Both the position numbers and the translations under genes were made by a program. 64,000 bases of DNA, taken from assembly GCA_030295235.1 (NCBI GenBank), contig AP026136.1:1178001-1242000 (forward strand), in the 5' to 3' direction. The stretch comes from Fistulifera solaris (lineage: Eukaryota). Under the pieces are notes generated by a model, which saw only the letters and a list, made by a program, of their open reading frames with translations, made no database searches and had not been told where the DNA came from. Below, one piece after another: positions 1 through 64,000 of this stretch. Position 1 is the first letter of the stretch. Each line of letters starts with the position of its first letter.

Positions 1-228
1 TGGCTTGGCGATCTTCGTGTTCAATGACGTGGAAAAACGATGACATCAATGACGTCATCATCAGCACTTGTAACTCAAACGCTAGTGCGGCTACCGGTAC
101 AGGTAATGTTGGTAAAGTTTGGCTTCTTTACAACATCATTGCAATGCCAAGCATGCCCATGGTTATAAATTACGAATATTATGAAAATTACACAAGTACA
201 AAACACAAAACAAAATGAAGGATTGTCT

Positions 229-1868
229 TTATCGCACGTAAACCGGCATGTCGGCCATTATCTCGGAATAATCTTCACTCTCGGAGTACTCGGAGTCGTA
301 CTCGGAATCATCTTCACTGCCCGATGATGATTCATCCTCGTCACAGTTTTCGGTTGATGGATCGGTTACAGCAGTGCCCATGGAGGAGCGCTTGGATAGT
401 TTTGAGACCAATGGCTGAGGAGACGTCTGGACAACGATGGGTTCCGATGGTGGAGGCTTGATTTGACGTTGAGGAGACAAGGGCGGCATCGTCGCTAAAC
501 CAGCCAACAATTCGTTCATTTCGTCGGCATCCATGATATCATCATCGGAACTGTACTCCGAATCAGAGTCTTCGTCACTATCCGAGTCTTCTTCGGAGCT
601 TTCGCTCAGAAGCTCGTGCATCCTGGTATGATTACTTTGGCTCATTTTCGCCATGGGTACTTCTTGAATCGGCTCGATTTCTAACTCATGCAGTGTTTCG
701 AGCTCTGCCTTGGTGGGTCCTGCCAGTGTGGCCAAGATATCATCCATATCATTCATATCAAAGGAACGCTCGGTGAGATTCAGCATAGTGGCCGTAAACA
801 CTCGTTCGGAGATTTCGCGCTCTGTCTCTTCAACGTCATCTAAGTTTTCGTGGCGCAGCAACAGAGCTTCTTCGGGCTCCATCGTGCCACACACTACCAG
901 CTGGGCAAGTTCAGTTGTCAAAGCATGTTTTGGATTGGCGATTGGACAGGAATTAGCAGGGGATCGAAGAAGTGCCGACTGGGGTCGTACACTGTTCGGC
1001 GATCGTTGCGGCCAAAAGATGTCTTTCTTTTTTCGAAGAACTCGATCCATTCCTTCCAGTGCTCTTTGCGAGCACAAGCGAGCGGAGGGTTCTGCCGGCT
1101 GTCATTCATGAAAATCATGTCAATGTCTTCTCGCAACAATAGTTCGACGGTGTCAAACGCTGGCTGACTGGCCCAGAAAGCGTCGTGGAGTAAATTTCTC
1201 CCCAACATGTCAGCAACCTCAAAGCGGCAGCCATATTTCTTGAACAAGTTCAACATTTCCGTGTCTCCGCGTCTGGCAATCATGTGGATTAGTGATTCTC
1301 CTTCTTTGCTGCAAGGATTCGCGCTGATTCCTGCTTTGAGCATGGCTTCAATCTCGTTCAAACGGCGATTACGGACCAAGTTCACGAGATTAACATCGAA
1401 GCTGGCAATCTGAAAGGCGGTGGGTTTGTTGAAATACCCACAACTACTTGAATCGTGACGGTTTGTAGAGTATCCACGGGAAGTCAACAACCGATCAAGA
1501 TACGTCTGCGGCGACTCGGTCTCGAATATCTACGGGAATGAGTCTCGTGAGTTTCTTTTCGAGTATTGAGGGATGATGAGCTATCGAAAAGGCATTCTTA
1601 CCTGAACAGGAGGCGTCATTACCAGACTTTCTCTTTCGCTACTTTCTTCCTTCATTGCAGTTAAACGACCGATCCTTCGGGTTGCTTTCACTGCCCTGTC
1701 GAGCGATACTTGTTCAGTCTTTCCACCAGCCTGACGGTTCTTGAACCATTTGGTGAAAAAGTTTTTGTTGCTTCCTTTTCTCATTGATTCGTTCGAAGGA
1801 AGCATCAAAGCAGATTCCAGTGTCTCCGAAATCTCTGGCGGAAGAGTCTCAATAGTAAGCGGGTTCAT
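229..1868 (-). CDS. Ankyrin-repeat protein with acidic C-terminal tail (paralog A); 2 exons, apparent 1-nt frameshift at ~1030
   Basis: Exon 1 runs 1868-1602 (MNPLTIE...) and a GT-AG intron spans 1601-1530. Exon 2 reads IFETESPQTYLDRLLTSRGY...GESLIHMIARRGD...GRNLLHDAFW (ankyrin motifs). The frame switches at an A6 run (EFFEK|KKDIFWPQ) into ORF 229..1077. An upstream in-frame ATG at 2039 is also possible. Confidence 0.8.
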
Positions 1869-2702
1869 TGCGGAAGCAAGGCTTGCGTTGCTGCTGCTTA
1901 TAGTTGCAAAGAATGGTGTTTTTGCGTCTGATTGAAAAGATAATGGCGAGGCAAACGACGATGATAGCCCGACGCTCGATGTCGAATGAATGTCAATGAT
2001 CAAGACCAAAGCAAATGTGCATGTGGCACACGCTGCCATTCCGACTTACAAATCCTCCGCCTATGATACTTTTCCATACTGGTAATGTGAAATTGCCGAA
2101 ATGTCCCAACCAGAATTCTCTCTGACGTGTAACACTTTGCCTTCTTCCAAATTGATAAGTTCATACAAAGTGGTGCATGAAACATGAAAATGAAACAGTG
2201 TCTGTTCTTTACTCACGAAGTCTACAGAATGAATGCCTGATAGTCATTTCTTTCCAGACATACCCATTAAATAATTATGTGTACTCCCCTTGACATTCCC
2301 TATTCCTTCGTTCTTTACCGGTGCAATGCCTTCTTTAAGACTAGGTACTGTAGTTTGAATTGTACTGAAACGAACAGGTCTTGCGCACTTTGAGAAAAAT
2401 CTGTTGACGTGGCGCAAACACGATCACCATCTTCCATCTTTCCACCGTCCTTCGTGTCTCCGTCGCCTTTCCACCTCTAGGGTCGAAGGCTCCTCCCTTC
2501 TAGGGTCTCTAGCTAGTCTCCACTTTTCTTCTAAAAAAGAGCAAAGAAGATTGGTCGTTCGAATGTGTCAGGATGTCGAAGCCTGGGGAATAGTTAGGCG
2601 TAGAACTTTGGAAGAGGCAATAAAGCTATGTGCTTTTAAAACAGTGGTCGCAATAAAAATTTTTAATTTATAATGTCCAGCTATGTTGCCCGATTACACG
2701 CT

Positions 2703-4219
2703 TCATCTGGTCGAGCGAACATGATTTGAAAGCTGAAATAGAAGGTCCTCCATCTCATTCATGTCAAAAGTATCGGTTGTGCAACAAGTATCATCACGGT
2801 TCTGGTTGTCCGAGGCAAAGCTCTTCGTTTCATCGTCGGTACAAGTACTTTGCTCGTCATCGTCCGGTTCCTCGCTACCGGATTCATCGGAATTTCCATT
2901 GTCGTCCTCAAATGAAGCACATCTACTTCTGGGGAGAGCTCTAGCATTTTCTGGGGCGGTTCGTCCAGCAGCCACCATAGCTGCTTGCTGTGGAGACAGA
3001 GCGCCAGACGGATCCAAAAGTGGACATGAATTGGTTTCAGACGAGTCAGTGGCGGACACGTTTGTTGTGTAACTCCCGTAGGCCAAAGCACGTTTTTCTT
3101 GGCTTTCAAAAACGCAATCCACTGCCTCCAATGATCCTTGCGGACGTATGATAGGGGTGCTGCGCCAAGCCCATCCACCATGTTGATTAAATTGACATCG
3201 GCCATCAGGATAAGTTCGATGGTGTCAAAACATGGAACTGCCCAACACTAATGGGATAAAAAAAGAGAAAGTGAGATGATCATTCCCAAGGATATCAGAA
3301 ACAAATCTATTCATTGTACACTTACCACTTCGTGTAAAGGCGTGCGACCCAAAGAGTCTGATATCTGGATACTTGCTCCATAATCAAGAAAAAGCTTTAG
3401 CATCTTGCTGTCTCCTCGTCTGCAAAGGAAATGAATCAATGAATCACCGGCACTACTGCAGGGATTAGGAGATATTCCTGCCTGCAGCATCTTTTCGACT
3501 GCTTGGAAGTCTCCATGCTTGACACGCTCCACCAAGAAAGGGTCGTAACTGCTAATTTGGAGAGGAGTAGGCTGGTTGCTATAACCAGTCTGAAGAGCTT
3601 TGAAATGCTCCGTTGAAAGTCCCCGCGAACGCAGAAAGACATCTAGATAACCTTGTGGTGACAGCCAGTTTGTCTAAGAGGGATAACATATTTTGTTAGC
3701 CCAGACAAGGGTTATAGCATTTGAGACATGTCGCGCTTACCTCTTTGTCTGAGCTCGTCCCGGATGCAGTTGAGTCGAAACTGCGAATCGATTTAGTTGA
3801 ACGAAGGCTGTGATTCGATGCTGATAAGCAGCTGATCCGGCTGTCCTGGCGACGCATCTTCACGTTGATAGTATATTCTTTAGGGGTAATGACATATTCT
3901 TTGGGAGTGATAGTATGTTCTTTCGAAGTAGTTACGCTCTCCTTGCTGAGAGTGCTCGGCGAATGCACTGTTACAGAATCCGGTAAACATTTCGCAGGAA
4001 GTGCTATCTCCTGCTGCGAGACCTTCTGCTTTTGCTTTCCAGTCCCACGGCGTTGAAAGAGCCAGTTTCCAAAGAATACTTTGCTCGCGGATTTATCGGG
4101 GGCGGTTGATGAACCACATTTCCTCGATTGGATGCCAAGAAGACAGCCTGCAAGCCAAGAGGAATGCGGCTGCTCTTTGCTTCATTGAATTGTCCTCTGC
4201 CATGGTGTTTTGATAGCAT
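2703..4219 (-). CDS. Ankyrin-repeat protein (paralog B, tandem duplicate); multi-exon with apparent frameshifts
   Basis: Fragments YLDVFLRSRGLSTEHFK...GDSLIHFLCRRGD...LGRTPLHE, APLSYVRKDHWRQWIAFLKAKKNVLWP and NSCPLLDPSGAL...FDMNEMEDLL are collinear with paralog A. Introns lie near 3655-3740 and 3250-3325, with indels near 3031 and 4100. The start codon is uncertain. Confidence 0.72.
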
Positions 4220-4498
4220 CAAAGGCTTTGAGCTGGTTTAAGAGGAGCGAGGAGAGAAAATGCGCCAATCCAATCCTTCAACTATGTCGAGGACTCCTTT
4301 TATCCTCGTTCTTTCTGTCTTGTCGTCTAGTGTTAGGGATAAAACCTTAGGACCAGAGTACGTCACGATTTTCCCCTTTTCGGCTTCGAGCAAAAACGAG
4401 GTCACTCGATCTTCGCCCTGTTCTTGTGACTTGGCAATGGCAAACCCGATTTGATTTGTCACTTTGATAATTATTTCCTCTACTTGATACCAGGTAAA

Positions 4499-5245
4499 AT
4501 GAAATCGTATCACGCCATTCTCTTTCTAGCTTCCCTTGCGCATTCCGACGCCTTTTCCGCGTCTAAACCAAAGAGAATATCGGTACGTTCATTATATGTG
4601 AACAGTGAGAATCGAAACTGCAACATGGGCTCTCTCTAAGCATTGCTTGTATAATTCAATCACTACAGACTTCTCTTTCAGCTTTCCCCACAGAATTCAT
4701 CGCAGTGAGTCGCTGTGGTTGTGTCGTAGCCATTTAAATCATCCGTCTCCTCATTGATTTTCGTTCTTTATTCTTGCAGGCTCTTTCTTCACCCGAAGTC
4801 CCCGTTGACGTTTTAGCGGTAAGTGTCCTCACTTGATTCGTCACAATATAATTTTGCTTCGAGGTCTTCATTCTCACTTCTGTAAAAGAGCTCGGGCGTT
4901 CAGGCAAAAGTTGTCGCCACTGGAGCCGGCGTTGCCGCTGCTTTGGCAGGATTGTTTGGGTTCCGAAAGAGCGACAGCACGCCTTCTCCTAGCCCAGCCC
5001 CTCCGATGGCCAAGCCAGAACCCATTGACGTTTCTATTCCCTATGATGCCGCTGCGCGTCTCGATTTCACAGCATGGTTAGCTAGCCATCCAGAGGCTGT
5101 GAACGACGATACTACCTTTGCGAAATTCAAACCTCTTTACGAAGCAAAAGCCGTCGCTGACGTGATTGTCAAGAAACAAATGCGGGATTTGCAGTTGGCG
5201 CAAGATGCCGCCGCTGCGGCAGCCAAAGCCCTCGACGAGCTTTGA
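4499..5245 (+). CDS. Small plastid-targeted membrane protein of unknown function (multi-exon)
   Basis: The signal peptide MKSYHAILFLASLAHSDA is followed by F (bipartite plastid presequence pattern). Introns are GT-AG. The last exon encodes a hydrophobic segment, a Pro-rich linker and DVSIPYDAAARL..., with the stop at 5245. Confidence 0.7.
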
Positions 5246-5370
5246 GTTGATCTAGACGACAACTAGTCTTTACGTTGAAATATACTGATGCCATCGATAC
5301 CTTATAAACTAGCGGTTACATGTTTGTGTGTGTTAAAACTTGCACCTTATGGCAATTCACTGATTCGTTC

Positions 5371-6321
5371 TTAGCGATAGTTGGCATACAAATCTTGGAA
5401 GTTACCCTGGTTGGCCTTTCCCGCCATTGAGTTGTAGGCTTGTGCCTTCTGATTATCACCGCCTCCATACATTTGTTCTCTCTCAGCTTTCTGTGCTTGC
5501 AAAGCCATTTGTTGAGCGTATTCCTGGAAGGATACATAACCATCACCTAAAACGTTACAGTGTTAGTGCGTTAGTTAGAATAGTAAGGAAAGTATCGAGC
5601 GAGTCGACATTTCACATCACGTACCATCATGATCAAAGTCCTCAAATTTCGGGTAGTCTTTCTCTTGCAGTCCTGGATAGTTTGACAAGTAATCACGCAC
5701 ATACATATTGAATTCAGCTCGACTGATGCGATCGTCGCCGTCGATATCGGGCTGCTTGAATTCGTCATAATCTCGCTGCAAAGCTTCTAATTCGTGTTTC
5801 TCCTCTACTTGTAAAAGAGCTTGTTGAAGCTGCTGCACCGCCGACTGCAACTCTTGATTTTGTTCGGTGAGTTTGTAGACGTCATTGTAGTACTGAGAAT
5901 AAAGCTCTTTTGTTCCTTTTGAAACTTGGTTTTTACTTTTTTAACGGCGCGACTGGAATGATACTTTGCACCCATGAACCATGATGCGCCACAACCAACG
6001 AGAAATTTTCCCCATCCCATACCACTAAAATGAAAAAGATTCAGCGGTACATGCCAATACTGTGAGACGCCTTGAACTTTGAATGTTTTTTTTTTTACAT
6101 GTAAATCAATCAGCTCGACGCGTTTTTCCTTACCCTCCTCCACCGGCAGCTTTGACTTGCTGCCGTTGTGCGTAGTCCGCATACAAATTATCTTGTTGTC
6201 CGTAGTCATCTCCGTACTCTTGGTAATCTTGATAGTCGCCATATTCAGCATAATCCCCACTTTGCCCTTCAATTATCGAAGTAGAAGCGAGTAGAACGAG
6301 AAGTGATGCAAGTAATTTCAT
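5371..6321 (-). CDS. Single-pass membrane protein: signal peptide, Tyr/Asp/Gln-rich N-domain, Gly-rich TM, coiled coil, two EF-hands
   Basis: Exon 1 is MKLLASLLVLLAS...DNLYADYAQRQQ. Exon 2 is GMGWGKFLVGCGASWFMGAKYHS...QYYNDVY...DIDGDDRISRAEF...DFDHD. Exon 3 is DGYVSFQEY...DLYANYR*. One base is missing at the T4 run 5908-5911. Confidence 0.8.
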
Positions 6322-6691
6322 TTTGGAAGTGCAGTCTGGTGATTGATCGATTCAGACGCACTAGTTATACCCAGAGAGACGTGAGCTTGGATAATCTATA
6401 ACAATCACAATAAAGGGAAGACTACAAGTGCATCAACCGATGATGTTTGGTGGTTGAATTGGCGACCTGTTGAAATTGAAGTGTCGTTATTGTTGGAGAG
6501 TTTCACGCACGGTGGCAAAACACGTGGAAGGTGTCCGTCAACCGTTTACTGTTTACTATAGAAATTTGTGCAAATTTGAGAGTCACTCCGTCGTCCGCCG
6601 CCATCATCGGCGGCAACAATAACGCAAAGAAATACACGCTGCGATTCCCCGACAGTTGTCATTATACGTCAAGGCAATATCGTTTCTTACC

Positions 6692-7305
6692 ATGTTATCG
6701 CGATTCTGTAACCTCTTTTGTTGCGTAGTTCTCCTCCTGTCGGGTGTAAACGTCCTGGCGCAGAGCTCTTATCAAGATTATGATTACGATCAAGGCTACG
6801 ACCAAGGATACGAACAGCAGCAAAGCTACGAGCAAGACACCCTTTACAGCGATTACGCGGCAAGACAGCAAGAAAAGGAGGTTGCCGGGTGAGTGTCGGA
6901 CGCGTAGAAGCGTAGTCTGTCTTTCGAAATGACTTGGTCTCACATTATGCTCATCATCCTTTCCGTTACCGCACCGTGACCTTGTGGCTATAATCTGAAA
7001 ATTGCGTCATCTATTCCTTTCGCCATGTTACCCGTCTTGTCTCAAAACAAAATCTCCATTTTCGTTTCCTTTGATAACTTAGAGCGGCTGGCATGGGATG
7101 GGGCAAAATTGCCATGGGCGGCGCCTTGGGTTGGGTTCTGGGCGGAAAGTTTCATTCACGACGCGTGACCAAAAAACTTAATGCAAAACACAAAGAAGAG
7201 CAAAAGGCGGTCTATCAGCAATACTACAATGATGTGTACACGCTGCAACAACAAAATGCTGAACTAATCAATGCACTGGAACAGTTTGGTGCTCGTGTTC
7301 GGTAA
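6692..7305 (+). CDS. Divergently transcribed paralog of the 5371-6321 gene lacking the EF-hand tail
   Basis: Exon 1 is 6692-6888 (MLSRFCNL...DTLYSDYAARQQEKEVAG), followed by an intron at 6889-7082 (GTGAGT...AG). Exon 2 reads AAGMGWGKIAMGGALGWVLGGKFHSRR...QYYNDVYTLQQQN. Confidence 0.85.
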
Positions 7306-7569
7306 ACGCTCTATCGACATTCGTCATTTGAGATAAAAAATCGATAGCTTTTTTTTACCGTCAAACTACCATTGCAAGTCATTGAAATACCGAGAGGTCT
7401 ATACTTTCTTTTCTAGACGCTGTTGTAGCTATTTGAAAAATGGAAATGCAATATGAAGATTACGTAGAAATAGTTACACTGCTCGTTAAGTGTCTGGTTG
7501 ACCGAATCACCAAAGATTTCGGCAAAGAACATAAGCAGTAACTAAAAAAACAACAAGAAACAGACGTAA

Positions 7570-8070
7570 TCAAGAAAGGTCCTCAGTAGTCGACAACAGA
7601 ATGGACCCGCCAGTCGACGGGATTGTCGTCGTGCAAACCCGCCCTTTTGGTGGACTAACAATGTAATGACTGTCGTCAATCTCACTCTTCTCTACGCGTT
7701 TACGCTTCCCACCAATTTGCTTCGCCTTTTGGTTGATCTTCTTGCGAAGAGGCTTTTGTTTGATCCCCATGGAGGCCGCCTTTGATGCCTTCTTGGAAGC
7801 AAGTTTCGATATCGACGGAGGTGCGTCATCGTCACACAATCCTTTTTCGCTTTCGTCTTCAGAGGGCAAAGACGAAGCATTTGTGTCAACAGTGGCGTCA
7901 TCTTCATCCTTTTCACCTTTTAGAAACTTGGTTGGGCGCTCTTTCACTTCGAGATCGCTGTCGCTATCTTCACGATAGGTCGTGGCAAATCGACGAGCAG
8001 CGTTGCGACGAGGACGACTGCCAGCAACTTTGCCAGTCTCTTGCCACCCTTTTTTCGATTTACGAGCCAT
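7570..8070 (-). CDS. Hypothetical Lys/Asp/Glu-rich low-complexity protein
   Basis: 166-aa ORF with an ATG start, charged composition and basic NLS-like clusters; no recognisable domain. Confidence 0.45.
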   Translation of the reverse strand: MARKSKKGWQETGKVAGSRPRRNAARRFATTYREDSDSDLEVKERPTKFLKGEKDEDDATVDTNASSLPSEDESEKGLCDDDAPPSISKLASKKASKAASMGIKQKPLRKKINQKAKQIGGKRKRVEKSEIDDSHYIVSPPKGRVCTTTIPSTGGSILLSTTEDLS

Positions 8071-9161
8071 GGTGGGACGAAAAGGAGAAACTCAAGTTGT
8101 TATTACGAAGCTCCAATTGTATGAGAGAATTCTTGCCCTTGGTTGCGATGATTGGTGGCAATCGATGAGCATTGCTTTTTGATCGAACGTGTGCTTTTAT
8201 ATGATAGTCCACATCGTTGTGCCCTTCGCGCATGTTCTACAAACACATCCTTCTATCTTACCGGTACCACATCCTATAAAAAAAGGTTCTATTGCTATAC
8301 TTGGTAGCTGGTAGTGTAGAAAATAGAATTTCGAAATCGGAGGGAGTAATTTCTGATCGATGTCACGAGTCACGGTCACGGGTCACGGGTCATGAATTAA
8401 AGAACAGAAAATGTCCGCCTCCCAAACAAAACCGAAAATTCGTAACATCCTTGAACCAAGTTGCCATTTCGCACTTCTCCATTCTCCACTCTCCACTTGC
8501 CAGCATCCAGCATTGATGGACAAGGATCAAGGATTACTTAAATAGGTACAAAGCTAAGGGCCAAAGCTGACACGTGACATTTAATTAATTGTAGAAAGGA
8601 ATAAGCTTTAAGCTATCGCTAATAGCTAATAGCTACCAGTGACTAGTGCCTGGTGTCAACTCCAAACGTGATCGATTGCGGATTGCGGCGAACATCGATA
8701 GTGCTGTTCTTGTTTCTTAAGCCCGTCAATAACATGGTACGTATTGAATATTGAACTTCAAAGCGTGAGTACCGAACGTGAACCAGGCGGGAAAATCCAT
8801 AAGGATAAACTTGTCCTGGACATTTTCAACCTCGTCACGATCATGTAGGCTGTAGGTTACATACGAAATACGAAAGGACATTCAATACCAGGTAGTATAC
8901 ATCGACGACCGACAACTGAATACCAGGTACACAAGGGAACAAAGTGTGCCATCTATAATCTAAAACGACTTTATTGAAACCAAGAACGATATTCTCGTCA
9001 GTAAAGAATGGGATATTTTCTCCTTCTCGCTTCAAGCCACGCCGTCTTGGATGACGACAAAAGACGCAAAACGCATCGACTTCTTCATAATTCTTGACAC
9101 CTCACGCAAACGCAAGGGAACAACAAACGTTGGCTTAACGATCGACAAGGAAAACGAGATA

Positions 9162-9824
9162 ATGGAACTCCCCTACTTAGCATCTGCCATTGAAATGAAC
9201 AACATGGCCATTTCATTGACCGAGCGACATCATTACTCGGAAGCTTTCAAGACATTTAAGCTAGCGTTGCAAGTTCTCCAAGGGAATTTGACGGTATCGG
9301 AAGTCGAACATAAACTTTATCGGGCTCAGTTGTACATGCAAACTGAAAGTGATGAGGAGCTATCGTTCGAGCAAGAGCACATCAAAACAATAGAATGCCT
9401 CGTAAAAATTCGCACCTTTCACGGGCGCGATCTCCTTTGTCGACCAACAGAGATGGCGGAGGAACCTTCATCCTTTCTCTGCACCTTGATTTATCTCCAG
9501 GAATCCGATCTTCCTAAATGTGGTAAATCGGTTGAAGGCTATGCTGCTCTCTTGTCCTGTATACTGCAAAATCAAGCGCAAGTTTGTCACAAACTCTCCC
9601 GAGATGAAGAAGATGAAAGAAAGTCCACTGCGTTACGACACAAATCGATTCAGTTAAACACTCTAGCTAAAGCTTTCTCCGACAAAAGTGTCAAAACTTT
9701 CTCGGACGGGCTTTGGAAGTCGGCAACCAAATCACTTCCTGAGATGCCCCGCAAAAGCACTCCACCGCGACGTCCCTTGCGTAGGGGCGAGTCAGTCCTT
9801 TCTCTTCGAACGAAACACAAATAA
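9162..9824 (+). CDS. Hypothetical protein (helical, TPR-like N-terminal motif)
   Basis: Open ORF 9051..9824; probable start MELPYLASAIEMNNMAISL...EAFKTFKLALQVL. The domain call is tentative. Confidence 0.6.
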   Translation: MELPYLASAIEMNNMAISLTERHHYSEAFKTFKLALQVLQGNLTVSEVEHKLYRAQLYMQTESDEELSFEQEHIKTIECLVKIRTFHGRDLLCRPTEMAEEPSSFLCTLIYLQESDLPKCGKSVEGYAALLSCILQNQAQVCHKLSRDEEDERKSTALRHKSIQLNTLAKAFSDKSVKTFSDGLWKSATKSLPEMPRKSTPPRRPLRRGESVLSLRTKHK

Positions 9825-10511
9825 GCCGATTGAGAAGCCCTGTATCAGCAGTCGGCAGATACGAACAGCTGTTTCCACTTCTTACAAAAATGTAAAGTCC
9901 ATGCTTTGACGCATATCATCTTGCATTTTCCGCTTACTTTTATGTTAGGAAGTTGGAGCATCAATTGGTGGTTGGTTTATTGGTGTATTTCGAGCAATGA
10001 GATACGTATTTCTCCGTACGTATTTATCACGACAAAAAGCTACTTTCGGTCGATTCCTTTTCTAGAAAAAAGATTTGCATCCGTTGACGACTGGCGACTC
10101 TAGCATCGCTCTATAATCGACAAGGACTCGTCTAGGATGCCGTCAACCAGAATAAACGCTTCCATGTTCTGCGGTACGTTTGTGCTGAGTCGCTACTCGT
10201 TTCGACTAAGCCAAAACGTCGACAACACGGAAAGTTATTCGTGACTCAACTGTTTCTTGACTCCTCGACGACTTACCGCCGTACTAAAATTTCAACCGCG
10301 TTGATTTCTATTGAAGAGGAAGACAATGGCAAGGGGAATTTGATTGCTATTGACGCGACAGTAATCGGTAAGTTCTTTCTGACTGACAACTAACCTTCTT
10401 ATTAAATGAAGAGTGAGCAAAAGTTGGTGATTTGTGCGTTGATTCATTTTGAAGGTATTAATTCTGACATTGCCGTCCCTATCTCCTGGTGAACTCTCAG
10501 AACAATACACA

Positions 10512-10892
10512 ATGTACACAAGCTTAGCAGATCTCTCAGACTCTCAAAAGGAGGAAATGGTTGCCTCTCTGGCGTGCCTTTTGGTTGGTCAGAATGGTAG
10601 CGAGGAGGGCATCACAGCTGATTCGCTGAAAGCCGTGGCCGATGCCTCTGGCAACTCGCTTTCACCAGCGATCGCCACTCTTTATAGTTCGGTCGCCGCG
10701 CAAGTTCCCAACGGCGTAAAATCGTACATGCTTGCCCCTGGAGGTGGTGGCGGAGGCGGAGGCGGCGGTGCTGCCAGTGGTGGTGCTCCTGCTGCTGCAG
10801 CTGCCGCGGCGGCTGAGCCCGAGGAAGAAGAGGCTGAGGCACCAGCTGTTGATATGTTCGGCGGCGGTGGTGGCGGCGGAGGTGATTACTAA
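10512..10892 (+). CDS. RPLP1: 60S acidic ribosomal stalk protein P1-like
   Basis: N-domain EMVASLACLL...ITADSLKAVADASGN, an Ala/Gly hinge, and an acidic tail EPEEEEAE...DMFGG shared with P0. Confidence 0.85.
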   Translation: MYTSLADLSDSQKEEMVASLACLLVGQNGSEEGITADSLKAVADASGNSLSPAIATLYSSVAAQVPNGVKSYMLAPGGGGGGGGGGAASGGAPAAAAAAAAEPEEEEAEAPAVDMFGGGGGGGGDY

Positions 10893-11018
10893 GCCAACTC
10901 TCATTTAACACTTAAATCACTTTTTATTTGGATTATGCGGCTTAAGGCTGGGGGCGAACGAGAAACGAATGCACCTGAGACAATCACCATGAAATCAACA
11001 ATTGACTATGTTAATGAG

Positions 11019-12263
11019 TCAAGCTGTTGTTGCCTGTCGCCGTCTGTGAAGTATATTGATCAGGATATCAGGTTTGTTGACACATAGCTCATCAACTCCC
11101 GTATCGAGTACGGCTTCGTAGCATCGATCATCTTCGTTACCTACATCCAAATAGCGTGTTTTTACATCCTCGGCCATACCTACCGGACCACGAAACCACG
11201 CCATACTGCGCATACCGGCTTGACGAATCGCATTGATTCGTTCGACTGTGCATGTGTCGTACTGGAGATGGATCTCTGTTGCACCGCAATTATTGGCTAT
11301 TTCGATGAAATCGTCGGGAAGATCTCTGTCAAAAAGCGCTGCGGTCGGATACATATCACGTTCAGGTCGCAACTGTCGCAGTTTTCGTATTTGCTCATGA
11401 TCAAAGCAGCTGTAAGCGCATTGGTTTTCCATTCTTAGGCGTTCCACAAGAGCCAGTGTTGGCTCAACTGTCCCATGACCTTTGAGTTCGATCTTCACTT
11501 GCAATGCTGTTCCTTTTAAATCCAACAGGACTTCTTCAAGGGTTGGAATGCGGGCCTTTTCAATAAGGTATCTTTGACATGCGAATTCGGGGTGATTTGG
11601 ATTGAATACAAGTTTCTGTGATTGTTGGTAAGACAAATCGAGAATACTGACACCTTGTTGACCCAAGCAATAGTCCGACAGATCGCCAGGAATCTGATCC
11701 GAACCGCCGCCGTGGAATACAACTACAACAGGATCATCTGACTCTTCGTCACGAAGAGCAAAGACATCCAATTCAACTCCATCGCACCCAAGATCAACGC
11801 ATCTTAGAAAGGCCTCACGAGTGTTTTCCAACGCATCGTATAGCGCCCCACGGTGACCAACAACTCTTTGCTCATTCCTTCTCGAAACAACATTTTCCTG
11901 AACCTGTAACGCGTGTCGCAAGCTATACAACTCTGGAATTGTCGGCGTTACAGTAACGTGTGATGCTACATCTCGTGAGCTTTCTGTATTATCATCATTA
12001 ATAGTGCGCGATCGGTCGCTCGCCGTGACGCTGGTAGCATTCTTCGAATCCGAAATTTGCGGAAGCTTCTCTGCATACAACTGGATAGTGGGGCTGAATG
12101 CTGGTCTAGTCAGAAGAAAGGAAGATGATGGGATGACGCATTGAAAACAGATCAGAATACGAGAAATCGACCAAAAGATCGGAAAGGAAAGAATTCCCTT
12201 CTTGTTTCGTTCAGAGAAAGGCGCATTTTGGCTATAACTTTCCTTTGATCTGATGGGGGCCAT
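11019..12263 (-). CDS. Glycerophosphodiester phosphodiesterase (GDPD family), probably organelle-targeted
   Basis: Motifs VVGHRGA...ENT, DGVELDV, VVFH, IPTLEEVL and KIELK, preceded by a signal/transit-like N-terminus. Confidence 0.88.
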   Translation of the reverse strand: MAPIRSKESYSQNAPFSERNKKGILSFPIFWSISRILICFQCVIPSSSFLLTRPAFSPTIQLYAEKLPQISDSKNATSVTASDRSRTINDDNTESSRDVASHVTVTPTIPELYSLRHALQVQENVVSRRNEQRVVGHRGALYDALENTREAFLRCVDLGCDGVELDVFALRDEESDDPVVVVFHGGGSDQIPGDLSDYCLGQQGVSILDLSYQQSQKLVFNPNHPEFACQRYLIEKARIPTLEEVLLDLKGTALQVKIELKGHGTVEPTLALVERLRMENQCAYSCFDHEQIRKLRQLRPERDMYPTAALFDRDLPDDFIEIANNCGATEIHLQYDTCTVERINAIRQAGMRSMAWFRGPVGMAEDVKTRYLDVGNEDDRCYEAVLDTGVDELCVNKPDILINILHRRRQATTA

Positions 12264-12922
12264 TGAAATGTTTCGTTTGATTGCAACAGGGATTTAATAA
12301 ATAATTATCTCCTGCATCATCCGCTGCACAATATCTGCTTTCTCCATCGTTCGATATAACGTCAAGGTTCTTTTTTTTTAAATTGCCCGCGAAGCCGCGC
12401 GGCGCCATCATTTGCGGGAAATTTTATCCTGATCTTTAACGGTAGTCGGTATCCGGGAACATGTGACGATATTTCGCCTCGCCTGGATTTCAGTCAGGAA
12501 CAACTTTCAGGTCGTTGCACATGAAGTTGCCTTCCTTGTATAAACAGTGACCAAGCTATGAAACTAATATCGTAACCGCTAGAAGAATTTATATGGCAAG
12601 CAACCTAGAGCATCCTCACATTTATTTCATGGCCGTTTTCGTTGTTTTCCCTATTTGATCGTGATTGATTTCCATTCGTGATGACTCGTCGCCTACACCT
12701 GCAGTTATAGTGACGTCAGGACCACACTTGGGACTTTTCTTATTCGAAATAATGACACTCGCGACTCGCGACTCGTGACGCAACATCAACAAAAATATTT
12801 CAAATGCAGTTTGTGAAACCAAAATAAAATTTAAAATCCAAGATAAAGCATTTTACGAGCCTTTGTTGTCATAATGATCACTCACCTTCGGAATAACACC
12901 CTCTTGCTCAAAGTTATCATCT

Positions 12923-13704
12923 ATGATGAGTGCCATCTCAAAGGATTTGGCGACTGACCTTTCCACGTTCTACGAGCGTTCTCTTCATGACGAATTCCGC
13001 ACGCCCGAGCCGGGGCATTTGAACCAGCGCACCAAGCTTGTGCATGGAACTGTCTACTCCGAGAAGCTTGCTTCGTCTACTCGATTCTCCTATGCTCTTC
13101 AGCCGAAACTGGAGAACGGCAAGGGCGCCAAGAAGCCTGTCGTAGTTCTCACTGCGACGAAAGACAACAAGTCGAAAAGTCCTTTCATCATCAAGAACGC
13201 GGAAACGGAAAAGGAAGTCGGACGTGTTATGTTGCAATTCAAGACGATGAAATACATTTCTTATGCTGTCTTTCGCGGGGATCTTCAGGTGGCATCTATC
13301 GTCTATCATGTGCCGACGATTCGAAACTTTTGAGTCTCGATCCCCCCCGTATGGCTCAAGTCGCGATCCCCGATCCTATCGAGAAGAATCCAACTTGGCT
13401 GGCTGACGTCTGCAAAGATAGTATCCTTCAGAAGGGTTCTCTCAATGCTGTCGCCGATGAATCTCCCGGTCTAGTGTTGCTTCAGAACGCCGTCCCATAT
13501 AAGAAACCGGATGGTAGCTTGGGTTTGAATTTTTACGGTCGTGGGCAGCAAGCTTCGTGCCGCAACATGCAACTCATTGATACCAATGAAACGGTCGTCT
13601 GCCAGGTTGCGAAATGGGATACGTGTGTTCACAACGTTGACTTTGCGTCTCCTTTCTCGAGCTTCTTAGCCTTTGCGTTTGCGCTAGCTCAGCTTGACCT
13701 TTAA
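12923..13704 (+). CDS. Tubby C-terminal (Tub) domain protein; 1-nt frameshift at T4 13328-13331
   Basis: The C-terminal motif LGLNFYGRGQQASCRNMQL...QVAKW...NVDFASPFSSFLAFAFALAQLD matches the Tub-domain end. The two ORFs join if one T is added. Confidence 0.8.
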
Positions 13705-13974
13705 TGGATGTCGCGCCAAGCTCATAAAGCAACGAATCATAGACAATAATGACTTCTTTCTATAGAATCGATGACTATTGTTCAGCACTACGCTTCTGTA
13801 TTACCTGAATAGAAAGTTTTAGGAATCGTTTCTGCCTTCTTTCGTTACGAACGAGAGCGTCCAGCACATTCGCGTGATCGCCACTTGTTGCCTGGCGTAT
13901 TTCGAGCGAGAAAAAAATACCAAAAATTTTAAAAATCAGTTTGATCGCTCCTATTCAATACTTGTTATCATTCT

Positions 13975-15029
13975 TTAAACTGATTCATTAATTGCTTCTA
14001 CCGACTGTATTCCTACCATGGAAAAGAGTCCTTTGTTTCGAACGATAGCATCCAACACGTCGCGACCTTCGACCACTTTGCCAAAACAAATGTCACCATC
14101 AATCACTTCCCGTTTTTTCTTCTCCCATGTTAATGTAGAACATGGGACCGCGGCTCGAGAAAGCAACTAGATTTCAGTAAGTAACGAGTCATACAAGCGC
14201 ACTTGCATTTCAAAGGTCAACCACATCACTTACCGGAGTACTTCTCATTCTTGTAGTGCTCTGGGCGTTCCACGAAAGCCACTTTCGTTAAATTCGCTTT
14301 CTGGAACTTGTCATTGTCGGTTGTGCCTATCATAGTCGCGTGAATATCGCCAGATCCAGAGTTGCCGTGTACAAGTGACAGTCCGTCATAAAGTTTAGCT
14401 TCCGCTATACGCACGAAATGACTCGCCGCATGCGGTGCTACCTCCACCGGCGCCAACTGAATTACAAAGAAATTTCCAGACGTCAATGTCACTTTCACTT
14501 TGACTGTGATCTTGGGATGATAGAGCTGTAAATGACGATACGACGCTGTCTGAATCGCTTCTTCTAACTCTTTAACGCGCGTCAGATATTTGTTCTCCAT
14601 CTCTTCCGCCTCTTCATAAGCCTGGGAAGCGAAATCAAGGTTGTCACCTTGCCGACGTAAATCAGCCAATAGTTCTTTCTTTGTGGCCTCGATCTTTTCT
14701 GTATCAGCCGTGATTGTTTTCAGAGTGGCCTTGGCGTCCTCCAACTCTCGATCTAGCGATTGCTGCTCTCTGTGTAAGGAAGCCACTTTCTGGCGAGTTT
14801 GTGTCACTTTTGCGTATAACTTGATCTGATACGCCCACGGAGTAAGTGCAATAAATAGTACGATGGCCAGAGTACGATAAGAGATTGCTAATTGTTGTTT
14901 TTCCCGTGATTGCGGGGAAGAACGACGATAAGTGGATGGAAACGATGGCTTGTCGGCTTCTGTCTTCTTTAAAGGAAGTGTCTCCGGAAGAGACGCGCCT
15001 AGATTTCGATGTCGTAATGTGGTGGACAT
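13975..15029 (-). CDS. Membrane-anchored coiled-coil protein with degenerate cyclophilin-like C-terminal domain (2 exons)
   Basis: Contains a TM segment (TLAIVLFIALTPWAY), a coiled coil, then FVIQLAPVEVAPHAASHF...LYDG and VAFSSRGPMFYIN...CFGKVVEGRDVLDAI. An intron lies at ~14167-14232 and there is an apparent indel near 14115. Confidence 0.7.
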
Positions 15030-15511
15030 GTTGGGCTTGAATCATTCAATGGATACAAAGTGACCAACAATCTTCATTGTTTCAGTTCCGTGTCAACGCG
15101 ATGAAACAGTATCGGTACGAAGCCCGGCTCGCGTATTCTTGAGGTTCAAAACACGTTCTTTATTATCAGCACCGGAGCTGCCGACGTATGAAAGTTTTTC
15201 TGTTTTTTCTGTAAAACAACTCACCGGTACGACAGACACTTTTTCGTTCGTTCGTTCGTTCGTTACTCGTTCCTTCACCGACGTCCTTCCTTCCAGTCCG
15301 TCTACCGTTTACCCCCATTACTAAACTAAAAAATGCCGTCCAAATTCCAAATGCGTTTGCCGATCCCTCATCCCAAGGAGATTTGTTGCCATCGCTGTTC
15401 AAAAGAGGTTCTTTCTACTTCCTACTTTCCAAACTTTCGGTTAAATCGTTGGACTGTTTTAACACCCTTCGCCCGAAGTTTATATTATCGATTTTATTTA
15501 TTTACTGAAAC

Positions 15512-16480
15512 ATGCCTCTCTCTACCGAACGCAAAGCCGAGTACTTCACCAAACTAAAGGGTCTTTTGAGCGAATTCAACAAGGCTTTCGTTGTCGAAGT
15601 TGATAATGTTGGATCCAACCAGTTGCAGGTTGTGCGTCAGGCACTCCGTGGTCGTGCTGAAGTTCTCATGGGCAAAAACACCATGATGCGAAAGTGCATC
15701 CGTGAATTCATGGAGGAGAACCCTGACAGCCCTATCGGACAACTCGAGGAGGTTTGCCGTGGAAACATTGGTTTCGTTTTCACCAATGGTGATCTTGGTG
15801 CCGTACGTGAGGTCTTAGAATCGCAAGTTCGTCCCGCCCCGGCCCGTGTTGGTTCCGTCGCGCCTTCTAAGGTCGTTGTCCCCAAAGGTCCTACCGGATG
15901 TGATCCTGGTCAAACTGCTTTCTTCCAGACCTTGCAGATTGCCACCAAGATTACCAAGGGTCAGATTGAGATGGTGAACGATACCGACCTCATTGAGGCC
16001 GGTGAGAAGGTTACTGCTTCGCAAGCTGCTTTGTTGCAGAAGCTCGGCATTGAGCCGTTCACTTATGGTTTGGTCTTGAAGAAGGTCTACGATTCCGGTA
16101 GTTTGTTCGATGCCAAGGTGTTGGACATTACTGACGATGTATTGAAGGCCAAGTTTGCCGAGGCTTTGGCGAAAATCGCTTCCATTTCGTTGGCGATTGG
16201 CTACCCTACCAAGGCATCCGTCCCCCACACTATCGTCAACGCCTACAAGGCCATGCTTGCCATTACTTTGCAGTTGGAGAACTACACCTTCGATAAGGCC
16301 GATATGGTCAAGGAGTACCTTAAGGATCCATCGAAGTTCGCTGGCTCTGGTGGCGGTGGTGGTGGCGGCGCTGCTCCGGTTGCTGCTGCAGCTGCCGCGG
16401 CTGAGCCCGAGGAAGAAGAGGCTGAGGCTCCCGCTGTCGACATGTTCGGCGGCGGCGGTGGCGGTGGTGGAGACTATTAA
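15512..16480 (+). CDS. RPLP0: 60S acidic ribosomal protein P0 (uL10)
   Basis: Canonical motifs VDNVGSNQLQ, LMGKNTMMRK, GNIGFVFT and FFQTLQIATKITKGQIE; intronless with strong codon bias. Confidence 0.98.
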   Translation: MPLSTERKAEYFTKLKGLLSEFNKAFVVEVDNVGSNQLQVVRQALRGRAEVLMGKNTMMRKCIREFMEENPDSPIGQLEEVCRGNIGFVFTNGDLGAVREVLESQVRPAPARVGSVAPSKVVVPKGPTGCDPGQTAFFQTLQIATKITKGQIEMVNDTDLIEAGEKVTASQAALLQKLGIEPFTYGLVLKKVYDSGSLFDAKVLDITDDVLKAKFAEALAKIASISLAIGYPTKASVPHTIVNAYKAMLAITLQLENYTFDKADMVKEYLKDPSKFAGSGGGGGGGAAPVAAAAAAAEPEEEEAEAPAVDMFGGGGGGGGDY

Positions 16481-16630
16481 GCGTGTAATGCATTTACTAA
16501 TTTAGTGTGTCGTTACTATCACTTTCAATTTTATCAACTTTATTAATTCGCGTGTCATGACTGCACAGATAAGATAGGATTGATGAGGTCGACACTACTC
16601 AGAAATCTTCTATGGTTCTATGGCGAAATG

Positions 16631-19009
16631 TTATTCTTTAAGTGCTCGTAACTGCTTTGCCTTGGTCCGAGCAGCTCTTTCACGTGCACCAGAGTCAAGA
16701 AGCTTTTTACGAAGACGAACACTGACGGGTGTCACCTCGATCATCTCATCCGGGCTCATGTAAGCAATGAGCTCCTCTACTGACATTCTTTTGGGATTTG
16801 AAAGCTGGATCTTCTCGTCCTTCGCCTGCGTCCGCATGTTTGTTTTTTCCTTAGCTTTGATCGGATTCACTTCTAAGTCACCGGGTCGAGAGTTCTCTCC
16901 AATCACCATGCCCGAGTAAACTTCCTCACCGGGGCCGACGAACAAAATACCTCGAGCTTCCAAAGTGGACAAAGCAAAAGCAGAAGCTTTTCCCGATGCG
17001 TTGCTCACAAGTTTCCCTTTTTCGTGAAGACTGGACTCGGACCCTGTTCGTTCGCGATCCCCGATGAAAATGTGATGGACGATTGCGCTTCCTCGAGTTG
17101 CTGTAGCAAGCTCGGATCGGAAACCACCGAGCATTCCTCGACTTGGCATCTCAAACACCAACTGAGTCTTCCCCTCCTCTTGGTTTGACATGTTCTGCAG
17201 CACCGCTTGACGCTCTTGACCGGTTAGCAAATTGATGACCGCTCCAGCATATTCCGAATCAACATCTACAACAAGCTCTTCGTACGGCTCAAGTGTTTTC
17301 CCAGTGTCATTGCATATCTTTGTGAGGATACGAGGTGGCGATATTAGGAGCTCAAAACCTTCCCGACGCATCTGTTCCACGAGAATACCAAGCTGCAATT
17401 CACCACGTGCATAGACCACCGTTTTATCAACATCGCTCTCATTTTCGGTTATTTTAAGAGTCACATTGTTATCAGCTTCTGACATGAGGCGGTCTCTGAT
17501 TTGTGATGAAGCGATTTTTGATCCTTCTTGGCCAGCCAAGGGCCCATCATTGGCACCAAAGTCCATCGCTAACGTAGGAGGGGCCAGAGGCGGAGTATCG
17601 AGCGGCTCGAGTACGGGATTGACAACCCCCGTCAGGGTGTCTCCCACGCATATCGAGTCCGGAACACCTGTCAACGTAACGTAGTCCCCTGCGCATGCTT
17701 CTTCTTCTAAAGGGACCCTTCGTATACCTTCGTGGACGAAAATTCCTGATATTGTTGACGGAGGACCTGAGCTATTCGACTGGCCATTTCGCGGTAGTAC
17801 AACAACATCATCATTCTTTTGAATAGACCCAGACATGATCCTTCCACTACAGGTACGACCCAGGAAGGAATCGTAGCCCACTGACACAGCTGCAAGGCTA
17901 AACTTATCATTCATCAGTGAATCAGGTTTCAATGACATTTTCTCGTTCCCTTCAGATACCGACTCGTGGATGAAAATGGTAGGTTCCGGGATTTGTTCGA
18001 GTATTAGGTCCAGCAAAGCGCCCATACTTTGTTTATTCGAAAGATCATCATTCCTGCTTACCCACCCTTCTCTGGCAGATGCATAGACCGTGGTATACTC
18101 CAGCTGTTCTTCTGTCGCACCAAGCACGTCAAATAAATCCAGTATCTGTGTCTCTGTTTCATCGAGACGAGAAGTTGTTCGATCGCATTTATTCAGAACC
18201 ACAATTGGCTTGAGCCCTAATGCGAGAGCGCGAGTTAACACATATTTTGTTTGACTCTTGGGCCCTTCAGTAGCATCAACTACAAGAACAAATCCATCCG
18301 CAACGCCTAATATTCGATCAACTTCCGCACTAAAGTCGGAGTGTCCTGGACTATATGTGAAGAGTGAGTTTCTTGGAATAAGAACGAAGTGAAATGCTAT
18401 CGCACAAAGGAACGAACTCACGTGTCCGCCATGTTTATAATCACGTCGCCATATTGAAGACGTGTCACTTTGCTAGTAATTGTGATTCCACGTTCTTTTC
18501 CAAGTCTCCTGAATCCATCTAAACGAATAACAAGAAACGGGAGTTAACGCTTCAAAAAGCAAACACCATCAAATATCACCCAGACAGGTTTTAACTCACC
18601 AACCGATCGACTGCGTCTGGGTTGTCGGCAGCCACCAATAGCTTATCGACTAAACTTGTCTTTCCATGATCAACGTGTGCAATAACTAAAGGATGTATCA
18701 CCAACAAAATCTGAGCATATGATGTCGACGAAAGAAGAGAGACAGACGTGAGCACCTACCTGCAATATTTCGCATTCCGTGTCTTCGAGCTGTTGTATAT
18801 GGTGCAGAAGATGATGTAAACCTTCTTAAAGACTTGTTCCAAGTCGTTCTTAGGAAGTGACCCCGTCCATCTATTGTCTGGGTCGGTGGAAGTCGAGGAA
18901 CGAATCTTCGTAGTGGTTGTTGACGAACGGAGAAGGTAAAATGACGAAAACTGCTCGGTTTTCGAGCCGATGTCGCCCATCGAGGAGACAAAATGAGATT
19001 GCGTATCAT
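16631..19009 (-). CDS. typA: Translational GTPase TypA/BipA, probably mitochondrial (4 exons)
   Basis: G1 (RNIA|VIAHVDHGKTSLVD), ERGITITSK, DT|PGHSDF, NKCD, RGELQLGILVEQMRREGFE and a BipA C-domain. The N-terminus is Arg/Ser-rich and presequence-like. One base is missing at 18496-18499. Confidence 0.92.
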
Positions 19010-19190
19010 ATTCTTTGAAGAGTACGGCCAAGCTTGTGAAGAATGTTTGTCGGCGTTTTGTGTTGATCGAAAAATAGCATAATGTGTTTGACGTGGAAAG
19101 GAGAAAAAAACAATGAGGGGCCGACGGGGAAAGCGCAAGGAGTGACAGACGACCCCCAGGGGTATTATTTGTAAAAAAATATACTAGTAG

Positions 19191-19522
19191 TAGACCTCTG
19201 TCCGTTCTCCGTTTAACAGGGAATTCCCAACTGGGATCCCAGTTCAATTCCCTTCCTCGTTCATTTTCCCAATTCCCTGTTTAACAGGGAATGAGTGGGT
19301 GGACGTCTGACCGGCAATCAGAGACCTTTATTCCTTTGTTTGCGCGGTAAATCAACAGAAAATCTCTAATCTAAAGCGTTAAGGATTAGGGACTGACTAC
19401 CATATTTCGTAAACGGGACTCATTAATTTGTACAGGGAATGCTCCCAGTTCACTCCTTGTTCGATCAAAATCCCTGTTCACTCCCTCCCTGTTGGAGTGA
19501 ACTGGGAACGGACAGAGGTCTA
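19191..19522. mobile_element. Non-autonomous hAT-type MITE (332 bp)
   Basis: Perfect 17-bp TIRs TAGACCTCTGTCCGTTC (19191-19207) and GAACGGACAGAGGTCTA (19506-19522). An identical 8-bp TSD ACTAGTAG lies at 19183-19190 and 19523-19530. Internal repeats AACAGGGAAT / CCCAGTTCA; no coding capacity. Confidence 0.93.
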
Positions 19523-19638
19523 ACTAGTAGTCAAAACGTTTCTTACGGTTGACTGTAAATAGAAACTTTTATAGCGAGGGGCCCATCTTAATGCGCTGTT
19601 CAGCAAATAGCATTCTATTCTAAACACCCAAACAGACA

Positions 19639-22600
19639 TCATACGAGAAACTCGTCGTCATCGAAGCCACCCTTTGAACCGTTATCATCAAGTCGATTGA
19701 CTATGCTTACGTCGGTGATATCAGGGATACTGATAGCCACAAAATCAGGAACATCAGACTGATGGAGAATTGGCATAGACGGTGATTGCCGTAGAGTGGT
19801 GTTGGCATTCCCTTGTGCTGGCGGTAGATTGCCTTGTTCTAAATCAATTCCACCGAATTTTTCAGCCATACGATCCACACTAACAATACGCCTCACGCCC
19901 AGTCGGTTAAAGAAGTTTCTTCCCGAAGACGTGCGCTCGGGTGGTTTCCTACCACGCCGGCGTTCATCCTCTGAGTCAACACGGCCTGTGTGATCTTTCA
20001 CGTCGCTTGACGAACGAAGATGCGAAAAGGGCTGTCCACCAGAAGAAGCGGTCCGCAAAGGAGGTTTCGTCCCACGAGAAGGTCGTTCTCTATTTCGGGG
20101 CGTCCCCGTCGCAGTGCTTGACAAACCCGCCGGCGATGCAATTGTTCCGCGGTCGTCCCTGTTATCTGGAGGATTCAAAAGTTTTACAAAATTTTTACCA
20201 ATAGTATGCTTTATGGCATCCCCGCTGCGGTTAGACGGCCTTGACGAGTATGTACCATCTGAATCGAGCTGACCGCTTGAGAGGGTGCGCTTGCTAAAAG
20301 ACTTGAAACGATCAGTTGGACCCTGTAAATTGTTATTTCTCGGCTCATCGTCCTTTCTGAAAGATTTGTTATCGCTTGCTGTGCCTTGAGATCTGCGCAA
20401 AACTTCACCTTCAACATTCTTCTGCATGCGCATGACTTCGTTTTCTAATTCCATCTGTAGGTCTCGTAATCGTTCTTCCTTTCGCTTACGTTTCACACCG
20501 AGCCTTCGTTCTCGTTCTCGATTCCTCTTTTCTTCGATCTCCAATGCTTCTTGCCACTGTTCCCACATTACTTCGCCCAAGTACTCGCGAGGGCTCAAGG
20601 CAAGCGACTTTAACAGTCTGCGAAAATGAAAGGCGACTTGCAACGGTGTTGCGTGCAAAGAGAAGCGCAGCGCCGCAAAAACACCCCACTCAGCGTCAAG
20701 CAAGTTCTTAATAGAGAGAGACCATTCTTGTGTGAAGAATTCTAATAAAGATGCAAACATATTGTTGCTTCGCTTGTTTGGCTTGACCAATGACACGAGC
20801 TTTGAAGAGAAATCTGTTTTTTCGTTCTTGTCATTTTCATCGCTTGCAGTGGTAATTACGAGACCTACGTTCGGTTCGTTCAGCTTCGCGGCCAATAGTA
20901 AACAAGCCGCAAAAGATAGTCTGCGGTTGGACTTGTCTACACGACAATCTAGACAGAGTCGCTCGAAATACACGCACGCCAAGGCTACCGTTCCAATTTC
21001 TAGGTTTGACATTACAGCAGCCTTCAACGCCTGCTCTTTCACAGACCGAATTTTCGACAATGTCAGTGATGGCGGAATACGTAGAGTAGGTATTTCCTTT
21101 AAGCCAGTCGTACTTTCTCCTACAGATTCTGCCGATGTAACGGATGACTGTCGCCTGCGATTGGGCTTTGCATCAGACGAAATGTCCTCGCTGGTATGAT
21201 TACTATCGGTCGTCATGTCTACAACCACCGATGTTTCGGCTTCAGCAGGATCTTTCAGTAAATACTTTCCTTCTTGTACATTCACATATGCTCCTATGAA
21301 CTTTCTTGCTGCTTTGGGCGGTTCCCATCCGTCAAACTGCTCTCGAAATTGTTTGTTTAGTTCAGCTTTCAACAACTCTGGTTTCACAAACTGTATTGTC
21401 GATGTCACCATAGGACCGATTACATGATCGCCAATCATCACATTGCGATGGCGTCCCAAAACCATTTCTGGGTCGTCCAAAACACCAGGTACATACGGCT
21501 CCACCGAGTCATCGTCATCTGAAATGGAATCGTCGTCGCCCAACGACTTTTCATCGTCATTATTGGTATCGTACCCACTGTGGCTCCCGTTTTCTTTCCA
21601 ATCTCTTGCCGAGTGTTGCGATAAAAACCGATTAAATGCCTTATCATGGTACTGTTGGTTCAGCATTGTATGTCTTGACCGCCGCATCGGCAATAGAGCC
21701 CGATACGATATACCCCGCCAATCTCGTGTCGGCATGACAAACTGCGAACCTCCACCACCCAAACTTTCTAGTTTCTTTCGCATAAAAGCAGCATGTTCAC
21801 GACGAGGCTCATAGCGAATAACCGAAAATACCGATACAGGATAACTGCTATCGGCGGAAAAAAAGAGTCGGCCATCAAGCATGGGTGCGTGACACAAACC
21901 ATGTGCAGTAGCTCGTTCCCACTCTCGGATAGTAGCTTGTCGCGCCACGGCTTTTTGCTTAGTCTGAATAAGCAAGTTGTTTGTAACGGGTATATTGACA
22001 CGAACAGCAATATCACCATCCAATCGCCTCCCAGGCGTGTATGCCGGCTGCATTACAGTCCCCGCCATTGCTTTGTTCGTTGACTTCGCAGCTTTGCCGT
22101 GTTCTTGTTGAGTAAACTCAGCATGATCGGGTCGCTCTAGTTCATCATCATCATCTTGATCGTCGATAATATTGTGACCATTGTTGTTGCTCTGTTTCAA
22201 AGCAGCACTAGCTTCGTTGCTCTCGGTCTCTCGGATATACTTTTCCCACCAAGTTCCGTGCGCTGCATGTGCAATCGTTTTCGTATCATTGCCGTAGTTT
22301 TGTTGTTGTTCCTCTTGAACTTTTCGTTGCTGCAGTGCCCATCCATTCATCACTAATTGTGGCTCGGCGGCCAAGGGTATGCCCAGCAGAAAATCCAGGG
22401 CTGCAATGTCTCTTGTCACAAATCGATTATCGCTGCCGCGGTAAACGCGCTTGTTGGATTCTTTTGATGCCATACTGTTGTTGTTCGCTGTAGATGTCGA
22501 TAATGCGCTGTTTTGATTCCGCAAAAGACCCTGAGATGTGCTGGAAATAGATCCTTTGCTGCTGTTGTGACGCGGCGACACGGGGCGTGAATAACTGCCC

Positions 22601-22812
22601 AAAGAGTACTGACGCCGTTTAGGTGAACCGTCATTATCACTGTTGTTATTCAACGTATCTTGTCGTTTTTTCTGATACAGACTGAAGGATATTCCTTGCT
22701 CGATGTACTCGTCGTGAGAATTTAATCGTCTTCGGGCTGGTTTCGACACTATAAAATGGTCGTTCGAAGGTTCTTTCTTTGCGGAAAGCGACCAATCGCT
22801 GCTGTTGCTCAT
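19639..22812 (-). CDS. CABLES-like atypical cyclin (cyclin N-box) with long low-complexity arms
   Basis: Single ORF of more than 1050 aa containing PSLTLSKIRSVK...TVALACVYFERL...RRLSFAACLLLAAKLNE and LKAELNKQFREQF. The first ATG is at 22812 (the ORF track start at 22839 is TTG). Confidence 0.8.
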   Translation of the reverse strand: MSNSSDWSLSAKKEPSNDHFIVSKPARRRLNSHDEYIEQGISFSLYQKKRQDTLNNNSDNDGSPKRRQYSLGSYSRPVSPRHNSSKGSISSTSQGLLRNQNSALSTSTANNNSMASKESNKRVYRGSDNRFVTRDIAALDFLLGIPLAAEPQLVMNGWALQQRKVQEEQQQNYGNDTKTIAHAAHGTWWEKYIRETESNEASAALKQSNNNGHNIIDDQDDDDELERPDHAEFTQQEHGKAAKSTNKAMAGTVMQPAYTPGRRLDGDIAVRVNIPVTNNLLIQTKQKAVARQATIREWERATAHGLCHAPMLDGRLFFSADSSYPVSVFSVIRYEPRREHAAFMRKKLESLGGGGSQFVMPTRDWRGISYRALLPMRRSRHTMLNQQYHDKAFNRFLSQHSARDWKENGSHSGYDTNNDDEKSLGDDDSISDDDDSVEPYVPGVLDDPEMVLGRHRNVMIGDHVIGPMVTSTIQFVKPELLKAELNKQFREQFDGWEPPKAARKFIGAYVNVQEGKYLLKDPAEAETSVVVDMTTDSNHTSEDISSDAKPNRRRQSSVTSAESVGESTTGLKEIPTLRIPPSLTLSKIRSVKEQALKAAVMSNLEIGTVALACVYFERLCLDCRVDKSNRRLSFAACLLLAAKLNEPNVGLVITTASDENDKNEKTDFSSKLVSLVKPNKRSNNMFASLLEFFTQEWSLSIKNLLDAEWGVFAALRFSLHATPLQVAFHFRRLLKSLALSPREYLGEVMWEQWQEALEIEEKRNRERERRLGVKRKRKEERLRDLQMELENEVMRMQKNVEGEVLRRSQGTASDNKSFRKDDEPRNNNLQGPTDRFKSFSKRTLSSGQLDSDGTYSSRPSNRSGDAIKHTIGKNFVKLLNPPDNRDDRGTIASPAGLSSTATGTPRNRERPSRGTKPPLRTASSGGQPFSHLRSSSDVKDHTGRVDSEDERRRGRKPPERTSSGRNFFNRLGVRRIVSVDRMAEKFGGIDLEQGNLPPAQGNANTTLRQSPSMPILHQSDVPDFVAISIPDITDVSIVNRLDDNGSKGGFDDDEFLV

Positions 22813-23245
22813 ACTGATGCTTCCTCTCTTTTTTGACAATCTAGAATGAAATTTATATTAGTAACTTTGTTTATGGTTGCGCTTTTAATGTGAAATAGAC
22901 GAATTATGCTGCATGATGGATTTCCTTTTCATTGTTTCGATTGTTGTTTTATTGTTGCGAGTTGCGAATAACATTGTTGATCTTTATCAATCTAATGTCG
23001 CATCGAGTACCGCACCAACATTTTATCGTCCTTCCGTTTGCTCGCGCCGCCAACCCGCCGATGACACGCAGGTAAATTCTTAGCAACAAAACAAACTAGA
23101 AGTACACCAGTACTTTGTATTCATTCATTCTCTGCTTTCTTGTTACAAGTACTATCGTTGTAACGATTGAAATTTAAATCCTTTCAAACTCCCTCTACCT
23201 CAAGTGTCTAAGTCTCTGCTTCATCATTTCTGCACATTTTCCGTC

Positions 23246-23673
23246 ATGGCAAAACATCATCCTGATTTGGTCATGTGTCGAAAGCAACCGGGTGTTGCCA
23301 TAGGTCGCTTGTGTGAAAAGTGTAGGTCCTCGTAACACGAAATCTTGCTTCGTCTTGCCTTGTTTTTTCTCACTCACGCGTTGCCGCGCATGGATCTTTA
23401 TTTATGATTCAAACAGGCGATGGTCTATGTTGCATTTGTAATTCATTCGTCAATCCTCATACACTGGTACATGTCTGTGAGGAATGCAATTACGGAAGTT
23501 TGCAAGGACGGTGTGTTATCTGTGGAAACCCGGGAGTATGCGACGCGTATTATTGTCGAGAATGTGTGCAGCAAGAAAAGGATCGGGATGGTTGTCCTAA
23601 AATTGTTAATCTTGGTTCGACCAAGACGGATTTGTTTTATGAGCGAAAGAAATACGGATTCAAGAAGCGGTGA
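23246..23673 (+). CDS. PHF5A: PHD finger-like splicing factor PHF5A/Rds3 (SF3b subunit), 2 exons
   Basis: Spliced product [33 protein letters not shown]...[30 protein letters not shown]; intron 23322-23416. Confidence 0.97.
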
Positions 23674-25056
23674 CGAATTACAGAACAGAGCGGCGTTCGT
23701 TCTTTGAAAAATTGGGTTTTATGCCTTGACATTAGAGGTTGGAAAACGACTGTAGCGATTGTTTCTTGAAAGATCAAGGAGTTTTTAGTCGATTGATCAT
23801 TCAAGACGAAAGAGTGAGGATATGCAAATTCCAAACAAATACTTCCTTAAGTTTAGTTACCGCCATCGCTTGACATCTTTGTTTCTGCCATCTTGCTTCT
23901 GCATGTGCTGTGGTTCCTTTTGCGCGCAAAACGTGGATTGTAGGCGGAAAAGTGAGAGCAGGTTTAAAAATGCGGACCGATTCCTGCGGGCAACAGCCGG
24001 CTAGTTGGTACTTCTTAGCAGTTCCCTGCTACACGTACATAGCTCGTTGACTTACTTCGGCTAACTATCCAGTCCAAGTCCGTGGTTTATTTTGTACTCT
24101 GAAGATCATCACGAGTGGTCCGGTCTCATAGAGATGAATGCCTTCGGCTTGCTAAATACCATCATTATTATTGAGGCTCGAGTCAAAAAAATCTGAGTTT
24201 TTAGCTCCAATTCTAGTAACCTGCAACCCGATACATGCTATGATTCTTTGGGTCAATATCTTGTTGTCCTTGCAGTATTTCTTCTATCGCCTACTTATCG
24301 CATCGTTTATCGCTTACGTGAATCCGTGTATGGTATTTTAGCGTTTATTTCTCAACGATCAAACACTAATAACCATGATGAATGTTTCAAAAATGGGCTT
24401 GTATCGAACAACGTTGCAGAACCTCGACACCGTGAAAGGGACTCGGCAGGCATAATGCAGCTTGTACTTGTATTAAGTGGAAGCCGTCACTAAACTAACT
24501 TAACCTCCTTGTGATTTTTGCTTTACGATTCATTGAAGAGTGCGATGATCGCAAACAAAAAATGATGTCGAAACAGGTCGATGTCTCGAATTTCAGAATG
24601 AGGAGAGCGCCTCTTGTGCTTCTGCAATTCCCCCTAACGTTTGCTTGGCTATCTAATTTACCTTATCGAACAAAAAATCAGTGCTTTAGCACAGCCAAAG
24701 ATAAAAGAGTATACCCAATACCTATAGATAGATGCTTGATAGTCTTACTTGCTCTCTGTTGCTTTTTTTCCGCTTTGCACCGCTTTTATTAGCACCGTGT
24801 CGACCTCAGGAAGGAATATACGCCTTAGTGTAATATGAGTGCCGGTCAAGGTTAACTCAAATTTTGCGGGACGAGTGCCAGACGACAGAATAAACTTGCG
24901 GCTGTCGTGAACCCGCCCCGCTTTTCGCACCGTTACCAGGTATCTATCATGCATCCAAAGTCCAAAGTAGCACAGCATGAATGTCATCCTTGCTATTCCA
25001 AGACGCTTTATACCATAAGAAAGAGCCATTCTATTATCAATAATAAGCGCACAAAA

Positions 25057-26547
25057 ATGACAATCGCTACGCACGATCAATCACACCTTGCAGTGCAGGA
25101 CGCATCGACTGTAGATCCTAGTAAATTGACGGCCTTGTCTCCGGAAGTTGTACGTTGCTCCTCCACTTCTTGACATGAATTGATTTGTTTTTCTCCTATT
25201 GATTTGTACTAACAACAATGCTACTCTTCGATTCATGTTTAGATTTCGCGACAGGCTACGATCAATGTAGGAACTATCGGGCACGTCGCTCACGGAAAAT
25301 CAACTGTCGTCAAAGCGCTCAGCGGAGTTCAAACGGTACGCTTCAAAACAGAATTAGAGAGAAACATTACCATCAAATTAGGTTACGCCAACGCGAAAGT
25401 CTATCAAGGGAAAGCACTCGATGATGTCGATGCAACAGGACCGGTCTATACATCTCGTGGCTCCAGTCATCCCGATGTTTTCACGGAACAGGGTCGCGAG
25501 TATCACCTCCGTCGCCATTTCTCCTTTGTGGACTGCCCCGGTCACGATATTCTCATGGCTACCATGTTGAACGGTGCAGCCGTCATGGATGCCGCCTTGT
25601 TACTCATTGCGGGGAATGAAACCTGTCCTCAACCGCAAACTTCGGAGCACTTGGCTGCCGTGGAAATTATGCGCCTGCAGCATATCCTCATTCTGCAAAA
25701 CAAGGTCGATCTCGTCAAACCCGATGCGGCACAAGCTCAACAGGAGCAAATTAAAAAGTTTGTAGCAGGCACTGTCGCCGATCAAGCTCCCATCCTTCCC
25801 ATCTCGGCCGTCTTGAAATACAATATGGACATTCTTTGCGAATATCTCGTACGAAAGATCCCTTTGCCACTTCGCGACTTTACCAGTCAGCCTCGTCTCA
25901 TTGTGATTCGATCCTTTGATGTCAATCGTCCTGGTCAAGATGTGAGTGAATTGCAAGGTGGTGTCGCCGGGGGATCGATTCTGCAGGGTGTCCTCCGTGT
26001 CGGTGATGTCATTGAAGTCTTGCCCGGCATTGTGCAAAAGAATGCCGAAACGGGTGCCATGGTGTGCACGCCCATTTACAGTCAGATTGTGACGCTTTAT
26101 GCAGAAAAGAATGATCTACAGTTTGCGGTTCCTGGTGGATTGATTGGTGTGGGAACGAAAATTGATCCGACCTTGACGCGCGCGGACCGATTGGTGGGTC
26201 AAGTTTTGGGCAAAAAAGGCGAGTTGCCCGCGGTTTACTCTGAAATTGAAATATCGTACTATTTACTGAGACGGCTGCTCGGTGTCAAGACCAGTGACGG
26301 TGGAAAGCAAGCCAAGGTACAAAAGTTAGCCAAGGGTGAAATCCTTATGGTTAACATTGGCTCGACGGCTACTGGTGGCCGCGTCAACGCCGTCAAGGGC
26401 GATTTGGCCAAGATTTCCTTGACGCAGCCGGTTTGCACGACCGAAGGTGAGAAGATTGCCCTTTCACGTCGTGTCGACAAACACTTTCGGTTGATTGGCT
26501 GGGGTCAAATTCGTAAGGGTGTGCAAGTGGAAGTCAATGCCAGCTAA
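25057..26547 (+). CDS. EIF2S3: Translation initiation factor 2 gamma subunit, 2 exons
   Basis: [57 protein letters not shown] and QNKVD; intron 25150-25242. Confidence 0.98.
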
Positions 26548-26878
26548 AGTGTGATTTAACAACTAGTTATTCGAATAACTCAAATCATAAGGATTTGTAA
26601 AGGTCTCTTCGCGTTGACGTTAGAAGCGTTGCATCTTTCGTTTTTGTTACGTATTATTGCAATCAACTATTTGATGACGATCATCGCCTTACCAGAAATT
26701 CTGGATTGGATGCGCTTTGTGTGACAAAAAATCTGTCTGTGTACGTTCAGAAACTCTTGATACGTTGGCGTGACAACAACTGCATTTCAGTCACGATCAT
26801 GAGCGTTATATTATTTCCATCATCGATCGTATTATAATATAGCTTTCCTTTCTTACTAGTAACACTAAAACATTTAAC

Positions 26879-27843
26879 ATGGCTGCAACCATCCCCAAGA
26901 TTCGCTTTCTTACGGCTTGGTTTTGTCCTTACGCACATCGTGCGACGTTGGCTTTGGAGCATCATCGGGGGCGTGTAGAGTAGTGAGTGAACTTCCATCG
27001 TTGCAAACGTCTTTCGATGATGATCCGTTATGGTTCTCAAAAGTAATAATTGTTTCATTGCTCAATTTCTTCCATTCACAGTGAATCGGTCGAAGCTCTA
27101 GGATGGCAGAAAAACAACGACGATGAATGGTATTATCACTGGAAATCGGATGAACTGAAACAAATGAATCCATCGGCGCTCGTCCCTACGTTTGTTTTGG
27201 AGGGATACCGTTCTGTCTATGAATCATTGGTGTGCATGGATTATGTGGATGCCATTAGTCAAGCCACGGGAACGTCTCGTTTGGTGCCAGAAGATCCCTA
27301 TTGGGCTGCCCAGTGTCGGATTTGGTCCGATAAAGTCAACCGGGAATGTTGTTCTCCATATTAGTAAGTTTGTTCTTGCCGAGGCGAGCGCTTGCTGCAA
27401 TTCGTTCAACTAACGCTAGAAACAGCGGCGTTCTAGTTCGACAGGACGATACGGAGAGACGTGAACATTTTGAAAATCTGCTAAGTGGCTTGCGACGGTT
27501 CTCTAAGCAATTGGCACAAACGGACGGTCCAGTATTTCTTCCTGGAGGGCAACTCTCTGTTGTCGATTTGACTCTCGTTCCATGGGCCTTTCGCTTCTAC
27601 GTACTGGAACACTACCGTGGTCCCAAATTTGCCATTCCTTCGGAACCCGAACTAGAGCACTATCGCCAGTGGTATGATCACGTCATGAATTTGGACAGCG
27701 TAAAACGCACTTTGCCCGACAAAGACCGTTATCTTGAACATATTTGCAAGTATGCCGACGGAAGTGCACGTAGCAAGGTTGCCAATGCGGTGCGTCGGGG
27801 AGTAGCCGCTCATGACCTTGATGACGAGAAAGATGAATTTTAA
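26879..27843 (+). CDS. Glutathione S-transferase, omega-like (Cys-GST), 3 exons
   Basis: Active-site WFCPYAHR, NPSALVPT, VYESLVCMDYVD and C-domain LSVVDLTLVPWAFR; introns at ~26983-27081 and ~27364-27426. Confidence 0.88.
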
Positions 27844-28347
27844 GTGATACCAGGTACTATTTAATATTGATGAATGATGAAACAAAGCACGCTTTTATAA
27901 TTTAGCAGCACAATTTCTTATTAATATCGAGGTTTCGAAGGTCAAAGCATAGCTTGGGGACTGGATTTAACTGGAAGTACCACTTTATTGAAATTGCAAT
28001 TCGGTCAATCCATGACGGGACTGACTATCCTTTGAGAGTCGTCAGAAAGGGAACGTGCACTAAGCTTTATAAATCCTCTATAAGAAAAGCACGACAATGT
28101 CATAAATGCTAAATACGTACCGTGTTCATTGCAGTCCTACTTGATATTCTACAGTGAACATGTTCCACGTGACATTTTTTCTCTCGTTCTTCTCGAGTTT
28201 GTTAGTGAAGCGGCTTGGAGTTTCGAACAGCAGCGACGAAGACGGCGCGAACAAGGCATGACTCGAAAGGGCACAGTTGAGTTTCAACACACAAACATCA
28301 AGAAGTAATCTTCATTTAGAGGCTTTACAATCGTACAGTGTAAAAGA

Positions 28348-29604
28348 ATGAGAAATCAAAGACGACGATACAATCCTGTTGCTTCGCGAGAAGAAGGTGC
28401 GAATGAAGAGACTGATGATTCGGAAGTGATTGCAGACGAGACGGAAGAAAGCAGTCGTACAAATGGCTCACTTGCGGAAGAGGATGCTTCCATAGCATCC
28501 ATTCCACCACCCCAAGATGATTTCGAGGTGACTATTCTTGATTTCGCGCAAACGAAGTTTTCCGTTCCGGCGTCACCGCAATGGACGATCGCGCAATTGA
28601 TGCAAGCCGGAGCAGTGGTGCACAAAGTCAGCCCGTCTCGTCAACGTTTGATTTTTCGAGGAAAGTTGTTAGCGGACGGAGATAAGACGTTGCAGGATTA
28701 TGGAATTACTGAAACAGGAATGATCGTGCACCTCTTCCCGAAACCGCGTGTTGTGATTACGAATCAGAACAATAATGAAGCAAACGAACCGGCTGTTGCT
28801 TGCGAAGAAACAAACAATGAGGAAAGTGGAGCTCATATACCCACAATTGTCATGGATGCTTCCGAAGCGGAACGTCGCGCCGAAATTCTTGTGCTAGGTT
28901 CACCCGACTTTATTGAGGCTCAGAATAACGTCAAGCTATTCTCTTTCATGTTGTTACTTATCAGTTCCATCGAGCTACTTAATCTCATGGGGGTCGCAAT
29001 GGGCGTGCCGCAAACCGAGCAGCTTCCCGACGGCGGTGAACCAGGCAACTATCTAGACGACTTGTTCCCTCAAGAACCAGTCAATGTTACTGTGACAAAT
29101 CAGTCGATGGAAGAAGAAGCAGCGGCCAATTTGTACAACCATTGGGGGTGGCCGCAAACGGTCGACACGTTCGTCTCCTGTTTGGGGATATACGTCGCAC
29201 TGATTGGCTTGAGAGCATCCACCGAAAATACAGTTCGTTTAGCGCGGCAGTACATGTTGGGTCTCTTTGCTGCTGGTGGTGCGTGGCTTTTGTTTAACTT
29301 CGTTTTTATGGCAACTGTGGAGGAAAAAGTCGAAGAACAGCGAGAGCAAGAACACGCCAAAGACAAAGACTTTACTCCCATGTCTAATAGTGATGTATAC
29401 AGTCAATCACTACAAGTCATGGTGCTCCCGGGTATTGTATGGTTCATGTGCTGGATAAGGGCTTGGCACTTTCACCATCTGTTGCGAGAAGCCGACGACG
29501 AAGCGAATGAGCGGCTGAGGTCGCAGGCACGCGATTTTGACGAAACGAATGTAAATCACGATGAAGAATTAGCACTGAGTAATGGCCAGGCAGTTTTAAC
29601 TTGA
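28348..29604 (+). CDS. Ubiquitin-like domain + ~4-TM membrane protein
   Basis: UBL motif PSRQRLIFRGKLL..KTLQDYGI....IVHL followed by four hydrophobic helices. Confidence 0.85.
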   Translation: MRNQRRRYNPVASREEGANEETDDSEVIADETEESSRTNGSLAEEDASIASIPPPQDDFEVTILDFAQTKFSVPASPQWTIAQLMQAGAVVHKVSPSRQRLIFRGKLLADGDKTLQDYGITETGMIVHLFPKPRVVITNQNNNEANEPAVACEETNNEESGAHIPTIVMDASEAERRAEILVLGSPDFIEAQNNVKLFSFMLLLISSIELLNLMGVAMGVPQTEQLPDGGEPGNYLDDLFPQEPVNVTVTNQSMEEEAAANLYNHWGWPQTVDTFVSCLGIYVALIGLRASTENTVRLARQYMLGLFAAGGAWLLFNFVFMATVEEKVEEQREQEHAKDKDFTPMSNSDVYSQSLQVMVLPGIVWFMCWIRAWHFHHLLREADDEANERLRSQARDFDETNVNHDEELALSNGQAVLT

Positions 29605-29720
29605 AAAGATAACTTCAATTAGTCAATTATATCTAATGAACATCTACGCATGTCTTATATTCTGGCATCCTGCAGCGAATGATATCTCCGTCGTTGTCTT
29701 TGAGCACACCATTTTCGCCA

Positions 29721-31007
29721 TCAAAAAGACGTGAAGAGAGACCTCCGCCATTTTTTTCTTTTCCTAGGACTTTTGTCCATGGTCAAGGTAAAGGATTGCG
29801 ACTCAAACTCTGGGTCCCACATTTCATAATTCACCCAATACAAATAGAAACGATAGGTTTTGTTAAAACGACGCCGATAGACACGTACTTTGCTATAGAC
29901 CCCACAATTTGTTGCTTCTTCTGCTTCCAAATCTTCTACGCTGACTTGTTCGGAAAAGGAAGCGGCGTACCATCCGATAAGTTCGGACTCGTCTTTACAG
30001 CGACGCAGCTCTTTCAGAAACAGTCTCAAAATCCTGTGCTCCATGGTTGGGTTGGTAAGATGGTTCTCTAGAGCCGGGTAAGATCGACGTGCGTCAGCAA
30101 TTTTTCGAAACAAGAAACAGCGATCTTCGAACGTCAGCTGCGACCAGAGGTATTCTCCCAAGGTAACGACCATGGTAGCACATATGGTAGGAGCAAAATA
30201 CTGCGTATCCGCATGGTATGGTGCGGAACAACCACTAGGAGAGGCAGAGAAAAAGAGTACAGCGCGGAACTTCTTACATGCTGGTCCTGCATGAACCACA
30301 CTTCCCGGTATCGAACAGAGTGTTCCGCATTGTAATATTCCCGGGTAATAGCGACGCAGATTGGGACAAAGAACATTTCCATACTCGTTTAACAGAAACT
30401 GGGCCCTCGACTGCATTAGTGTGCTTACCGCCAGTGGTGCATCTTTCCATAGATGCTCTTTCACATCATCCATGTTTCTTATTTGATGGACAGGCTCATA
30501 AACGGTTGTTCCGGGTGAGTCGGCCGTGATTATGAGGCAAAACTGGAAGTTTGGTTCAACCATGTCCAAATGTGGCAGCTGGGCCTTGACAGGGTCAAAA
30601 TTCACAATCAACGAAAAGTTGTCGAAAATGTAGTCTTTGGACGCTATACGAGGATCCTTCCGTGCTTGGGACACAGCAAAGTTCAGTATATGCGATCGTA
30701 TATTGTCAATTTGATGGTCTCTTCTCATATTTTCCTCAATCCAATCGAATGCTTTGGGACATTTTTCCGAGGCACTGAGATAAATTTCGAAGCGCCCGCC
30801 TTGAATCATTCGAACACCCTCGCCTTCAGACTCATCTAGGCACCACTTTTCCAGTTGAGTACGAGTTTGCGACTGATATAGGAAATCGGCGAGAGTCGGT
30901 AGATAATTTTCGAGCACAGGCGACGACGATGCGTTGTCGGGCGGAATGATGAGCAGAGGACCGCATTCTATCACGCCGGAGCTGTTTTTCGTTGACCTCG
31001 GTCGCAT
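29721..31007 (-). CDS. Hypothetical protein with 2OG/Fe(II)-dioxygenase-like HxD...H motif
   Basis: Long open ORF containing QLPHLD, FQFCLII and IPGSVVHAGP.....RAVLFFS. The start codon is uncertain. Confidence 0.6.
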   Translation of the reverse strand: MRPRSTKNSSGVIECGPLLIIPPDNASSSPVLENYLPTLADFLYQSQTRTQLEKWCLDESEGEGVRMIQGGRFEIYLSASEKCPKAFDWIEENMRRDHQIDNIRSHILNFAVSQARKDPRIASKDYIFDNFSLIVNFDPVKAQLPHLDMVEPNFQFCLIITADSPGTTVYEPVHQIRNMDDVKEHLWKDAPLAVSTLMQSRAQFLLNEYGNVLCPNLRRYYPGILQCGTLCSIPGSVVHAGPACKKFRAVLFFSASPSGCSAPYHADTQYFAPTICATMVVTLGEYLWSQLTFEDRCFLFRKIADARRSYPALENHLTNPTMEHRILRLFLKELRRCKDESELIGWYAASFSEQVSVEDLEAEEATNCGVYSKVRVYRRRFNKTYRFYLYWVNYEMWDPEFESQSFTLTMDKSPRKRKKWRRSLFTSF

Positions 31008-32048
31008 TTCGGAATCGAACAGTCCTGTGTGTGACTTGTTGCAGCAATAATTCGACAAGGTAAGGACTTACTTTAAAGGAAAGTTATCATTCTCTTGTCA
31101 ACTTTAAATCAGAACGATCATGGATCATGGGATGAACCTTTTTTAAAAAAAGGTGTGACAAAACCAGAACGACTTCAATTCCCTACCGGTACTGGTGGGT
31201 CGCTGTCGTAGCGCATAGTTAAAAGCGATATCCGGCGGATACGAGCAGGTTACCGACGTAGATATTAAAGGATATCCATAAAAAATGATCTAAACAAAGG
31301 TGGTTACGGTACCAATCTAAGAAATAGTAGCGTCTGGTGCGAAAAATTTGTTTAATCATTACTGATCTGCAGTCGTAATGCCTCGGATTCGAGAACCAGG
31401 ACTTTCACCTACAGTAAAAAACGCCATGCAACAATTCGGAAGGCTTTTCGGCTTTTCGAAGGTAGACTAGCTACACTGTATTAAACTTCTAATGTACCCT
31501 ACCTAACTAGGAAAAGGAACGAAAGTTAGTAAGTAGTCTGGTGGAAATTTTTGACTCATGACTGAATGCAGTCATGAAAAAGGTCGCTTACACTTCGGAC
31601 CTATATTGTTTTTCTGTCTGCTTATTCATGTACGGGTAGTTTTCATTCCCCAGTTCAAACTCAAACGGCACGGTACTTGTACCAGTACCGGTAACCGAAT
31701 CGCATTTATTTAACAACGTGCAGAAAGGAAAAGGCCCACATTGCAAGTGTGATAAAGAATGGACGCCAATCAGTTCGAAGAATCCCACTTCTGTGTTGCG
31801 TTGATTATGATCGCAAGAAAGGTGCTGATAATTTGCACGTCTCGACGACGACGAAAAAATGATGCCACTAAGTTTCCACATCGTTCTCGTCAACGCGCGT
31901 CACAGTTCATCGGATCTCAAATTTCATTCCATCTTATCAAACGGCAACGCCCTTTCAAATTATAGTTGCACTTTCCTACGAATATCAATCGTTGTGGCTA
32001 TAACATTTAAGGGATAGTTGTTGTCTATTCCTTGCTCGATCTTACAAA

Positions 32049-33665
32049 ATGATGCTCGTCAAATTCTTGTCTCTCGTGGGGATGTTATTCGCGCCGCATG
32101 TCGAAGCACACGGTGGTCTAATTTCCCCTCGAAGCCGTAATCGGGTTGCCCGAGAAGATGGTTCCGAGCGTCCTGGGAAGGGCGTGCCGACGCCCGAATA
32201 CTGCTGGCACTGCTTGAATGATAACAACGGTTTGTGCGGCAAAGTTGGCTCGAACGACTACGACAAGTGGGTTGATTCGGTGGGAATCCCGATGCCTTGG
32301 TCGTCGCAGGTTACTTGGAAACAGGGACAAGTCGTTCAGATTGAATTTGAAATCACGGCAAATCACTGGGGTCATGTCGAGTTGCATGCTTGTCCTCGAG
32401 GTCGCCAGTCGACGCAGCGATGCTTAGATGAGTACCCGCTGGAGTTTGTTGCGGATGTAAGTCATGGAATGCCCCAGGATGCTTCCTTTCCGCAACGTGG
32501 TTACCTTACGGGAGGGGAATCCAAGTTTACTATGCAATTTCGCTTGCCGAATGACTTGGAGGGTTCGCAAGTTTTGCTGCAGGTACGTTGCGTGTTTTGA
32601 GCGGAGCGTGTGTGATTGCTTGATATGACTAACATGCTCGTCGCTCTCTATTTTACGACTAGTGGAAGTACATTACTGCCAACTCGTAAGTTAAAGAAGC
32701 TTCTTGCAAGCCGACTTCCGCTTGTATAAGGAACACTAACAACTTTTCCTTCTCAGGTGCAATCCTCCTGGCTACAAGGAGTATTTCAGCGGCATTGTAA
32801 ACCCGAGCAAGTCATTCAATAGTGTACTGCGAACTTGCACTCTCCCTTATCCTACTAAAGGCAACCAAGGACCTCCCGAGCAGTTTTGGAATTGTGCCGA
32901 AGGTTCGTAACGAAGATGATCTCATTTCCCACGTTTGCGTATTCGAGAACTCATCTTACTTACTTCTGCTTCATACATTCGAAAGTCTCTGTTGCTGGTG
33001 CAGCTCCCGCTTCACAGCCGACACCAACCTCTGCCCCATTGATTCTTCCTACGCCCATTAGCATTCCTGTCGCTGTACCTGTTGTGGCACCGATTCCTGT
33101 CCCCGTTCATGCTCCTACGGTGGCACCCGTCAATGCACCAGTTCGCGTCCCGGTGCGGGCGCCTGTGATCGCGCCAGTTCGTAATACTCCCATCTCGGTT
33201 CCTGTTTCGTTTCCAGAGGTCGAACCCGTACCGGTGAATCTGCCCTTGACTACAGATACTGGGTGTTGCTCGTTCAACTTCAAGACGTGCATCACCAATC
33301 GATTCTGGTGCGGGACGACCGAGTTTGACTGTCTTTCGTGCGAATCTGTGGCGAATTGGCTACCCAGGGGAAGTCTCGAGAATACCGGTTGCTTGCCTCG
33401 TTTCACAAATTGCAACAACGGAACGTGCTGTCCGGGTCTGGTGTGCTACGAACGGAGTGCTTGGTATTCGCAGTGTCTCCCTCCTCAAGACATACCATTG
33501 ACGGCAACCGATGTGACGACCGTGTCCGAATCGAAGGAAGATGCCGACGGAAGTTGCTTGTCGAGTTCCCAGAGGTGCAATGTTGGGGTCTGCTGCTCTG
33601 GCTTGACTTGTAAAAAGAAGAAATTCTGGCATCGCAATCCACAATGTGTTCTTTCTGAAAAATAA
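32049..33665 (+). CDS. Secreted lytic polysaccharide monooxygenase (AA15/chitin-binding type-4-like) with Pro/Val linker and Cys-rich C-terminal modules
   Basis: The signal peptide is cleaved before H (VEA|HGGLISPRSRN). It also has a second His (ITANHWGH), VLLQ|WKYITANS|CNPPGY and EQFWNCAE. Three introns. The C-terminal CCPGLVCYERSAWYSQCLP resembles CBM1. Confidence 0.85.
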
Positions 33666-33924
33666 GATATAACTTCAGAAGCTGTTTTTCGATGAATCAT
33701 TTCCGTAGGGACCAAGTCACGGGCAAGGATAGCTAAAGATTACTAGACTCTATTGGTATCTGACTTCATAGCTTCACTCCACGGACAAGAGACTAGCAGC
33801 GTATGTATGCCCTAACGAAAACTTCCATTATGACGCATGATAATGTTCATTGTATAAAGATTTCTACAAAAGTCGTTCTGCACGCTTAGTGGACTCGTGG
33901 CGCATCGTTTCAGATGATTCTTTG

Positions 33925-34242
33925 AGTCGAAAAGCCGTAGCAAATCGCACAAAAAAATCCTACCTCCAAGTGTAAAAGGAACTAGAACGTGACTGCATTT
34001 CAGTCATGAATGACACTTCGAAAATCGAATGTGATTCTATGCTCACTAGCTTCCATTCGTTCTGCACACATGATAAGCTCATAGCACCTGTACTAGGATA
34101 TATTTACCTTTCGCAGCTTTTTTAAATCCAACGTCTTTGTGTCTTGACATCGAAAAGCCGTTGCACCCTGTGCTCATTCGAATCTACTATTGTTCAAAGT
34201 GTAGAATCAACTTTAACGTGACTGAAGTTCAGTCATGAATCA
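33925..34242 (+). repeat. Dispersed ~229-bp repeat, copy A (plus a partial upstream unit), bounded by GTGACTG-N4-TCAGTCATGAAT
   Basis: Motif at 33989-34011 and 34218-34242. The blocks TCGAAAAGCCGT and TCAAAGTGTAGAATCAAC are shared with copy B. Confidence 0.75.
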
Positions 34243-34341
34243 TTGCGAAATACTCCGTAATACTGATGTGCGCAGCAATGAAAACATTAAGCAAGAATCT
34301 GTGTTGTTGCTGTTATGCTATGGTAACGAATCTTTATCAAG

Positions 34342-36087
34342 ATGATATTTTTTTCACTTCTACTCCTCTCATTAAGCTTTCAGGATGTCTTCACTTTTAC
34401 TGCTTTTAGTAGAAAGGGAGTACTTCCAACTCTGCGATCGCAAGTAGATGATCACACAACAACGACAAAGACGACTACGAAAATAAACGAAAATGAAGGC
34501 GGTCGTTACGACAAATTGCTTAAAGAACTCAATTTAGACCTTCCTGCACTCGCCAGACTTCCAAAGAAGCACACAATTACCCCCTTTGATGTCTTTTGCA
34601 ACCGCGAATTGAAATTAGAGGGCATTCAGGCGATCGGATTCGACATGGATTACACGCTAGCACAATACAACGAAACAACATTTGCTGAACTCGCTTTTGA
34701 CGGTGCAAAGCGAAAGCTCGTCGAAAGTCTCGGTTATCCCGAAGAAGTGTTAGATTTCACGTACGATCCGGCACATTGGGTGCGTGGGTTGATCATTGAT
34801 ACACAGCGCGGTAACTTTCTCAAAATCGATCGTCACAAGTACGTGCGAGTTGCACGCCACGGCTTCGAGGTCATTTCCAGTACAACACGAAAGCATCTGT
34901 ACTCGCGGCAATTCAACAAGGTCATGAGTTTTACCGAAAAACAGTTTGTGAATATGGATACCCTGTTTCAATTCGTCGATGCGCACCTCTTCGCTAGTCT
35001 GATTGAGCTGAAAGACAAGGGCGATTACGAGGAACTGGATTACAAAACATACGAAGAAATCTACCGCCAAGTAAGAGAATGTGTCGATTTATGCCATCGC
35101 GATGGAGTCATCAAAGATCAAGTCCATTTGAATCCAGAGCCGTACGTCATTTTCGACAAGGGGATGGTCCCTATGTTACGGCGGTTCCGCCAAGAAGGAA
35201 TTAAGCTGTTTTTGCTGACAAACTCCTTGTGGGAATATACTTCAACCGTAATGAACTATCTTTATCATGGAGAGCGTGTCCCGGACGAACGTCAGAAGGA
35301 TAACGAGTGGATGGAACTATTTGATTTGGTCATTACGGGTGCGTGCAAGCCGGCGTATATGGTTGACTCGCACCTCAATCTATTTCGTGTCGATCCTTCG
35401 ACTGGTACATTGAGAAACACCGACGGTGTGTACGAGATTGAAGCGCTTGGTCCAAATGGGGCAACAAAGTTTCTACAGAAGGGTAAAACGTTCCAGGGTG
35501 GCAATTGGTTGCACTTGCAAGCTATGTTAGAAATTGAAGCCGGAGAAGAGATTTTATACGTTGGGGATCACTTGTATTCCGATGTACTCCGCAGCAAGCG
35601 AACTTTGGGATGGCGCTCGGTCTTCATCATGCCAGAGCTCGAAGACGAAATGAAAACATTTGCGGCGAATGCACCCTTGGCGAGGCAGATCATTGAATTG
35701 CGCAAGCTTCGTGAGGAACTTGGAGTATTGGGCGAAGTCCTGCGTCGTCAAGCAGACAACCCACAGAAGGAGCAAGAATTGAATCATTTGAATGATCAAG
35801 ACGACCTTTTAAAGGAAAAACTGATCGAGATGACGAGCCGCTGGCACGCCGCATTCCATCCTATTTGGGGTGCTATGTTTCATGCGGGATACCAAGATTC
35901 ACGATTTGCTTTTTACGTACAGAACTATGCCTGTGTGTACACAAGTCGCGCAAGCAACTTGGGTCTATGGTCGAAGCAGCGTTCCTTCCGGACGTCTATG
36001 GAGATGTTGTCGCACGATCGCCTTTTGTTCGCTACAGATCATACAGACTTTGCTGAAGTTGATCCCTGGACACACATTGCAGAATAA
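34342..36087 (+). CDS. HAD-superfamily subfamily IG 5'-nucleotidase, likely plastid-targeted
   Basis: Motifs GFDMDYTLAQY, FLLTNS and YVGDHLYSDV; N-terminal signal + transit-like peptide. Confidence 0.93.
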   Translation: MIFFSLLLLSLSFQDVFTFTAFSRKGVLPTLRSQVDDHTTTTKTTTKINENEGGRYDKLLKELNLDLPALARLPKKHTITPFDVFCNRELKLEGIQAIGFDMDYTLAQYNETTFAELAFDGAKRKLVESLGYPEEVLDFTYDPAHWVRGLIIDTQRGNFLKIDRHKYVRVARHGFEVISSTTRKHLYSRQFNKVMSFTEKQFVNMDTLFQFVDAHLFASLIELKDKGDYEELDYKTYEEIYRQVRECVDLCHRDGVIKDQVHLNPEPYVIFDKGMVPMLRRFRQEGIKLFLLTNSLWEYTSTVMNYLYHGERVPDERQKDNEWMELFDLVITGACKPAYMVDSHLNLFRVDPSTGTLRNTDGVYEIEALGPNGATKFLQKGKTFQGGNWLHLQAMLEIEAGEEILYVGDHLYSDVLRSKRTLGWRSVFIMPELEDEMKTFAANAPLARQIIELRKLREELGVLGEVLRRQADNPQKEQELNHLNDQDDLLKEKLIEMTSRWHAAFHPIWGAMFHAGYQDSRFAFYVQNYACVYTSRASNLGLWSKQRSFRTSMEMLSHDRLLFATDHTDFAEVDPWTHIAE

Positions 36088-37390
36088 ACTGCATAACTCT
36101 GAAGTCACCCTATAAACCGTCACTTTGCAGTATTATCATTTCTTCCCATTGAGTTATAACGGGACCATTTAGTGGTTTCTTTCGAAATGGTTATTATACC
36201 GCCGGTACTCCGCACCCCAATTTTGTTGAATAAACAATGTAGCTAGTCGATTAACCCGGAGGGACGATCATTGCTGATATGTGAACACCTTTGTGTGAGA
36301 CCCAGGGATAAAGAAAGAACCAAGTTTCAACACCGGAGTCCATTCGTGATGTATAATAACATCATCCCGCACTGTCGATAAGTGTATGCATTTTGAGCAT
36401 ACGTGATAGTCAACAATGATAGTTCTCAACTACATTACCGATGCACAGCTCGCTCTGATTGCTTGGATCGTTCAAACCTAATTAAAAACTATGGTCCGAA
36501 ATGTAAGTCCATTTTTGCCAAGACTGGAAAATCAGTCAATGGTCACGAGCAATAGCGAAGATATTGTACACCAATTATCGTGTTACTGAGACATATCTCT
36601 GTGTACCTTAATAAAAACCTTTGAACTGCTGTAATGGATCACTATTGGCTTCGCGCTTGATGCATGGCTCACTGCGATGGATGTCAGATCGTCCTAGATA
36701 GTTCACTTAGATTTACTAAGTGGGCCACTGGATTTTCAGTCATGAGTCATTAACCGTTCGCGAACACGGCACTTGGCACTTGGCAAGTGATTTGATTTCT
36801 TCTGTGATTTCCTCTTGGCAGCACGAAGAAGAATAATGACTCCTCGTTCTCTCTGTTCTTTATGACCATACTTTGATAGTTTCTGTAGATGACGTTGTAT
36901 GACTAACTCTAGAGAGAAGAGTCAAGAGTCAACCGTCACCCCTACAATTGGTTTTCTATACCGGTGCGATTTGCGATAATGGCAACATTTTAGGCGTCGT
37001 ATTTTACATTTAGGCAGTCTAAAGTCCGAAAGTTGTGTGGTTTTCGACTTGCGGTTTCCGTTTCTGGCGCTTGTATTCGGCTGAGTGCCGGTTGCGCTTC
37101 TCTCTTATGTATAGTGAAGGCAATTTTTGTCGTTCGTCATCGAACATCGGCTGGCGCGCCACTCCCTCCCTCCACTCCTTCCACGCCACCAAAATAGAGC
37201 AACAACCACCTCCATCCGCCACAGCAATCTTGAAATTTTTATCACCTCAATCGTCACAACGAAACGACCCAAATACTTTCCAGAGAGCGAGTGCCTAATT
37301 GCCTCCTTTCAGTTCTTTTCTTCTTTCTTCCCTTCTCGCTGTTCAGGTCTTCTTCCCTAGCAGCGCAGTATTAGTGAAGGAGCATTGTGA

Positions 37391-37549
37391 ATGCTTGTAA
37401 GTAGCGCGCAAATGCATTTTCTCGAGTTGATGATAATCCGTCAACGGCTCGCTCACCTTTGTGTTCTCCATTAGCCCGTACCAATTGTGGTTTTCTTCGT
37501 TCCTTTCCTCTTGGCAGTTCCCGGACCTGCCAAGGCTTACCCTAGCTAG
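37391..37549 (+). promoter_or_regulatory. Spliced upstream ORF (26 aa, MLPVPIVVFFVPFLLAVPGPAKAYPS*) in the AdoMetDC leader
   Basis: ATG CTT (37391-37396), then an intron GTAAGT...CTCAC...TTAG (37397-37474), then exon 37475-37549 open to CCT AGC TAG, 15 nt before the main ATG. Confidence 0.72.
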
Positions 37550-37564
37550 CAGCGCGTAATTAAG

Positions 37565-38881
37565 ATGGCTTTTACCGAAGAAACGCACTCGACCTCTTCG
37601 AGTGATAACGAAGTCCCAGCGACTGTGGGTGGCACTGCAACTCATTTTCATCCTGCTGTTCCGGAAGATGACAACAATTCGGGTCAAGAACGTGATTACA
37701 CGGGCATGTTTGAAGGCCCGGAAAAGACTCTCGAAGTTGTCTTTCGTCGCGTCAGTGATGAATACACGGATGCGAGTACGGGTGATTTGACTCCGATGCA
37801 GACGCCTCCTAACACCAAGCTAGGTCTTCGCAACTTGACGCGAGAGCAACTCGATCGCATCTGTGCTCGAGCTCGTTGCACGATCCTTTCTTGCATTTCC
37901 AATCAGTATTTGGATGCCTATGTCTTGAGTGAGTCGTCGCTCTTTGTGTATCCCTATATGTTGGTCCTCAAGACGTGCGGAACAACGACTTTGTTGCGAT
38001 GCATCGCCACTCTCATTGACTTGGGACGCACGTTGGGACTGGAGATTGATTGGGTTGGTTACAGTCGCAAGAACTTCAATTTTCCTGGAGATCAGTCCTT
38101 TCCTCATCAGTCCTTTCATCAGGAGTTGGACTATCTCTACTCGCATCGCAATCTCTGCGAACGCTTGGACGGGTCTGGCTACACGCTAGGACCTGTTACA
38201 GGAGATCATTGGTTTGTCTTTGTGGCAGACCAGACGCTTCGCTCGAAGGCGCTGGACTGCGACACTGACCGCGTGTTGAACATCATGATGTTTGATATCG
38301 ATGAACAGGTTGCAGAGCTCTTTTACTACAACCGTTACCAAGAGTCTGATGATGAGCCCATTGCTGAGAATGATATGAAACGCATTGCTGCCGCGCAGAC
38401 GAAGGCTGCGGGTATTGACAGTCTTTGCCCAGGTGCACTTATCGACAGTGCGGCCTTTGAACCTTGCGGATACTCGATGAACGCTGTTCTTTTCCGTTCC
38501 TACAGCACGATGCATATCACCCCTGAGGCTGGATCGTCTTACGCGTCTTTTGAAACGAACCAAAAGGTCAGTTCTTACAAGAGTCTCATCAGTAATGTGA
38601 TTCGCACGTTCCGCCCGAAGCGTTTTGTAATGACGCTCATGGCGGATGAAGGTGGATTGCAGCAGATCACAGAGAATCCTTTGACCGATAACGCTTCGGC
38701 AGCAAAGATTGTGGTGCCCTTTGAGAAGAGCGGTATGAAGTGCAGCTACAAGCGTGCGAGTACGGCGTCGATTAAGGTCGAGGAAGACTGTTGCTGCTTG
38801 ATGGGAAATTGGGTTCTTGAGGAGCCTTCCAAGCAATCCTCTTCGGCGACTCAGCGAGCTCGTGGTATTTCGATTTCGTGA
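37565..38881 (+). CDS. AMD1: S-adenosylmethionine decarboxylase proenzyme (eukaryotic class)
   Basis: FEGPEKTLEV, autocleavage site YVLSE|SSLFV, LKTCGTT, FEPCGYSMN and TMHITPEAGSSYASFETN. Confidence 0.97.
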   Translation: MAFTEETHSTSSSDNEVPATVGGTATHFHPAVPEDDNNSGQERDYTGMFEGPEKTLEVVFRRVSDEYTDASTGDLTPMQTPPNTKLGLRNLTREQLDRICARARCTILSCISNQYLDAYVLSESSLFVYPYMLVLKTCGTTTLLRCIATLIDLGRTLGLEIDWVGYSRKNFNFPGDQSFPHQSFHQELDYLYSHRNLCERLDGSGYTLGPVTGDHWFVFVADQTLRSKALDCDTDRVLNIMMFDIDEQVAELFYYNRYQESDDEPIAENDMKRIAAAQTKAAGIDSLCPGALIDSAAFEPCGYSMNAVLFRSYSTMHITPEAGSSYASFETNQKVSSYKSLISNVIRTFRPKRFVMTLMADEGGLQQITENPLTDNASAAKIVVPFEKSGMKCSYKRASTASIKVEEDCCCLMGNWVLEEPSKQSSSATQRARGISIS

Positions 38882-39299
38882 AAGGAAATATGCTTGTCAA
38901 CTTAATGCGAGATAATGAGAAACACGTCCGGGGTTGAGTTTTTGCATTCTCGAGAAACTTAACATAGTAAGAAAATTGTGTCATGTGACTCGTGTCGGAC
39001 TATGGGTTGTGGTTTGTTTCTTTCATTTGTTGTATAACTTTGCTATCTGGTAGTGCGACCAATCGCCGCCTAGTCCGAAAGTCTTCTCCTGCATTCGGTT
39101 TGGCGAATGCGCCACACAGTTTGCAGTGCGAACGGAGTGTAGAAACTGACTGACACCAGTCGTGCATCGTGCATCACTATCACATAAACGTTCTGTCTGC
39201 ACGCGGGTTCGCAAAAAATGCGAACTTGTCAAGAAAATAGACGTTATTCTCCACGAAAAAGTTGTGCATTGTTCATAAAACAGGAAAAGAAGACAAAAA

Positions 39300-40876
39300 A
39301 TGATCCGCTTACTAATTTTAATATTCCTTCTGCCAACTATTACAAGTGCAGGAAACCATCCTAGAACCTGTGCAGCCCAACTTGATACGTACCGGACGTG
39401 CCTCGCCGCGAAATGCCAATCATTGCTCCCCATTGTGTGCCGGCGTCCACGTGGTTCTCAGCCCTCAAGTTTTAGCAACGATGACGGTGGCTGGTCAAAC
39501 CGTGGCCTGTGACGCTATGAAGCTGATGAGCTGTTCGTATCAAAGCTGGTGCTGCGAGAATCGAGAGGGACAGAAGACAGCTTGCGTTACAGAGGAACAA
39601 TCGTATTGGCAGTGCATAGAACAAGAAGCTGGATGTGGCGCCATTGATTGCGAAGCAGTGCTGGAACCCTCGGAGCCTGAAGAACCCGAGGAGATGGAGC
39701 CGCCAGTCATTATTCCACCGGATACAGATACTGGAGGGGACGATGAAGAGGAGGCGGAACAACCTCGTCCTTCTAACGATACTCCCTCGAACCTGTGCTG
39801 TCGAACTCAAAACGTATCAGAAATGCGTCGTCTCCAACCCCACCAAGTGCCTCGCAGCGTGCACAAACGTCGATGTCATTCTGAACCCAACCCTTTTGGC
39901 AACTATGGAGAATCCTACTCGGGCATGTTATGCATTGAATCTGAAAAGTTGCAAATTCCAGGGATGGTGTTGCAAGAACAATGAAGGTGTTGCCATGGCC
40001 TGTGAAAATGAACAAAACGCATACTGGCAGTGCATACAACAAGAAGTTGGCTGTGGCTCATTCAATTCGCGACACTGCGTTGAAGCCTGGCACAATTTCA
40101 GAAGTTGCAACCTCGACGAGCGTCACTGCAAGAGCCACCAAACAGCCAAGAACATGCCCTACACAGCTACAAGCATACCAGCAGTGCGTCTTTGCAAATC
40201 CCAAATATTGTTATCCTTCGTGTGCGAAGGTGGACGTGATTATCAATCCGAGCGCTTGTTAGCTCAAATGCAAAGCCCGACGAGAGCCTGCACCGCCATG
40301 AAAACCATGAGCTGCGGCTACCAACTATCAGCTTGCTGCAAGAACTATAGAGGCGTGGAAGTAGCCTGTGGCTCAAAAACGTGCTTACTGGCGCTGTATT
40401 GAACAAAAGGCCGGCTGTGGTGCTATTGATTGCAAGAATCTGAAACTGCCTCGTATTAGCACGAGCTCGACGCCGATGGCGAAAATGATTGAGAAGACGA
40501 AGCTGAGAAAGAAGTCTGCCCACATTTCGCCAAGAAGAGGATTGCAGAACCGAACTTCAAACTATGCAGAAATGCCACATGGCCAAAAATTGCAGTCGGG
40601 ACTGTGGCGAGACGATGGTGAAAGATAACTCCTATGAACCAATCCTGAATCTTTGCTGGATGCAAGGTTGCTGCGAAAGATGCGGAACCGAGCAAACGGG
40701 CTACCGTCAATGTCTTGAGCGTCAAACAGAATGCTCTCTTGATTGCAGGATGAATCTGGACCAGCTCGAAGTAAGCGAAGAATACTGAAGCGGCTGGCGA
40801 TTCTGCTCCTCTTTTGGAACGGAGCTTCCAGGGAGCTTTCGCTATGTGCTTGGCTGCGTTTGTAGTGTTTCAGTGA
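39300..40876 (+). pseudogene. Secreted protein with four 12-Cys modules and hydrophobic C-terminus; multiply frameshifted (pseudogene or assembly errors)
   Basis: Signal peptide MIRLLILIFLLPTITSA. Modules start at PRTCAAQLDTY, PRTCAVELKTY, PRTCPTQLQAY and DCRTELQTM, spread over all three frames. The tail is GAFAMCLAAFVVFQ*. Confidence 0.7.
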
Positions 40877-42281
40877 GACATGCATACCATTTGAATCAAC
40901 GTAAGATAAATGAATAGATATGACGTACATTTGTTGTTGTAGCGAGTTGTGCTTATCGGCTCTAAACTGCTAAACCTCCTTAACGTCTACTCATTGAAAG
41001 GGACGAAAGACTGTTAAGGAATGTAACCAGTTGATTGATCTTGCTCGCACTTCTTGCTAGTCTATCACCTTCTTTCAGTTGTAACGCTGCTGGTTTTCTG
41101 ATGTATCATTTTTAAAAGAATACCGTCTCTAAGATCACGTTGAAGATGAACTTCCAACGCCGTGTTTACTGACTCCTTAACAAGACACGCCGCAATGTAG
41201 CAGTCCTCTCACTTCGTCAATCGTCGCGAACTCTATTTTCACGACATCCGTTGTATCAATAGGTCGAAAAGTCGATAAAGGAAATCCATGTCGTGACGTT
41301 TCGTGCTGAACAAGCGCAGAGCCTTTAATAAATATTTCTGTCACGTCGGCGAATGTACTATTGTTGAACACAAGCGATCTTCTTCAAAGCGATCACGGAA
41401 CTCAAAATCATTTATGTCCCTTTGATAAACTCTTCGACAATTGCTGCGACAGCGGCGGGGTTGCCTAAATCAAGAGAAAGACCTGAAGTCATGACGCTGC
41501 ACTGGTGAAGTCCGACGCAATGAGGACCCTCTTCTTCACTTGTGAATGTGCTTTGATTATTCATTCTCTTTAAAAAATACAAGAAAGGGATAATTGCAAA
41601 CGCCGCTAAAAAACACACTGCATCGCTAAACAACGCTGCGCTTCTTTGTTGTGCTAGTAAGCAAGAACCTATAACACTAGTAAGTCAAAGTTAACTATAG
41701 TTCAAAAGTGTTGACCGTTTTTCGGCACGACTAGATTGAGTCATGATAGCCTTTCTATTGTAATACCACCATTAAAATCGAATGCGAACTAGACTTACTA
41801 CGTTTGTTTTTTTGTTTGTTTGCTTCCTCATTAATTATCGTCAACGCTTTGTCTTCTTTCAGAGGACCCTTTTATCTTTCAATCCTTGTATACAAAGTAG
41901 TGACATCACTCATTTAAGCGATCGCCTCAACAAATATGACGATGGCATCTCTTTCGAGTCGCTATTTGTTAAGGAAGCACAGTGCTGTCTTCACGCGCTA
42001 TAAGTAGTCCATTGTCCATTCTCACTTGACCATTCTCGGATTTACCGCCCCAGGACTGCGACGTGACTGTTTTTACCACAGGGTGATGGTGCCTCGACAG
42101 CTGGATATAATTCTTAGCACGAGATGCGTAAAACTTTTCAACCAAAAAATGATTTAATGCATCTTCAACTTTAAAATGAACAGAAACGTTGAAGCGTTAT
42201 AACTGCTATAATTTATGCATTATAAAGGAATTATGAGCACGAATGGATGGCTTTAGCAAATGAAAAGGGTCTGCGAGGTGT

Positions 42282-42860
42282 TCAGGCGACCCCCTTCGTG
42301 ATTATGCGAATACTTCGTCGCATGAAACTGGGACTCTTGGTCAACTTTTCACGGAAACTTCCGCGGAGACTATTCGGTGATTTGGATAGCTCTCGAGGTG
42401 AAGTGGTGGGTGTTGTGGTTTCTTTGATAACTGCTTTGAAATATATCTTTGTCTTCGTCGGTGCGACTGTAACCGGAACGGTATATTCCGCGCCTTTTTC
42501 AAACATTGGTTTTATTTCATCAAGGAAGTTCATTGCCTTTTCAAGAATTGAGCTCGCTACGCCCTTTCCAGCAAGGGCGCCTTCGAGATGATGCAGCATC
42601 TTGTTGAAATGAACAATACCCAAGCCTTTCTCTTGAAAAAGAATTTGGTGCTGTTTGAAAATACGCTCCAAGTCTTCTTCCGATGGTAAGCCAGCGTAAG
42701 CGGCTTTTAAAATACTGAGTGAATGGATCTTGAGAAACGAGAGACGAGTTCTCGAGAAGAATGGATACAGATCTTCATCATTCATGAAGCGTCGAAACAA
42801 ATCGTCCACTACAGATCGAACAACATCTGTTCCAAGATCGTGTACTGATTTCACGCTCAT
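42282..42860 (-). CDS. Group I (2/2) truncated hemoglobin-like globin with basic C-terminal tail
   Basis: VRSVVDDLFRRFMNDEDLYPFF, a proximal His region (IFKQHQILF) and GLGIVHFNKMLHHL..AL...GV. Confidence 0.78.
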   Translation of the reverse strand: MSVKSVHDLGTDVVRSVVDDLFRRFMNDEDLYPFFSRTRLSFLKIHSLSILKAAYAGLPSEEDLERIFKQHQILFQEKGLGIVHFNKMLHHLEGALAGKGVASSILEKAMNFLDEIKPMFEKGAEYTVPVTVAPTKTKIYFKAVIKETTTPTTSPRELSKSPNSLRGSFREKLTKSPSFMRRSIRIITKGVA

Positions 42861-43872
42861 GTTTAGATCTCTTTGAGTTTATGAAAAGATAGTGAATGTA
42901 ATGGGAAATAGTTCGACTTTGATGCGGTTGAGAATTAACTGGTACGTGGTAATGGTAATGAGAAAAAAGGTCGCCAAGTCAAAAACAGAAAAAATTTGGC
43001 GTATAACCAATAACGATAAAACGCAAGACAACGCGGGAAGATCCAAGATTTATTCGGGCCTTTTGCATCCAATCAAAAGGCAGGTGTCGTCGAAGGCTTC
43101 TGATAAATAGCAAGTGACATTACTCATTGATGCTGTTGTACAAAATCATCTACTGTGTTGGAAATCGGGGCTATTGTTTTGGGTTGTCCGTGTTTCTGTG
43201 ATGCTGCGATAAAGAGAGTACTCCGTATTCTACTTCATTCGTGGTCCATTTCACTTCAATCGTGGCCCTTGTCTAGTATAGCTTGCAATGTGGAGAAGGT
43301 GTCTTGGTGTCTTTCTTGTATGAGAAGCGAAAACCCCAACGCAACCCCACAGCTCACAAACTCACTGCCGCAAGCCCCAACCAAAGCTGCTAAGAAGAAC
43401 GATCACTACAGTGTTGCGAGAACAGAGCTTTGGTTCTATCGAGACTGTTGCTATCTCGATCGGAAGCTATGGCAAGTAGTTTGATGGTAAATACCATAAC
43501 CAACTCGCCGGGGCATTTTGATTTACAAGAGGAGTGAAATTGATACCACTTCATCTAAGCTATTTTACTTTGTAGAATTTGCGCATCGTATGTAGCTAAG
43601 CAAAGGGGATGCGCTTCATGTGCATTGAAAAATGAATCTTTCAGATTTCTATCAGCAATACAGAGCCCGTTTTTGTTAAGCGGCTGGACTTCCTTGATCA
43701 TGCCGTTGTTGCATTCAATCAACATCAACGACACACTCCATAGTGTATTGAAGCGGCGGCACGTACTAGCAACGGACAAGCCTACAAAATTATAGTATGA
43801 CAGTACCCAAAATGCATATAAATGGTAGACTCGTAGCGATTGCACTAGTTCGTGGTAAGTTTGTCTCGGACT

Positions 43873-45143
43873 TTACTGTTTGGTCTTGTCCCCCGTCTCT
43901 TCTAGACCACTGTCTGCACTATCAGTCTGTTGGAACGATTTTGCTTGCGGAATCACTTTCTTTAAGCAGCCGAGGAACGTTGTCATCAATTCTCCATCCT
44001 TAAAGCGAAATAAATACAAGACAGGCTTGGTGCCTTCGTCGGAGAACTCCACGCTGCTGACACGAACAACCTTGTCGGTATGCGGATCAGCCGTCGATTC
44101 GCGACCAATCAGTAGATTGATAAGAACTTTTGTTGGTTTACCTCCTTCTTCCGCTTGTCGTCGTTGAGTGAGACGAGCGAATCGATTGGTCGCATTGGGG
44201 ATCTGTAAAAGTCGGACTGGTCCTACACCCTGTTCGACCCACGTGTGCTGCTCTTTGCTGCCAGTAGTACCTTCATCTTCATGCTTATTCACATCATTAC
44301 CATCATTCTCTTCAGTGCTTCCCTTCTCGGTGTTTGATTTAGTGAACAGTTCCGTGGAGGGCACCGACGGAGCCGACGTTTCTTGTTGTGTTTCCGTGAC
44401 AAGAGCTTTCTTCATCCATCGGTATGATTTGCAGCGAACTTCTAGCTCAAGTTTATATTCTTCTTCTCCGGATTCAAGTACATATTCATCCGGTAAAGTC
44501 ACAACTGGATTCGATGGAGTATTGTTGAGGGATGTGTCCAGCGTGGGAACATTGTCATCATTGTCTTCTGTGGCAGTAAGTGATTTGGCAGTTACCGTCG
44601 CATCGTTGCCTTTAATGGTTCCGAATGTAAACGAGCTGGAGGGTGTTGACGAGCTTAGAGAAGCGAAACCACCGAAGGTGGCAGGCGCAGTTGACGATGT
44701 GTCTTTGGCACTACCAAATCCATTCGCCGAAGCGACCGAACCAAAGCCTTGAAATCCCGATGAGGCACCGAAGATGGAAGGACCGGAGACATCTTTCTCA
44801 TTACTCGAAAGGGAGCCAAAACTGCGGAAACCAGTGGCAGCACCAAATACAGATGTCGAAGTTCCTCCGGACAAAGTCAGTTGAATTGATGCGAAAGGGT
44901 TGCTAGATTTTGATTCTTTTCCGTATCGTCTTCTTTTGCACTTTTCGATTCATCAGCACCGTTTTCTTGAACAGAAGACAAAGCAGGTCGCCTTACGCGA
45001 ACGATACGACGAGCGTTGAGTTGCTCTGCAGATGCTTTAGTGATGCCGAAAGTGACCTCTTGATCGGAATTGTTGTCATTGTCGTTGTCTTGCTCTGTAT
45101 CATCTTTCGTAATCTGTCGATCGGCGGCTCGTTTGGAAGACAT
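43873..45143 (-). CDS. NUP50: Nucleoporin Nup50/Nup2-like (N-terminal importin-alpha-binding motif, FG repeats, RanBD); 1-nt frameshift at ~44917
   Basis: MSSKRAADRQITKD, KASAEQLNARRIVRV, NPFA (after frame repair), FG/FxFG repeats, and RanBD motifs SGEEE...RCKSY and WVEQGVGPVRL. Confidence 0.8.
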
Positions 45144-45779
45144 TTCATTAAGTTAAATGAGATTAGCTAACAGGAAAGTGAAACAAATGCGAGTTGAAAA
45201 GGTACGCAATGGAAAATAATGAAGAAGATATCCAGATTGATGTAGAATGCAATTGAATGCCAGTATAATAGGTCGCTGCTTCTGTAGTTGCAACGTTGCA
45301 ACCAGGACGACCGCAGTACAGACTGTCGTGTCGGTTTGGCTTTAAATCTCTAGCTACCAGTAGTATGTCGAAAGTTAAAAGCATTTATTAACGATTGAAT
45401 GGCCTTCAGTCACGAACCGCGTCAATGTGACTTAGAGTCCATGTAATTAATTTGTAAACACGTTTCGCTGGTTATAGACCCCAAAATTTTTTTTTCTCTG
45501 GTTATGAACAAATTCTCGTCACCGTCTCCATTCATTCATGTGACCGCAATGATAACCAAGTTAGAGCAGTTGCTGTGATCGTACGTGCTCGGAATAATGA
45601 CTCATTTGATAGTTTGCTTAACATGATAAAGACGCTGAAGTGAATAACATCGGAACTCAAAAACAGGTGAACTGCAGTAGTGAAAAGAACAATAGAAACC
45701 ATCGTTTAGCAAGCTGACTGAAACTAAGTCTAAGCTGGCCATCTTTCGAAACCTTTCATCCCTTATCGTGACTTTAGAA

Positions 45780-48155
45780 TTAAGCACGCGTGTTGCCACC
45801 ATTGCTCACGACAGAGGCCACTCTACTAGCATCGAACCCAAATTTTCGCGCCAAATCTTCAAACTGATTTTCCCAATTCCAGTCCAATGTATCCACCGCT
45901 AAATCGGAACAAACCCCTGTATCGCTATCTGTTTCTTCTGGTAAACAGCAGTGGCAACAAGAGCATGTTAAATTCTTATTCGCCTCGCCGCAATTGGCAA
46001 CAACGACCCACTCATTCGCTTCGCGCTCTTCCAAAGTCATTGATTGAAACACTGGCAATGAACAGATAGACTCTAAATCGCCGCTAATTTTTGTTCCGTC
46101 CAAAAGGCCGTTACCAACTCGGTAGCTTCAGCGAACGAAGGAACCGTCCCGTTCAAGTTAGGATTGCGATTCAAAACTAAATACTGTAAATTTGGGGCAC
46201 TCCCGTAGTGATCGGGAATCGCACCGTGAAAATGATTGTTGTCAAGGGAAAGATAGGTCAAGTTACGCAAAGAGGAAATGTCAGGCAGCGTTCCAATGCG
46301 ATTGGTAAACTTCAACGATAGCTCGGTTAAACCGGTCATGTTGCTCAAATCGCTGGGCACTGTACCCCGATCCAGATCTGGGTTCGCCGACAAAAAGAGA
46401 CGTTTTAAGGATGTCATTTGAAACAATTCTGATGGCATGGTGCCGTTGAAATAGTTGTACGACAAGTCCAGATGTTCAAGCGATTTCAAATTGCTGATTC
46501 GCTGCGGTATTTGCCACATCAGATGATTGTCGTACACGGCGAAGAACTTCATTACATCGTTCAACGCAATGTTATCGGGAATGGAGCCTTTCAATTCGTT
46601 TTGGCTCAAATCGATGAGTTGCAAATTGGAATATTTGAATAGATGAGAAGGAAAAACATCAGATGTGAATTTGTTACCGCTCACATCGAGCGTCTGTAGT
46701 TTCGTTGCTTGACGGACGAATGTGTGATCCAGTGTTCCCTCAAACTGATTTTGATCCAAGAAGAGTAGTTCCAGATGTTTCATGTGATTGATAGTCGACA
46801 AGGGATTGTCCCACAGTCCATTCTGATCTAAGAACAGTTCCGTCAAAGACGATGCATGGGCCAGAGAACTTGGTAAAGTCCCTTCCAAGTTATTGCTAGA
46901 CAGAGCAAACGACTCTAAATGAAGATGTGGTTCTGTCTCTGTTCCCCAACAATCCGGAATTTCTCCCACGAGCAAATTTCGATGCAAATCGAGCATTTTC
47001 AAGTTCGACAATTCACACAGTTGTGTAGGGATGTTGCCCGTCAACTTATTCTGGCCTAGCAGCAAATGCTGTAGTTTATGCATTCGACCCATGCATGTAG
47101 GTATCTTCCCATGTAGTCCGTTACTGCGCATTCCCAGACTAACCAACTGATGCAAGTGACAAATTTCGGTGGGGATCGTCCCTTTGAAGGTCTGACCATT
47201 AAATTCAAGGTCCAAAAACTGCAATGTAGTTAGTAATCCTAACTCGGTAGGGATGTGTGTCGCCATCAACGAGTTCCATTCTGTAAAAGTAACAAAAGTA
47301 TTAGCACAGCATGTTGTGTTAGCTTAACGTCATCGAAGTCTGTTCATATATGAAGCACGAGCACACAAGACACGCACCTAAGTCAAGTTCGATGGGGAGA
47401 CCACTGACCGGGTCGCACGTCACTCCTCCGGGTTGGATCATCGTAGGATTATCGAAGGAGATTGTCATAGCACTCCATTCACAGACATCCAACGACGACA
47501 TGAAAGCATGCTGTGCCTTCCAGTGCATCCCTTTCCACGTCGTATACAATAGCACCATGACGTATCGAACCGTATACATGTACACATCCGTCGCATAATG
47601 CTCGTTGGAGTCAGCTACTGGCAAAGGGACTTTACGCGGATCAATATCGGCTAAAAACTGTGCAGCCATAAATTGCATAGAGTTCGGATCATTCAGTTTC
47701 TCTACACTCGATACATTGTGCTCGACGAGAAACGAAATGACTTGTTGTTGTGTTGGTCGGGGACCCGCCGACGATGATGATGATGACGACGACGACGAAT
47801 CACTTGCGGGACGAACCGCTAATCCAATCGCAAAGAGAACCGAAAGAGTCACCAACAAACAAGCGGAAGCCGCAAAACAGCGAAAAACGAATCGTTGGCG
47901 TCTCGAAGAGGCCGCGACGGGGCTCGCCGGCAATTCCTCCATATTCGGCAGACTCGCGCCTTCAAATTGTACTGCTTGCTCCGGATCCTCTAACGATATT
48001 TGCTGCAGTCCGACAATATCCATATTGCCATCTTCATCACCGCCGCTGTGTACAGAGGCAGAAGCTCGTCCGGTGACGACGGGCAAATCCGCTAACGAAA
48101 GACTTCCTGCGGCTTCTGCACTTAAAATAGGGAATTCCCCGGTTTCATTCGTCAT
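45780..48155 (-). CDS. Membrane-anchored leucine-rich-repeat protein (plant-type LRRs), 2 exons; frameshift at 46102-46105
   Basis: N-terminal TM (FAASACLLVTLSVLFAIGL), an LRR cap (VCEWS..GVTC), many LxLxxNxLxGxIP repeats and a C-cap CSCCHCC; intron ~47281-47377. Confidence 0.85.
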
Positions 48156-48749
48156 GTTTCTATGAATTGAGTTGATGGAAAGCAAACGAAAGTGTATGGT
48201 TGATTCCTTCTCGCGTTGGCAACAACAAGGAGTCCTTTTCGTCGCTCGAAAAAGGAGGAAACGTGGCTTTTATTCGTCGCAACACGATGATGATCTTGTA
48301 CGAATGGACGAAACACGGACGAAACGGAAAAGATCGCGAGAGGGGGCGGAAAAAGCTGCACGTTGAAGCCGTGCCGGCGTGGATTTTCATTAAGTAAAGA
48401 AACTGCTAAAATTTGCTCCGGGTTATTCCGCGGCACATCGCGCACTCTCGCAGTCTCATCAAACACACCCGACACCCGACACGCGAAGGACTACTTTGTA
48501 GAAAGGAAAGCATTATTACCTTTGACGTTATTGTTATCGAGCTCGTAACACAGTAACTTCATTACTCTTGGTGCAATTCATTCGAAATGAATACTCCAAT
48601 TACAATAAGATGCATCGTCGAAACGCAAACAAGAACAAATCATTTTGAAAAGCTGACAATGGAAAACGCACTTTTCCGACGTTCACATTCCCGCGATTAC
48701 CCGCCACGATCAATGAGCTGTTGCAATACGATGTCGACGAAATGATTGT

Positions 48750-50126
48750 TTGGGTCCAGTAATATAAATGTGCTACTACTTCTGGTTGATTGCTACCATG
48801 ATCTTTATCCCGATGTATCAATAACCTTCAGCTTTCAAGACGGCTTTGTGTCAACTTGTGAAAAATCATTACAAAACTCTCATGAAAATATTACACACTT
48901 GAAGGTTGAAACTATTCTCGATACAGCGTTCCTAGTTGCCAAATTGAAGGTGGATCCAACGACAAGATTGAAAGCTTGCAAAATTATCGGCATAATAAGA
49001 CTTCATCTTCATGATAGTCTCCATGAAAAACTTGATCTCCTGCTTGCTTTGTTGCCAGCCGAGACACAAATCTTTGCGGAATATGACGTTTTGTCCTGTG
49101 ATTTCCACTTTTTTGCAACCGCGGCCATATCCCATAAAGTTGGTTTTGGGAAATGATATGGTTCAATTTGACAATAACACGTTTCTTGAGGATTTTTAGG
49201 GTCGACCGACAACTTTTGGTTCCCTCGACTTGGGAGGCGCTCCTGTGGAGGATGTTGCCCTCAAACTGTCTCCTTTCATCACTCTCACTTCTTCGAAAGT
49301 CTGAAAGTGAGAACGCTTTCACAAGATCTTATTCTACAGCTTCTTGCCTCACCCGTGGAAGCCTTATCCTTCCGAGTCGACCCTGAAGTCATGAATACAA
49401 TGGACTTCTCAGAAACAAACATTGCCCCGACAAGCATTGCAATTTTCCTGTTAGAGATCAAGCCTTTCCCAACGCGCTTCTTGCAGTCGTTCCTAGGCCG
49501 AGTAGCGGAATTAGGTCATCTAGAGGCCCTCGAGATCAGATATTTTTGATACGGTCAATCTACCCGAAGAAGTAAGGGAGGCGTTACTTCATGCTGTTGA
49601 ATTGAACAAGAAGCTGAAACATTTGAATCTGTTTTTGAACACGGGAGAATGGGACACTGATATCAAAAAACTCTTTGCTGTTCTCGAACACCATAACTCG
49701 ATTTGCACTCAACATGTCAACAGGTACCCGATTCGCCTTGATCCTACGTACAAGTGGGTCAAGCAATTGCTGGTACGAAAAAGAAACTTGCAATCCAAGT
49801 AAATGAAACATGTTTTAATGAATTCATGAAAAACGCTGAACCGTTCCTTCCGAGGATCAAAAGTTCTCAAAACTGAGCCATCTCTTGATCGAACGCCGCT
49901 GTTGAACGCAGCTCTATGCCAAAGTGCCCAACGCATGCAGAGTTTTGGACTGTTGCTGGCGGATCATGTGGGCGTTCTTTGTTGCGTGCTGTTGGACGAT
50001 CCAGGGCCCACGAACAATGTGGATGTTGACATGATAAATGAGGATGAGGACATTGATACAATTCCCAAGAGGGCTTGTCCATATACCTCTTCAAGTTCCG
50101 TGAAACGTATCTCACAAGGACCTTAA
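48750..50126 (+). pseudogene. Decayed member of a multicopy hypothetical-protein family (copy 1)
   Basis: Fragments in shifting frames with stops: SFLGRVAELGHLEAL, NKKLKHLNL and LNAAL...FGLLLADHVGVLC. These are homologous to copy 2. Confidence 0.6.
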
Positions 50127-50639
50127 AGGAAATCATCGTAGATTGTGCATATTGTTTACCATTATCAAAAAGCAACTACTTTCGTACGTACCCCTTTCAG
50201 GTTCGATCAACTCACGGAATATCAGATTAGTGGCCTTCGATTCCAGTAGCAGCTTTATCGACAACCCCTATCGTTTGTTGGTTGACGACTCTTTTGGTTC
50301 CATTTGTTGTTAGGTTAGTTTTTCGTTCCGCACACGAGCAGTCGTCATCATTGTAGACCCACTCACGACAGCAACAACAGCACTTCATTGCGATTCTCTT
50401 CGATAGCAATAGTTTATAAGGTACCAAAAGCTCAATTCTACGGCTTATGTGCACACTAGTACCGCCCAGGCCTTAGCCGATGCCCATTCGCACATAAAAG
50501 CGCCGCTTGTAGTCTTCCCTCATGAGTCGAGCCTCTAGTGCAAATGACACCTCACTCATCACGCCCAGGTTTATTTGGAGCACGGTAACGTGGCGTTGTT
50601 GCAAATCCTACCGCTTGGAATGGGCTGCCTTCGAAAAAC

Positions 50640-52193
50640 TCATAAGCAAAACAACATAGATAAGATCGGAGTGCCACTAACTTTGTCGGAGGACTCGGAG
50701 AAGGCGGCTTTCGTTGCCCGAAATCGACTCGGCAGACTTGCTCTTTCCAATGGAACTACTTGCTAAAGATCCTCTCTATCGATTTCTGGTGCATTCCGAC
50801 AGCACCCATAATGTCATCTTCATTCATCATACCGTCGCTGCTGTTTGCAGACGCTCATCCGGTGACGACGACAGGCAAATCCGCCAAGGGAAGAAATTTC
50901 CTTGTTTTATTCGTCATTTTGCTCTTCCAGTAATTGACTAAAAGCGAGCGAATACGGAGTATGTATAATTGGTGGTTATTCTCTTAGTTTGGCAACTTGC
51001 AACACATAATAAGAAAAGTCCTTTATTCGCTCTAAAATTTTTAAGAAAATGTGGGCATGTGGTGTTTTCACGTCCACAGAAAATGTGGTAATGTGGTTTT
51101 TCAAGTTCACAGAAAATGTGGGCGCGTGTTGTTTTTACGTACACAGAAAATGTGGAAATGTGGTTTATGACGTCCATAGAAAATGTGGGGGCGTGGTATT
51201 TTGACGTTCACAGAAAATCTTGGAGTGTGTTGGGCGCAGAAAACGCTGTAAAACGGACCGGGGTGCCGCCCAGTGAATCAGTAATTCTTGAAGGGAATAT
51301 ACCATTCAATGGAGACACTTTAACGCGCTTTCTAGAAACGGGAATGATCCAACATCTAGCATATCCTATCCTGGTTGGCGACGAGCATGCCCCTCTTACT
51401 TTGACGACCCAAGTAGGATCTCTGAGCTTTAGCTTACGTCCCTCATCAACTACGGCAGCTGACTTGCAGTCCATCAACATTGCGACCAAGAAAGTCCGAC
51501 TCATCATTTACGGTTTCAATGACGATGATCAATCGTTAGCGGAAAATGTCATGCTTTCTTTATGGCAGCGAGTGGCCGAGGTAGGTCATTTTGAGGAGCC
51601 GGACGTCGACTTCAGACGGCGCTGTACAAGCACTTATCCGTGCTGTGAAAGCCAACTCTGGTCTGAAGGTTCTCTGTTTGGGGAAACGCGCGGGTTGGCG
51701 ACTTAATGTAGAGGTGCTCTTGGATAGTTAAAAGATCACAAAGCGATCCGTGTCTTGCGTTTGGGGCTCTATCCAGAAGAAGACGAAAACAGCGACTCAT
51801 TTGGCCCCGGCTTTGTCCATCTTCGAAATTTGCTTTTTCATAAAAGGCACATTGTCGTGACGGATGTCAATGGCGATTTTTCTACCGACGGGTCAATTGT
51901 GGATGAGCTTTTATCGCTTCAACAGATTCTATTGGGGCTCAAAAGATCTGTTGGCATATCCACAACTGAATCGATCATCTCTGGTGGAAGCCGCTTTGAC
52001 AGAAGGGACGTCAAAGGATTTCCGACGATCGGCGCTCTTGCTCTCAGATCACACCGATGCGCTGTGTGAACTTGTTCAATCTGCCGGTAACAAGGAGTAT
52101 GAAGATAACAGTTGTCTTGTGCTACGGAAGAAGAGCCATATCATTCACACAAGAGCTATGTATTCCTCGATTCCTCTATTCGATAAATTCTAA
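50640..52193 (+). pseudogene. Decayed member of the same family (copy 2), interrupted by an AT-rich/minisatellite segment
   Basis: Fragments SLWQRVAEVGHFE and RFNRFYWGSKDLL...LVEAALTEGTSKDFRRSALLLSDHTDALCELVQ, with multiple frameshifts. Confidence 0.6.
51043..51220. repeat. Minisatellite, 5+ units alternating 34 and 33 bp, core AGAAAATGTGG
   Basis: The AGAAAATGTGG core recurs at about 51044, 51078, 51111, 51145 and 51178, with a partial AGAAAAT at 51212. Confidence 0.9.
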
Positions 52194-53444
52194 ATATGAT
52201 TGCATGACAATAAAGTGCTGTGGTAGTTTCTCTTCTGAAATGCAGCCGTGTCGATACATTGCCCCCGATGTTCTGGCGAAGATAGAATCATGTCAAGCAT
52301 ATCTTTGGAGATAGGAACTTCGATGGCATCTCCCAAGCCATCGCTTTTCCTCCAAGTCGAACGGCCTTCTCCGCGCTCCACAATGTCGTTACCATGATCA
52401 TTCGCAACGGCATCTTGTTCAGGGCTTTCATCCTCGAAAATGGGATTGTCAGGACGGGCAATGCGCTCTATTCCTGGAAAGTAATTCCGCGTCTTGACCA
52501 AGACAATCAAAGCCGCCACAAAGAAGCAAATCAATGAAGCGATGGAAAATCCGTACGTTCTCCCGATCGTGCAAGAGTAGGTTTGACAAAATCCCGTCGT
52601 GACAATAAACAGTGAACTGATTTGCAAAGGACACAACACTGCCAGATTCGCAAAGCACCAAAGATACCGCAGCCGCTGCGTGTGCGACAAACAGCAGTAC
52701 GTGCCGACCCAGATACATAAAATGAACGCCAAAGTTTGCGCTCCGCTTTGTACCCTTCGCAACGAGTACCAAGCCGGTCCCAAAAACTCCATGTAACTGT
52801 TGATCCAGATAAACCCGGCCTCCCCCTGTTTGTGTTGCATTAATATCCTCTTCCAGGACGCATGAACTTCCGTCAACCAGATCTTGGAAGAAGAAGAATC
52901 CCAGACCCGCTATCGTTCGACTAGACGGTAGAGACGGAGGTATTTTGTAAAGAGACGCTAAGAAAGGATCCACATCGGTTGCATTGACGAATACCAGCTG
53001 ACAATCCAAGAGTGTTGCCCACGAAAGTCCCATTCCGACAAACATAAGAAATTGGGCCGCAAATAACAACACCATTGCCGAGTACTGATTCTTCTTTAAA
53101 TTCGGATAAGGACGCGAGATGCTGCAGGCACACGCATCGTAATAATTTCCGGTTCCGAGAGAACATAGACGACAGAGACAACATAGCCAGGATTGATTGT
53201 ATTTGGGCAAGATATTGCTACTGCGCAGAGAGTCATCATCTTCTTTGTGTTGATTGTCAGAATTTGCAGAAGGCTTTGTTATTCGTTCATCTGTTCGAAC
53301 ATGGCGTAATTGAGGAGACGACGAGGATGTCGGTGAGGAGCGAAGAAGTCTCAACATTTTGTTGTGCGAGTCTTTTGCGCTGATCATTTGAATACCAGCC
53401 CCTGCAAATCGCTCAAATGCTTGATTTTCTCGTCTATGGACCAA
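52190..53444 (-). CDS. Hypothetical ~4-TM membrane protein; frameshifted near 52830
   Basis: Overlapping ORFs 52449..53444 and 52190..52876 together give four hydrophobic helices with Cys-containing loops. Confidence 0.6.
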
Positions 53445-53570
53445 TGAGGTGAAGCAAGAAGCAACTTCTGGTATGATTACAAGGTCATCATCATGTCGTT
53501 GTCCATGAAATGATTATTCCGTTTTTTTTTACTCCTATGTTTTCGTGATGCGGATGCGGCTGCAATTAAC

Positions 53571-53823
53571 GTGACTGCATTTCAGTCATGAATCTATTGT
53601 CGAATCATATTTAACTCCATGCACACTATACCTTCCATCCGTTCTCCACGCTCAAAAGCCTAGAGTAGCGCCTGTCTTACGATGCACTTTTTTCGCAGTA
53701 TTTGCACTCCACGCCTCGGATTCTTTACGTCGAAAAGCGGTTGCAGATCATGCTCATTTATAGTTGCTATAATTCAAAGTGTAGAATCAACATTAACGAG
53801 ACTGCATTTTCAGTCATGAGTCA
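53571..53823 (+). repeat. Dispersed ~227-bp repeat, copy B
   Basis: Motif at 53571-53593 and 53798-53823; the internal sequence aligns by eye with 34011-34242. Confidence 0.75.
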
Positions 53824-53897
53824 TGGACTACAGCAAACCGCACCTTTTGCGAACTATAATGACCACGAGAAACCGTTAACGCGCATCTACTAATGAA

Positions 53898-54899
53898 ATG
53901 GACCGAATAAATCTTATTATTGTGCTTCCCATTATAATTGGTGAGTCCGAAACTGGATATTGCCATCGAAAGTTTCAAAAGATTGAAGTTTTCTCATGTT
54001 TCTCCGATGTTTCTGTTATTTGATGGTTCTCCTCAGCTTGTAGCCTATCGATAATATGGGGCAACTCGTTTATTTTCCCTCAAAATTTGCAAATGTTTTC
54101 TCAACAAGTCAGTCGCACTTCGGCGTCATCAGGCTTTCCTTCAGCAGTTATTTCTAATCTTGGACAGCGAGGTTGTACGCCAAAGATGGGCAACGGCAGC
54201 TGCATCGACGCCAAACGAAATCGGTATAATTACTGTTTCAGCCCAGCGAACACGTATTCCTTGGAAGCGTGTCAATCCATTGCCGAGAATAACAAGGATA
54301 TTGCGGGGATACAATATGTCAGAGGCGAGCATGATGCATATTGTCTTTTGCTCCTTGACGAGTCTGCCTTGTCCGGCAAGCATAATATCGATGCCTCTTG
54401 CCCCGATCAGTTTACGTATCATCGAGAGTCCGATTGGAGTGGGGGCCACGGGCCCGTTGCAGGCATTGATAGTGTCGGTGAATGTTATAGCTGTACTGAT
54501 GATTATTGCACGGAACTGATCGGGCCCGGCGAATGCGTAGACGTCAATCACAACCGTTTCAATTACTGCTTTGCTACCGCATATACGCTGCAGCAATGTC
54601 AGCTGATTGCTGCAAAGAACAAACAACAATTTATCGGTATAGAGTATGGATTGTTTGAAGATACATCGTATTGTTTCCTTCTCATGGAAGCCCTCACCAC
54701 TGAGGGAGTCGATATCGGTCGTTTGTGTCCGCCCGACTTCATTACGGATGAAGCGTCTGGTTCCAATCAAGGTAAGGGTTTGATTCATGATGCAGTCGCT
54801 ATGAAAGGCTATGAATGCTACGCCTGTACGGTTGACATTGGCGCCGTTGTTGGCAATACGGCTGTAATCAACAATAATGAAGATCTTTCGAGTGAATGA
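53898..54899 (+). CDS. Secreted protein with two tandem ~105-aa Cys-rich repeats (2 exons)
   Basis: Exon 1 (53898-53940, MDRINLIIVLPIII) splices across intron 53941-54036 in frame into ORF 54087. The repeats follow GxGxCxD...RxNYC...LxxCQxIA...GIxY...YCxLL...CP...GxG...ECYxC. Confidence 0.8.
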
Positions 54900-55358
54900 A
54901 GTACGCGTCCATCGGTATTAGTTCACTTGAGATAGTCTTCGATACGGATATCTTGTAAGCTTGAGGCATGATACCTCCTGCACACCACCAGTTTTACTCT
55001 TTGGCTCAACGTAGTCGTCCGTGAGAAAGGGCTCACGGGTCGCGAAGTCTTTGTCAGGCCCTTTCTATTAAAATACCAGCTAGAGCTAACGCAGCACCCG
55101 TCAAAGGTCTTTGCATACCTCGAGCGTTTGCACTCTCATAAAAACATTATAACAGCACCAGTCCTTTTGAATAGCACTGTAAACTAAAGATGCAAAGGTA
55201 CAATATCTTTACCTCATTTGCTAGTTAATATCAAGCTACAAGTGCCACTGGCACATGAAGCAGGATTACAACCAATCATGATGGTCCAAGCGCTGCACCT
55301 TCGATCATCGCGGTTTCACGTCAGAGTTGCAGCAAGTTACATATACAACAAATGTGTT

Positions 55359-55970
55359 TTAGAGCAGTCCGTAGCCGACAAACATGACGGCACCCGTCCA
55401 TATCGACATGGTGGACGCGGTAGGGCTAGCAGAAGATCCTCCGCCAGTGCCTGTGTCGGTGCCTGTACCTCCATTGTCACTTCCGTCGTCAACGGCTTCG
55501 CCGTCACTGCCATCATCTACCACTCCACTATCGCTACCATCATCCACCGTGCCTTCATTGTCGCTCCCATTATCCACAGTACCGCCGTTATCAGTGCAAA
55601 CGAAAGAACAAGATCCATCCTCGGTCGTCTGCGATGCAATACAGCCAAAGTAGGCTTGCGCTTCGGCTTGACAAGCATTACAGCATTGCTGGATCGCGCA
55701 AAAGACGTCATTGAACCAGTTACACAAAAAGTTTGGATCCTCCAACATGTTCAGGATTTGCTCCTCTGTCAAATCCGGATTTTGATCGACATTTTCACAC
55801 CCAGCCTCGCACACATTCTGGTTGCTGAGGGCACACGCCTCGTACGCAGCGAGTTCATCGGGGCAAGAATCATCATTCACAGTGCCATCGCCGCGGACGG
55901 CCGTATTGACGGACGCGAGTAGCACTAGCACAAGAGAAAGAAGAGAGAGAATGGGCTTGTGGAATAGCAT
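55359..55970 (-). CDS. Secreted, putatively GPI-anchored protein with one 12-Cys module and D/G/S-rich linker
   Basis: Signal peptide, CPDELAAYEAC...CC..C...C, GTVDDGSD repeats and a hydrophobic tail IWTGAVMFVGYGLL. Confidence 0.85.
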   Translation of the reverse strand: MLFHKPILSLLSLVLVLLASVNTAVRGDGTVNDDSCPDELAAYEACALSNQNVCEAGCENVDQNPDLTEEQILNMLEDPNFLCNWFNDVFCAIQQCCNACQAEAQAYFGCIASQTTEDGSCSFVCTDNGGTVDNGSDNEGTVDDGSDSGVVDDGSDGEAVDDGSDNGGTGTDTGTGGGSSASPTASTMSIWTGAVMFVGYGLL

Positions 55971-56764
55971 CTTGTAAGAAAGAATGAAAGAAGCTGAGAT
56001 TGTCTTGCGGGGTTCGAAAGAAAATGATTCGAATCAGATGAATGCGAAGCTGTCATTATTTGTCGTTTGCAACGGATTCGTCGCGAAGACGTATTCGACT
56101 TCCGAGTTCCGTGCTTCCGAGTGCCGTATTGCTGCTTTATGCCCTATACAAACGGTACCTGCGCAAACTCTTTTCAAGAATCAAATTTCAAACCGAAGAC
56201 GATCGATCAATATCGATCGCTGATCGCAATCTCCAGAGGCCAAGCCAGAGGCGTCATGAAGCAGACTACCTGGTATCCTTGGAGCTGCTTCAACGTCCGT
56301 AACGTTAGTTGAAAAAGAATCTTACCAGAAAAGCTATGAGATGCGCTTCCGAAATGTGCGAAGAATGGATTCCTCGTACGGTAGCAGACGGCAAGCGAAA
56401 GTCGTGACATGGGATCGCCTTTACAAAAAAAAAGTCACTCGACACGAGGTTGAAAGCGCTACCTTGCTACGTGGCTGAAGAAAGAAAAGGAAGCTGCTCC
56501 AATTAGGCCTTGGCGACTCGTTTTTGACCACTTTGTACTCCAACCTGTGCCGTCATGAAAGGAAGATGAGCAAAGTACAGTCAGTCCTGGACGGCGGTGT
56601 TAGTCAAATTCGAAGAAATCAAAAAAAAATCGGCATCTTCTCTCTAATCACTAGCAACAAAGAGTACAAGAAGTCATGAACAATATGCATTACAATTACT
56701 GCAGACGACTTTCGCGCTGAACAACAAAAAAAAACCTATCAGATTATGAAACGCCAACCCAGTT

Positions 56765-57295
56765 CTAGCTCAATGTGTAACCGACAAATATAATTGCACT
56801 TGTCCAAATCGTCAATGTCGCCAAGCAAAGGCTACCAGATGAGCTCTGGCCAACACCGGCACCACCATTGCCGTCGTTATTATCAGTAGTGCCTCCATTA
56901 TCTTTCGCGTCATTCCCAGCATCTCCGTTATCATCATCGCAAGAAAAATTACACGTTCCATTTTCAGCAAGTTCCTTTGCCTGACAATCCAGATAAGCCG
57001 TCGCTTCCTTCAAACATATATTGCAGCAGTGGTGGACCGCGCAGTAGGCTTCATTCAACCACTCGCACATGAAACTAGGATCTGTCATCAGCGCGACAAA
57101 CACTTCTTCCGTAAATTCTGGTTCGTGTTCGCACTCGCCCTTGCAAGCGGCCATGTTGTTGATGGCACAAGCCTCGTAGGTAGCCAATTCATCCGGGCAT
57201 GATTCGTCGGTAAAGCCATCACCGTGGACCAACTTGACGGACGTCAACGCGATGAGAGAAAGAAGAGAAAGAGTGATTTTCTCCAAGCGCATCAT
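56765..57295 (-). CDS. Tandem paralog: secreted, putatively GPI-anchored single 12-Cys-module protein
   Basis: Signal peptide, CPDELATYEAC module and tail IWTSAIIFVGYTLS; collinear with 55359-55970. Confidence 0.85.
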   Translation of the reverse strand: MMRLEKITLSLLSLIALTSVKLVHGDGFTDESCPDELATYEACAINNMAACKGECEHEPEFTEEVFVALMTDPSFMCEWLNEAYCAVHHCCNICLKEATAYLDCQAKELAENGTCNFSCDDDNGDAGNDAKDNGGTTDNNDGNGGAGVGQSSSGSLCLATLTIWTSAIIFVGYTLS

Positions 57296-57967
57296 TTTGA
57301 CAGAGAGGTATCAGGGTGTTGTTTTTCAAATTAAAAAATTGTGGCATTAAAGCGAAATGGATGAACGGAGTGTGAATGATGAATATTGAGAACATTATGT
57401 TGCAAAACTGCTTTCAGCTTCCGTATATGAAACGCAGGTGAAACCGGTGCACGTTTCGACGAATAGTGCTCAGACATTGTTTCGCACTTCCGAGTCTATG
57501 CATTTCTCGCACAGAACATCTAACGTGCAACTCGAATGTCCAACCTCATTGCCCCTCACAAGCATTCGCTTAGGCTTATGGTCTATGTTTCTCAGGTCGA
57601 GTACCTACAAAGGTAGAACTATATCACCTCGCGACATTGAATACTCACTCGGAAGGTAGAATTTAAATAAGGGTGACTCCAACCGAACGAAAGGTGGAAC
57701 ATATTGTGCAAGTTGCTCACCACTTTAGGATGAAACATTGTACGTGACCTTTTCACAAGAGAGCATATCTGTGGCATGTGGCCGTGTCGCTTCGTTGACT
57801 GGAGCGTGAATGCTTTACAAGCCTTAATCAGTGGAGGCACCAGACCAAAGGTGATGCTGAAAAGACAAAAACAGTATATTTTCAACTAAGAAATTCAGTT
57901 CTAGATGTATTATGATCTAATCTATTAGTGGCGGTTGGTATTCGATATCTGCTACCCCAAATAACTC

Positions 57968-59846
57968 TTAGAACTTAATGTGCAAAAGAAGAGCGATCGG
58001 TGCAACAAGCCAAGCTGCATTTTTCTGACGGTGAGATGAGCTAGATGCCGTAATCTCTTCCGTGCCCTCAATGGCGTCATAGTTGGTGGCTCTGTCTCCG
58101 TCAATGGGGTCCAAGATAGCTTGACAGTCGATTTCACCGCATCCCGCTTCGCGCTCAATGCATGCCCAGTATGTTGCTTCTTCAACGGAACATTGCTTAC
58201 AGCAACCACGCATAGCACAGGAAGCCAACTTCATTGGATCGCAAGTGAGAGATGGGTCCATCATGTACTTCAAATCTTCCGGTTGAACTCTCACGGCGAC
58301 CTTTCCGCAAGTTGGGAAACAATACAAAGGTTGGTTCGCAATACATTCTTGATAACTGGCCAGTTCATTGGGGCATGTGAGTCCTCCTGAATTTGAACTT
58401 GATGAACCCGATCCACCAACATTAACATTCTGGTTACTGTTCATTCCGCTCGTGTTATTTGAGGTTGTTGACGAGTTAGTGGAATTGTTCACGACAGATG
58501 TGCCTTCGTTGGTGGTGGTATTTTGCGATGAAGACTGGCTGCTAGAGCTGTTGTTGACGACAGGCTTATCGTTAGTTGCTGGGGCGACGCCTTGTCCACT
58601 CGATCCTCCTGCAATAGGCTTTGTGGTATTAAATGTTCCACTCGAACCCCCCTGTAACAGGCGTTGTGGTATTGCTCGACCCATTCGAATCTCCTGTAAC
58701 AGGGTTTGTGATATTATTCGTCCCACTCGACCCTCCTGTAGCAGGCTTTGTGGTATTGGTCACACCCGTTGATTCACTCGTAGTAGGCTTTGTGGTGTTA
58801 GTTTGCCCACTAGAACCTCCAGTGATAGGTTTCGTAGCGTTTTGACAATCACAGTCACCGTCCGACGGTGCGGCATCTCCATTTGAAGTATTGTTCGCCG
58901 TGGTGGTGCCAGATCCTCCCGTGACGGGTGTTGTTCCTTCGTTGCCCTCGACAGGAGGCGTCTGATACCCGGTAGGAATAGAACCAGATCCGGTACTAGT
59001 GGGAGCGGGGACATCTCGGCAATCAATGGCACCACATCCTGTTTCGCGCTCGATACAGAACCAGTATAGAAATTCTTCCAAAGCACAGTCTTCGCAACAG
59101 CTGCGTTGAGCGCACGACGCAATCTCCATCGGAAGGCACAGAACTGAGGGATCTGACACTTCCGTCAAGTCGTCCGCCTTCAGTGTTACGTCGACATTCG
59201 CACAAGACGTTGCACATGACTTGCTTGCCACACATTGCTTAAAAATACCCAACTCTCCAGGACACGTCAGCTCTTCCGAACCCGAAGTGTTTGAACCACT
59301 ACTTCCAGCCGAATTATCCGGGTTCGTTCCTGAGTTAGTGTTGTTCTGTAGAGGCGGCTCTCCACTTTGCCCGTCGCCGTTCTCCCCATTGTTCGTGTTG
59401 CTCCCCTGTCCGTTCGATCCGCCCGTGTTTGAAGTCGATATATTCTCCTCTTCGGTTGGAGTTTCTTCTTCTTGTGGCTCGTCATCAGGAGCCAAGACTG
59501 CTTCGCAGTCAATTTCACCGCATCCTGCTTCGCGCTCAATGCATGCCCAGTATGTTGCTTCTTCAACGGAACATTGCTTACAGCAACCACGCATAGCACA
59601 GGAAGCCAACTTCATTGGATCGCAAGTGAGAGATGGGTCCATCATGTACTTCAAATCTTCCGGTTGAACTCTCACGGCGACCTTTCCGCAAGTTGGGAAA
59701 CAATACAAAGGTTGGTTCGCAATACATTCTTGATAACTGGCCAGTTCATTGGGGCATGTCAGCTGTGCATTGACAAGGGTCGTCCCCTGAAGCATCAAGA
59801 AAGACGCGATGAAGATTAATCGTTGTGTTGATAAGTATTTGTTCAT
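57968..59846 (-). CDS. Secreted, putatively GPI-anchored protein with three 12-Cys modules and S/T/G/N mucin-like linkers; one extra base at C6 58647-58652
   Basis: ORFs 58629..59846 and 57968..58726 join at PVTGG|SSGTFNTTKP. It has a signal peptide, a 45-bp repeat array and a hydrophobic tail AAWLVAPIALLLHIKF. Confidence 0.85.
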
Positions 59847-60929
59847 GCTTATTCGTATTTTATGAGCTCGGATGCAAGATTTCTTTTTCTTCCTCTTGCC
59901 ATTTTGTGGCGAGATGCACGATAAAATCAGACTTCTTTCAGAATGTCGGAGTATGTATCTAACGCAAACTCACGATTGAGACAGCGACCACTTCGCTATA
60001 ATCCAAAACGTCATCAAGTTTTTTGCTTGCCAAAATTTCAAACTGTCACAGCGGGTTGCTAACAACTCAAAACCGGTTCTTTTTTCGTGGGAAAGTCCGT
60101 TTGGCGTTGGGCGGCGCACCCAATTTTGTGTGACGTGTTATCCGTTATCCCTACTGCATCCGTTATATATCTCCCTTTCACCCCTCCTGCCTCCTGCGCG
60201 CACTATCTGAAAAAGTGTAGGCTTGAGAAGCTGTGACTCACCTCTGATGCAGTCCCGTCAGCTGTTGTCCACATTCACCTATCATACGTAGTAGAATTTT
60301 TTTTACCAAGTAATTTTTGAGGACCCATTCATGCCAAGCCCCTTCAACGACAACATTGGATTGCATGATGCCGCCGTTTGTCCAAGGCACTATCTGATAA
60401 AGTGTCTGTCTTCTGTCACACCTTCAACACTCCTTATCTCGGCTCTCGTCCAAAACCCGAAACCTTCCGTTCTTTGTCCTTTCGTCGCTCGTCGCACCTT
60501 TTTGCAAAAATTGTTCGTCCGTCGTGACACATCTTTCAAAATTGCTGCGCGGCTGAAAACGATACACCATCAACCATCATGCTGTTGATAACTAGCAACG
60601 TAAAAAAGCATTTGGACTTGAATAGATTACAATACGACTTGTCTTTACTTGTTGAAGCTGATAAGAAACGCATCGTCCCGTTGATTACAAAAGAAAAAGA
60701 AAAAACTTAACTAAATGTCGTCCGCAGCAGCTCGTCAAAAGCCGGTGGTTTTCGGTTATAGCCGTGTTCGCCTGCGTCGTATCGTCGAAATGCAGTTTGG
60801 AATTGTAAAGCCTCTTGAATCGGTGCATTAGGAGTGAGAAAAACTTCGCTGAGACGTACTTTCTTTGAAGTGCAAGACAGCCTGTTTACGGTGGAGCCAA
60901 TGACCCGCGTTTGTGTTCGTTGCATGACA

Positions 60930-63110
60930 AGGCGGACCCTGGTTATTTCGGTTACATTGAGTTAGCTCGCCCTGTCTATCACTAAGGCTTCATTGATCGA
61001 ACGGTTAAAGTGCTTCGGTGCATCTGTCACAAGTGCAGCCGAATTCGCATTGCCGAAGATGACTTCAAGTACCAGAAGCGTGTGCAGATCAACAGCAAAA
61101 AAAAACGTCGATTAGATGCCTTGGCAGAGCTTTTGCGCTACAAGAAGAAATGTGATCACTGTCAGGCGCCTTTGCCCAGACATAGATTCCGGTAGATGCT
61201 TTGTGAGGCATCGGGGGAGACTCGAAGCAGTACTTGAGTGGCGAGACGGCTGTCAAGATCTTGAAGCAGATTCGCGAACAGGATATCCCCACGTTGGAAT
61301 TGCATCCACAGCACGCGCTACCCGATTGGCTCTTGGTCCAAGTGTTGCCGGTTCCGCCGTTGCGCGATCGTCCCACTATCGTGACAGGTGGGACGGCCTC
61401 GGAAGGCGACTTGACGCATCAGATTGTCAATGTCGTCAAGTCCCATTTGAGTCTGAAGCAGGCTCATGAGAGCGGAGAACCTAACATCCTCAAGGAACAG
61501 TTCGAGTTTGCATTGTAGCAGAATTTGCGGCATTTATGAACAACGAGATCCGTGGGCTTCCGCAAATTACCCAGCGCAGTGGACGCCCCTTGAAAACGAT
61601 TGCGCACCGCTGGAAAGGCAAGGAAGTCCGCATCCGTGATAACTTGATGGGAAAGCGCGTGGATTTCTCTGCCCGTACTGTCATTACTGCTGATCCCAAC
61701 TTGGGTATTCAGCAAGTTGGTGTTCCTCGAAGTGTCGCCATGAATTTGACTGTGCCGGTTAGAGTCATCGCTTTCAATATGCATGAACTCAGTCAGACCG
61801 TCGCGAATGGTCCGACGCAACACCCAGGTGGGAAGCATATCATTCAAAGCGAGTTGCTCTTGTCTCATGGATGGATTGTGGAACGTCAAAGATGTCGTTT
61901 TGTTCAATCGACAGCCTTCATTGCACAAAATGAGTATCATGGGGCACCGCGCCAAGGTGCCGTTTGAACCTGAGTTGTACGTCGCCCTACAATGCCGACT
62001 TTGACGGCGATGAAATGAACTTGCGCGTCACTCAGAGTTTGACGGCACGAGCTTAAGCCGAATTCATTTCAATTCAGTCAAAGCCATGGTTCAAGCCGGT
62101 TCGAAGGGTAGCTTCATCGCTATTTCCCAGATAATTGCTTGTGTAGGAGAGCAAAACGTCGAAGGAAAACGTATTCCTTATGGTTTTAAGAAGCGCAGTC
62201 TACCCCATTTTTCGAAAGACGACATTGGTAGCGAGTCACGTGGTTTTGTCGAGAACTCGTATCTGAGAGGAGTATCTCCTCAATAATTTTTCTTTCATGC
62301 GATGGGTGGACGAGAAGGTCTCATTGACACGGCCTGTAAAACTGCTGAGACAGGTTATATTCAGCGCCGACTTGTGAAAGCTATGGTGACTGTCATGACT
62401 AGGTATGACGGAACACTACGAACATCCTCAGGGCAAATAGTTCAATTTTTATACGGTGAAGACAAAATGGACGCATGGTGGATTGAAAAGCAAAGATTTG
62501 ATTCGTTGACGCTGAATAAGGTCTCTAATGCTCGTTATCGGATGGACACTACCAACACCGATTTCCGTCTTGACGAACAAGGGTTACCTTTTTCTTCAAT
62601 CCGAGTTGCTTGAAGACTGTCGCCGTGAGCCTGAAGTGCAGATATTATTGGACAAGGTGCTTGAAACTATTCGAGATGATCAAGCTACACTTCGCATTAT
62701 CATGAAGTATCGCGAGCCCAATCGTGAATCAGATCCAACATCTTATGCTCCAGGCAACGTGTTGCGTGTGATCAACAATGCCATTCGATAATTTAGATTA
62801 GATCGCAGCAAACCCAGCGACTTGCACCCCAAGCAAGTGATAGAAGCGGTGTCATCGCTACTGGATCGATAAGTAGCTGTAGTCGGTGATGACCCGCTTT
62901 CCGTTGAAGCGCAAGCCAACGCTGTACTGTATTTTGATCCGCAGTCTTCTCGCCTCGAAGCGTGCTATCGGCCAGTTCCGCCCGACTAAAGCCGCGCTCG
63001 AATGGGTTGTGGGAAAAATCGAAACACGCTTCTTTGTGGCAAAAGTGTCTGCAGGCGAAATGGCCGGTGTCTTGGCTGCCCAATCTATTGGTGAGCCTGC
63101 TACCCAGATA
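60930..63110 (+). pseudogene. RPB1: RNA polymerase II largest subunit pseudogene (in-frame stops, frameshifts, internal deletions, no C-terminal region)
   Basis: [56 protein letters not shown] (61991-62020), [24 protein letters not shown] and AQSIGEPATQ. Stops at 60983, 61516, 62054, 62284 and 62789. Confidence 0.92.
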
Positions 63111-63729
63111 CGAGCCCCGCGTATTCCTTCCAATACAGTCCTACATCACCTGCTTACTCTCCGACAAGTCCAGCGTACTCCCCAAATCGCGAGGAGTGAC
63201 TGTAAGGGACGAAATAGGTCGAGATTTGTTGTAAGATGGACTTTTTTAGAGCAAAAATTGATAAAAATGAGGGTTCTAACGGGTCTATCTTTGCCAGCTT
63301 TTGTCACTTTAGAACAGCAGATAGATAGAGTCTTGCTCCCCTCGGCCGATTCGGTCCAAATTCAAGGCCTCCTTATTTTCGGTACTAAGAAAGAAATAAG
63401 TCACATTGAACTGAGTAATTCTTCGGATGGATACACTGATATATATTTGATTGCATAGATAAATTCAATCTAGTCGATTTGGGCTGAAAAGGTAGCTGTT
63501 ACAATAATGAGGGGAGCAATTAAATGTCTTAGCGGTAATAAATACTAATTAGACACGGTGCGACATAATGTTGCCATTGAGGCTGAAGGCGTGACTAAAC
63601 GTAATCAATAAATCGTCCTTGGTACCGGTACCGGTACCAATAAAGTACGGAATAATTGTCATTGTTGCATTTCGACACAAATGCATTTGGTTGCATCGCA
63701 TTACTTGTAAGTATTTGTGAAATCTCAAC

Positions 63730-64000
63730 ATGAATGCTGCCACCCAAATTCTAGTATCGACATCTTATAAGGATAAATGCAATCAATCAGATATTTCAAG
63801 ACAGGCAAATCGACCCAAAAATCCTTTAGCCGTGACAGCGTTGCAGTTACTCCAGCAAAGACAAGAACAAAACAATACAAATAAAAATTCTTTTCATTGA
63901 TACCGCATTCCGAAGAGCCATGGCTACGACTGAATTTCCCTGGAATCTATGAGTTGACGGGTTCTGCTGGTTCAGGCAAAACTCAATTGGCATTACAATG
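63730..64000 (+). CDS. 5' part of a RecA/Rad51-paralog (XRCC3-like), truncated by the window end
   Basis: AVTALQLLQ followed by GIYELTGSAGSGKTQLALQ (Walker A); the frames join if one T is added at 63891-63894. Confidence 0.75.

Follow-up and report, generated by a model that had tools for sequence, protein, structure and literature searches.

AdoMetDC commits S-adenosylmethionine to the polyamines, and dcSAM provides the aminopropyl groups of the higher polyamines (PMC6356823). The messages of this pathway offer several described precedents for control by an upstream open reading frame (uORF), which are summarized here from the relevant sections of the cited papers. The small uORF of plant AdoMetDC ends in Pro-Ser and represses translation in a sequence-dependent and polyamine-responsive manner; it is 48-55 codons long and is overlapped by 1 nt by a tiny uORF of 2-3 codons (PMC2811004). 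Both the plant and the mammalian AdoMetDC uORF peptides bring about a polyamine-responsive ribosome arrest, which in plants takes place at the stop codon (PMC5587730), and for the mammalian AMD1 uORF, which encodes MAGDIS, polyamine-dependent stalling just before termination is described (PMC2811004). Among other polyamine-related mRNAs, the HOL1 uORF of S. cerevisiae (MLLLPS-stop) depends on eIF5A for its termination, which is inhibited by high polyamines (PMC10855120), while the AZIN1 uORF has a weak start, with polyamines acting through eIF5A on termination or elongation (PMC10855120; PMC2811004). The precedents on which an earlier, sequence-only reading of the present locus had drawn, namely, the Pro-Ser end of the plant uORF (PMC2811004) and the eIF5A-dependent HOL1 MLLLPS-stop (PMC10855120), are thus in print.

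Diatoms already have a place in this literature. Ivanov, Atkins and Michael (NAR 2010) noted uORFs with a penultimate proline in the leaders of diatom AdoMetDC mRNAs, and in the same text the penultimate proline is said to be always present in AdoMetDC uORFs, except in those of vertebrates and the sea squirt (PMC2811004). The sequence-only reading had left it as a question whether such a diatom uORF had been described; it had, in 2010 (main text of PMC2811004), and the existence of the element is not new. The one main-text sentence of PMC2811004 on the subject, its supplement lying outside the text drawn on here, makes no mention of a codon-2 intron, uAUG or stop contexts, post-stop conservation, a consensus or the spread of the uORF. 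Nor did a full-text literature search recover the codon-2 intron, the contexts of start and stop, the conservation beyond the stop, the uneven occurrence among diatoms and the possible non-diatom ochrophyte member described below, or any translation, stalling or polyamine experiments on a diatom AdoMetDC uORF. The anatomy given here may be new.

Anatomy and splicing of the AdoMetDC leader

The window, i.e., the whole 64,000-nt stretch of DNA that was analyzed, carries an ORF of 438 aa that is identified as AdoMetDC by its match to the Pfam family SAM_decarbox (PF01536, E 2.4e-93, residues 48-369). The closest named relatives of the enzyme are all diatoms (Amphora, Epithemia, Nitzschia, Seminavis, Trieres and Minutocellus), and its top non-self relative is 75% identical to it. 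The features of the locus are as follows, with the basis for each given last (X1, X2 and X4 are sequencing runs, taken up below).

37110-37390, + strand: ATG-free stretch, the probable 5' leader; ATG count, with its last 52 nt (37339-37390) on an X1 contig
37357-37456, - strand: 100-nt segment skipped in X2 and X4; contig joint 37355 to 37456
37391-37396, + strand: uORF exon 1, consisting of ATG (37391-37393) and CTT (37394-37396), Met-Leu; direct sequence reading
37397-37474, + strand: leader intron of 78 nt, GTAAGT...TTAG, in phase 0 after uORF codon 2; X1 junction
37475-37546, + strand: uORF exon 2, 24 codons, the conserved-peptide part, ending in Tyr-Pro-Ser; family HMM match
37547-37549, + strand: uORF stop, TAG; direct sequence reading
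37550-37564, + strand: spacer of 15 nt, beginning CAGCGC and carrying the conserved post-stop context; family alignment
37565-38881, + strand: AdoMetDC proenzyme gene, 438 aa, intronless; PF01536

The intron signals can be read directly in the sequence as GTAAGT at 37397-37402, CTCAC, a putative branch point, at 37452-37456 and TAG at 37472-37474, and every coordinate that the sequence-only reading had assigned to the ATG, donor, CTCAC, acceptor and stop proved correct. Splicing yields a uORF of 26 codons in total, whose second exon (37475-37546) is translated as PVPIVVFFVPFLLAVPGPAKAYPS. As that reading had also maintained, the uORF ends 15 nt ahead of the AdoMetDC ATG, which is borne out by the sequence together with the PF01536 match. 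Read without splicing, the uATG opens an ORF of 27 codons that is terminated by the TAG of the acceptor; because the intron follows codon 2, the spliced uORF is missed by six-frame and ATG-to-stop scans. Its uATG has a weak context, with T at -3 and C at +4, and the main ATG at 37565 has A at -3 and G at +4. The 281 nt upstream of the uATG (37110-37390) are free of ATGs, with a mean of 3.0 in shuffled sequences and P(0) = 0.037, and the 1,020 nt farther upstream of 37110 hold 22 of them. No second uATG was found in 37110-37390 and 37475-37564.

Splicing was checked in four runs of one 2015 study (X1-X4), in the form of Logan contigs, which are strand-blind and only presumed to derive from RNA; the runs contain 67-76% of the sampled words, and their contigs were compared with positions 37000-38100. 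Three further runs, X5-X7, had shares of 0.05-0.06 and play no part in the conclusions. A 97-nt contig of X1 (depth 62) places 58 letters on 37339-37396 and 39 on 37475-37513. The 78 nt left out at its joint, 37396/37475, have GT..AG ends and coincide precisely with the intron predicted from the sequence. Since the contig spans 37339-37396, this RNA takes in the uATG together with 52 nt or more of the sequence before it. The check that the sequence-only reading had proposed, a search for junctions across 37396/37475, hence gave the expected junction in one of the four runs (all from one study and only presumed to be RNA), and with it the claims that the intron is spliced and the uORF transcribed hold. 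Another joint is seen in two of the four runs, and the unspliced intron in one: in X3, which comprises 52 million letters and in which two alleles are visible, the intron is covered and unspliced. Within exon 2 the sole difference of the second allele is A>T at 37525, a synonymous change of GGA to GGT. Contig-free parts of the stretch in X1, X2 and X4 were given no weight as regards transcript ends, and the consensus strings at loose contig ends (X1 at 37513; X2 before 37301) had no match in the window at up to 3 mismatches.

An alternative acceptor, the AG at 37516-37517, had been raised as a competing outcome; it is used in none of the four runs and would give a frame other than the conserved one, and we reject it.

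The other joint has a different character. A 786-nt contig of X2 (depth 124) and an 891-nt contig of X4 (depth 80) both skip the same 100 nt, which takes away the uATG. The position of the cut is ambiguous over 3 nt, so that on the plus strand the skipped segment ends in CC..CA, CT..AC, TA..CC or AG..CT. None of these placements matches a sense splice signal, whereas CT..AC corresponds to GT..AG on the minus strand, where the flanks are good (donor AAAG|GTGAGC, acceptor CTAG|G); we therefore read the skip as an antisense intron, and it probably belongs to an antisense transcript. A deletion allele as the cause is ruled out, as the X2 contig has the letters of the second allele and the X4 contig those of the window, i.e., the skip occurs on both alleles. 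Strand-blind contigs could blend sense and antisense RNAs at this leader.

Conservation and spread of the uORF among diatoms

A total of 26 diatom AdoMetDC proteins were aligned, and 80 related loci were taken from metagenome contigs. When the uORFs upstream of the presumed starts were listed, an ORF of 25-31 codons was found to recur across the diatom AdoMetDC loci, its peptide consisting of a hydrophobic core (roughly IVFVVPILLAVP), followed by xAKx and then by [YF]PS and the stop. A seed HMM was built from 15 intact diatom uORFs, with the window excluded, and run against all six-frame stop-to-stop pieces of at least 12 aa from the 80 loci and from 35565-39564 of the window (11,049 pieces, 423,664 aa); it retrieved the exon-2 frame of the window with 36.3 bits (E 2.2e-9). 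In the second round, the window frame was matched at E 1.9e-9, and 37 of the 80 loci together with the window stood at E <= 0.057. Every one of these matches is in sense orientation and precedes the AdoMetDC start, and the first off-target match (minus strand) follows at E 2.0. A third-round HMM added nothing new safely and drew in an off-target minus-strand match at E 0.16, and it was left out of the counts. Pairwise comparison of the last 22 codons gave a pN of 0.35 versus a pS of 0.68 (pN/pS about 0.51, from 528 non-independent pairs); the ratio is compatible with selection on the uORF peptide, being a rough and moderate signal with synonymous sites near saturation. The cross-diatom comparison of leaders that the sequence-only reading had called for thus returns a conserved peptide, and we are nearly certain that a real, spliced and conserved uORF precedes AdoMetDC at this locus.

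The features shared by its members were tallied over 38 sequences (the 37 loci and the window), of which 33 distinct ones entered the nucleotide profile. The peptide ends in Pro-Ser in 27 of the 38, in another residue plus Ser in 10 and in YQ in 1; the window uORF, ending in Tyr-Pro-Ser-stop, is among those with the penultimate proline. The expectation that a terminal Pro-Ser-stop would be conserved accordingly stands for these 27 of 38 and fails for the 10 of 38 in which a different residue precedes the serine, and the family itself is not universal. The final serine codon is AGC in the window and TCC or TCT in the other 32 of the 33 distinct sequences, which argues that it is the amino acid that is kept. 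Stops are TGA (28 of 38) or TAG (10), with no TAA, and are followed by C without exception (38/38) and then by A in 28 of the 33 distinct sequences, within a consensus of stop-C-A-N-C-C-C-Y-T-A that fades about 9 nt beyond the stop; the window departs from it in having CGC versus the CCC of the family. For the 32 sequences with an assignable start, the uORF spans 25-31 codons, and its uATG has T at -3 in 26, C in 4, G in 2 and A in none, with C at +4 in 31 of 32 regardless of the second amino acid. At the main ATG, position -3 is A in 31 of the 38 family loci. The weak uAUG, the UGA/UAG-C stop and the 9-nt conservation past it fit a putative regulatory element centered on termination.

Between the uORF stop and the main ATG lie 15-388 nt, without preference for a frame, and the distance is shortest in the window. 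Stop-CAR-YYA contexts aid readthrough in plant viruses, and the CAN-CCC of the family resembles this motif. Readthrough of the stop into AdoMetDC was considered as a conserved feature and rejected: although the uORF and AdoMetDC share a frame in the window, the gap modulo 3 varies across the family.

Eleven other loci, representing 10 distinct sequences, also have a predicted intron after codon 2 (L001, L002/L003, L004, L007, L013, L026, L036, L054, L063 and L064). In most of these the conserved part lacks an in-frame ATG (L001 and L007 are the exceptions), and in each an upstream ATG-NNN-GT[AG] donor and an in-frame AG with a pyrimidine tract would join Met-x to the conserved peptide, the acceptors having been selected as in frame, so that frame preservation is not an independent test. 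The introns predicted in these loci measure 87-184 nt. The junction confirmed by RNA is that of the window, those of the other loci being predicted. In longer contigs of another clade (L024, L037, L040, L055 and L076) the uORF is uninterrupted, and diatom lineages have therefore either lost or acquired the intron.

No HMM match was found in 43 of the 80 loci. By a hand tally, 18 of these offer less than 150 nt of upstream sequence or have an unclear start, 9 have a look-alike uORF recognized by eye only (L005, L006, L010, L017, L018, L019, L030, L077 and L078), and 16, including L047 with 2,967 nt upstream and L072 with 768 nt, are without an evident member; some diatoms can therefore do without the uORF. 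On a quick, midpoint-rooted tree of AdoMetDC, which displays the spread but not the order of events, members occur in a pennate clade with Amphora, Epithemia, Seminavis and Nitzschia, in which the window adjoins Epithemia, and also in a clade with Trieres and Minutocellus, a large part of which is without a detectable member. The uORF family is wide yet not universal in diatoms. Two of the look-alikes, L077 and L078, share by eye the ending CCT TCC TGA CA, and their uORFs had no match to the diatom HMM at E < 10; the nearest named relatives of their AdoMetDC are brown algae, Tribonema and Phaeothamnion, at about 58-65% identity. They represent a possible member of the family in non-diatom ochrophytes, which, if true, would place the origin of the element before the diatoms.

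A candidate termination-time switch and its rivals

The sequence-only reading had suggested that this uORF holds terminating ribosomes at high polyamine levels and thereby sets the supply of dcSAM. A predicted regulatory function centered on termination is well supported by the conserved features of the family, and a mechanism of this kind can be outlined. The weak uAUG would be partly bypassed by scanning ribosomes, which would go on to translate AdoMetDC. Those that translate the uORF would reach a poor stop (UGA/UAG, then C-A) with Pro-Ser at the peptidyl-transferase center and, at that moment, with the whole 25-31-residue hydrophobic peptide in the exit tunnel. Release would be slow, and slower still at high polyamines, as in the plant small uORF and HOL1 MLLLPS-stop; the stalled ribosome would then obstruct scanning, so that AdoMetDC output and dcSAM supply would fall. 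With a spacer of 15 nt, reinitiation would be poor, and leaky scanning would therefore be the main route to AdoMetDC. The termination-context data that can be set beside this come from mammalian cells, not from diatoms: there, UGA ranks as the weakest stop, C at +4 gives the poorest context, A at +5 further weakens UAG signals, and positions +4 to +9 lie within the mRNA channel (PMC5829715). For a termination slowed by polyamines or by loss of eIF5A, the conserved weak stop context offers indirect support. That the uORF represses AdoMetDC in cis appears likely. That it also responds to polyamines is suggested by analogy with the systems described above, and we regard the case for and against such a response as evenly balanced. 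For the mechanism as a whole, i.e., a nascent-peptide-dependent stall at termination that would repress AdoMetDC in cis, we express a cautious preference.

Several other explanations have to be weighed against it. One is a constitutive damper, in which the translated uORF would capture scanning ribosomes and allow little reinitiation, so that AdoMetDC translation would be cut by a fixed amount with no sensing of polyamines. In its favor, a uORF that ends 15 nt ahead of a main AUG is expected to lower downstream initiation, and the full-text search found no diatom experiments on a polyamine response. A damper, however, would not call for conservation of the peptide, of its Pro-Ser or Ser end, of the poor stop context or of the weak start, and plants and mammals are described as controlling AdoMetDC through polyamine-sensing uORFs (PMC2811004; PMC5587730); we hold a purely constitutive effect to be unlikely. 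Another possibility is that the 100-nt skip (37357-37456) is removed from the sense mRNA, leaving a uORF-free leader, with regulation through inclusion or exclusion of the uAUG. Two of the four runs retain no form other than the skip, at depths of 124 and 80, it is found on both alleles (second-allele letters in X2, window letters in X4), and the resulting leader would be ATG-free in 37475-37564 and, by eye, in 37457-37474. Nevertheless, all four placements of the cut are non-canonical on the plus strand, whereas CT..AC makes a well-formed GT..AG on the minus strand, and strand-blind contigs may merge sense and antisense RNAs, which leaves an isoform switch improbable in our estimation.

The nucleotides around the stop raise the question of an RNA element, in which CCU UCC UGA CAN CCC YUA would serve as a binding site or structure and the reading frame would be secondary. 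The third positions of the last two codons and the 9 nt past the stop are indeed conserved as nucleotides. Against this, the frame is open with the same end point in 38 of 38 sequences, conserved residues are encoded by varied codons (including the AGC serine of the window versus TCC/TCT), pN is below pS, the hydrophobic core farther upstream is maintained at the amino-acid level, and a scan of 36000-39500 at E <= 1 matched no Rfam family; the post-stop conservation, for its part, suits the mRNA channel of a terminating ribosome as described in the sections of PMC5829715 already cited. We judge an element acting as RNA to be slightly less probable again than the isoform switch. Least probable, to the point of being very hard to credit, is a micropeptide acting in trans, whereby the hydrophobic 26-residue product would be released to act elsewhere (e.g., at a membrane) and its linkage to AdoMetDC would reflect co-expression. 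Its hydrophobic core is followed by a small-x-small-aromatic stretch, a combination that we take to be reminiscent of diatom signal peptides. Yet the members always lie immediately upstream of AdoMetDC, the hydrophobic run extends over about 12-15 residues and has internal prolines, and the conserved weak start and poor stop contexts indicate that the act of translation, and not its product, is what matters.

Keeping the peptide-dependent termination stall as the preferred reading, a more ambitious version of it can be sketched, which we put forward tentatively and consider rather doubtful as a complete package: an ochrophyte-wide termination-time sensor that would link polyamine status to dcSAM. 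Its parts would be the full chain of 25-31 residues in the exit tunnel, the Pro-Ser end, mostly encoded as CCU UCC, and a worst-case stop, UGA/UAG-C-A-N-C-C-C, that would have been selected as such. The gain of the sensor would be set by the weak uAUG, possibly via a queue of scanning ribosomes behind the stall, as in AZIN1. The codon-2 intron would constitute a second layer of control, deciding whether the sensor is present in the mRNA, and the spliced, apparently antisense transcript of the leader may add a further one. Such a sensor would gate the aminopropyl donor for the long-chain polyamines that diatoms use in silica formation.

The biosynthetic route of these long-chain polyamines in diatoms is called still unclear in the relevant part of PMC6356823; in the same part, their role in silica figures through the titles of cited references. 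A conserved and easily mutated cis element would offer a direct handle on how diatoms set this flux, which could be tested in transformable model diatoms. For the study of translation, the family furnishes a natural alignment of a putative Pro-Ser-stop stalling peptide in which the start and post-stop contexts co-vary and which may reveal the parts of a sensor that selection has retained. It also illustrates, for genome annotation, how a predicted regulatory ORF can be overlooked by ORF scans.

Comparison with known polyamine-pathway uORFs

The window uORF shares with the mammalian MAGDIS uORF its location upstream of AdoMetDC, as far as the cited section of PMC2811004 goes. MAGDIS, a hexapeptide encoded 14 nt from the cap, arose independently and lacks the penultimate proline (PMC2811004); the window uORF is unlike it in length and sequence, and its uATG lies at least 52 nt from the RNA 5' end. 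With HOL1 and AZIN1, as these are described in the sections cited above, it shares the Pro-Ser-stop ending and its occurrence on a polyamine-pathway mRNA, and with AZIN1 also a weak start codon, that of AZIN1 being non-AUG. HOL1, which encodes a transporter and has a uORF of 6 codons, and AZIN1, which encodes an antizyme inhibitor, differ from it in gene, length and lineage, and there is no sequence relationship.

The plant small uORF likewise precedes AdoMetDC and ends in Pro-Ser; its 48-55 codons, however, compare with 26 in the window and 25-31 in the diatom family, and its tiny uORF partner has no counterpart in the window, where 37110-37390 and 37475-37564 hold no other ATG. The closest match is with the diatom uORFs reported in 2010, which, in the main-text sentence of PMC2811004, agree with the window uORF in leader position, lineage and penultimate proline.

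Distribution of the uORF among AdoMetDC loci

Among the 80 metagenomic AdoMetDC loci compared with the window, two possess 33-codon uORFs that end in [ED]-Pro-Ser in the context CCT TCC TGA CA, as in the diatom family:
127-228 of locus L077, uORF of 33 codons
54-155 of locus L078, uORF of 33 codons

The AdoMetDC downstream of these uORFs has its closest named relatives in brown algae, Tribonema and Phaeothamnion, and a search with the profile of uORF peptides from the AdoMetDC leaders of other diatom loci recovered no significant match to them. Within the diatoms, several loci in the clade of Trieres and Minutocellus (L047, L072 and their tree neighbors) lack a detectable member, although 768-2,967 nt of their upstream DNA are available. 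Some diatoms thus appear to have lost the uORF.

Candidate transcripts across the leader, and flanking ORFs

Strand-blind contigs from two sequencing runs of one study (X2 and X4, presumed to be RNA) skip 100 nt of the window, 37357-37456. The only canonical reading of this skip is a GT..AG intron on the minus strand, which suggests that the AdoMetDC leader and start are crossed by a spliced antisense transcript. The GTGAG donor of this intron is the reverse complement of CTCAC (37452-37456), which the sequence-only reading had proposed as the branch point of the 78-nt leader intron. Further, a contig of a third run from that study (X1; 495 nt, depth 26) and one of X2 diverge from the window sequence at 37513 and 37301, respectively, and the 29-30 letters past these points occur nowhere in the whole 64-kb window.

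Additional ORFs were observed on either side of AdoMetDC:
34342-36087 (+), ORF of 581 aa, 5' of the AdoMetDC leader
39300-40402 (+), overlapping ORFs coding for Cys-rich modules that recur (e.g., ...SC.YQ.WCC.N.EG...AC..E...YWQCI.QE.GCG); a hydrophobic N-terminus precedes the first of them

Reading frame and peptide composition of the uORF

In Fistulifera solaris, the uORF and the AdoMetDC ORF share a frame (37547-37567) that is interrupted only by the TAG; hence, readthrough would furnish AdoMetDC with a hydrophobic N-terminal extension. This frame relationship is not kept in other loci. The uORF peptides of the family display a hydrophobic core followed by a small-x-small motif and an aromatic residue (e.g., SAKS-F-PS). 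This arrangement resembles that of diatom signal peptides in which the cleavage site is followed by an aromatic residue, a likeness that is probably coincidental.
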